Shown: one piece after another, positions 1 to 64,000 of the stretch
Layout of the letters: every line of letters starts with the position of its first letter
Numbering within the stretch: position 1 is the first letter of the stretch
Origin: Hormiphora californensis
Lineage: Eukaryota; Animalia; Ctenophora
Assembly (NCBI GenBank): GCA_020137815.1
Contig: CM035352.1
Coordinates: forward strand, 1,922,001 to 1,986,000
Reading direction: 5' to 3'
DNA length: 64,000 nt
The notes under the pieces: model-generated
Database searches by the model: none
What the model was told of the DNA's origin: nothing
The model's input: only the letters and a program-made list of their open reading frames with translations
Program-made: the position numbers and the translations under genes

Positions 1-3000
1 TATGGGACCATTGAATATTGGCGTTGAGGATCAGATTACGGAGGAAAATCCGGTACGTATTGCTGGGGGGGGGGGATACGGTTAGTGTTTTGGGGTAAGT
101 TTTATGGAAAATGTGAGTTACAGTTTTGGTTAATTAGGGGGAGGGTATAAATTGGACAACCAGAATACACGCAGTAGTCGTTTTATGTTATATTTCACAC
201 ATACATACACTCAGTTTGGAGAACTAGTGGTACGACAAAACACGGTATGAGTAACTGTCAATCGATTATTGGTTGTGTGTCGGTGCTGCTGTGTCATACA
301 TTGAAATGGGAGTTGTATGTAATAGTTCGTTTTGATTTTGGGCAACAAACACCCCGGTGTCCCAGGAGTTTATTTTGGCCGGGAATGGCCGTTTGCCTGT
401 GGCCGATTTGGCCGATTTTTTGATTTTTGATTTTTGACCAATTAGGTTCAATTATGGCCAATTAGGGTACTTTCTTGACCCCTGAGCACTTTAATAAGTA
501 GCTCACGTGATTCAGCGTGCAAAAATAGGTGGGTTTAGTGCCCAAGTTTGATTTGTTGATGAAATTTCAATTTTCGGTCTTTTTGACCGAAATATTCCTG
601 TTATTCCCCCCCTATTCCCCCTTTTTACAGGTAGATTTTGGCCGAAAAGCCGAAATATTCCTCCTCTGAGAGGAAGACTGAAAAAAGTGGGAAACAATTT
701 GATAATAAAATGAAAATGACGTAAACCGACATATTTCGATACGCTGAATCACGTGAGCTACTTATCAAAGTGCTCAGAGGTCAAGAAAGTGCCCTAATTG
801 GCCATAATTGAACATAATTGGTCAAAAATTGAAATTTCATGAAAAATATCAAACAATCAAGCTTGACCACAAACCCCACTAATTTTGGTACGCTGAATCA
901 CGTGAGCTACTTTTTAAAATCCTCTTATGCCAATTAAGGGAGCTAATTGGCATAATTGGATGTTAATTGGTGATTCTGAAGGATGTATCATAGCCATGTC
1001 ATTACCCACTATCCCCACTAATTTTGGTACGCTGAATCTCGTGAGCTACTTTTTGAAGTCCTCAGATGTGAAAAAAGGGCCGAAAATCGGCCATAAGACA
1101 ATTTGGCCGACGGGAATGGTATTCCCGTATTCCTCTATTTGGGACACCGGGACAAACACTACATGTTCTCATTGACATCCTACCCAACTAGACCTCTAAA
1201 TTTCTCTCTCTCTCTCTCAGATAGTAAGACGAGTATCAGAGTTCTTTCACGGTGGCATCCTGATTGGTGATCAGAGCAGGTGCTATCAGTTCCTTGGATG
1301 CTCGAACTCTCAACTCCGGTCTGCTGGTGCTTGGTTTGTCTACGAAGATGAACAAATAACGGGTGAGTTGTTACATTGCACGTCACGCACCCAGGGGCTC
1401 TTGGTTTGTCTACGAAGATGAACAAATAACGGGTGAGTTGTTACATTGCACGTCACGCACCCAGGGGCTCTTGGGCCCCGGAAAAATAAATAGGTGGGCA
1501 CAGTCACTAGGAGACGGTGAACTGAATGTGAACAGGGGGAATAGTTGTTACAATCCACTGTGCCCCAATCCTAAACAACTCACGGCCACGAAGCATCTGA
1601 GTTTTGGTATGTCTAAGGTAAGGAGATGTAAATTTCATGATCCCCCTTGATTGGGTTATGGTATGAAATGGTCGGTAAGGAGTGTGAACTGGTTGGTAAG
1701 GAGTGTGAACTGGTCGGTAAGGAGTGTGAACTGGTTGGTAAGGAGTGTGAACTGGTCGGTAAGGAGTGTGAACTGGTCGGTAGGAGTGTGAACTGGTCGG
1801 TAAGGAGTGTGAACTGGTCGGTAAGGAGAGTGAACTGGTTGGTAAGGAGTGTGAACTGGTCGGTAAGGAGTGTGAACTGGTCGGTAGGAGTGTGAACTGG
1901 TCGGTAAGGAGTGTGAACTGGTCGGTAAGGAGTGTGAACTGGTCGGTAAAGAGTGTGAACTGGTCGGTAAAGAGTGTGAACTGGTTGGTAAGGAGTGTGA
2001 ACTGGTCGGTAAGGAGTGTGAACTGGTTGGTAAGGAGTGTTAACTGGTCGGTAAAGAGTGTGAACTGGTCGGTAAGGAGTGTGAACTGGTTGGTAAGGAG
2101 TGTGAACTGGTTGGTAAGGAGTGTGAACTGGTCGGTAAGGGATGTGAACTAGCAACCATATTTGTATTCTCTTACTTACCACCATTAAATGGCCTATCCG
2201 TTCCGTAAATCTTAACCTCCGCAATATTCATATAAAGAGGTTTATCATCATCTACCATTTCGGAATCTTCCAACTTAACATAGGATGCTAACTGCGAAGT
2301 GTCACAAGGCAGAGTGTAGGTTTGAGAAGTTACGTCCCATCCATTCGTTAAATTGACCTCTGTTATCTTGCCACAGTCAGCAATCAGTGTCGTACCATCA
2401 GCATCATACAAATACAAATGGGTACCAAGTAAGCGCTTGATTATTACAGCATGACCATTAAGCCTGAAAATGATTGGAATTTTTAAGAATTCTCTGCGAC
2501 TTTGTTTATGATCGCTCCCAGTTCCTACCTGTTAATTATGGCAACTTGTGACACAAAAGCAGGTTCTTCTAATTGAAGTTTCAACCATTGTAGTGGTTCT
2601 GGTTCTATAACTGAATTTGTGTGGTAGAACGTATTGGGGTCACCGTCGATAACATCCTCAGGCGGGCGATGTTGGTTAGCATGAACAGTCTTTGCTGTTG
2701 CACTGGAAATTGGCAGGAGTTGACCATCCGGAGTTGAAGAAGCTGTGTCCAATGATTCTAGAAATAGCAGAAGTGCTACTAGCTTCGTTATCATTTCTAA
2801 AGCAAAGAGAGGGTGTGAAAGGGAACTGAGCCGAGGGTAAGGCCTCCCAGGCAGCATATGGATCAATGAGTTCCTAATTAGTTGGTAATCACGACCAATC
2901 ACAAATCTATGGCATGGCCCAGAGATAAAGTCATTCACGTGTGAATAAAACCCCCCAACGGTGGCAAAGCCTCTATGCTAAACCGCCAGCTCCAACGGGC

Positions 3001-3159
3001 TGGCAATATACCAACCGCTCAGAAGAAGCAGAAGAAGTCTTTCCCTCTAAGGTGTGCCGTGTGCTAAAGCTAATGGTCTTGTCTTTTAACTAAAGCAGAC
3101 AGAACTGATCTTTTTCCTCCCTCCCCCTCTCTCTCTCTTTATCTTTCTCTCTTTCTCTT

Positions 3160-3248
<89 letters not shown>

Positions 3249-6200
3249 CGCCCTTGCTTTTCCATCTACTCTGAAAGAAGAAGTCTTTACCCTTTACATC
3301 CAACAGGTGTGCCGTGTGCCAAAGCTAGTGGTCTTGTCTTCTAACTATAGCAGACAGAGCTGATCTTTTACCTTTCCTCTCTTTCATCTCCCCTCTCTCT
3401 TTCTTTCTCACGGTACATTCCATAGTTGACGCTATTCGGAAGTGGATAGGAGATTTCTCGAAGGAGAGGAGTAAGGCAAAGTTTCTGACTCGGCTTGGCC
3501 AGGCCTTCACTACCACGGAATCACTAATGATTGATAACGCTGCTGAGGGTCTCATTGATGATATTGAGACGCCAGATGGGAGATATGTGTTCAGTGATGG
3601 AATCGGAAAAATATCCCTGTCAGTTGCGAGAGAGGTAATAAGTTATTGCCATAGCAATGCAACTGGAATTGTAACTTGTTGTCATAGCATCTGGTATTAT
3701 TGTTGTCACAGCGACCGGGGTTGTATTAGTTACACATACCACTATCCCTAGATTAAAGAAAAACAAGAGACACTGGAACACCTTCCCTCTGCATTTCAAA
3801 TCCGGTATGGAGGGTGCAAGGGAATGGTAGCACTTGACCCCACACTGGGAGACACAAAGAAAATTATACAGGTGAGGTAATATAGTAATCCTAGAATCAG
3901 CTTGTTACCATGGTAATGTCGCTAACACCGGTACTGTTTCAGATTAGACCCAGCATGAACAAGTTTAAAAGTAACCATAAGGATATCGAGTACATCAAAT
4001 CCAGCAAACCTAGTCAACTATACATGAACCGACAGGTAATATCCTCAGCCAAATAAGGATATATTTACTGAACTGACTTGATATGATGTGATATAATTAA
4101 GATTGGGGAGATAGGGGGTGTTTACTGTGTATTACCTAAAAGAGCTATAAATCTCTCAACTATCACAACTATAATACCACCCAGGTTATTTGGCTGTTGA
4201 CCGGTTACGGAGTACCCCGGCAAGAGTTCATCAACCTCCAAAATGACACCCTGATCAGCTTGGCTCGGTCCCTGGTATCACCCGATCAGGCTTCCACCAA
4301 CCTCATGAACTACCAGGGAACAACATGTTCGAGGAGATACTCAATAGTAATATAGATCTGACTCAAGAACCCTTCCACAGATCTCAGTTGTTATCTTTGT
4401 ACAGATTCCACGTCAAGGAGGTGACTTTTAATTGCCTAATTAATTAGTAAGCTTAATCAGTTAGCCTACCTAGAAATTATAGTAATCATACCTTATATTA
4501 GGGCAAATTTAGGGCAAATATTATAATGTATGACTAAGTTGCTGATTATGATAAGACACCAAATGATTCCCCCCAGGTGCTGACACGGACTCGTATAGTG
4601 AATGGCAGCGGAGGGTGGGAGGCAAATGTTTGGGGTGATGGATGAAACAGGCACATTGGAGTACGGAGAGGTGTTTGTGCAGTATTCCGACAAGATAGCA
4701 TCACCCGGGGTAAGTTTTAGGGGTTAATATATGGAGAGACACGTGCGGGGCTCGCGAAAGGCAGTCTAGCTTGGCAACACATAGCATAAATCTGAGAGAG
4801 AGAGAGTGTGTGTTTGAGGGATCACGTGTCACACCTTCCCAGTTCAGCTGCAGCCATTAGCTAACACGATCTAAGCTTAAAGAAATTCCGCCTATTTTTC
4901 TAATGGCTGATCCCGGCATCATGATCTAGCACATGTAACAAACATAAAGATCTGACAGAATTTCATTCTGAGTCCACCAAGCAGAAATCTAACGCTGTCG
5001 ATTTTTGCTTCCCGCCCAGTTAACCACTTATGAGCACGGGCTGTTAGTCTGACATGTATCTATTAGTAGATAAAGGGAGCAAGATGGAGAGAGAGTGAGA
5101 TGAAGACAGAGTGAGATGGAGGCAGAGTGAGATGGAGAGAGAGAGAGTGAGATGGAGACAGAGTGAGATGGAGAGAGAGTGAGATGGAGTGAGAGCAAGA
5201 TGGAGACAGAGTGAGATGGAGACAGAGTGAGATGGAGACAGAGTGAGAGATGTGAAAAATAGGGACAAATCCTTGGATTTGCGGTACGATTGCCCCAGTA
5301 CTACTAGCATATTAGCTCACACTTCCCTGTGTAGGTGAACAAGAAGATACTGACTGGAAAGTTGTTCATAACAAAGAATCCCTGTGTTCACCCGGGAGAC
5401 TTGAGGAACTTTACCGCTGTTGACAATCCTGCACTTCACCACATGTGTGATGTAGTTGTCTTCCCTCAGAAGGGTGAACGGCCCCATCCCAACGAACTGT
5501 CAGGTTAGTGGTCTGTCAGCTGTCACCATGGTAACAATGTAAGCTGTCACCATAATAACTCTGTAAGCTGTTACCATGGTAACACAGCTAGCAATTATTA
5601 TGAATATGGCACTAACAATTCGTCTAATTGAGAATTACTCCTCCGATCCAATGACAGGTTCAGATCTTGATGGTGACGAGTACTTTGTATGCTGGTTGGA
5701 ACAACTCCGGCCCTCGGATGGACAACAAACCGGCAGGAATGTACGATAGTGCAGAAACGAAGAAGGAAGCCTCACCCGTCACACCCGTCCAGATTATAGA
5801 TCACGTGATCAAACACATGACAAAACCTAACAACCTGGGTAGGTCACTGTAAGATGCTGTTTTTATGCAGACTAGTAACTGAGTAGACAAACTGAAAAGC
5901 AGTGGTTTCAAACCAACCAACAAAAGGGAATCAACACATAACAAGCTCAGATAATTTCCTCTTTTCGCAGTTCTCACAGATTCTCGTACAATGTACATTA
6001 TGCATTTGCAAATTGTCGAAAGACTGAAAATTTATAAAAATTACTATCATTTTCTAAACAGAATGGCTTGTTGGTAAAAACTGAAAAACGGATTATTGTT
6101 AATTTAAATGTTTTTCCCAGTTCCTGATCAATCATTTTCATTCATTATTGATGGGTGAGGGACTTTCTCGGTCGAAAATCCTATTCCGTTCAGCTCGAAA

Positions 6201-9200
6201 ACTTCTTCTAAGTATGGGCAATAAGATGTCCTCTTTCTGCATCCTGATTTGCCTCCTCCGTTTTGTACACCAAAGATCTAACGTAAAGATAGAACCTCCT
6301 ATTTGTGATGGTATACAGGATAGGATTTGCCACAACTCCAAGACAGATCAGGGAGCTCTCTGCTAGCGCATATTCACTCGACTCGTTGATCCGGCTGACC
6401 AAGTTCCGGATAGTGCAGACGAGGTAGAGTGACCAACTTGCTAGGAACACTGAAGTCAGGGTGACTACCGTGATCAATGCTTTGTAGTTGAACCCAGATT
6501 GAGGTGTTAGACGTTTCTGGACAGCCACACCGAGCAGGAATGCATTGCAAATAGACGTCGTGATGAGGGGGACGAATACCACAAAAATAATGGTGCATAA
6601 TTCTGCCAGTCCTGATCCTTTTTGGAAACTAACCCGGCAATCTCGCTCAATTGGGTCAAAATCCAAGCGTTGGACTTTTACCATAATGGCGCAAATCCCA
6701 GTAGTAAGTAGCCAAAGGAAAATAAGAACACCCAATGCCAATCGAGGCGTGATGATGCTCCTAAAGGGTGCTAAAATCAGGACCATTCTGTGGATGGTGA
6801 TGGATGTTATCGTCCACAGGCTTATCATACCGAAAATATGTTTGCACCAATAGAACGCCCCACAAACCTCCATACCGAAAGGGTTTGAGTCCGTTATTGA
6901 GGAGATGCAGGGTGGTAGGATACCCACAATTGTGTAGAGCAAATCTGCCACCGCTAAATTCCGGACAAACATAACGGAAACTTCGTCCAAGTTGATTGCG
7001 TTGTATCGAACCGAGGAGTAGATTACAAGAGTATTCCCAGATATCCCAAAAAGGGTTGTTATTGTAAAAAATACAACGGAATACCATCGGAGATTCATTA
7101 TTCAATCCTATTCAATGAATAAGTTATTCGTCCTGAAATAAATTACCGCGTCTCACTTCGTCCTTATTAAATAAATAAACTGAAATCGAACGTGGCAACA
7201 CATGAACAAACTTTAAACTAGATCTGAGAGAAAGTTATAGCTACAAAAACTGATAAATCTTGGCATACGCTTATCTACAGCTCAACACGTCACCTTATAA
7301 TACATGTGGAGAATATATGCAAAAGCTACTATCAGCTATGTTGTTTATGGTTTACTTCCTGATACAGCTGCATGGCCGAAGTTGAATGTAATTCTCCGGG
7401 TTGCCTTTCCTTTATATTACATTTTCACATCTCATCGTACAAGTTAAAATTAAGGAACATGAATTGTTTGTAGGCTCGAAATCGTATCATGATGAGATAA
7501 AAGCAGGAAAATAATATTTTTCAGAGATCTACAGAAGTTAAATTTGCTCGAAAGGCACACGTCTTTTAGCGAGATTCATCCCTTACCTACTACACTGCCG
7601 TTTTTCAAAATTTGTTCCAACCCCCCTCCCCGGGTGGGTGTGTTCCTCTTACTCCTTGTACCCCCAGGAAAGATAAGTAATGCCCACCAAGTCCACTGTG
7701 ACAGAGACTCGGTGGATTGTGATAAAGCGGTCAGGCTGGCTGAACAGCACTCAATTGCAGTCGATTACCCCAAGACAGGTGCGTTTCTCTTTAACAATTA
7801 GTGATTACATAGGAGCACCGAAAGATATAAGTTTTAGTTGAAACAGGGGCCTGTAAACAGCTAACTAAATATCCCCCTCGAAACGCCAATTCTCCGCCAA
7901 TCTGTAAATGTTACTAACCTGAAAAATGTGCAGAAGCGTCCCCCGGTATTCTGAATAAAATTTACCACCACCACCCTCTCTCCTCATCTTCCAGGTGTCC
8001 CGGAGGACTTTGCCCGAGATCTCCGGGTCCAAGAGTACCCTGACTGGATGGAGAAACCTGACAAGCCCTGCTACATATCCAGCTCAGTGGTGGGAAACTG
8101 TTATCGTATTTGTAGATCTCTGGATCACGTATTGGGAGAGCAGGATGCCCTCTTCAGCCCTGATAAAGATATCAAACTGGACCTAAGGTAGAGATCAATG
8201 TTCGTTCTGTTGTTCTTCTAGAGGGAGGGGGGGTGGCAATGGGTGGGGTGAGGTCGTACGTGAACATTGGATGCGTGGATTGTGGATTATGGAAGATCAA
8301 GTATTACATTGCCCTTTCTCGCATCCTTTTTTAGTAACTTTTTGTCCCCCACATGATGGACTCCTCGAAACTCATTTCCCCAGGTTGGTGGTGGAGAGAA
8401 AATACTACGACGAGTACCTGCACGATGCGGTTGCCATCTGTACGGCATACAACAAGGAGTTGTGTTCCCTTATGCAGCAGTACGGGCTAACGAGCGAAGG
8501 GGATATTGCTTGTGGGTGCCTTAACACGGTAATATTGTGCTCACAACACCATACGATCCTGGTCCATGTATACAGTATACACTGTACAGTGTATATACAG
8601 ATCAGTCCCAATATTTTCATATGCGTCGCATGGTGGTGTGTGAAAAACTTCTGGGTGACAACTGGGGCTTGTCACTGACAAGTCCCAGTATCACGGTGTT
8701 GTCATTGATCACTGATCAGTAACTTTTTTAGTCATTGATTGATAATACTTCACAAAGCCCCTCTCCCTGATTGATCTTTATCTGATATGTTCCTAGGTGA
8801 AGCAACAGTTGGATAAGAGCAGGCAGAAAAACTATGATATCACTGAGGAGTGTGTTCGATTCTACTGGAACTTACAGGTAAAAACTAGTTATAATTTGCT
8901 AATCAGATATCCTTCTCCATCCTTTTCTCCTAGCCGATTATACTCCAGAAACCCAGTCCGATTGAGTGAATTGCTGACAGTGACTATTTTATCTACTACT
9001 GCTATAAACTAACTTTTAAAAAGGGGGATACCCACTAATAATAAAATTCCGTACCCCGGGGCAAGTAAGCAGACCTTACACCCCAAAATACCCCTGTGTA
9101 CATTATGAAGCGATGAGGGGTACCTGCTCACTTCACAAGGCATCTGTATAGGTGTTACGAGGGTTAGAGGGGAGTTAGTTAGTTGGTATCCTGATATCTT

Positions 9201-12200
9201 CGTTATAACTTGTAGGATGGAGGGATGGAGGTAGGATGATAGGGTGATGAAGTTCAAGGGGAGAAGTGGAGTGTCTTGTGTGTGGTGTTGTGAATACAGC
9301 TCAGTTTTATCTGTTATTTGTACCTAGAGCGAAGGATTTAAATTCACAGGAGCAATAAACACCACCTGTTGAACACTTATTATCATTCCATGCCGCTGTA
9401 TTTGTCAAATAAGCACACTGTTCATCTCCTCTGTTTGGTTCGCTCCCGACCCATTTATTCCAATCACCATCCAATAAAGGAGTACCATCGGGCCAAAAAT
9501 ATTTGTTGTCTTGCTGTGGAGCGTAAATACCTGTGAACAAGAATAAATGCATTATGTTTCATAATGCTTTGTTTCCCCGCCAACCTTTCATCCCTAACAT
9601 GAAGGCAGACAGACATTTTTGATGATTTATAGATCAGGCAAACAGTATAGAACAAATCCTTGTGTTTTCGTTGCACTAAATTGTGCACCACATTGCGGAA
9701 TTGCGTGCCACACATTTCCTGAAAACCTGTCAATAAAGTGGTTTATGGAGGAGCAGGTTGTTGTTGTGTGTGCGGCTCTAGTTGCTACATGTTGCCCCTC
9801 GCAACCTGAAACGGGACAAGAGAGCTGACTTGCTACACATAGTCACTATATCCGTTTAGATTTCTAAACCCCCTAGATGCCTTTTTGCAAAAGGCATCCG
9901 GGTGAAGGCCTTTGGCCTTCACCCGGGCGGGGAAAAAATAATGATAAAAGATCTTTAAATACTCTAATGGGGCAGACGGAAAGAGGGTCGAGCTAGGCAA
10001 AAAATATCGATACAAGTTACAAAAAGTAAATCTTTACCTAGCCAACTTCTTAATTTGTTGTGATATTTGATCTGCCATTGGAACCTATTGTTTTGCTCTT
10101 CATTGAGAATAGTTGGTAGTTCACCATTCAACCCAGAACAGTAAGATTTACATTGCGAGTGTTTTCTTTTTTTGTCTGGAAACAAAACCAGTAGGTTGGC
10201 TGTTTCTGAAATGTGTGAAATGTTTTATATTTCAAATATTCCATGTACAGTAGGACGTAGGTCCTACTCCCCCAACAGCGGGCAATGATATCTGACAATA
10301 TGCTCACACAGTTGTTATTTGAATAGGTAAGAAACGTATCAACTGACAACTAGTATGTCTGTGATTTTGGGTGTTTTCTTACTTGTAGTTGTGACTGATG
10401 ATTCGCCACAATCCGGAGTCTCGTATCCATCGTTACACGTGACGACCTGTGCTTTCCACCCTTTTTCGCCACAATTCAAGTAGAGAGTGTCTCCATCAGT
10501 GACCTTGCCAATCCCAGCAGTAGGCATGTAGGAAAGTGGAATGGTAGAGGTTGTCAAGGTACAATCGACTGAAACAAAAAGAAGAGTTTTGTAAAGAATG
10601 ATATATTATTTGATCCGAGGTATTTGCTACTTTTTTACAAATAATAAGACTGTCCTCTCCGAACCGGGCTCAATTTTCAACTTGATAGCTTACCGCTTTG
10701 CGAAAAAGCTAGACCGTGTGTAACCACCAAAACAAATGATAGAAGTTTCAACATTGTTCACAGCGAGAGAGATCAACCAACAAGAAAATATATTTTCTCA
10801 AATGGTGATGATATAGATCATAGCATGGGAAATTGTAATTGCCAGAGAGAGGTGTGGCAGACAACTTTGCCCTGTTTGGGCACGTGCTTTCCTAGCAACG
10901 ATGGCACATGTGCCCTCGATCCCCCAGATCAACCACTTAGTCGTTTTATTTGAGATGTACAGATCTATAGAGGGCGAAAGAGAGGGAATTATAGGGGAGG
11001 AAGGGATATATTTCAACCTTTATTTATTTATAGTACGAACGTTGAGCATTGCATGCACTGGACACGAGACAGCCAGATCAAGTGAATATTGTAAACACTC
11101 CATTTTGAGAAAAAGTACCAATAAAGCCGTGATAAACACCCCAATTTCAGAAAAAGTACCAACGGATGTTCTTCGAGGAGTTTGAAACGAAAAAAGGAGA
11201 GTGGAGGGCGAACTTTGAGAAGGAATGCTTTGCTAAGGGCTCAGCCTGGTACCTGGCAGCCTACAAATACGCACCTGTAATCAAAGTGATTGATAAAAAC
11301 ATTCGACTTCTCTCGTTTGCATGGTGTGTTGGGGAGGTATTGTGTGAGCTGGCCAGGAAGAACAAGAACGTGGGTGAGAGAAAGTCCTGTACGGAGCTGA
11401 CTGTGGAAAATATGGAGATGTGGCTGTCACAACAAACTGGCCAGCTGGTACGTTGTAACACGGTGTGAAGTCTCAAAGTGTGAATATATTCTGTTTTAGA
11501 ATCCTTGATCTAAAATGTTTAGTTACTGACTATTCTTCTGAATTAAAATGATGCAATAGTATCCTACCCACCTTTCAGGCTAGAGAGCCCCCGGAAGAGT
11601 TTGTAAATACCAAGGAACGTGTAGACAAATACAGTGATGAGTTTCAACTAACTAACATTGGTAAGATTTGAACCTAAAACAATGGTGTAAAACACATAGA
11701 TCATACAACAATGGTAATCTACAGCTGTATTATTTCGTTGTAATCTACAATTGGTTCATTACTGCCCTAATAGTTTGGTGTCCGTTACGTTTTCTTGCTA
11801 TAATAATGTCTGTGTCTCCTCCCTCTCTATCGTTGTCTATCTCTATCCATATCTCTCTCCTTTGATTCTTAACTAGTTACATCACTTTTCCAGCACCCCG
11901 TTGTTACGGTTTACCGTTCACTGCTCACGAAGTGTGCTACGTCAGTAGACTGGACACCAAAACGAACCCTCTCTCGGTCCTTCAACAACGAATCTTCCTG
12001 GAACACACAGGTAATAAATCGGTTGAAGACAAGAAGCATAGTGTTGTCCATTTAGTTGAAACCTTAACATTGCTTATTATTGCCTTGCTCGACCCTCCCT
12101 CCCTGCGCCCCGCGACGGAGAGGATTTTATAAAATAAAATAAAAAGGTTTGAACAAAACAAGCTTATTACCTGAACTCACATCTATTAAATCGTGGTGTC

Positions 12201-13292
12201 TTCAGAATGGGTAAACACACACATGACACACATAAATTCAGCTAATCACTAGTACTATTGTTTTCAGACTGGGACGAGATACACTTGGAGCTGAAGAAGA
12301 AGAGTCTGGCAGAGAACTTCATGATTGTACAATCAACACCCAATGTTATCTTCTTTGCTGGTGTAGAAATACTGGAAAAAGTACATTCCCCTTTTTACAT
12401 TTTCTTGGTTTTATCAAAATATATTACAAATTTTGCTTGTTAAGACTCGGTATGGACACAATGTTCCAACATAACAATTTACCTTCTATGCGACTCAAAA
12501 ACAGCCGATTGGTCAACTTATTGATTCAATTTACCCTCCCTCGACAGATGTACACTGTCCGCCGGTATTTGGAGGAATGCCCCACACTAAGACTCCCTGC
12601 CGCCATCCTGGTCAACTGGGTTCACTCTAACAAACTAGACGAGGAAGCGAACCATCTTGCTATCGACTTTGTCCTACTTTTCATTCTCTCTCGACTCATG
12701 GTTAGTTACAGTTTCACTGAATCAATAACCAATCGGACAGATCGGCTGTTTGGTTAGAGTTTCGTTTAGTCCTATCGTTCTTGTCTTATCTACAGTTGAT
12801 TCACTTTTCAAATTTTACAGGACAAGAAGGAGAATAAAGTTGAAATAGAGCCCTCGACTGACCTTGAGTTTTATATCACATACCTCTGTGAAAACAAGTT
12901 TCCATCATCTATAACTGTCAACAACGCAGCCGCATGTGACATCTATCTGGAGTTCCTTAATTCCATTATCTACGGTGGAGTTCTTGCCAACCAGTCACTA
13001 ATGACCTGGCTTCCGGGGAGAATGCGGATACTTTGTAGATCTTTGTGCGAGTATATTACATCTTACAGGTACTCGTTTAACATAATATTGTAACATTGTG
13101 ACATGAACTAGATTGGATAGTGTGCTCTTGATTCTGAAAACCATTCTTTTTCCTATTATGGGAATGTCGATAGGACTAATTCCTATCCTGTTTAGAATCA
13201 AGTTTGTGAGTTACGCTATGAGGGAATACCATGAAACATGCTATTTCCTGTTCAACCAATCACGAGGAACCAGTGAACGGAGACGTGGTGAG

Positions 13293-13323
<31 letters not shown>

Positions 13324-15983
13324 CACATTATCATCTTGGACCTTGGTGCAATATTTGTGAGGTAACAGCTTTCACTGTGTTGCCTGCCGCAGAGTGTTTA
13401 TATGGTGATTGATCAGAGCCTACGGTATGCCTCGCTCTCGATAATTCAAGTATGCTAAATCAATTTCAACATTTTAGGAAAGAGGAACAAATCTGCACAA
13501 TACAAGGCCGTGCACTGCTTTAGGATTTGCGCTGATACGGACCTCTGTTCACGGTACCTTAGTAAGGTCTCTGGTGCTGAGGTGAATATGAGGATTAGAA
13601 ACGACAAGAAATCTGAGGTAATTAACTAATCAATTAGTACATATTTTGCTAATTGGTATGATTGCTAATTGAATAATTAGTTAGTAATGTGTTATAACTG
13701 TTTAGATTCTTAGCGTGGAAGCATGGGGAAATAAGCCTGAAGTGCTCCAAGATGTTACGGAAAGTCTGCAGATACCCTTTGACTCGAAAATCTTCAATTG
13801 GAACGGTAAACGGGGGGGGCTGTAACCATGGTTACAAAGAGGGGGTTACCACGGTTACACGTAGGGGGTAACCATGGTTACAAAGAGGAGATCACCATGA
13901 TTACATGTTACAAGTAGAGTTTGCAGATACCGGATACCCATTACCCATTGACTCCATCAACACACATAAAACTCTAGATATCGACACTCTAGGGAAGTTA
14001 GTAACCGACAGCCATTGTATCTATCTGAGTATGCAGCAGAAGAAGAAGGACCCCTTTGTTGAATACAGTGTACAGAATGGGGAAGGATACTTCATGAAAC
14101 ACAGGATAAATAATATTCTGGATTTGAGCAACTACTCTGATATGGCCCGGTCAGCCGAGACACGAGTCATGGAATGGATCAGTGTGAGTAGGATTTGTTA
14201 TGTTCTAACCCTCCCTTTACAGTTTAATTAGGCAAAGTAGGATCATGTCACGTGTTGTGTCCTGTGTATAACACAGTTGGAAAGCTTCCCAAATATTTCC
14301 GATAAAATATCCATTGTAAAACTGCTACTTATTTAGTTAGTATCTGCCCCAAAGAGTTATTTTGATTATTTTCAGACGCTACGAAAGCACTACAACAGAT
14401 TTTCTCACGGTGGCCTCTCTGCCAAGTGTGTATTGGGCCGTTTTGCAGACTTTAGAAACTGTATCATGCCAGACAAGGACAACATCAAGTATGAGAACTC
14501 ATTGACTTCCGAGGGAATGACTTCAAAGCCAAGGCCGATAGAGACTGAAAACCCGAGACTATGTTCTGGACATTGATAATCTATCTGATATGCCCGGTCA
14601 GGACCGAACGCATGTGAGGAGTGATACGTATGGACACGTGTTGGCCTGTATAACACAGTTGGAAAGCTTCCCAAATATTTCGGATGAAATATCCGTTGTA
14701 AAACGTCTGATTTTTTGCTACTTTTTTATTTAGTTTCCAAGAAGAATTTTGATTATTTTCAGACGCTACGAAAGCACTACAACAGATTTTCTCACGGTGG
14801 CCTCTCTGCCAAGTGTGTATTGGGCCGTTTTGCAGATTTTAGAAACTGTATCATGCCAGACAAGGACAACATCAAGTATGAGAACTCATTGACTTTCCGG
14901 GGTAATGACTTCAGAAGTCTCACAGATGCCCTGATACTTGAGAGACTTAGAAAGGAACCCGAGGACGTGTATCGGTTCAGGTACAAGCTGATAATTTGTA
15001 ATTAGATGACAATTATGATGTTAATTCGACCCTCGTAACATTCCTGATTCTGGAACACCCCGCTCGACCCTCTCTTCGTGCCCACAAATGTAAAGGACAA
15101 AAGATGGTTAGAATATAACAACTTGCTCGCTCACACCATGATATTTCTTAACACCCTGTACACCCTGTACTCCTGTAGAATCAGAATGGTGCACAATGAC
15201 GTGCCCATTACGACACATTGGCAGATGAAGGAAGGACAACCTGTCTTCCTCTACCTCTCCTGGTCTCCTCTAGTGTGGGGTGAGATGCACTGTTTTGGGG
15301 ATGCTGATGGACCTCTCGACACCATATTCTCCATCAACTCTGAACCGTGTCTAACTCAGGAGGATTTGGACAAGACAAAACACTGGGGGAAAATACCCGA
15401 ACAAATAAAGGAGTGGCTGGAAATCCCTGATTATACACGCTCAAGTTAGTGTTGGCCATTTTCTGTTTCAGTCATCACACATTTATTGTTTCCAATGTTA
15501 TCAGGGTTACAAGATTAACTAAAAACTGTTTTAGATTCCAAGTTTATTGTTAACTTTAACGAAGCGGGCAGAAATAGGGTGTTCGAAACCAAGACATTTT
15601 GTGAGATATTATCTGAGAAAGTGACTGTCTGGAAAATCCCCGTCAAGGAAACTGCCCGCTTGCAGAAGGTATTTAAATTTGGGATCATCAGCGGCCGGCT
15701 TCGGGTATCGTGACCCTAAGTTAATTATTATCAATCATCCCTTCCTAAACTCACATTAATTAACTAATTAACCTTCACCCAGATGCAAGTTGAGTTTATC
15801 GACCATCACAGGCAGAATGTCCGGTTTTTTAAGAAAGCCAAACAGCAGATCACCAGCAATAAACGAAGCGACTGGGAGGGTAGAATTGTGGAGACTACCC
15901 TACCATACTTTGATAATCGCTCACCAGGACTCCTGAAAGAGTTTTATAACAAATGCATTGCTATTGCACAACTGCAATTATGA
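1..15983 (+). CDS. Eukaryotic RNA-dependent RNA polymerase (RDR/RRF/QDE-1 type), 5'-partial, with ~700-aa C-terminal extension. Exons: <1-52, 1221-1362, 3426-3634, 3752-3871, 3943-4035, 4185-4420, 4577-4709, 5335-5503, 5658-5838, 7668-7778, 7995-8187, 8384-8528, 8797-8877, 11151-11447, 11579-11660, 11894-12010, 12268-12380, 12548-12700, 12821-13068, 13196-13287, 13478-13617, 13706-13805, 13927-14183, 14763-14980, 15179-15444, 15535-15668, 15783-15983
   Basis: Hand-spliced GT-AG exons with matching phases. They encode RdRP hallmark motifs: [18 protein letters not shown]...[85 protein letters not shown] (catalytic DLDGD 5663-5677), [21 protein letters not shown]...LSFAW. Three 1-nt indels (~4316, ~4601, ~5712) need correcting. 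AATAAA at 16024-16029. Confidence 0.95.
353..1151. mobile_element. Non-autonomous DNA transposon in RdRP intron (12-bp TIR, 8-bp TSD)
   Basis: TIR CCCGGTGTCCCA (353-364) / TGGGACACCGGG (1140-1151). Flanking direct repeat ACAAACAC at 345-352 and 1152-1159. Internal ~90-bp inverted repeat (~430-518 vs ~742-829) and repeated ACGCTGAATCACGTGAGCTACT motifs. Confidence 0.85.
1330..1469 (+). repeat. 70-bp tandem duplication of RdRP exon end plus splice donor
   Basis: CTTGGTTTGTCTACGAAG...ACGG|GTGAGT...CCAGGGGCT occurs twice head-to-tail. Confidence 0.9.
1668..2150. repeat. 21-bp minisatellite (GGTCGGTAAGGAGTGTGAACT), about 23 copies
   Basis: Visible tandem array; it explains the repetitive ORFs at 1613-2224, 1647-1895 and 1892-2152. 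Confidence 0.95.
2172..2794 (-). CDS. Secreted F5/8-type-C / F-type-lectin-like (galactose-binding-domain fold) protein nested in an RdRP intron; 3' end uncertain
   Basis: ATG at 2794, signal peptide [20 protein letters not shown]. Exon 2794-2529 has [12 protein letters not shown]...WLKLQL...VSQVAIINR; exon 2463-~2179 ends [11 protein letters not shown]. This is the typical discoidin/fucolectin pattern. A GTAAGT donor at ~2178 suggests a further exon. Confidence 0.75.
3034..3385. repeat. ~90-bp direct duplication flanking a (CT)n microsatellite
   Basis: GGTGTGCCGTGTGCYAAAGCTARTGGTCTTGTCTT...GCAGACAGA at ~3051 and ~3306; (CT)n at ~3163-3246. Confidence 0.8.
5083..5250. repeat. GA-rich minisatellite (GAGATGGAGACAGAGT-like units)
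   Basis: Visible tandem units in RdRP intron. Confidence 0.85.
6208..7098 (-). CDS. Single-exon rhodopsin-class (class A) GPCR, nested in RdRP intron 5839-7667
   Basis: 296 aa with 7 hydrophobic segments; GN in TM1, NLAVADL in TM2, HRM at the DRY position, NPILY in TM7. Confidence 0.93.
   Translation of the reverse strand: MNLRWYSVVFFTITTLFGISGNTLVIYSSVRYNAINLDEVSVMFVRNLAVADLLYTIVGILPPCISSITDSNPFGMEVCGAFYWCKHIFGMISLWTITSITIHRMVLILAPFRSIITPRLALGVLIFLWLLTTGICAIMVKVQRLDFDPIERDCRVSFQKGSGLAELCTIIFVVFVPLITTSICNAFLLGVAVQKRLTPQSGFNYKALITVVTLTSVFLASWSLYLVCTIRNLVSRINESSEYALAESSLICLGVVANPILYTITNRRFYLYVRSLVYKTEEANQDAERGHLIAHT
9307..10754 (-). CDS. Secreted C-type lectin with N-terminal Cys/sushi-like module, nested in RdRP intron 8878-11150
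   Basis: Exon 10754-10694 encodes signal peptide [18 protein letters not shown]. Exon 10568-10383 has VDC...LNC...TC...DC. CTLD exons give [21 protein letters not shown]...WLG and FWPDGT...WVGSEPN...EQC...WNDNKC...CE. EPN plus WND are the mannose-type Ca2+ site motifs. Confidence 0.88.
14130..14915 (+). repeat. Tandem duplication (~390 bp) of an RdRP-extension exon with flanks; first copy garbled at its 3' end
   Basis: The exon starting ACGCTACGAAAGCAC occurs at 14376 and 14763. Copy 1 runs into scrambled sequence and a stop; copy 2 keeps frame to the donor at 14980. Confidence 0.85.
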
Positions 15984-16231
15984 TTATCTTTGTACAATGT
16001 GTGTGTGTGCATGTGTGTCTCTTAATAAATTGTGTTATTTTTTCAAATATTTTAACTAATTTTTACAGAAGATTCTAAATGATATCTTGTTTTATTATGG
16101 TTACAATCAAATCATGGACATCTACTGTACTAACTAGTGATCGAATATCAACTTTTGTACTAGCATTGTTAACACACTAACATACCGTCTCGCGTTAGCT
16201 CTAAATGTTAACACACTAAAATCCCTTGTAG

Positions 16232-16641
<410 letters not shown>

Positions 16642-16674
16642 CAGGTATACAACAGCAGCAGCAACAGTTAGATC

Positions 16675-18130
16675 ATGGGAATCAATAGAAGAAGTGTTAC
16701 GGAAATGCAATTCCGGGGTCTCCTCCAGAAGACCATGGCAATGGATAATGAACATTGGAGGAAGATTCATTTTTATGAGCATCTGCTCAAACTGCACACA
16801 GAGGTCAAGGATGTACCAGGTAATTCCCCCTGGCCACTCTATTTTGTGTGTTTTAGAGGCCTTGACTTGTGATGGTGTGGGGGAAGTGGTTTAGCAGAGA
16901 ATTGTAAAATACAGCGGGTCACCGTGCTTTAGCACTTAGCAGTGAATTGTAAATAAATTAAAATGTCTTTCCCCAGGAATTTCTGCTGATGATCGTGTGT
17001 ATTATGACAAATCGATGAAGGAGCTCTCTGGTTTGATGGAAAATCTAAAAGAAAACCCGTCCCATCTTGAAGAAATAATGAAGAAACGTCGTGAAATTGT
17101 GTAAGCTCAATTGACAATTCATTTGTCTAATTTAAACAAACCTTTGTACCTAGCCAGGTGATAGGAAGTGGTGTTTTTTCTCCTACTAGCTAGATGTAGA
17201 AGTTAGTATCCTGGTAGAGTGCTCGATCCGGGGATGCGGAGAGCTTAACTATTGTGACAAGTGAAAACAAGTTTTTACAAAATCAACAAATGTTTCACGC
17301 AAAGTGTTTTTTCTCCAAAATTCTGTGTCTGTGTGTTTAAAGTTACGTGTTACAGAGAAGAACAACAGAAGTTGAAGTCTCCCCACAAGACCCCGATAAA
17401 GTCCAACATTTCAATCGGCCATACTGCGGTAGATGAGGAGGATGAGGAGGAGGAGTCTAAGGATGTGGCGGAGGTCATCCGAATGCACAAGGAGGTATTA
17501 TTGTTGTTGTCTTAATTTGTGATATTATAATATAAATCCCGATCAGTGAAGCATAAAGTCGGATTTTTTGAAGTTGTCACCCCCCTTTTCGTGCGCGGAA
17601 AGTTTTTGCGCGTCACATCACATGTTAACGTGTGGTGTGCACGTCAAAATTGATAAATTTCACATGCGCGGTCATTTTGGGGTGACAACTTCAAAAAATC
17701 CGACTTTAATTTGAGCTGGAAAGTGGGAACATTCTGTTCCCCCGAATGGCTGTCAATTTGTTCCACTCGCGCGCAGATCCCGCGCGTCTCACTTGTACTG
17801 AAATTGCACCATTTCAGCACTTCAGAATCCCACACCCGTCCGTACTTTCAGAAACAAGCGAAATTAGCGGAACAGATGTTGAGCATGACTTCGAACCTGA
17901 AGCAAGTATCACTTGCCGCTAGAGACATCATTCAGCAGGACAACAAGAAATTGTCTGGAATCCAGGATACTGTTGAAAAGAATTCTACGAAGTTGACTCG
18001 AGAGACGTCCAAGTTGGAGGGGTATAACAAGAGTTCTAGCAAGTGTTGGGTGTGGTCGCTGTTGTTTGTGGTTATGGTTATTTTCATTGTCATGGTAGTA
18101 TTTATCAGACTCTTCCCTAGGAAGAGATAA
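16675..18130 (+). CDS. USE1: ER SNARE USE1 (four exons: 16675-16819, ~16978-17100, ~17356-17494, 17852-18130)
   Basis: C-terminal HKE|KQAKLAEQMLSMTSNLK...IIQQDNKKL...VEKNSTKLTRETSKLE...CWVWSLLFVVMVIFIVMVVFIRLFP is the Use1 SNARE motif plus tail anchor. Confidence 0.9.
17554..17708. mobile_element. MITE (family A) in USE1 intron
   Basis: ~30-bp TIR TAAAGTCGGATTTTTTGAAGTTGTCACCCC / GGGGTGACAACTTCAAAAAATCCGACTTTA with TA ends. Core homologous to 30724-30879. Confidence 0.85.
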
Positions 18131-18545
18131 AGAATGGGGGACAATTATTCTCTTCGTAGTGGTGTTATGTGATTTCAAGTTAGATTTGGGCTAAATGATC
18201 TTATACTTGTTCTTTTAACTTTCTTGACTCGGAATTCCTTTGTTTCTCGACCAATGTCTTCAAACTAAAATTTAATTGGCTCTATAAATTATGCCCTTTC
18301 AGGTAAAAAATTAATATGCAGTTGTATGCTGTCAGGTGAGCATAAAATTATGTTACGCGCAAATATAAAACGCGCGAAAAAGCTTGAATTGTGCGCGTTT
18401 TTTATTTAAAGCCGGTGCAGTGCAGCTTGGGTCACAGTTTTACAGTTTTTTCTTCCTGAGGACTGAGACCCCGGTGTTGGCTTGTTGTTTCTGATTTCGG
18501 ATTTCCCCGCCCGCCCCTCGTGAAAACCGCGGTGTCTGTATCATA

Positions 18546-18767
18546 CAGTGGTCATCCGACATAATTGCCATATCTCGACGTGAACTTCGACGTGGAATTC
18601 GACGAGGAATAGCAGGCGTTTGTAGTTATGAACGCCTGCTGTGCGCGGCACATTGGCACGTGCGGCATGGGCAGCAGGCGTTCATAACTACAAACGTCTG
18701 CTATTCCTCGTCGAATTCCACGTCGAAGTTCACGTCGAGATATGGCAATTATGTCGGATGACCACTG
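18546..18767. mobile_element. Near-perfect foldback MITE (~95-bp arms, CAGTG...CACTG termini)
   Basis: CAGTGGTCATCCGACATAATTGCC...GCCTGCTG is mirrored by CAGCAGGC...GGCAATTATGTCGGATGACCACTG. TA precedes the left end, as in Tc1/mariner elements. Confidence 0.85.
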
Positions 18768-19050
18768 TTATACCAAACCCCCCTCTGCCCCTACTGTTAC
18801 AGTAGTACTGTAAGCTCCTGAGCCCTGGTTGTGGAGGCCCCTGCTCCATAACTGAAAAAACGCGGTTGGGCAAAGGCGCAGAAAAACTCATTAAATATGC
18901 CCGGTTGCCCAGGGAAATCTAAATACTCCTTCCTTGGACACACTCGTGCCAAAATTAACTGTTATGTTTTAGGGGAGCGCAATGCAATCAATTGCCACTA
19001 GTTGTTTTGAGTACAATTGATTTCTACCTGATTTAACCTCTCATATTAAG

Positions 19051-20310
19051 ATGAGTCTGCTGATCAAGAATGCTCGACAAATTGTCCTGGTTTGTGATAA
19101 GATGCAGCCGCACCTGACTGCCCAGGAAATACCTTCAGCTTTTAAAGTGCTTGAAAATGCATCCATCGCTGTTGACAAGAATGGAAATATTGAGAAAGTC
19201 GCTGCTCAGCCTGTAAACGAAAGTGATTTCGATTCAGTAATTGACGCCTCTGGTATGTGCATCATTCCTGGGTTAGTTGACGGACATACCCACCCAGTAT
19301 GGGCTGGAGATAGAGTCCACGAGTTCGCGATGAAGTTGAAAGGTGCCTCCTATATGGATATCCACAAGGCAGGTGGCGGGATTGGGTTTACGGTCCGAAA
19401 AACACGAGAAGCAAGCGAAGAGGATTTACTGGAAAGTTTTGTTGGGAGATTGAAGCTGATGGCAAGACACGGTTCAACAACTGTCGAGTGTAAATCCGGT
19501 TATGGACTAGATACCGAAACGGAGTTAAAAATGTTGCGAGTCATGGAAAAAGCTAAGGCCCTCCAAGCCCTTGACATATCTGTGACATACTGCGGAGCCC
19601 ATAGCATTCCAACGGGGATGAATGAGCGAGAAGCAACAGATGACGTTTTGAATAACCAGATTCCTGCAATACTTGCTGCAACAGCGAATGGTGAAGTATC
19701 CGTTGACAACATAGATGTAGTTCTGTGAAAAAGGAATTTTTGAGACAGGCTGCACTAAAGAGATATTGGAGAAAGGAAAAGCTCAGGGACTGGCAGATAA
19801 ATTTCCATGCTGAGGAGTTAAACTACATTGGAGGAGTTGAAATGGGGGTTGAGGTTGGTGCCACTGCAGTTAGTCACCTCGAAGAGATTTCAGATGCCGC
19901 TATTTCTCTGATGGCAGAACACAAAACGAAGGCATGTAATTCTCCCCACCACAGCTTGGCTACTAAAACTAAAACCTCCCCCTGTCCGGGCAATGTTGGA
20001 TGCTGGAGTAGTGGTCGCCCTGGGAACCGATTTCAACCCCAACGCTCACTGCATGTCCATGCTACGGATCATGAACATGGCATGTGTTGAGTATAGGATG
20101 ACCATGGAGGAAGCGATCGTGGCCGCTACTCTCAACTCTGCAGCAAGTGTGGGGTTGGCGGGTAAGACTGGGTCTATCGAACCAGGGAAGTGGGCTGATT
20201 TGGTGTTGTTGAGGGTTCCCTCCTGGGAGCACTGCATATATCAGATGGATGCTAGTGATGCTATAGCCTTTGTTATAAAGAAAGGAAAGGTTATCTACAG
20301 CGGAAAATAA
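19051..20310 (+). CDS. AMDHD1: Imidazolonepropionase (HutI), intronless, two apparent frameshift errors
   Basis: PGLVDGHTHPVWAGDRVHEF, TTVECKSGYGL, INFHAEEL, SHLE, ALGTDFNPN, GSIEPGKWADLV, spread over three overlapping ORFs. Shifts near 19720 and 19940. Confidence 0.95.
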
Positions 20311-20595
20311 AATTCTAACGATCGTATTTTCTCGAGATTTCCGTGCAATATGAGTGTTTTTAACATTATTTTATGGGTTTTATTTTCAAAAAGATATGTT
20401 TCTGTATATTTCGAGTTTGCGAGTTTTTAAGGCGACGAATTTTTGTAAGAAAAGTTTATGTATTATGCATGATCAATTTTTTGTGTTAAAAAGATGTTCT
20501 AAACAATATTCCATGTCTACATCTTGATCCTATTCGAGTCATAGAACATGATTTATCTGCAACAGAATAAACACCCATTCTTCTCTTTTTTAGAC

Positions 20596-23500
20596 ATGTG
20601 GCAGGGTTTTGAACAGGAGCCAGCGACAGTAGATTGGGCAGCACGGGCAGCACAATGGGCAGCAAACCGTCAAAATGATGGTAATCCCCCTTCCACCGAT
20701 GCTGTACCCATGATACCAGACCAGCAACCCCCGCCACCAATCTTGAACAGCCATACCAAGAGCCATATCTAGAACAGGAGCAGCATTATAACTATCCTAC
20801 TGAACAGCCTCCTCCCCCGCCCATGGGTGGTGGTGGTCCAAATGGTGTCCAAGTTCCACCCCCAGGGCCCCCTCAGGGTCGCCCACCGGGAACTGTTCGT
20901 CTCATGCAGGGTGTCCGAGATTTCCAACCTCCCGGAGGTGGGAGATACCCCTCTCCTAACCAGCAGTTTCAACAGTTCCCCGAGCAGGGAAACTATAATA
21001 CTAGAGCCCCATTCCGGCCCCGGCCACCTCCCCTAAATGGTAACAGATATAACAATCGTGTTCCGCCACCCCGACCTCCAGCACCACCTCGGGACGAGGA
21101 TGACATGGAGCTAGAGGGAGATGAGTACAATCAATACAACCAGGTACCGTGTCAGTGTGTACAGGGTGGTGTCATAATTTATGGACCACCCGGTATATAT
21201 CCAAACACATTGTAGGGTGTTGTGTTTGTTAGTAGTGTGAATTTGTCCGTGTTATATTGATCCAAGCAGGGCTCTAACATTTTACCTCCCCATCTTGGCG
21301 GTGTTCCATCAGGATCAGGAGCTGGTTCAGCCTTCAATGATAGGTCGGTCTATACAACACACTTCACCCTCTCATATCCCATATATCTAGCATTGCTTTC
21401 CCTTTTGTCTAGCTAACCATCCCCTGCAGAACGTCGGAAAGCCCTTCCCGCTTGGATTAGAGATGGGTTGTCCAAGATGGACAAAAAGAAAAACCAGCAG
21501 CCGGGTGTTAAACAACATGTCACATCACTTGGTGACAGGGGTGCCATAGCAGCGTCACCCGGCCCTGGACGTACCCCAGGTGGTGGTCGTGGTAGTATGG
21601 GGTCGAGTTTTAAAATGCCCGGTAAATCGATCAGTGGGTATACCGCGCTCACGGCTTCTTCCGAGGTAAATAAAACACAACTCAGTTGTTATCGTAGTAG
21701 TATGATGATATACCGGGGCGACCTCGAATTGTACACATTGTAAACACAGCTCAGTTGTTATCTAGTGGGGAACATAATCAGTTGCTATCTAGTATCTAAT
21801 GGGGAATCTAAATCTATAATCAGGCTCAACGATATTTATTATTTATTCATTATAGTAAATTAAAATACAAGTGTTAGCGAAAGGCACTTGTTTCTCTGGT
21901 AAACTAGATCATCAGTTCCAATAAAATAAGACCCTACACAGAAATAGTAATTGTCAAATAGTTGAATCATTTGTCACCTGTGTTGCATTATTTGTTCACA
22001 TCTATCAATATGGAGGTTTGTTCCTAGGCGGTAATATATATTGAAGCACCCTAGGCACCCTAGATTATCTTTGTTATTCTTTATTGTGCAGGTTATTTTA
22101 GCAGTTTTCATCGTCCAACCCCCTAATTCAGAGTGACAGTGATAGAGAGAAGCATGATGAGGAAGAAGAGGAGGAGATTCTGCCTAAAGTCGATCCGGTA
22201 ATTGCTCAATATGAAATGTTGTGCCATTAGTAGTGCCTACAGACTGGTCACCATGTTAATTGTTACTATCACTCTATCACCCTATCTATCACTCAGTAAT
22301 TAGTTTCCTATTGCTCACTACTATCAGTTATCACCCAGTAACTAATTCCTCATTCAGGTTTTGTTTGTCAAGAGATCTCTAACCGAACTACTCCTGGAGG
22401 TTACCGCCACTGAATTGAGGGCTGTTGTGATCGAGTGTATTCAGCAGGAGGAAGGTAAGAAATGGTGGGGTTGGGATCATAGAGGGGGAATCGAGGTATC
22501 GGACCAAGGACGAGGGAAGTAGAGATGTTTGCTACAGTACTTATAATACCCACACTCTGACATGTACACAACATTATAAATTGCCTTCTCTAGTTAATTA
22601 ACACATCCACTCTCCAGCTATTAACTAAAACATACATTCTCTGTTTCAGCAATACGGCAGCTTGATGACTTGTGTAAGCAGAAGGGAACCGTGGAAAATT
22701 CAAGTAAGATCTCGTTTTCTCTTTGTTTTTGTTTATACAGTGGGGGATCCGCGGGAAAAAGAAATTGATTTTCTAAACTAAACTCTTTTCTTCAGATTTG
22801 GTATCCTATGGTGACCAGTCTGACTCCTCCGGATCTTCCTCATCGGACTCCTCGAGCTCCACAACGTCCACCTCCTCTCCAGCAAGGAAAAAAGTGAAAC
22901 GGAAATCTAACTCCTCTGCTGCTGTCGAGAAAAAGATTCCTGAAGAGGAACTGGAGATAAAGAAAAAGGACCTGGAGATAAGGAAAAAGAGTGATAATGT
23001 GGAGAAGAAGAAACTGGATGCAATAGAGAAGGAAAATGAAGAAATAGAAGAGAAAAAGAAGAAAAAGAAGTCACCCTCTCCTCCGGTACGAAGAAAGAGT
23101 ACAAGCACAAAGAAAAAGAGCCCGGAGAGAAAAAGAAACGTTCAACTTCCCGGGAGAGAAAGAAATCAACAGCCTCGGTTCGCTCCTCTCCCCCTCCTCC
23201 TCCCCCAGAGAAAAAGAAATCTAAGTCGGGGGACAAGAAAAAGAAGAAGAAACGCGACAGCAGTAGTTCGAGCACAAGGTCTTCTACTCCTGAAAAGAAG
23301 AAAGTGAGTCGGAGATCACGGAGTAAGGAGAGAAAGGAAAAGAAGAAAGATAAAAGGAAAAGTGTGGATGAAAGAAAGAAGAAGGGCTCTCCTGAAAGGA
23401 AGAGATCAAAAAGTACAGAACGGAAACGATCGAAGAGTGCTGAGAGGAATAGATCGAGGAGCAATGAGAAAAGGAGATCTAGGAGTCTGAGTAAAAGACG

Positions 23501-23666
23501 ATCCCGAAGCAGACGGAGGTCCCGTAAAATGTCAGAACGATCGCCGTCAAGTGAGAAACCACAGAAAGACTCAAAACGAGAAAAGAGAAAGAAGAGTCCA
23601 AAAAGAAAAAAGAAATCAGTTCGTAGTTCGAGTAGTGACTCAACCGATAAAAGAAATCGAAAGTAA
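20596..23666 (+). CDS. PNISR: PNISR (SFRS18)-like arginine/serine-rich splicing factor, multi-exon
   Basis: VDWAARAAQW, RRKALPAWIRDGLSKMDK and KRSLTELLLEVT blocks match the conserved PNISR segments; Pro-rich N-part and RS/K-rich C-terminus. Some indels. Confidence 0.85.
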
Positions 23667-24217
23667 TGTTTTATGATGTTTAATTTTTATTTCTATCTCT
23701 TGAACTGTAAAATCCGTTTAGTCTTGCTCCGTTCTATTTAAAACAACACACCGACAATAGTTCCATGATGGATATGAGCGTACCACTTAACACTTTTTAG
23801 GTTGCCGGCTTGTTGCTGTTTTGCTCTCAGCTCTGTGTTCCGGGTGGCCGGTCCCACTTTTCTCCAAACACTGAGGGGTAGCAACGTAACGCGCGATGCT
23901 CTATCTTCAGATGTTTCGGCGCGCGCGGGGTTTGCGCGAAGAGGTCTGGATTTCTGTTGCCGCGGCCCACACACTTGGTAAATCTGGCGACTAGCAACAC
24001 TAAAATCTTCGAAGGTCCTGGTATTATTCACACGAGACCATCTGAACACAGAACAAGCCAAGGAATTCCGCCATCGACAGGGGCAAGATTTTCTGGAATA
24101 CTTTTACAAACTAAGACTCGTTATCTTGTCACAAGAACTGAATCTATACTACTGTAGATATCACATAGAACAAAAACTAAAAACAAAACCTGTCACACAC
24201 ATGCACAACTAAAATGT

Positions 24218-27200
24218 TCACCCTTTAATAACTGCAATTGGCCTCAGTTTAATGCACTTATCACTAATCCCCGCCCCATGACACGTAGTCAACAACGTCC
24301 GTTACATTTTTATAAGATTCAGGTGCCTCCTCCATAACTAGTTTGGGGAGAGGCAACTCTGATTGAGATTCCCTTCTGTTTGAGATTCTCAAGTACAGTG
24401 AGGTAGTCCAAGTTTCGACGGGATTTGGCCCGGGAATATGCCCGTCCCGCCCCGTGACAGGTAGTCCCGAATGTTCGTTGCATTCCCTTATCTGTTCCCG
24501 TTAAAACGTAGCTGCACGTTCCCATTGTACCTCCAATTAATACAGGCTGGCCTGAGAGGGGGAAAGGTGATAAAAGGAAAAAGAGGAAGTCTCCTGGTTT
24601 GGATTTCTTATTTTGACAACTCCCTCCTGGTCCTATTATTTGTTTTGTTCAAACTCGCGGGGAAGGAGTGTCGAAGTTCGAACAAGGCAACCTATTATAG
24701 TAGTAGTAGCAGGATGCCAGCCACTACTGCAATCCCTCTATACCTGTCAGTTGGTAGTCTACTGGGATAAGAGGATGGTTGGGTGGGAAGGCTCTTGTGG
24801 CCCCCTTCCGATGCAACATCAGGGTTTTCTGTCTCCCCTCCACCATATGCTGCTCAATCTGTAAAAATTAGTGAATTGGGACACAAAACTCATTCTGTTG
24901 AAAAATTAGGACACAAAACTCATTTTGTTGAAAAATTAGGACACAAAACTCAATCTGCGGGAGAAAATTAGGGCAAAAGACACAATGTGTAAAACAAAAT
25001 TAGGGCACTGATGACAGTGTTCAATTTTCATTTACCTTGGCGATGTTGTGTGAAACATCGTATATCATATGCATATCTAGATCATCTGGAGTACTATGGA
25101 ACAATTTCGCAAACGCTTGCCGGCACAAGAATGTCATGGAGCTTCGATTTACCCAGGCGTAGTTTGCCGCTGCGGCCATAGCCTGGTCGGGGGAGAAGGT
25201 TTAGGCAATTTTTAGGCACTGTGGAGAAAAAAGAGAGAACTGGGTCTACTACTGAGAAGGGTCTGCCAGCTATAAAGCGGATATTACAGAGAAGGAATCA
25301 AATACTTAAAACTACCTTCAAATAATTCTGCCCCTCTTCTGAGTTGATCCTGGCACACGCTAATTGCCTATCATTAACGACAATGTTATCTCGTCTCATC
25401 GCTCTCTCCATCTCTGTTAGTGCATCTGTTGCAACCTGATTATATATTTGTAGTGGTAGTGGTAGTGGTAGTGGTGATGGTAGTGGTAGTGGCAGTGGTA
25501 GTGGTAGTGGTATATTGTTGTTGGTGGGGGTACATATCTGGAGTTGGAGCCCTGCGAGATGTGGTGCGAGAAAAAAGTGGGAGAAAAAGAATTGGTACAT
25601 AATAAGGGGATCGGGAACAGTGGGGGACCGATCAAATACATTACATTACAGATACATACCATATTAAAAAGCATTATATACCTGATGACCGAGACCACGA
25701 CTTCCACAGTGAATCATTACACAGACCTGTCCCACCTCATCTATCCCCATCCTTCTTGCTGCCTGCTTGTTAAAGATCTCATCCACCACCTGTTGCAGAT
25801 TAGATAATTGTTAGATCAGATAAGTGTTAGAGTTCGAAAAGGTATTAAAATTCCTGGACTAAGACCGACTTAAAATTCTGTTGCAGGGGAGGTTAGAGAT
25901 TCGATCAGATAGATAGTGTTAGACTGTTTTAGACTGTTAGAGTTAGAGATAATAAGAATAGAGATGGTAAAACAAATTCCTGGGTTGTGCAGGGGAGGTT
26001 AGAAACTAGATAACACTGGGTTGTGGAAACTGCAACACCAGTCATTAGTCAAGTTAAAATTCAAGAAAGGCACCCGTACCTGTATTTCTGCGTAATGATT
26101 TCCCGCGCCCAGGGTACCCAGCTGGGGTAGACCCCTCTTCTTGGCTCTGGCTGATACTTTAGTGGGGTCTGCCTGCAACATCCTCCCATACTCTTCACAG
26201 TGTTCCTTGTCCTCTGTGCAGACATGGTTTGCGTTAGTTTCAAGTGAAAGTGAAACCAATCATTGCGTTAGTTTCAAGAGAAAGTGAAACCAATTTCGGT
26301 CTGGTTGGATTCCACCAAATCACCTGAACCAGACTAGAAACTAGAAAGTTGGTTTAACTATCACTATCACTTGGGCAGGATATGATAAAGTGAAAGTGAA
26401 ACCAATCAAGAACCCCAAAATATTTACCGCTTACCAGCCCAGACTTACCTGCCCAGATGTACCCCTCCCGGAGGGACCAGTCCATTCCCATTTCAAGAGC
26501 TTCCTCCAGATCCCGAGCAGACATGGGTATCATACCCTTGGAACCAACACCTGCGTAGAGAGAGAGAGAGAGGGAGGGAGTGAGAGAGAGGTGAGAGAGG
26601 GGGGGGGGTGAAAGAGAGAGAGGGGTGAAAAGGAGAAAGTGTGTGATAGGGAGAGTGAGAGAAAGTGACGTGAGAGAGTTTGCTCTGCCGCACCCTCACA
26701 GATAAGAGCGCATTTTATGAACGCAGTGTGAGCAACACAAGAGAGAGAAAGTGTGAGAGACAACGGGAGCGAGAGAGATAATTCTGTTAAAATAACAACG
26801 CTGCGGCTCATTTCTAAAGCGTTTCATTTGAGTGTACAGCGTTTGTTGCTTGAGAAGGACCCCTCATTTCCACTATGCTGGTCCCTTGGCTAATTCGGCT
26901 AGCTCAGTTTATTGTCAACCTCATTTTCCCTCCACCTACTCCCTCTGACCGGACCACGGCGGTTGTAACATGCTACGAGGTCCTCTACTGGTGTCGTCCA
27001 CCAATAAACTGGGGGGTCAACAACCCCTCGCTGTACCTCCGGAAATACACCCACACCCGTACTGATGTGGAACAATGGCTAAACAGGGATGATGTTCACT
27101 TGTTTTGTGTAACTGATACGAGTTTTGTGTTCGCTAGAACAACTCCAGGAATCAATATCCACGATGTTTCAGAGTTTCCGTTCCTGTACCGTGCGAAACA

Positions 27201-28973
27201 GGCCCACACAATTGAGCTGGGTGAAATATCTATTGGTTTAGCTTTGGATATAGCAGAGAATAGAACTGATACGGGATCAAATATTGGCTTTATCCACAAT
27301 TTGGGGAGGTGCGGGTCCACCCTGGTGGCGCACATGATTCACAAGACAGGACAGTGCCAGGTTCTAGCTGAACCAGGGGCCCTTTTGGATATATCCGGGA
27401 GAATCGTGAGAGATCGGACATTGGCTGAGGATCCATTAACTGTGGCTATGCTACGAGCATCTCTCCTTTTCCTGGCTAAATCACCCAACACAAAGTACTT
27501 CATTAAACCCCATTTTGTAATCACTGGTATACTACCTCTGATTAAAAAAGCACTTCCGGAGTGTCGAGAGGCGTTCCTGTATCGTGCACTCAAACCAATG
27601 GCATTTTCTTCAAAAGTTGCATTTCAGTTGGATATGCCATTATCGGTTTTAAAGCAGTTTTCAGTTATGGCATCGTTCTTTACTAAGGAGGATTTGAAGG
27701 AAATGGAGGCTGACGGGGTAGATTCCGTCTGGAAGATGGTGCTTTACATTTTTCTACTCCGGACTTATAATGTAATCCAGGAAACCACCGCTAGATGTAA
27801 CACTGTAGACAACTTTCCGTTTTACAGCTATGAGTCTCTGCTTGCCAACCCTAAGGGTTTTGTAACCCACCTCTTAGTACACTTGGGTCTTGGATCACAA
27901 GGCGTGGACCTGGCTTTGACGGCAATGGATGTGGACAGTCAGAGCAATAGTGAGTTGAGTCGAAAGAAACTAAAAAATAAAATGAAGGGTAAACTCGAGT
28001 TAGACAGCAAAACTGTGGATTTTGCTAGGATGATAGCGATGGAGAAGTTTGGTATTAAATTGGAGGGGGATGATCTAAAAATGACGAACCTGCCCAACCA
28101 GTGGGTCAGTGACTGAAAGTTAAATAAATCTAATGAACAAAAGAACTTACAGGAGTCTTTATTGTTTGATACTGAAACGAAACATCTATCTGTACTATGT
28201 ATGATTTATATATTGCTTGCTACAAACATAACGTTTAATAAGTTTTGAGATAACTTAGGGGCGAATCTCTCATGAAAAGATGTGATTGACTCACTTATAT
28301 TTGGTGTACACCATCGTGTTAGAGAAAGTGGACACCGTTCCTAATACAATAATTATGAACGTGGTTACTACCTATCCCCCACATATAGAAATGGGTGCTT
28401 TACAATTACTGGAGGACGGAGGATGTACCTACCTACAGGAATGTGATCGAAGAGTGTCTGTGTGAGTTGTTCCTTTACTGGAGCGATATCTCCCTCAAAC
28501 AGATTGGTTCTCAGCAGCCTCACACCACAATTAATATCAAACCCAACCCCACCAGGCGATATCACCGCCTCTGGGTTATCCATATCAAAGGCAGCCATGT
28601 TACCAATTGCAAACCCATAACCAGAGTGAACGTCAGGTAGAGCAATGGAGCGTTTTACAATCCCAGGTAGGGCAGCAACGTTGGCAATTTGCTTGACAGC
28701 GGGAAGAAATCCACCGACACCTAGGGAGCGAGAAGTATTCATATCATTAGCAATGTAATGAAAAATTAGAATTCATCTTCAGCTTTGTTAGCAAATGAAC
28801 TTACTTCCTTTGCTGTGAATCCTAAGCTCATCAAACATTAGATGCTGCAGTCGACTGTTTGCATAAAATTCTCCTTCTACCTGCATGTTCGGTTGGAATT
28901 CCTTTTTGATCCTAAAACAATAATCATCCACCCGCTCAATATACTTCAATTCCTCCTGGTATGTTCTTGGCAT
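24218..28973 (-). CDS. RTCB: tRNA-splicing ligase RtcB, multi-exon
   Basis: [73 protein letters not shown], ending AVIKG-stop at 24218-24220. One indel at ~24345. Confidence 0.97.
26875..28116 (+). CDS. Single-exon P-loop sulfotransferase-like protein nested antisense in an RTCB intron
   Basis: 413 aa; 5'-PSB-like [11 protein letters not shown], later EP, FLYRA...S (3'-PB-like) and YESL motifs. Confidence 0.75.
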   Translation: MLVPWLIRLAQFIVNLIFPPPTPSDRTTAVVTCYEVLYWCRPPINWGVNNPSLYLRKYTHTRTDVEQWLNRDDVHLFCVTDTSFVFARTTPGINIHDVSEFPFLYRAKQAHTIELGEISIGLALDIAENRTDTGSNIGFIHNLGRCGSTLVAHMIHKTGQCQVLAEPGALLDISGRIVRDRTLAEDPLTVAMLRASLLFLAKSPNTKYFIKPHFVITGILPLIKKALPECREAFLYRALKPMAFSSKVAFQLDMPLSVLKQFSVMASFFTKEDLKEMEADGVDSVWKMVLYIFLLRTYNVIQETTARCNTVDNFPFYSYESLLANPKGFVTHLLVHLGLGSQGVDLALTAMDVDSQSNSELSRKKLKNKMKGKLELDSKTVDFARMIAMEKFGIKLEGDDLKMTNLPNQWVSD

Positions 28974-29161
28974 CTTGCTAAAAACAGATATAAATTTGAA
29001 TCATTCATCAAACCGCAAACCATGGCTTTCACTTTGCAGTAGGGATACTAGCATACATGCAAAATCGTTCATTACGAGAGTCGGTGATTGGTCGAATAAT
29101 AAAGAACCTCGGAAATGTTCACCGTGTGATCTCAGGAACCAGTTACAGAACGCTGACAGGA

Positions 29162-29507
29162 TCCTGATGGGAGGGTTGACACTGCCCGCTGTGCAACTCT
29201 CTATTCAGTTTAGATGGAAATTTGTGTCACGTGATCAGAGGTGACGCACAGCGTGGTTCATCACCGGATTCTCCCATCTAGAACGGAGCACCTGGTGTCA
29301 GGGTCCAAAAGTTCTACGCATGCGGGGCCGGATCTGTGCTCAGCGTCAAGCGTGTCCCTGTGGCCTGTACGTCCGGGGACAGAGGCGGGAGCCACGGTCA
29401 GGCGGCCCGGGGTGGGCGGAGCCTCCACGGGAAAGGACGGAAGACCAGTCACCAGGGGTGGCAAATGCTACTGACCGGGATAAGGCAGTGCTTTTCAACC
29501 ATCAGGA
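29162..29507 (+). ncRNA. Candidate structured non-coding RNA of unknown class
   Basis: End-to-end pairing plus several internal helices and a possible pseudoknot (see findings). G-U pairs favour the + strand. Confidence 0.45.
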
Positions 29508-29995
29508 CCAGGTGACCTAGTCACCATGACTTGATGACCAGGGCCTGAAGCCAGCCAAAAGTGGCCAGCGTTAAAATCTGGGTGTTTTGGGAGTGCTGAC
29601 AAACGGTTTTTTAGGGTTAGGGCTAAAGTGGGGTTAGAGTTTGGGTTGGGGTTAGGCCTTGACATTCCCAACCAGATAAACTTTGAATCAGCCAAAACGG
29701 TTGAGTGGTTTGACGGTTAGAGCCGTTTTTGGCAGCGCGCACCTGTAAACAGGCCTCCAAACACCCAGATCGTAACGGCACCCGCCAAAAGGGAAAACGT
29801 TAAAATCTGGGTGCCTTTCATTGCTAACAATTCGTAGTTTTGGCGCGCGCGACGGGCTATCCGTTAGGGTCTGGTTAGGGTTTGGTTTGGGGTTATCGGT
29901 TAGGGCTATCGATTCTCTAACTGATACCGTTTAGTTTACTCAAATCGGCCATGTGGTTCCATTGCCGTTTGAAAAAAGTCGGTCTAAGTATACTC

Positions 29996-30158
29996 TTTTG
30001 GTAGCGCGCACCTGTAAACAGGCTGCAAGGCACCCAGATTATAATCACGCCCCGCCAAAAGTTGGTCGTGACGAGTTTTTTAACGAGATCCCGCCGAAAA
30101 CGGGCGCGATTATAATCTGGGTGCCTTGCAGCCTGTTTACAGGTGCGCGCTACCAAAA
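29996..30158. repeat. Palindrome with ~55-bp arms (MITE-like)
   Basis: TTTTGGTAGCGCGCACCTGTAAACAGGCTGCAAGGCACCCAGATTATAATC ... GATTATAATCTGGGTGCCTTGCAGCCTGTTTACAGGTGCGCGCTACCAAAA. Confidence 0.9.
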
Positions 30159-30657
30159 TTGTTGTCTGGTCTGGGATCCGTCAAAGTCTGGGGACATCAA
30201 GTCAATTGAGAACGTCCAAAGGTGTTTTACTAGAAGACTTGATGGAATGCAGAATCTCGACTATTGGGAGAGATTAAAAGTTCTCAACCTGATGTCTCTT
30301 CAACGTAGGAGACAACGTTACATGTTGATACATGTGTGGAAGACGATCCATGGGTTTGTTCCGAATTCTGCAAATCTTGTGTTCCAACACAGTGCAAGGC
30401 TGGGTATGAGGTTAGTCCCACCAGTGTTTCCATATCGGGCTGAGACCTGGAGAGCGAATCAGTACCATTCTTCCTTCGGACCGAGAGCTGCTCACCTGTG
30501 GAACAGGTTGCCAGCGGCCGTTAACTCTTGCGGAAGCTTAGGTCAATTCAAATCATCCCTGGGCAATTACTTGACAGGCTTTTATGACCGTCCCCCTGTC
30601 AGAGGCTATCCATCACTTCCCAATGATATTTCCCCTCAATGTGCTGTTCATGTATGA
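30159..30657 (+). mobile_element. 5'-truncated non-LTR retrotransposon (CR1/L2-group) ORF2 C-terminal fragment
   Basis: CCLVWDP...DIKSIENVQRCFTR...LDYWERLKVLNLMSLQRRR...LWNRLP...FKSSL is the post-RT region typical of CR1/L2-like LINEs. Confidence 0.88.
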
Positions 30658-30723
30658 GAGTGGCTGAGAGGTGATACGTGTTTAATTTATTTAGGTGGAC
30701 CCACTAAGGGAAGGCCTGTTGTG

Positions 30724-30879
30724 TAAAGTCCATTTTTTTTCAACTGTTCACCCCCCAAAGTCGTGCGCGGAATTGTTTTGCGCGTTTATCACATGTTAAC
30801 GTGTAGCGCGCGCAGCATAAATTAAAATATCGCACGCGCATGAGTTGAGGGGTGAACAGTTGAATAAAAATGGACTTTA
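30724..30879. mobile_element. MITE (family A), second copy
   Basis: [34 protein letters not shown] / GGGGTGAACAGTTGAATAAAAATGGACTTTA. Shares the core CGTGCGCGGAA...ATCACATGTTAACGTGT with 17554-17708. Confidence 0.85.
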
Positions 30880-31420
30880 CACTAAAACTTTTATTGTAAA
30901 CTTGTAACTTGTAAACAAAAGAGTATACTTAGACCGACTTTTTTCAAACGGCTATAGCCATGGAACCACATGGCCGATTTGAGTAAACTAAACGGTATCA
31001 GTTAGAGAATCGATAGCCCTAACCGATAACCCCAAACCAAACCCTAACCAGACCCTAACGGATAGCCCTAACCCGTCGCGCGCGCAAAAACTACGAATTG
31101 TTAGCAATGAAAGGCACCCAGATTTTAACGTTTTCCGCCGAAAACGAACGTCGGATCGCGTCGTGTGAACGCAGCCGCGCGGCAGAGTTCATACGAATAA
31201 ATTCGCGCGTTACATTTATTTATCTTCTCCGCCGCTAAAATGTGCAGTGTTTTAAGAAAGTTTATTTCGATTTCCGCTTTTTTGTTTCTGTTGCGTTTCT
31301 CCTCGCACGTGTTTTGAAACACGACTGTCCTCCTCTGCCGATGCCAAGTTCTGTGGCCCTTAACTGTGGTAGGAGGACCTAAAATATATATATAACTTCT
31401 TCCAGTACTCCCTTCGGTAC

Positions 31421-47469
<16,049 letters not shown>

Positions 47470-47774
47470 TAGTAGGGAGAGATGATTAACTTTATTTTTA
47501 GACAAATTAAAAATGTTTTTATGTTGAATAATGCATATGATATCCTATACTCCTTTATTTTACTCCGCCATATTCAGAGTATTTTTGGTATTCCGTCTAA
47601 AAAGTCTTGGTTCATAGTGTGGTAAATCAAGAATATGTGTTCTATACAAAATATACACTGTTAATTACATGGTAAAACATCTGACCGGCAGATGCACTCC
47701 CTCAAGCTCTGTATGGCGGCGCCATACCCCATTTGATTCTCAAATCGACAGTGCGCTTTTCTCACAATAATATC

Positions 47775-48302
47775 TCAATATCTAGCACAAAACCATTTCA
47801 GATCGGGTGGCAGTAGCCGAACAGTTACCGCAGTTACATGACTACATTGGCACATAAACGCCCTTGCATCCCTTTTCTTTTCCAATAACGATTTAACTCT
47901 CTCAAAATCTGGATAATTGTTCCGCAAAAATAAATAATCAACCTCACTTTTCCAACTATACCCATCAAAAACAACAACGGCACAGTCACATTTTGAGCAC
48001 CTCATATTAGGGCATGATCTGTGTGAAATTGGTCCAATTTTCAGGGATGCACACTTTGAGGCGCACTTGGAGTAAGGGCCACTAGCGGTGTTGTTCGTAA
48101 TAGTTGGAGTTGATTTTGAACCCCTAAACGGTGACGTGAGATCGGGATCATTGAGAATGGAGTCAATTTCACTGTCCTGCTCAGTTACACATTGTGTAGA
48201 AGATCTGCTGGAATTAGTTCTCTTGTTCTTCTTTTCTTCTACCGCACAATCCGCTACAAAATCATCGAGGTTGTCCAGAAACGTATCGAGATCATCTGAC
48301 AT
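47775..48302 (-). CDS. CFAP418: CFAP418 / C8orf37 ciliary protein
   Basis: MSDDLD N-terminus; C-terminal CPNMRCSKCDCAVVVFDGYSWKSEVDYLFLRNNYPDF...RAFMCQCS...LKWFC (RMP domain). Confidence 0.92.
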   Translation of the reverse strand: MSDDLDTFLDNLDDFVADCAVEEKKNKRTNSSRSSTQCVTEQDSEIDSILNDPDLTSPFRGSKSTPTITNNTASGPYSKCASKCASLKIGPISHRSCPNMRCSKCDCAVVVFDGYSWKSEVDYLFLRNNYPDFERVKSLLEKKRDARAFMCQCSHVTAVTVRLLPPDLKWFCARY

Positions 48303-48602
48303 TATTCCTAGAGAGGCACGAGTGGGGTTAGAGGCCGAGCAGACAATAATTCGTGGGAGTTATCGGGGGAGGGATTTGTAAATTGGATATTGGGAAGACA
48401 CCAATATACAAAAGCAAATGTACATTGTACAATTTGAATTTGGTGTATTCCGCGCGCAATTGTACTTTTGCGCGGGGGTAAGTGTACTTTCAATACAGCT
48501 GAGTTGGTTAAAACGAGTAATAGCGCACAAAAGTGTGCATGTCAAACAAAATCGCATGGTTACTCATATCTGTGCTGACATCAGCTGCAGCAGGACAGGT
48601 GG

Positions 48603-48637
<35 letters not shown>

Positions 48638-48670
48638 AGTTTCTTGAATAAAATATAGATACACAAGCTC

Positions 48671-50160
48671 CTACAGTAGACCTTGCCGCTTCAAATCATT
48701 GAACACCTTCCTACTAACAACGTTTCCATGGCTGTCCTCGAATTCCTCTTCGTACTCCTTCTGGAATTTCTCCTTATTCTTCTCTGCCCTGATCTTCTCC
48801 CAGAGCGCCCTGGCATCCTCGATCAGCGTTACATTAGCAAAGTGAGCAGTGTTAGGAATATTAAGACACCTCATACCATGAGCATGCCTCCACTCCGCAA
48901 AATGCCTCTGGAACGCTTTTGGTCCTCTGTACTTAAAGTTACCACAGATCTCACAGTTAAAGTAGAGGTTAAGTCCGTGGAGTTTGTACAACCAGTATGG
49001 GATTGGTTTGCCGTCCCAGCCGAGAGGTAGGTTCTTTGGATTGTACGGGATGACATCCTCATCGTCTTCTTCTTCCTCTCCTCCCTCACTATCATCATCA
49101 TCATCAACTTCATCTGCAGTCCTGGCCTGCCTTCTCTCAACGTTCTCTCTCGTTGCGGCCCGCTGCTCACTCAACAACTCGGTGTAGTGATACACAAAGG
49201 CCTCCAAGAGAGCAATCTCCCTCTGCCTCACGCTCTCCTCTCTGCTCTTTTTACTCTTTGCGTATACGCTCGGGTCAAGGTCATTTACATCGCGTCCCTT
49301 GGTTGAGAAAAGTCGTTGCGCTCGTTCCATTAGGGTTCCACCACACTTCAAGTTGAGAGCCTGGAGGGCAGTTTTGAGACGATCCAACCCAAGGGAAGCC
49401 AACTCTTCGGGCGAATCAAAGGGGGCGAGGTCGAGGGTGTTACCTGTCTTCATAGCACTTGTGGGATCCCGACCCCACCCTGGGAAGGTTCCTTTCTCCC
49501 ATTTCTCATCAAAATCCTCAGCAATCCTTTCTTTCTCCTTAGAAAAGTTCATCAGCGGGTTGATTCTTTCCATAAACCGATCAAATAATCACGGAGAGTA
49601 GAGAGGTATTTCCTGTAATCACTGGTCAACTTCTTCTCTTTTGGGAACTCGAAAAACCTATCAAAACTGGTCAGATAGGTAAGGTAATCGATCTTGTTTG
49701 AATGCTTCAGATTAACAAACTGGTCATATGCCTCGTGGAGATCCAAATACCTCCCATATCCCTCCTCATCAGTAAACTCGGCCCACTCCTCATTATCATC
49801 AGGATTCTCTCTCTGCTCCTTCATCTCCAGAAACTCCATGACCATGGGTGCAGCAACCTCATCCCCTCCCTTATGCAACTCCTTTATCCTCCTCAACCTG
49901 TTATAAAACTCCTGAAACTCATTCAGCCCTCCAATCACCGCGATCTCCTCCTGTCGACTGCCGTCCTTGTCCTGGTAGGTCCGGACCATGTTGTCCGTGG
50001 TCTCGTGTAGACGGTTGAAGAGATACGCCGCACGGTGTTCCGAGTTGATGTGCTCCTTGTGGGAGGTGGGCTTGTGGAGCTTTTCAGCAACGAGGGCATC
50101 TTGTAACCGCTCGTACTCCTCATGGTAGTGACGTTGCTGCTCTAGCACTGACGTTGCCAT
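48671..50160 (-). CDS. SF3A3: Splicing factor 3A subunit 3 (PRP9), intronless, one frameshift at ~49570
   Basis: LEQQRHYHEEYERL, FTDEEGYGRYLDLH, YNPKNLPLGWDGKPIPYWLYKLHGL, CEICGN...FQRHFAEWRHAHGMRCL, ending DLKRQGLL. Confidence 0.98.
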
Positions 50161-50405
50161 GGTGAAGCTGAAATAGGGAGAGCTGTGTTAGGAGAGAGAG
50201 AGGGGGGAAGGGAGTTGTGTTAGGAGAGAGGGAATTAGAAGGGAACAAGATAACAGATTCGGTCAATTGGCTGGCATGGTTTTCGGGTAGGAGGATGGAG
50301 AGGAACATAGTCAGGTTAATAAAACTCGATCTATTCAATAATAACGTTTGTTCATCATTAACGGAATAGGAAACAGTTGTTTATAAAAATATAGACTCTA
50401 GAAAA

Positions 50406-52460
50406 TTACCAAAACTTGTCAGTTTGAAATAAATTACACCGTCCCTCCAATACAACTGCTGCACATGTCAGCTCTCTGCCGACACACTGTCCCAATTCCT
50501 CCTCTAACACAACTTCAGTGCCACCCAGCACCTGCCTTATATTGGACCCTGGAACACTAATCGTTACTCCTGACTTCCCCCTCACACTGTACCTCCTAGT
50601 AGTGCTATCATACCGGACTGCTGTTACAGTCAGGGTTACAGAACAGGGCGATAGCAGGGGGAGGAACTGGTTGTAGTTGGGTGGTGTAGGGACACTATAC
50701 GATCCCAGGAGGGAGTGTTCCTCGTCTGTTAGGGTAGTATATAACTCACCAAACACCACGCTCCCCTCAGGGAGAGAGTTGAGGATCTGTGACATAGGTC
50801 CATGGTGTAACAGTTAGTATGGGTTGGTGTCACAGAGAGGAATCTGGTAGCAAGGGATGAGAAGGAGTGGGTAGTTGTGTGTTGCACCCAGTGGACGGCT
50901 CCTGATGTTGTTAGAATGTAGGTCACATGGCGGTCAGGTTTCAGTTGGATAGTAGCCAATACACGACCGAGCAGGTCAGATCTCCGGGAAATTACCGGTG
51001 AAATTAGGGATTTATCAGGCATTAGATCTCCACTCAATTTAATGGACCCCTTGGATTCCATCTCATAACAGTACACCTTTCCTTTACAACCCCTAACCAG
51101 GACCTTGAGCTGTGGAAACCAGGGAAGGAGCCGGAAAGCGGGCGATATCTGTACGAGTGCCAGGGATTCAAAGAGACATGAGACGCCATGACACAGTGAA
51201 ATCTGTCCCAGTTCTCTCTGGCCGTTCTAACTTCCACCTCAACTACAACAATATTCCCCTGGACATCAGCACACATAAATTGCACGTGAGTATCTGTGAG
51301 CTGCACGTGATATACACACATGTAAACATTTGCACGTGCACGAGGAAGGTTAGGTACTGGGAGGTACGTGGGTTCTGGGGTTTCAATCTGGCTTGCCCCT
51401 GGAGTTGATTGGGTGGCCTGCGGGGTCAAATTCTCGGATCGCCCCTCAAAATGATCAACACTTTCCAAAGCAGAGAAATTGTGGGATGTAGATTTGAAGA
51501 ATTGGGCATGAAACAGGGATAGAATTACACGGTGTCCATGTTTGAAGAAACATTTGAAATTGAAACACGACCAGAACCCCCTCCCTTTCGCCTAATTTCT
51601 GCTCCTCAGGAACCAAAACCCTCACAACATGACCCTTCTTGTCGATCGTTGTTACACTTACCATCCCACCGACCCTTGTCACCTCTCCCCTCACTCTCCC
51701 GTAATAGCAGTCCCCGGTGAAGGGAGGGATATATGCCGTGGCAATGTTCTTGTGCAGCCACATTAGTTGATACTCCCCGGTGGTAAATCTGGCCTGAGTT
51801 TGGGCCCGATGTGCAAGTGAGCCAGCCTCGTACCGTTTTGTTTTGTCCTTTCGTTTACCCAGAGTCGGGGAAGCCTTTTTCTTCGGAGATTTGAGGCTTT
51901 CTAGCCAGGAGGAAGCTGATTTTCTTGTGGATGGGGTTCCGAGCACACTTGGAGTCGGTCCAGGATGTCCGCGGACTGGGAGGACAGGAGGAAGCTGGCT
52001 TGGTAGGAAAGAAATCAGAAAATTTATCAGAAACTTTGCTGTTTTTATTATTATCTGTTGTTACTCTTGAATCACTAACACGTTGACTCACTATCTGTAG
52101 AGTTGCAAGATGCCCCACTACTGGGGGTTTCCTTTCTACTTTCTGCGGTAGAGGAACAGGCGATGGTGGTGAGGGAGGGATGGAGGAATCAGAGGACTCA
52201 AAAGAGTCAATTACCGTTGGGGAAGGTTGGAAATCAGGAAGAATGTTAACAACTCTCCTGCTGCCGGGAACACAGCGTAACTTCTTATTGCATGGTGATT
52301 TCCGGGTCCGTGCATTCTTAGTCGGGGGCCTGTTCTCCTCGTCTCCCGAAGAAGACGATTCAAAGGAGTCAATAACATCATTTTGGGAAACTGATGGGGC
52401 ATTAAAACTATTTTCTATCAGTGTCCGCGATCTTTTCCGGGAACGAGTTATTGTTTCCAT
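50406..52460 (-). CDS. Probable SPIDR-like (DNA-repair scaffolding / OB-fold) protein, intronless, about 4 frameshifts
   Basis: Five abutting ORFs in shifting frames give ~680 aa. Disordered S/P-rich N-terminus, then GSLAHRAQ...LMWLHK and SCPILQ segments resembling the SPIDR/DUF4502 region, then beta-rich OB-like segments. Confidence 0.55.
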
Positions 52461-52603
52461 TAGTGTTCGGGAGTTTTTGAATTGACGCAGGAAAACTCTT
52501 ATTTCTGACGGGTTGAATAACTGCAGGGGTCAGCTGGGTAATTTGAGTGGATTGTCTTTGTTTTAGATGACTTGAAGTCGGGGTGGGTTGTTGATTTGAA
52601 GAA

Positions 52604-52746
52604 GGGGAGGTTTGTTTCAGTTGATAAGGGCTGGAAGGGGAGGTCTGTTTTTCAGTTGATAAGGGCTGGAAGGGGAGGTCTGTTTCAGTTGATAAGGGCT
52701 GGAAGGGGAGGTCTGTTTCAGTTGATAAGGGCTAGTAGGGGAGGTT
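52604..52746. repeat. ~31-bp minisatellite (TTTCAGTTGATAAGGGCTGGAAGGGGAGGTCTG), about 4 copies
   Basis: Visible tandem units. Confidence 0.85.
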
Positions 52747-53238
52747 TGTCGCTGTTTTGCCTCCCTGTAACGCAAGAAGTCTGTCCATGACATACCATCA
52801 ATGGAGGGAGGAGATGTGGTAAATAGGTTGCGATGAGGAAATCAAGAATGGAACGGGAATCGCAGGGTAGGGCAATTTTGGGGTTGTGGCAAATAGAGGG
52901 AAATGGGGGGGGGGGGGGGGGGGTCTTCGGGAAAAGGAAACGCAGAAAATTTAGTTAGAATTACTAATTAGAAACATCAAAACGTAGAAAAATATTTATC
53001 TATCTGTGAGTGATTATAATTTACATATTGTATATCGTTTAACACCTTTACCATGCCATTTTAGGTTTAATAATTACAAAAACCAACACAAATATCAAAT
53101 ATAAGTCTCTCTGGTATATTTACAATCTTTTTACATCTGGTTAATTTGATTCGTTTATTTCTCGGAAAAATTGTCCTGCCTCTCCAAAAACAAACCCTCC
53201 AGGGGTCACCCTCATCCCTCATCCCAGCTCCATATCAA

Positions 53239-54500
53239 TTATCCTGCCCGTGCAAATCCATCATAAGCGGCTGTCTTCAAATACAAATTAGCATCCAGGA
53301 AATCAAGATATTTGATAAGATTCTTGGGATCCCTATGCAGCTGGAGGATCACATCCTTTTGGGCTAACGTCAGAGGCACCTCATATTTCTCCCATACCAC
53401 CTTGAAATCTTTAGCCTCTAACACCCCGGTCTGGTTGATATCCTTAGCGAAGAATTCTCGTAGTGTTGTTTTTGTGTTCTTTAACCCAAGCATAAAACAA
53501 AGTCCCTTCCTCCATAACTCCGAACTGTTACCCCTACCACCTACATCCGTATTGCATTTCCTTCATTTTGACTCGTACTTTTTCAGCAGCTTCTTCGTAG
53601 CTGTATCCTTATTTGTTACTGCTATGTTTTTCAGTGTGTGACCCTCTGCGTTGGAGATATCGGGTGGACAACCTCGAGCCATCAGAAACTTGATCACCTC
53701 CGACTGGCTGTCTCTCACAGCCAGATGAAAGGGTGTATCCCCCACAGCGTTCTGGAGGACCATCAACTCAGAGCCGTGATCCGCGAGGAGTTTCAACATC
53801 TGGAATTTCCTGTTTTTACTGCAAACGCAGGGTGTTTTACCCTCCACATCTGGTTCGTTTAGGGGAACACCCGCGTTAACTAAAATTGGAATTAGTTTGA
53901 AGTGGTCCTGGTTGGCGGCGGTAAACAGCAACCCCTCCCCGGCCACATTCTTACACTTCACATCACTACCCAGGGCTATAAGCGTGGCAGTTAGGTCTTC
54001 GTAGCCGTGCTGGACACAATGAATTAACATGGTTTGATCCTGTTGGTCGACCGTGTTGATGTCTGCACCCTCTTTCAGTAACAGCTCAACACATGCCAAA
54101 TGCCGAGAAGTTGGCTGCAATCCATAAAACAAGACATGTCGGTGTGATGTATCCCTGTCGTTTGGATTCCCCCCGGCCTCCAACAGCAGCTCTAAAATCT
54201 TCTTATTCCCCTTATCCACTGCCCGGATGAGCGCTGTCCGGCCCTGTTTATCTCGCTTGTTAATGTTGCTCCCCCGCTCCAGCAGGTAGCTGACCATCTC
54301 ATCGAGACCATTACACACACCCGCGTGGAAGGCTGTTTCCCTGGTGATGTAATCCAGCATGTTGATCAGTTCGGTATCCCCATGGAAACGAGCTTGTCAA
54401 CCTGTTTAAAGTCATTGTTCGTGACGGAGTACATTAGTTTTCGGAGTTGCTGTTCCTCTAGATTGGACCGCTGACCTCGTGTCCGCCGCACACCCACCAT
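53239..54500 (-). CDS. Ankyrin-repeat and EF-hand protein (ANKEF1-like), with frameshifts; 3' end uncertain
   Basis: ATG at 54500. LEEQQLRKLMYSVTNNDFKQVDKLV...LIN resembles the ANKEF1 N-terminus; multiple ankyrin repeats follow, then the EF-hand DINQTGVLEAKDF and IKYLDFL. Confidence 0.8.
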
Positions 54501-54836
54501 ACCTACAATTAGTTGTACAGTTTAAATGGATACACCGAACTACAAATAGACTTTCTGCAATTGTTTTGTTTCACACTCAATTCTATAGAGATGGGGCAGC
54601 AATTAACAACATTTGTAACACTGTAACAGTAGTATAGTGTAAAGTGAGAGTGGACCGAAACAGAATTGTACAAGAAAGTGGCCACCTTCAACAAAGGTTC
54701 ATGTGTCTTTTGAGAGCGGGAAAAAGGGAAAATGCTCAGAGAGTTATGCTCTACTACCTACATCAAGCTTGTTCAATTCTGTTTCGGTCCACTCTCACCA
54801 CATGTCACACACACTCTCTCCATATCTCTAGGTTTC

Positions 54837-54898
54837 TTAAGCTTGTTCTATATCTGGCAGATGGAAATTTCCATCTGCCAGATATAGAACAAGCTTAA
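54837..54898. repeat. Perfect 62-bp spacerless palindrome
   Basis: TTAAGCTTGTTCTATATCTGGCAGATGGAAA|TTTCCATCTGCCAGATATAGAACAAGCTTAA. Confidence 0.95.
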
Positions 54899-56697
54899 AA
54901 CAACGGTGTACAGTCACATGCATGTTATGTGCTGTAGTGAATAGGGGAGGATAGAGGTGAAAATGCGTGACTATACCCCAGGGGGGGGGGGGGTCTGTGT
55001 GGAGACTGGAGATGAATACAAATATACATTACTGATACCAAAACGCAACGTCAGAGCAACACTATTGAAATATCGATACATATTTTACATGAGAAAAACC
55101 AAGGGACGACATAAAATCTACAAATTAATTAGAAGTAACGTGCAGCTGACGTCTGAACAGACCATGGGGAGGGAAATGAGTCACACTACAACAGGGTTCC
55201 AAGGGACATAATGTTTGAATTGTTTAGTACTGACAAGGTACCCAGTACAGAACAGAGTACCCACAAGGTTACACAGTAGCAGACATATTCAGACAAGTTT
55301 AACAACAGTACAGACAGAGTACAGACAGATACATGGTAAAGAAGGAATGCATTCAGAATATAACACGGGCTAAACGCGATATATATGAATAATATTATGT
55401 AATATGTTAGAGTGTATTGACATCAAAATCATTCTTCACGACATCAAAATCATTCTTCACGACATCAAAATCATTCTCAACGAAATCCACTACACCACTC
55501 AGTCCATCGAGTGCCTTCTCGTACAGACTTCCATTATCCTTATTATAAAGTACAAATGCGGTCGTGGATGAGTATATTATGATTACCTATCCCACGGTCA
55601 AATGGTGGGGGGTTGCCAAGGCGTGGCTTGGGCGTGTTATGGGAGGTTGCACGTGCGTTGGTGGCAGCGATGAGAGGGGTGCTCCTTGGTGAGGAAGAGT
55701 GTTGGGGATTCGGGTCAACGGGTGCTTTACTTCAATGGGCTTTCTAGTCATTAAAACTCAGGAAAACCCCGGTACCCCCTCTCCTATTGGTGTAATGGGG
55801 GTACAACCGTAATTTCAATTGTCCCTCCAAGGGTGAGTTCTTGGCAGCCACCACTTTCCCACAATGATGTACCGCGGTTACCACGGTTAACGTGGAAGAA
55901 CATACTGACACTGCCCATACCACATTGGCAGGACACGGTCAGCGCCCAATAGTTGACTCTCCATCGCTGCCCATTGATCACTAGCTAGCTCTGCAGCCGG
56001 TTAGAAACTTGTCCTACTTGTAGGGTGGCGTAATGGATCAATATTGACGGAATTGGGCGGGCAGGATCCTGATACCCCAATCTGTTTACAAAAATGACAA
56101 AAGTCCGTGTTTGGGCATACAGCAAATGGCCGAAGGGAAGCCGTGGCGCTTAACCCGACTCGGGTTGTTCAGCAGGAGAAGACAGATTCGGAGAGGAGAG
56201 ATGCCCGAGGATGGCATTTTGAATTGCGCTTTGTGGGTCAGAACAAGCTTTCTTTCTTTCTGGAAGTCTTTCAATCATGGAATCTCTAACGTTGAGATGT
56301 TGCTTTCACATCGATGTCACTTCCGCCGAGGAAGAAACTGTAATCTGAATTCCTATCAATCTTCGCTGTTTTTTGGTAATACTTTCAGATTCCCGACGGA
56401 GATATTTGTAACGGCTAGCAACAGCTAACTTGGCCTTTTTCACGCCTCTCCTCAGAATCTCTGACTTTTAATCACCGTCTTGAGATTTGTCCCAGCCCTT
56501 CCCCAGTTCCAGCTGGACTGTGAATGCCATCACCAAATTGTTCGAAAATCAGGTTCCTCAGCAAGAATTGAATCCAAGTGTTCCCCTCTTCTCTCTTGCC
56601 CTCATCAGGGTATGACTGGGCGTCCTTAACTGAGATCTGTCGTTGGTTCCAAGCTTTTACCTACCACCCTCCCCATAGTGCAGTACTGCTCAGAGTG

Positions 56698-56832
56698 TGT
56701 TGCTACGGATTGTTGCGTTGCTAGGGATTGTTGCGTTGCTAGGGATTGTTGCGTTGCTAGGGATTGTTGCGTTGCAAGGGATTGTTGTGTTGCAAGGGAT
56801 TGTTGCGTTGCAAGGGATTGTTGCGTTGCTAA
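56698..56832. repeat. 18-bp minisatellite (GGGATTGTTGCGTTGCWA), about 7 copies
   Basis: Visible tandem array. Confidence 0.9.
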
Positions 56833-57354
56833 GGAATGTTGCTGAGGGTTGGATGCTTAAGTAACGCTGCTCTGCTAGTATGATAAGGTTGTTCAAGTTG
56901 TTTGTTGCGTACCTGGGACGCCCGTTGAGCCCACTCGTAAGAATACTAAGTACGTCAGGAATATTCATTCTAAGATTCAGAAAATCATCAATAACATGAA
57001 AAATAAATTTATAAGCTAGGCTAGAAAGAATAACTATGCTCATTTTGATCTTATTTTACTAGTACAAAACCAAACGTAGCAGTGGAAATGGGCACGCTTT
57101 GTGGAGAATGAGTGTGGAGAATGGGCGTACTAACAGTGGTGCTCTATTTTCGGCTGAGTGTCAAAGACGCACAATGCGCTAAGACTTAGCCCAGGCCGGT
57201 CACTTCAAATCGTCTGAGGAACCCTATCATAATCGTGGGGGGGGGGGCGTTTATACTGGACAGGAAATTGTCATGCGAATTAATCAAGCAAGATTATCTT
57301 AACCGCCACTTTATATTTCCACCGAGTTAATGGCTCGGGATTTATACACTGGGC

Positions 57355-57993
57355 GGGTGTTCATATGGATCTTTACATAGCGTTGGGCTTCACCCAGAAA
57401 CAGTTGACAAAATTAGCTTATGAAAATTCATACTTATGGACTATTCTATACCCTCATCAGGTTCCTGGTGTTTCCGGAGCTCTACTACCCTGGAAGGGTG
57501 TTTTTGGCAATCAAAACAGCCATAAGGAAATTTTTTTGCTGGTGCTGAGACTTTGTGCTAAAAAAAATGTTTTTTTAGCATTTTTATTCAATTCCAAAGT
57601 TTCATGAAGAATTGGATTGTGTGGTTTTAGTCACCAAGTTTCCAAATAAACTGGCTAGAAAGGCCCACAAAACAGCTAACAAACACAAAAATTGATATTT
57701 TCGAGTCTTTCCAGGCACTTTTTCGAAATTTTTGAGTTCATCCAATCATCATGAACTTGGAATTGCATAGAAATAACCCAAAAAACATTTTAGCAAGTCT
57801 CAGCACCAGCAAAAAATTCTTCTTGTAGTTTTGATGCCAAAAACAACACTTCCCGGGGTGCTAGAGCTCCCAAACGCACCAGGAACCTTGAATGAGGGTA
57901 TAGAATATCCAAGTATGAAGTGTTCATACGCTAATTTTGTCAACTTTTTTCTGGGTGAAGCCCAACGCTTGTAAAGATCCCATATGAACACCC
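57355..57993. mobile_element. Diverged foldback / long-TIR non-autonomous DNA transposon
   Basis: GGGTGTTCATATGGATCTTTACA...TTGACAAAATTAGC is mirrored at the right end ...GATCCCATATGAACACCC(TGTA). The imperfect arms extend about 250 bp. Confidence 0.75.
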
Positions 57994-58289
57994 TGTAGTA
58001 CATAGTTTTTTACCCCAACCAGCCTTGGTAGAAAAATCAACAATATTTGCTAGTATTTAACTGTTAGATAAAGACATTATATAATACCCAATTCGTTAGT
58101 AATTCAACCCTGTTCGATTAAAGACATTATAATATGCATTAAAGTTTACACAATATACTTTAAAAGAGAACTCAACACTAAAAAAAGGTAAAAGAGTTCA
58201 TTAGATTACTTTGTATTATTAATGTTTATCGAATTCAGTTTAAGTTGATTCCATTCTAGTTTCTACAAATAACTTTTATTACATTAAAT

Positions 58290-60020
58290 ATGGTTACACA
58301 GAAATATCCCCTGTTAATTGGTCGTCAGTCCCAATAGATGAGTTGGTGCCTTGGACAAACACATCCTCAATATTTGGTCCCCGGTTCAGCATACATTATT
58401 ACAATGGCAAACACGTAAGTCTCGTCCTCCTTCACATTGTAAACACTGAATCAAATCCCGAGAACCATCCACATGGGGGCAAAATAACAGTGAAAGAAAA
58501 GAATTTTCGTTCGGCGTATACCGTCCTTCCACCATGTTCTGAAAAGTTTTTGTTTAAAAGACTTTTCTAAAAGAGCCCTCTTACTGCGTGATGGAGCAAT
58601 TCAACAATCAATTGGTGACACAGTCACCCCTACACTAGCCGTGCGCATCGCGGCTAACGAAGCCTGCAAAACATTATAGGGGATTTCATCACCAAACCAA
58701 TCAAAACGTTCGTCAGGCCCCTGGTTTATTACTTACATTTATTACTCGACTGAATGTTACTTTAGAGGTGTAACCGACTTGGTTTGAGTGATCGTAGTAC
58801 CATATGAAATGACTCAGTACGGTAGTAACAATCACCAAAAGAACCAGAGGAATGACTCCAGGACAAATTCCGATCTCTTTCTTCCATTTGCTTTGAAGTG
58901 TGAACAAGACCATACAAATCAGCACCATACAAAAGCAGTGGGCACTGGTTGAGCTAATCGCTCACCCAAGATATAGTAGTAAGAGCCATTGAGTGGTATA
59001 ATCAACCAATAAGATCTTGTTAACAACAAAACGTTCTTCCCGTTCATCTCTTTTTGGGGGTATTTTCCTCCAAGAAAAATCTGAAAATCATTTGCGTATA
59101 TGTATGATTATATACAATTATATCAAGAATTAATTGAAATGTAGGCCTGAAAGGTTGCCCTATTAGTCGAGTTTAAGGCTTTGTCCAACGTTTTCATTCA
59201 TTAGGATACAGACATGTTGCAGAATGCAGATACAATGTTGTGTTCAAAAGTGATTGTGATGCTGTCAAAAGTACCTCAATTAATAGGAAAATCTTCCCGG
59301 CCTACTAATTTCAATTATTTTTGTTATAATTTACGTATTTTTTCCCTGCCATTTTTCCCTGCCCGGGATCTCTTTTTGCTTCGCAAAAACGCATAGCAGG
59401 GTTAAAATTCGAAAACGACATTTTGGTTATTGCCAGGGGCAACGGTATAGCCACGCACACAGTGATGAGCTGCTACTTCATCAAACACGTCATTGACACG
59501 TCTTCAGGAAATGTGTGGTGCGCAATGTGGCTGCGTGGCGCGCAATTTTATGTTACTAAAACACAAGGTTTGTTCTATTATCTGGTTTGTTCCGATATTC
59601 CCGATATTTATATATAATCCATCGGATTTTCTTTGTGTCCCTTTGCTGCTACAGCTAATGTACCCATGATTTCCTTTCTTCTCAGCTTCATAGGGCAGGG
59701 AAATTCAGCATTATGTTAGAACATAATACAATCAATCTGGGCCCCAGATTCTGGGGATCAATCTTGTTGGTGTATCATATATCCATGCATGATGTGGTAG
59801 AGAGAGGTTTAAAGTGATAACGAAATTTGTTATTTGTTTCGGACGATAGAGTAGACTAACCAGGATAATGCCAAAAACTGCAACGAAGAATCCGACGAAG
59901 TATACAATCCAGTTTCTGTCATAAAATACACTCCATACCTCCAACATCCCGTAATTTTATACAAATGAATCATACCAGTTTGAAGATCCATGTAAAAGCA
60001 TGATACCGTAAATCAATCCC
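58290..60020 (-). pseudogene. Degraded or error-laden multi-pass membrane protein coding region
   Basis: Hydrophobic TM-like reading segments (WIVYFVGFFVAVFGIILVSLLY; VIPLVLLVIVTTVLSHFIWYY) interrupted by stops and frameshifts. Family not recognised. Confidence 0.35.
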
Positions 60021-60097
60021 CTTATCGCAACCCGTTTTTTCCGAAGATTGAGGGCCCGGCTGCTGGACGATTTCCATTGGTTAAGACCAGGATGTGG

Positions 60098-60195
60098 GTA
60101 GGCACTCTGAGGTGGGTAGGACCCCTGAGGTGGATAGGACCCCTGAGGTGGGTAGGCACCCTGAGGTGGGTGGGCACCCTGAGGTGGGACCCCTT
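60098..60195. repeat. 18-bp minisatellite (CCCTGAGGTGGGTAGGCA-like), about 5 copies
   Basis: Visible tandem units. Confidence 0.85.
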
Positions 60196-61328
60196 GGGGT
60201 GGGTAATAATAACCCGCAGGGTAGTATACTGGTTGGGGATAAGCACCCTGAGAAGGAGCTCCTTGAGCTGGAGGAGGGTGTTGCCCTTCTCTTCTCCGGC
60301 GTCACTTCCGGTGGTGGGTCCGACTCCTAATAGTTAATTCGATTGTCAGCTGTATAAATTTGCAGAAGGAAATGGCTTCATTTAGACTAAATATAGGGGT
60401 AAACTGGAGTTTCAAAGAACAACACACATTTGAATTGCAGAAAAAGGCCAAAAACAAACACGCGTTATATAAATGTTTTGACCTAAAGTTCAAAACATTC
60501 TATGAAAACATGGTGGCTTATGGGCTGTGGCATTGCCACAACAGAATAATTTAATTCGAATTATAAACAATAAGCATCCTACAACACAATGCATCGTCTT
60601 GAAAAGTGATGATGATGATAAGGAGATCAACTGTACACGGTGAACAGATCATTGTGTATTTTGTCCCTCGGGTCCATTTGTTAGCTGCTACTGTGTATGT
60701 AGCTACTAATGACGCACACGTACAGTGTACACAATAAGCCTACCACGTACAATAAACAAGAGCAAGAGAGTACAGAGTAGAGGGATAGAGATAAAGCGTA
60801 AGAGTAGTGCGAAAGTGAGAGAGTGAAAGAGAGAGAGAACGAGAAAGAGATGGAGAGAAGAGAGAAGAGAAGAGCTAGATGATAGATGAGAGATTAGATC
60901 TGTAGAGAGAGATATCATAGATATAGAGAGAGCGCGCAGAGACATATTGCGAGTGATATATAGATCTCTCTGCTCTATCTCTAGCTGCGCTCGCTCTCTC
61001 GTCGCTTCGCTCTCTAGTTCTCTACGCATCTCACTCTCTCTATCGCTCGCTCTATAGAGAGATATATATATCGATATTCTTTTCCTCCTCTATAACATCT
61101 CATCTTTACTTTTCCTATTCATTTGGGTATAATTTGCACCAATCCATCTTCTTATTGCACGTACGGCGGGGGAAAACACTCCAACTGTCCTCATGTGTGA
61201 CGGATAGAATCTAGATAGGAGAGATAATAGAAACGAGTAGAGAGAGAGAGTATGATATATAGAGTAGATCCCTCTAGCGCTAGAGAATCCTATAGCTATA
61301 GTAGATCTAGCTAGAACTACTAGCATAT

Positions 61329-61395
<67 letters not shown>

Positions 61396-61566
61396 CGAGA
61401 AAGAAGAATGGCCAATGAAAAACAAAAGATGAGGTATGTAAATGAGTTGGCACGTGAGTGTACTTATCAGTTATCATGTACTATGAGCAAGCAATAATAG
61501 TTTGTTGGCCTCAAGTGGGGCTAGCACTTCGTATAACACACATAACAAGTAACATTTAAAAGAATG

Positions 61567-62115
61567 TTAGATCGGTGCTCTGTGGTGCCAGCGGTACTGA
61601 GTTTTGACAGGATAATCAGATGTGATAACCTCTCCCCCGATATCTCCCTCACTACCTTCTGTTGCCAGGGAAACACGGAACTCCGGCAGGACCTCCCCCT
61701 CCTCAAGAAGAGACTTCATCTGTACTAGGGCATCTGCGAATATGCCTTTCACCATACACTTGACCGTCAAATCATTTTCATTATAAAGTGCATTTTCAAC
61801 GGCCTCCTTGTTACTGTGAGTTTCAAACCGACAGTCACTTTTAACAGTCAGATAACCGAGCATTTTACATCGCTCAACTGCTTCAGATTTATCAAAACTA
61901 TTCACATATATACTCTGGTTTCTAGCGTGTGTTTTTCTTTTCTTCTTAGCTTTGTTACTCTGTGCAGAAGTAGAGTGAAGGTCAGCCACTCCAATCTCTC
62001 CAAAATCAGATGAACTGTGTGGTAAATTCACTGTTGGTGGTAGAGGTTGAGGTAGCTTTGCTGTTGCAGGTCCCGTCACATTTCCACCGTGTGCGTCACT
62101 CACACTTCCGTTCAT
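61567..62115 (-). CDS. Hypothetical protein, 182 aa, with basic NLS-like patch
   Basis: Intact ATG-initiated ORF of normal composition with KAKKKRK; lies 154 bp downstream of the TFB-like gene on the same strand. Confidence 0.55.
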   Translation of the reverse strand: MNGSVSDAHGGNVTGPATAKLPQPLPPTVNLPHSSSDFGEIGVADLHSTSAQSNKAKKKRKTHARNQSIYVNSFDKSEAVERCKMLGYLTVKSDCRFETHSNKEAVENALYNENDLTVKCMVKGIFADALVQMKSLLEEGEVLPEFRVSLATEGSEGDIGGEVITSDYPVKTQYRWHHRAPI

Positions 62116-62269
62116 TGTTTAGTAGCTATTTGGGAATTTGGGAAGTCAGAAGTATTGTTGCGACATATAATATACATATTTCAAGTCTGCAGACTATTAT
62201 AAAACTATAATTATAAAACACAATGATAGACATTTTAAAAACGGTACATAACAATAAAAATAGATATCG

Positions 62270-63196
62270 TCACCTACTCTCCTTATTAAAAAGCTCAGTT
62301 TTAGAGGGAAACAAATGGCTAACTTCCACTAGCAACTTTAAATCTCCAAGGCCAAAACTATCAGGTGTCCTCTCTAAGCTCAAGCCGATACCCTCAAACT
62401 CTCGGACAAAGTCTCTTTCGTTCTCAGGAGTTAGAACACCTCTCCTTGCCAGGACCTGCCACAACTCCTTTTCTCCGTAATAAGTTATACAGCTGATAAT
62501 GTCTTCTAGCCGCTCCAGAGAGATATCCAACACAGGGAGAACACGGGGTCTGAGCTTGACAACTTGGGCATTAGAAGAGGCATTGGTTGTGAAGCAATGA
62601 GAAGGAATGACTGGTCCTAGTTCAGTGTGAAAGTAGTTGCTAACCACGACATCAAATGGTTTTCCAGGTATGCTAGTATTTCCACACATCCGGTTGGCAC
62701 GTTGCTCGGCAAAATATCCGCTGATCAACACAGGCTGGTATGAGAACAGTTGCGTGGTGTTAGTATAGTCACGAATCAACTGGTCCAGATAGAAAAAGTT
62801 TTGGTAGAAGTTAGCGAAACCCAGGGTCACAATTAGACGTTCATCCGGTGTTTTTCCGGCATACTCGGCGTGAAAGTCCATGAAATGTGGGTTGCCATGT
62901 TTGATAGAAAACTGTGGATGCAGCTGCTTAATTTTAATCAGGTGGCTGATGCATTCGCGGTTAAACTCAACAGCCAACAACTTTTTGACATTTCGCTTTA
63001 GCAACTCGACTGATAATTGGCCAAATCCAGCGCCTAGTTCACAAACATTATCAGCTGGGTTAGGATCAATAAAGTTAACAATACTCTCTGCTGCTCCGTT
63101 ATCAGTTAGAAACGATGAGATACCGACACTGGATTCACGTGTGACAAGGGAAGCTCTTACTATGTCACTTTTCCGGGGAAAACGGGGAAACTTCAT
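62270..63196 (-). CDS. KsgA/Dim1-family rRNA adenine dimethylase / mitochondrial transcription factor B (TFB1M/TFB2M-like); probable start Met at 63196
   Basis: FLTD...IV, motif I VCELGAGFGQLS, LLAVEF, IPSHCF...VVKLRPR. N-terminus MKFPRFPRKSDIVR resembles TFB1M. Confidence 0.8.
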   Translation of the reverse strand: MKFPRFPRKSDIVRASLVTRESSVGISSFLTDNGAAESIVNFIDPNPADNVCELGAGFGQLSVELLKRNVKKLLAVEFNRECISHLIKIKQLHPQFSIKHGNPHFMDFHAEYAGKTPDERLIVTLGFANFYQNFFYLDQLIRDYTNTTQLFSYQPVLISGYFAEQRANRMCGNTSIPGKPFDVVVSNYFHTELGPVIPSHCFTTNASSNAQVVKLRPRVLPVLDISLERLEDIISCITYYGEKELWQVLARRGVLTPENERDFVREFEGIGLSLERTPDSFGLGDLKLLVEVSHLFPSKTELFNKESR

Positions 63197-63588
63197 ACCA
63201 CTAACTGCTATGGAGTGAATTGAATCATGTAGAAACAAGTCTTTTGTTTGGCAAAAAAAACAAAAAATAGCTGGAATTAATAAACGTGGATACGAGTTTC
63301 TTGGCTGTCGAAACGGGTTAAAAAGTTTAAGTTTATGCACAACTTATCACCAAGTCACACAAACTCAAAGCTGCCCGCAGCCCGTTAGGGTCAGGTTAGG
63401 GCTATTTTTGGGGTTAATGGTTTGTAATATCGATTATTTCACCCCTTCCTTATTTCGTTATTCTTAACCTTGAAAAACCGTGAGTGGCGACACTTTAAAC
63501 GCCCAGATTTTCTCAAAACGCCCAGATTTTCTCAAAAACGTTCTTGTGGAAACAGTGGTAACCAAATTTGTCCTAAAAGGCCTTGCAG

Positions 63589-64000
63589 CTAAAGATAATA
63601 TATCAGCTAAACTACTACAAATTGAAGCGGAACAAAATCATGTGTTCTTCTGGCAGATTGCTGCTACCAAAAGATATTTGGTTTGGAAGTCGACTCAACT
63701 AGACGGTGTCCAGATCCAGGATTCTAACAGAGATTCAATCAGAACTATTAACTTGGGAAGTTTAGAGCCGGACACTTTCCTGTACTCAAAAGAGGAAATG
63801 AGACAGTACACATGTAGTTTATGGGACCGGTCACTCAAATCATCGATTAACCATTTGACTCGAGATGACCCTTTCAGCATACTTCCTATTCACTCTCAAG
63901 AAGAACTCGCCAACCTTATCAACTCAGAGGCCATTTTGGATTTCCCCATAGTTCCAAGAAACATGTCCCGACAGAACTCATCTCAGGTCTTAGACTTTGT
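63589..64000 (+). CDS. Probable exon of an unidentified gene running off the window end (divergent from the TFB-like gene)
   Basis: After acceptor TTGCAG (63588) the frame stays open to 64000 (AKDNISAKLLQIEAEQNHVFFWQIAATKRYLVWK...). Upstream GTGAGT donor at ~63480. Confidence 0.5.

Follow-up and report, generated by a model that had tools for sequence, protein, structure and literature searches.

An RdRP gene of the ctenophore Hormiphora californensis that probably extends into a lineage-restricted C-terminal tail

To our knowledge, the members of the RDR/QDE-1/EGO-1 group of RdRPs end soon after the KGSAWY-type region, and animal RdRPs outside the nematodes are poorly understood, their choice of template being not known. 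In S. pombe (Rdp1-Cid12-Hrr1) and Tetrahymena (Rdr1-Rdn1/2), the RdRP is accompanied by a separate, catalytically active ncPAP partner. RdRPs of the RrpA type in Dictyostelium carry an N-terminal Dicer-like helicase domain. Pseudo-nucleotidyltransferases (pseudo-NTases) of the DZF type (NF45/NF90) and KH-like modules without GXXG (N4BP1/KHNYN type) are non-catalytic and bind RNA or partners.

Here we describe a locus of H. californensis (assembly GCA_020137815.1, contig CM035352.1, positions 1,922,001-1,986,000, forward strand; this whole stretch of 64,000 nt is the window) at which an RdRP gene very probably continues through 13 exons into a tail of about 680 residues. We consider it likely that the locus encodes a genuine RdRP whose C-terminal extension is lineage-restricted.

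The polymerase and its downstream exons

The exon translations of the polymerase match the cellular RdRP profile PF05183 (Pfam; E = 6e-17, 9e-22 and 3e-5), and the catalytic loop DLDGD, within a stretch of 12 residues, lies at about position 5630 in the translation and is also present in the paralog described below. In a genome-wide profile scan, domain positions 1-43 of PF05183 fell just upstream of the window. It is established that the window RdRP is a cellular RNAi-type polymerase with an intact DLDGD loop.

When the exon chain was re-derived from the sequence, the GT donor in phase 0 that had been reported after the last RdRP exon was found at 11448-11449, on a codon boundary, and 13 further GT-AG exons were recovered in matching phase up to the stop at 15983 (Table 1). 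The tail exons total 2052 nt, that is, 683 codons and a TGA. All motifs quoted in the earlier note were located: PRCYGLPF in exon 2, CDIYLEFL in exon 5, a motif of two parts (13 and 10 residues) in exon 4 and a further one in exon 6. Neither exon 1 nor exon 2, nor the open stretches upstream of them, contains an ATG, and direct joining of 11447 to 12548, with exons 1-3 omitted, also keeps the phase. The tandem duplicate of exon 10 has a 1-nt deletion that shifts the frame, followed by a stop, and is probably skipped in the mRNA.

Two other features were noted in this region: an ATTAAA at 11543, within the proposed intron, and an in-frame ATG at 12452 that is open into exon 4.

Table 1. Features of the RdRP gene and its proposed tail (positions in the window)
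Feature	Position	Strand	Basis or remark
RdRP catalytic exons, several	within 3401..8531	+	PF05183 matches; gene start upstream of window
Last canonical RdRP exon, KGSAWY...LSFAW...GQL	11151..11447	+	translation; ends at phase-0 donor
RdRP-to-tail intron, proposed	11448..11578	+	GTACGT donor, cttTCAG acceptor; retention would end the protein at TGA 11466-11468
Tail exon 1, 27 codons + 1 nt, no ATG	11579..11660	+	in phase, strong splice sites
Tail exon 2, PRCYGLPF...SRLD, no ATG	11894..12010	+	exon chain, codon usage
Tail exon 3, weak GTAGAA donor	12268..12362	+	exon chain, codon usage
Tail exon 4 (opens with a 16-residue stretch)	12548..12700	+	exon chain; ATG directly after acceptor
Tail exon 5	12821..13068	+	exon chain
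Tail exon 6 (12-residue motif)	13196..13287	+	start of module common to paralog
Tail exon 7, first half of 'KH-like' module	13478..13617	+	RNA contig over 13477-13612
Tail exon 8 (22-residue stretch)	13706..13805	+	RNA joint 13805/13993
Tail exon 9	13993..14183	+	RNA-supported acceptor; in-frame alternative 13978, 15 nt upstream
Degenerate tandem duplicate of exon 10	14376..14576	+	14225-14600 aligned to 14625-14990
Tail exon 10	14763..14980	+	exon chain; weak paralog similarity
Tail exon 11, W-rich	15179..15444	+	conserved in relatives
Tail exon 12	15535..15668	+	RNA joint 15668/15783; homologous stretch in P0002
Tail exon 13, TGA stop 15981-15983	15783..15983	+	exon chain, RNA joint
AATAAA poly(A) signal	16024..16029	+	read in sequence

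A paralog with the same architecture, and the question of one gene or two

Two PF05183 loci were found by profile scan in the whole genome, the second of which lies on contig C1. This paralog is intronless from the RdRP C-terminus onward, with an uninterrupted frame of 773 codons, in which residues 1-195 are the RdRP C-terminus (the last canonical RdRP exon of the window is homologous to residues 110-195; BLASTP E = 2.6e-9, z = 10.8) and the next 578 residues form a tail. A module of about 110 residues is common to the two tails, being encoded by exons 6-8 (and exon 10) of the window gene and found in the same order in the paralog. For exon 6 the counterpart is residues 416-448 of the paralog, with 43% identity in alignment A5 and p = 0.01 within the collinear interval; exon 7 corresponds to residues 446-476 (z = 3.9), exon 8 to residues 499-520 (BLASTP E = 2e-4, z = 5.8) and exon 10, with weak collinear similarity, to residues 527-580 (z = 2.8, p = 0.017). 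From the conserved RdRP Trp to the module there are about 241 residues in the window gene, when exons 1-5 are counted, and about 221 in the paralog. The profile of the module matched two loci alone in the 110.7-Mb genome, both of them behind RdRPs. Between exons 1-5 and the corresponding region of the paralog, similarity was undetected (Fisher p = 0.25), as was similarity of exon 2 to the paralog or to NTases, and a MAFFT alignment of all exons with the paralog tail could not be trusted beyond exons 6-8. The RdRP part of the paralog contains an in-frame TAG flanked by two frame shifts (the patch at C1:2059832); the paralog may be a young pseudogene, or its sequence may have assembly errors.

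The in-frame fusion of RdRP and tail, as the earlier note had proposed it, is supported by the uninterrupted frame of the paralog and by the restriction of the module to RdRPs, rather than by RNA across the joint. In spliced contigs of a poly(A) metatranscriptome, the joints 13805/13993 and 15668/15783 were seen, the former placing the exon-9 acceptor at 13993 instead of 13978, and the joint of exons 6 and 7 is partly supported by a contig in which the last 15 nt of exon 6 are joined to exon 7. Confirmation by RNA was thus obtained for three downstream joints (one of them in part) and not for the joint 11447/11579, for which, as for exons 1-5, no contig or read was found among the metatranscriptome contigs. 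The databases searched held no full-length cDNA or annotated protein for the gene.

On a different reading, which we regard as improbable, the TGA at 11466-11468 terminates the RdRP, and the downstream exons belong to a separate mRNA beginning with exon 4, with its start at the ATG at 12548 (perhaps after SL trans-splicing to that acceptor) or at 12452, so that exons 1-3 would be chance open segments. A separate start is conceivable because exon 4 opens with an ATG at its acceptor and the upstream ATG is open in the same frame; SL trans-splicing has been reported in ctenophores (Derelle et al. 2010, as cited in PMC7986045). The uncovered joint, the dissimilarity of exons 1-5 to the paralog and the ATTAAA in the intron also favour two genes. 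So does the frequency of chance chains: two fixed sites 1.1 kb apart were linked by an open chain in phase, 294 nt or longer, in 2% of Markov-simulated sequences and in 4.5-11% of real 1.1-kb windows, true genes included; a chance chain of this size is not very rare (2-11%).

The codon usage of exons 1-3, however, is exon-like and above that of stop-free intronic ORFs: they scored 0.18, 0.14 and 0.24 bits per codon, respectively, where confirmed exons ranged from 0.05 to 0.36 and stop-free intronic ORFs had a mean of 0.00 (sd 0.115); 7% of these null ORFs scored above exon 1 and 1.5% above exon 3. Against two genes there stand, further, the paralog, in which a single frame takes in both the RdRP and the shared module, and the occurrence of the module behind RdRPs alone. 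Oligo-dT RNA contigs fall on the 3' half of the tail and none on the last RdRP exon, at which an independent RdRP message would terminate; this argument is weak because contigs cannot show absence.

We thus favour one long gene, in which 11447 would be spliced to 11579 and the message would run on through the 13 exons. The extension would then comprise about 240 residues from exons 1-5, the module of about 110 residues from exons 6-8, and about 340 residues from exons 9-13. Because both genes share this architecture and the paralog has it in a single frame, the RdRP and its tail would have been duplicated as one unit.

Relatives and possible fold of the tail

Fragments of exon 11 were recovered in relatives as two ORFs on ENA metagenome contigs, 97% and 74% identical; in related organisms the conservation of exons 11-12 is 74-97%, whereas the translations of the flanking introns have diverged. 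In a search of representative sequences with exon 11, the matches beyond two short metagenome ORFs were spurious bacterial proteins with CFGDADG repeats. A search for homologous proteins with the last RdRP exon, the open stretch of exon 2 and the paralog tail, in which proteins of similar length alone were visible, returned nothing useful, and neither did a scan of JGI metagenomes.

All searches for known domains took either single exons or the contiguous ORF of the paralog as query. In Pfam, neither the exons nor the paralog tail matched the NTP_transf_2, MTPAP-like_central, PAP_assoc or TUTase profiles at E<=10, and the only hits of any tail exon were at the level of noise for ten queries (DUF7752, E = 0.074, exon 4; DYW_deaminase, E = 0.023, exon 7); for DUF7752 there was no match in the genome and nothing was found in the literature. 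Sequence searches against the PDB yielded no match, and in hhalign comparisons with three of the genome's own ncPAPs the probabilities stayed below 1% and the placements were not in order. Exons 9-13 and the C-terminus of the paralog matched no CYTH or triphosphate-tunnel profile in Pfam and do not show the ExExK pattern. Judged by its sequence, the tail is an orphan, lineage-restricted region that no known sequence family matches.

The TUTase/ncPAP-like fold that had been suggested for the tail accordingly finds no Pfam, PDB or hhalign match; the sole positive result came from ESM-Atlas, a weak lead for exon 4. This lead points to PAP_central, PAP-OAS1, OAS1_C, DZF_C and MTPAP-like clusters (0.91; 161 of 256 features), with a recognition value of 2166, below the reliability mark of 2300; the nearest clusters also include PAP_NTPase and PAP_assoc, and six of ten fall in one clan. 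Exon 5 had no match in Pfam, the PDB or ESM-Atlas. AlphaFold2 modelled the contiguous paralog tail with a pLDDT of 33.5, too poor to use, and Foldseek run on that model returned noise and no NTase; a model of the module from a four-row alignment, made to look for the beta-alpha-alpha-beta-beta-alpha fold of KH domains, reached a pLDDT of 44 and was likewise too poor to use. Within the tail, conservation is highest in the KH-like module, yet a GXXG loop is absent from it, exon 7 (an 18-residue stretch) showing no G-x-x-G, and KH families were unmatched at E<=10 on the exons and the paralog tail.

It is tentatively possible that an inactive nucleotidyltransferase of the Cid1/TUT/TENT type makes up the N-terminal ~330 residues of the tail and that a KH domain follows it. 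The palm would then lie in exons 2-3 and a PAP/OAS1 helical domain in exons 4-6, a single-chain equivalent of the RdRP-ncPAP complexes. The Atlas clusters of exon 4 speak for it, as do an R-x-Y-x4-P spacing seen by eye in exon 4, in the paralog tail (LRIYLSRDP) and in the ncPAP L009 (LRTYAKTYP), a YGL followed by an acidic stretch that exon 2 has in common with the paralog, and a low-confidence model whose predicted order (two helices, two strands, two helices, three strands, helical bundle) would be compatible with an NTase. The motif resemblances were, however, spotted after the fact, the Atlas scores lie under the reliability marks with exon 5 blank, and NTase, PAP_assoc and KH matches are absent at the level of sequence and profile from the exons and the paralog tail; the hhalign and Foldseek results also count against it. 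The complete picture, with an active RdRP, a dead PAP/OAS1-type NTase-like domain, a KH-like module and a further domain in one polypeptide and in two ancient paralogs, appears doubtful.

The lack of a GS...DxD motif, reported in the earlier note, was confirmed by reading the sequence. In an 18-residue stretch of exon 2, the positions of hG[GS] and [DE]h[DE]h are occupied by YGL and SRLD, and the catalytic pattern hG[GS]x9-13[DE]h[DE]h with a third acidic residue is absent from the exon. The genome encodes at least eight canonical ncPAP loci elsewhere, with intact FGS...SDVD motifs; scans with PF03828 and PF22600 matched eight other loci, the tail locus not among them. An active nucleotidyltransferase that tails the templates or products of the RdRP, for which the weak exon-4 lead is the one point in favour, is very improbable in view of these catalytic positions, the unmatched NTP_transf_2-type profiles and the canonical ncPAPs elsewhere, and it was rejected for want of the catalytic motif.

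Because a catalytic NTase motif and an NTase profile match are both absent, the tail is most likely a non-catalytic appendage that would bind RNA or a partner protein. It might deliver templates or template 3' ends to the polymerase, and could be the built-in equivalent of accessory subunits recruited in trans by other RdRPs.

Significance and comparison with known systems

A conserved C-terminal extension that is specific to RdRPs and present in both RdRP genes offers a concrete handle on template choice. If its first domain is a pseudo-nucleotidyltransferase, the RdRP-ncPAP partnership of fission yeast and ciliates would have a fused counterpart in animals; if it is not NTase-like, a new accessory region of RdRPs, restricted to this lineage, would still have been described. 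Should the single-chain reading be true, an early-branching animal would possess a self-contained RDRC-like machine, which would suggest that RdRP and NTase became coupled early enough for a gene fusion to fix the pair one time.

The window gene resembles the RDR/QDE-1/EGO-1 RdRPs in its PF05183 match, its DLDGD loop and its KGSAWY-type C-terminal region, and differs from them in about 680 additional residues (about 580 in the paralog) that contain no known domain. Like the RDRC-type complexes, it would couple an RdRP to an extra RNA-handling module, which would be of the same partner type if the PAP/OAS1 lead of exon 4 is real; here, however, polymerase and module would share one polypeptide, and the module carries no catalytic motif and matches no NTase profile. 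The RrpA-type enzymes are a precedent for the fusion of an RdRP to another RNAi-related domain, although theirs is a recognisable helicase at the N-terminus and that of the window gene a C-terminal orphan. The DZF and KH-like modules indicate a possible working mode of the tail, whose kinship with them is conjectural.

The RdRP gene and its downstream exons

The RdRP of the window is intact, its tail is in phase and expressed, and the paralog holds RdRP and tail in a single open reading frame. The genome (G000) is a eukaryotic assembly of 110.7 Mb in 45 contigs, with GT-AG introns, and the window corresponds to G000:C3:1922001-1986000. A scan of this genome with PF05183 places the start of the RdRP gene upstream of the window, and the exon translations of 3401-8531 include the catalytic DLDGD loop (Table). 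Long tandem repeats lie in or near the RdRP introns (window 1641-2200 and 3100-3300): one whose unit, some 21-24 nt long, translates as VGKECEL/RSVNWS, and a (CT)n repeat.

Table. Features of the RdRP gene, tail segments aligned with the paralog, and ncPAP/TUTase-type loci
Feature	Location	Evidence
RdRP exons	window 3401-8531	Pfam PF05183 match, E = 6e-17, 9e-22 and 3e-5 (exon translations)
Last canonical RdRP exon	window 11151-11447	C-terminal letters ...WLSQQTGQL, then GT on a codon boundary
Window exon 6	paralog residues 416-448	p = 0.01
Window exon 7	paralog residues 446-476	z = 3.9
Window exon 8	paralog residues 499-520	E = 2e-4, z = 5.8
Window exon 10	paralog residues 527-580	z = 2.8
ncPAP/TUTase-type loci	G000: C6:2544423, C10:3037402, C11:2269575, C3:4719460, C2:8349612, C4:4355425, C6:8029684, C1:1568325	

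Downstream of the last RdRP exon, an independent rebuilding gave 13 exons, with GT..AG introns and matching phases throughout; the tail comprises 683 codons and ends at TGA 15981-15983, with AATAAA at 16024. This chain confirms that proposed in the earlier note, with small refinements, and every motif quoted there was recovered. Retention of the intron after 11447 would lead to a protein stop at TGA 11466-11468. A direct splice from 11447 to 12548 would likewise keep the phase.

The codon-usage log-likelihoods of exons 1, 2 and 3 are 0.18, 0.14 and 0.24 bits per codon, respectively (confirmed exons, 0.05-0.36; stop-free intronic ORFs, mean 0.00, sd 0.115). Neither exons 1 and 2 nor the open stretches 5' of them contain an ATG, and thus these exons, if coding, are necessarily joined to an upstream coding exon. 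Chains in phase and of comparable length arose in 2% of sequences simulated with a Markov model and in 4.5-11% of actual 1.1-kb windows, the latter a control set that includes true genes; these statistics are supportive of the fusion, if modestly so.

Comparison with the C1 paralog

Genome searches by PF05183 and by the last RdRP exon of the window returned a single RdRP locus besides the window gene, on contig C1. This locus is essentially intronless and contains a single 773-codon open frame, in which residues 1-195 form the RdRP C-terminus (BLASTP E = 2.6e-9, z = 10.8 against the last RdRP exon of the window) and 578 more residues follow without interruption. Exons 6, 7, 8 and 10 are collinear with this paralog tail, and the distance from a conserved RdRP Trp to the start of the shared module is about 241 residues for the window gene (exons 1-5 counted) and about 221 for the paralog. 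Exons 1-5 showed no detectable similarity to the corresponding paralog region. In a whole-genome scan, the module profile matched at the window and C1 loci only. Because this orphan module occurs twice, each time directly 3' of one of the two RdRP genes and once in frame, duplication as a unit is the simplest explanation. The comparison is decisive for the predicted RdRP-plus-tail architecture.

It is conceivable that exon 4 is instead the separate start of its own transcript, possibly via trans-splicing, since an ATG lies immediately after its acceptor; ctenophores are reported to use trans-splicing (Derelle et al. 2010, as cited in PMC7986045). An in-frame ATG at 12452, open into exon 4 (window 12452-12547), could also serve as an alternative internal start, given intron retention or an internal promoter. 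Nevertheless, the single paralog frame and the confinement of the module to the two RdRP loci back the fusion claimed in the earlier note; probably, RdRP and tail were duplicated together as one gene, the window copy being spliced as proposed there.

One in-frame TAG (2832-2834) interrupts the RdRP part of the paralog (L025, G000:C1:2057001-2063500). In the surrounding stretch (2800-2880), the residues homologous to a segment of the window RdRP lie in another frame (SLARPAIGQMFHCCRGS), indicating two frame shifts about 55 nt apart. Because the remaining frame, about 1,427 codons (>1,400), is open, these lesions represent either an assembly error (indels) or a very young lesion or pseudogene.

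Transcription and conservation of the tail

The RNA evidence is from the only public run that contained the locus, an oligo-dT aquatic metatranscriptome stored as contigs, which share 99% identity or more with the window. Joints 13805/13993 and 15668/15783 were seen spliced, so the 3' half of the tail belongs to spliced poly(A) RNA, and in one contig exon 7 is preceded by 15 nt fitting the end of exon 6. The last RdRP exon, joint 11447/11579 and exons 1-5 had no contig coverage in this single run. In the RNA, exon 9 uses acceptor 13993 rather than 13978, which shortens it in frame by five codons; alternative splicing between these two in-frame acceptors, 15 nt apart, is possible. About 390 bp, from the last part of exon 9 across the intron to exon 10, are duplicated in tandem (window 14225-14600 versus 14625-14990). 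Of the two exon-10 copies, the upstream one (14376-14576) is degenerate, resembling a pseudo-exon because of a 1-nt deletion followed by a stop, and must be skipped in the chain. Intron 8 contains repeated palindromic units, GGTTACC/GGTAACC (window 13815-13900), and intron 6 a (TCACTT)n microsatellite (13290-13330).

The tail is conserved: exon 11 is matched by two ORF fragments from ENA metagenome contigs (97% and 74% identity), of which one runs on into an exon-12 homologue, and the translations of their introns are unrelated to the window introns. When the window tail was searched exon by exon and the paralog tail as a contiguous ORF, no Pfam family was found at E ≤ 10, except for two noise-level matches. 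The PDB sequence search gave no match to the tail, the protein collections no homologue within the length limits of the search, and an exon-11 search of 1.84 billion representatives no full-length protein. We found no paper on an RdRP with such a C-terminal extension. We regard the tail as a novel, lineage-restricted C-terminal extension of a cellular RdRP. Exon 5 weakly matched an unrelated locus (L003, G000:C1:3357643-3357756, minus strand; E = 0.08, 34% identity), probably by chance.

Fold and possible role of the tail

The genome contains at least eight canonical ncPAP/TUTase-type loci, several of them intronless. In L009, L010 and L012, whose full sequences were read, the (F/Y)GS...SD(V/M)D motifs are intact, and thus separate active nucleotidyltransferases are available to the RNAi machinery. 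The tail, as the earlier note had observed of the NTase motif, has no catalytic signature. Of the degenerate TUTase/ncPAP-like fold proposed there, what stands is a lead below the reliability marks of the ESM-Atlas search: the nearest named clusters of exon 4 (PAP_central, PAP_NTPase, PAP-OAS1, OAS1_C, DZF_C, MTPAP-like_central and PAP_assoc) all represent the helical domain following the NTase palm, with values (0.91, 161/256 features, recognition 2166) all under those marks. Exon 5 gave nothing in this feature search. Against this, Pfam, PDB and hhalign all returned no NTase. Hhalign of a profile of three of these ncPAPs against exons 2-5, the paralog tail and the exon-4/paralog alignment gave probabilities below 1%, with placements that were not collinear. 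AlphaFold2, run on the contiguous paralog tail and on the shared module (four-row alignment), reached pLDDT 33.5 and 44, respectively, and the matches of the former model in Foldseek were noise and included no NTase. Exon 4 has an R-x-Y-x4-P spacing in common with the paralog and one genuine ncPAP, and exon 2 a YGL...acidic stretch in common with the paralog; both resemblances were noticed by eye, post hoc and without statistical support. Conservation within the tail is highest in the stretch described as KH-like, but this stretch has no GXXG and no KH profile match. Nor did a CYTH-type C-terminal barrel profile match the tail. A pseudo-NTase fold is a tentative reading on the doubtful side, and the full single-chain RDRC picture is slightly less probable.

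Lacking a catalytic signature, the tail would most likely act as a built-in appendage that binds RNA or a partner and so supplies the polymerase with templates or 3' ends. In RDRC-type complexes, the accessory subunits would be the functional analogue of the tail that is built into the window gene.
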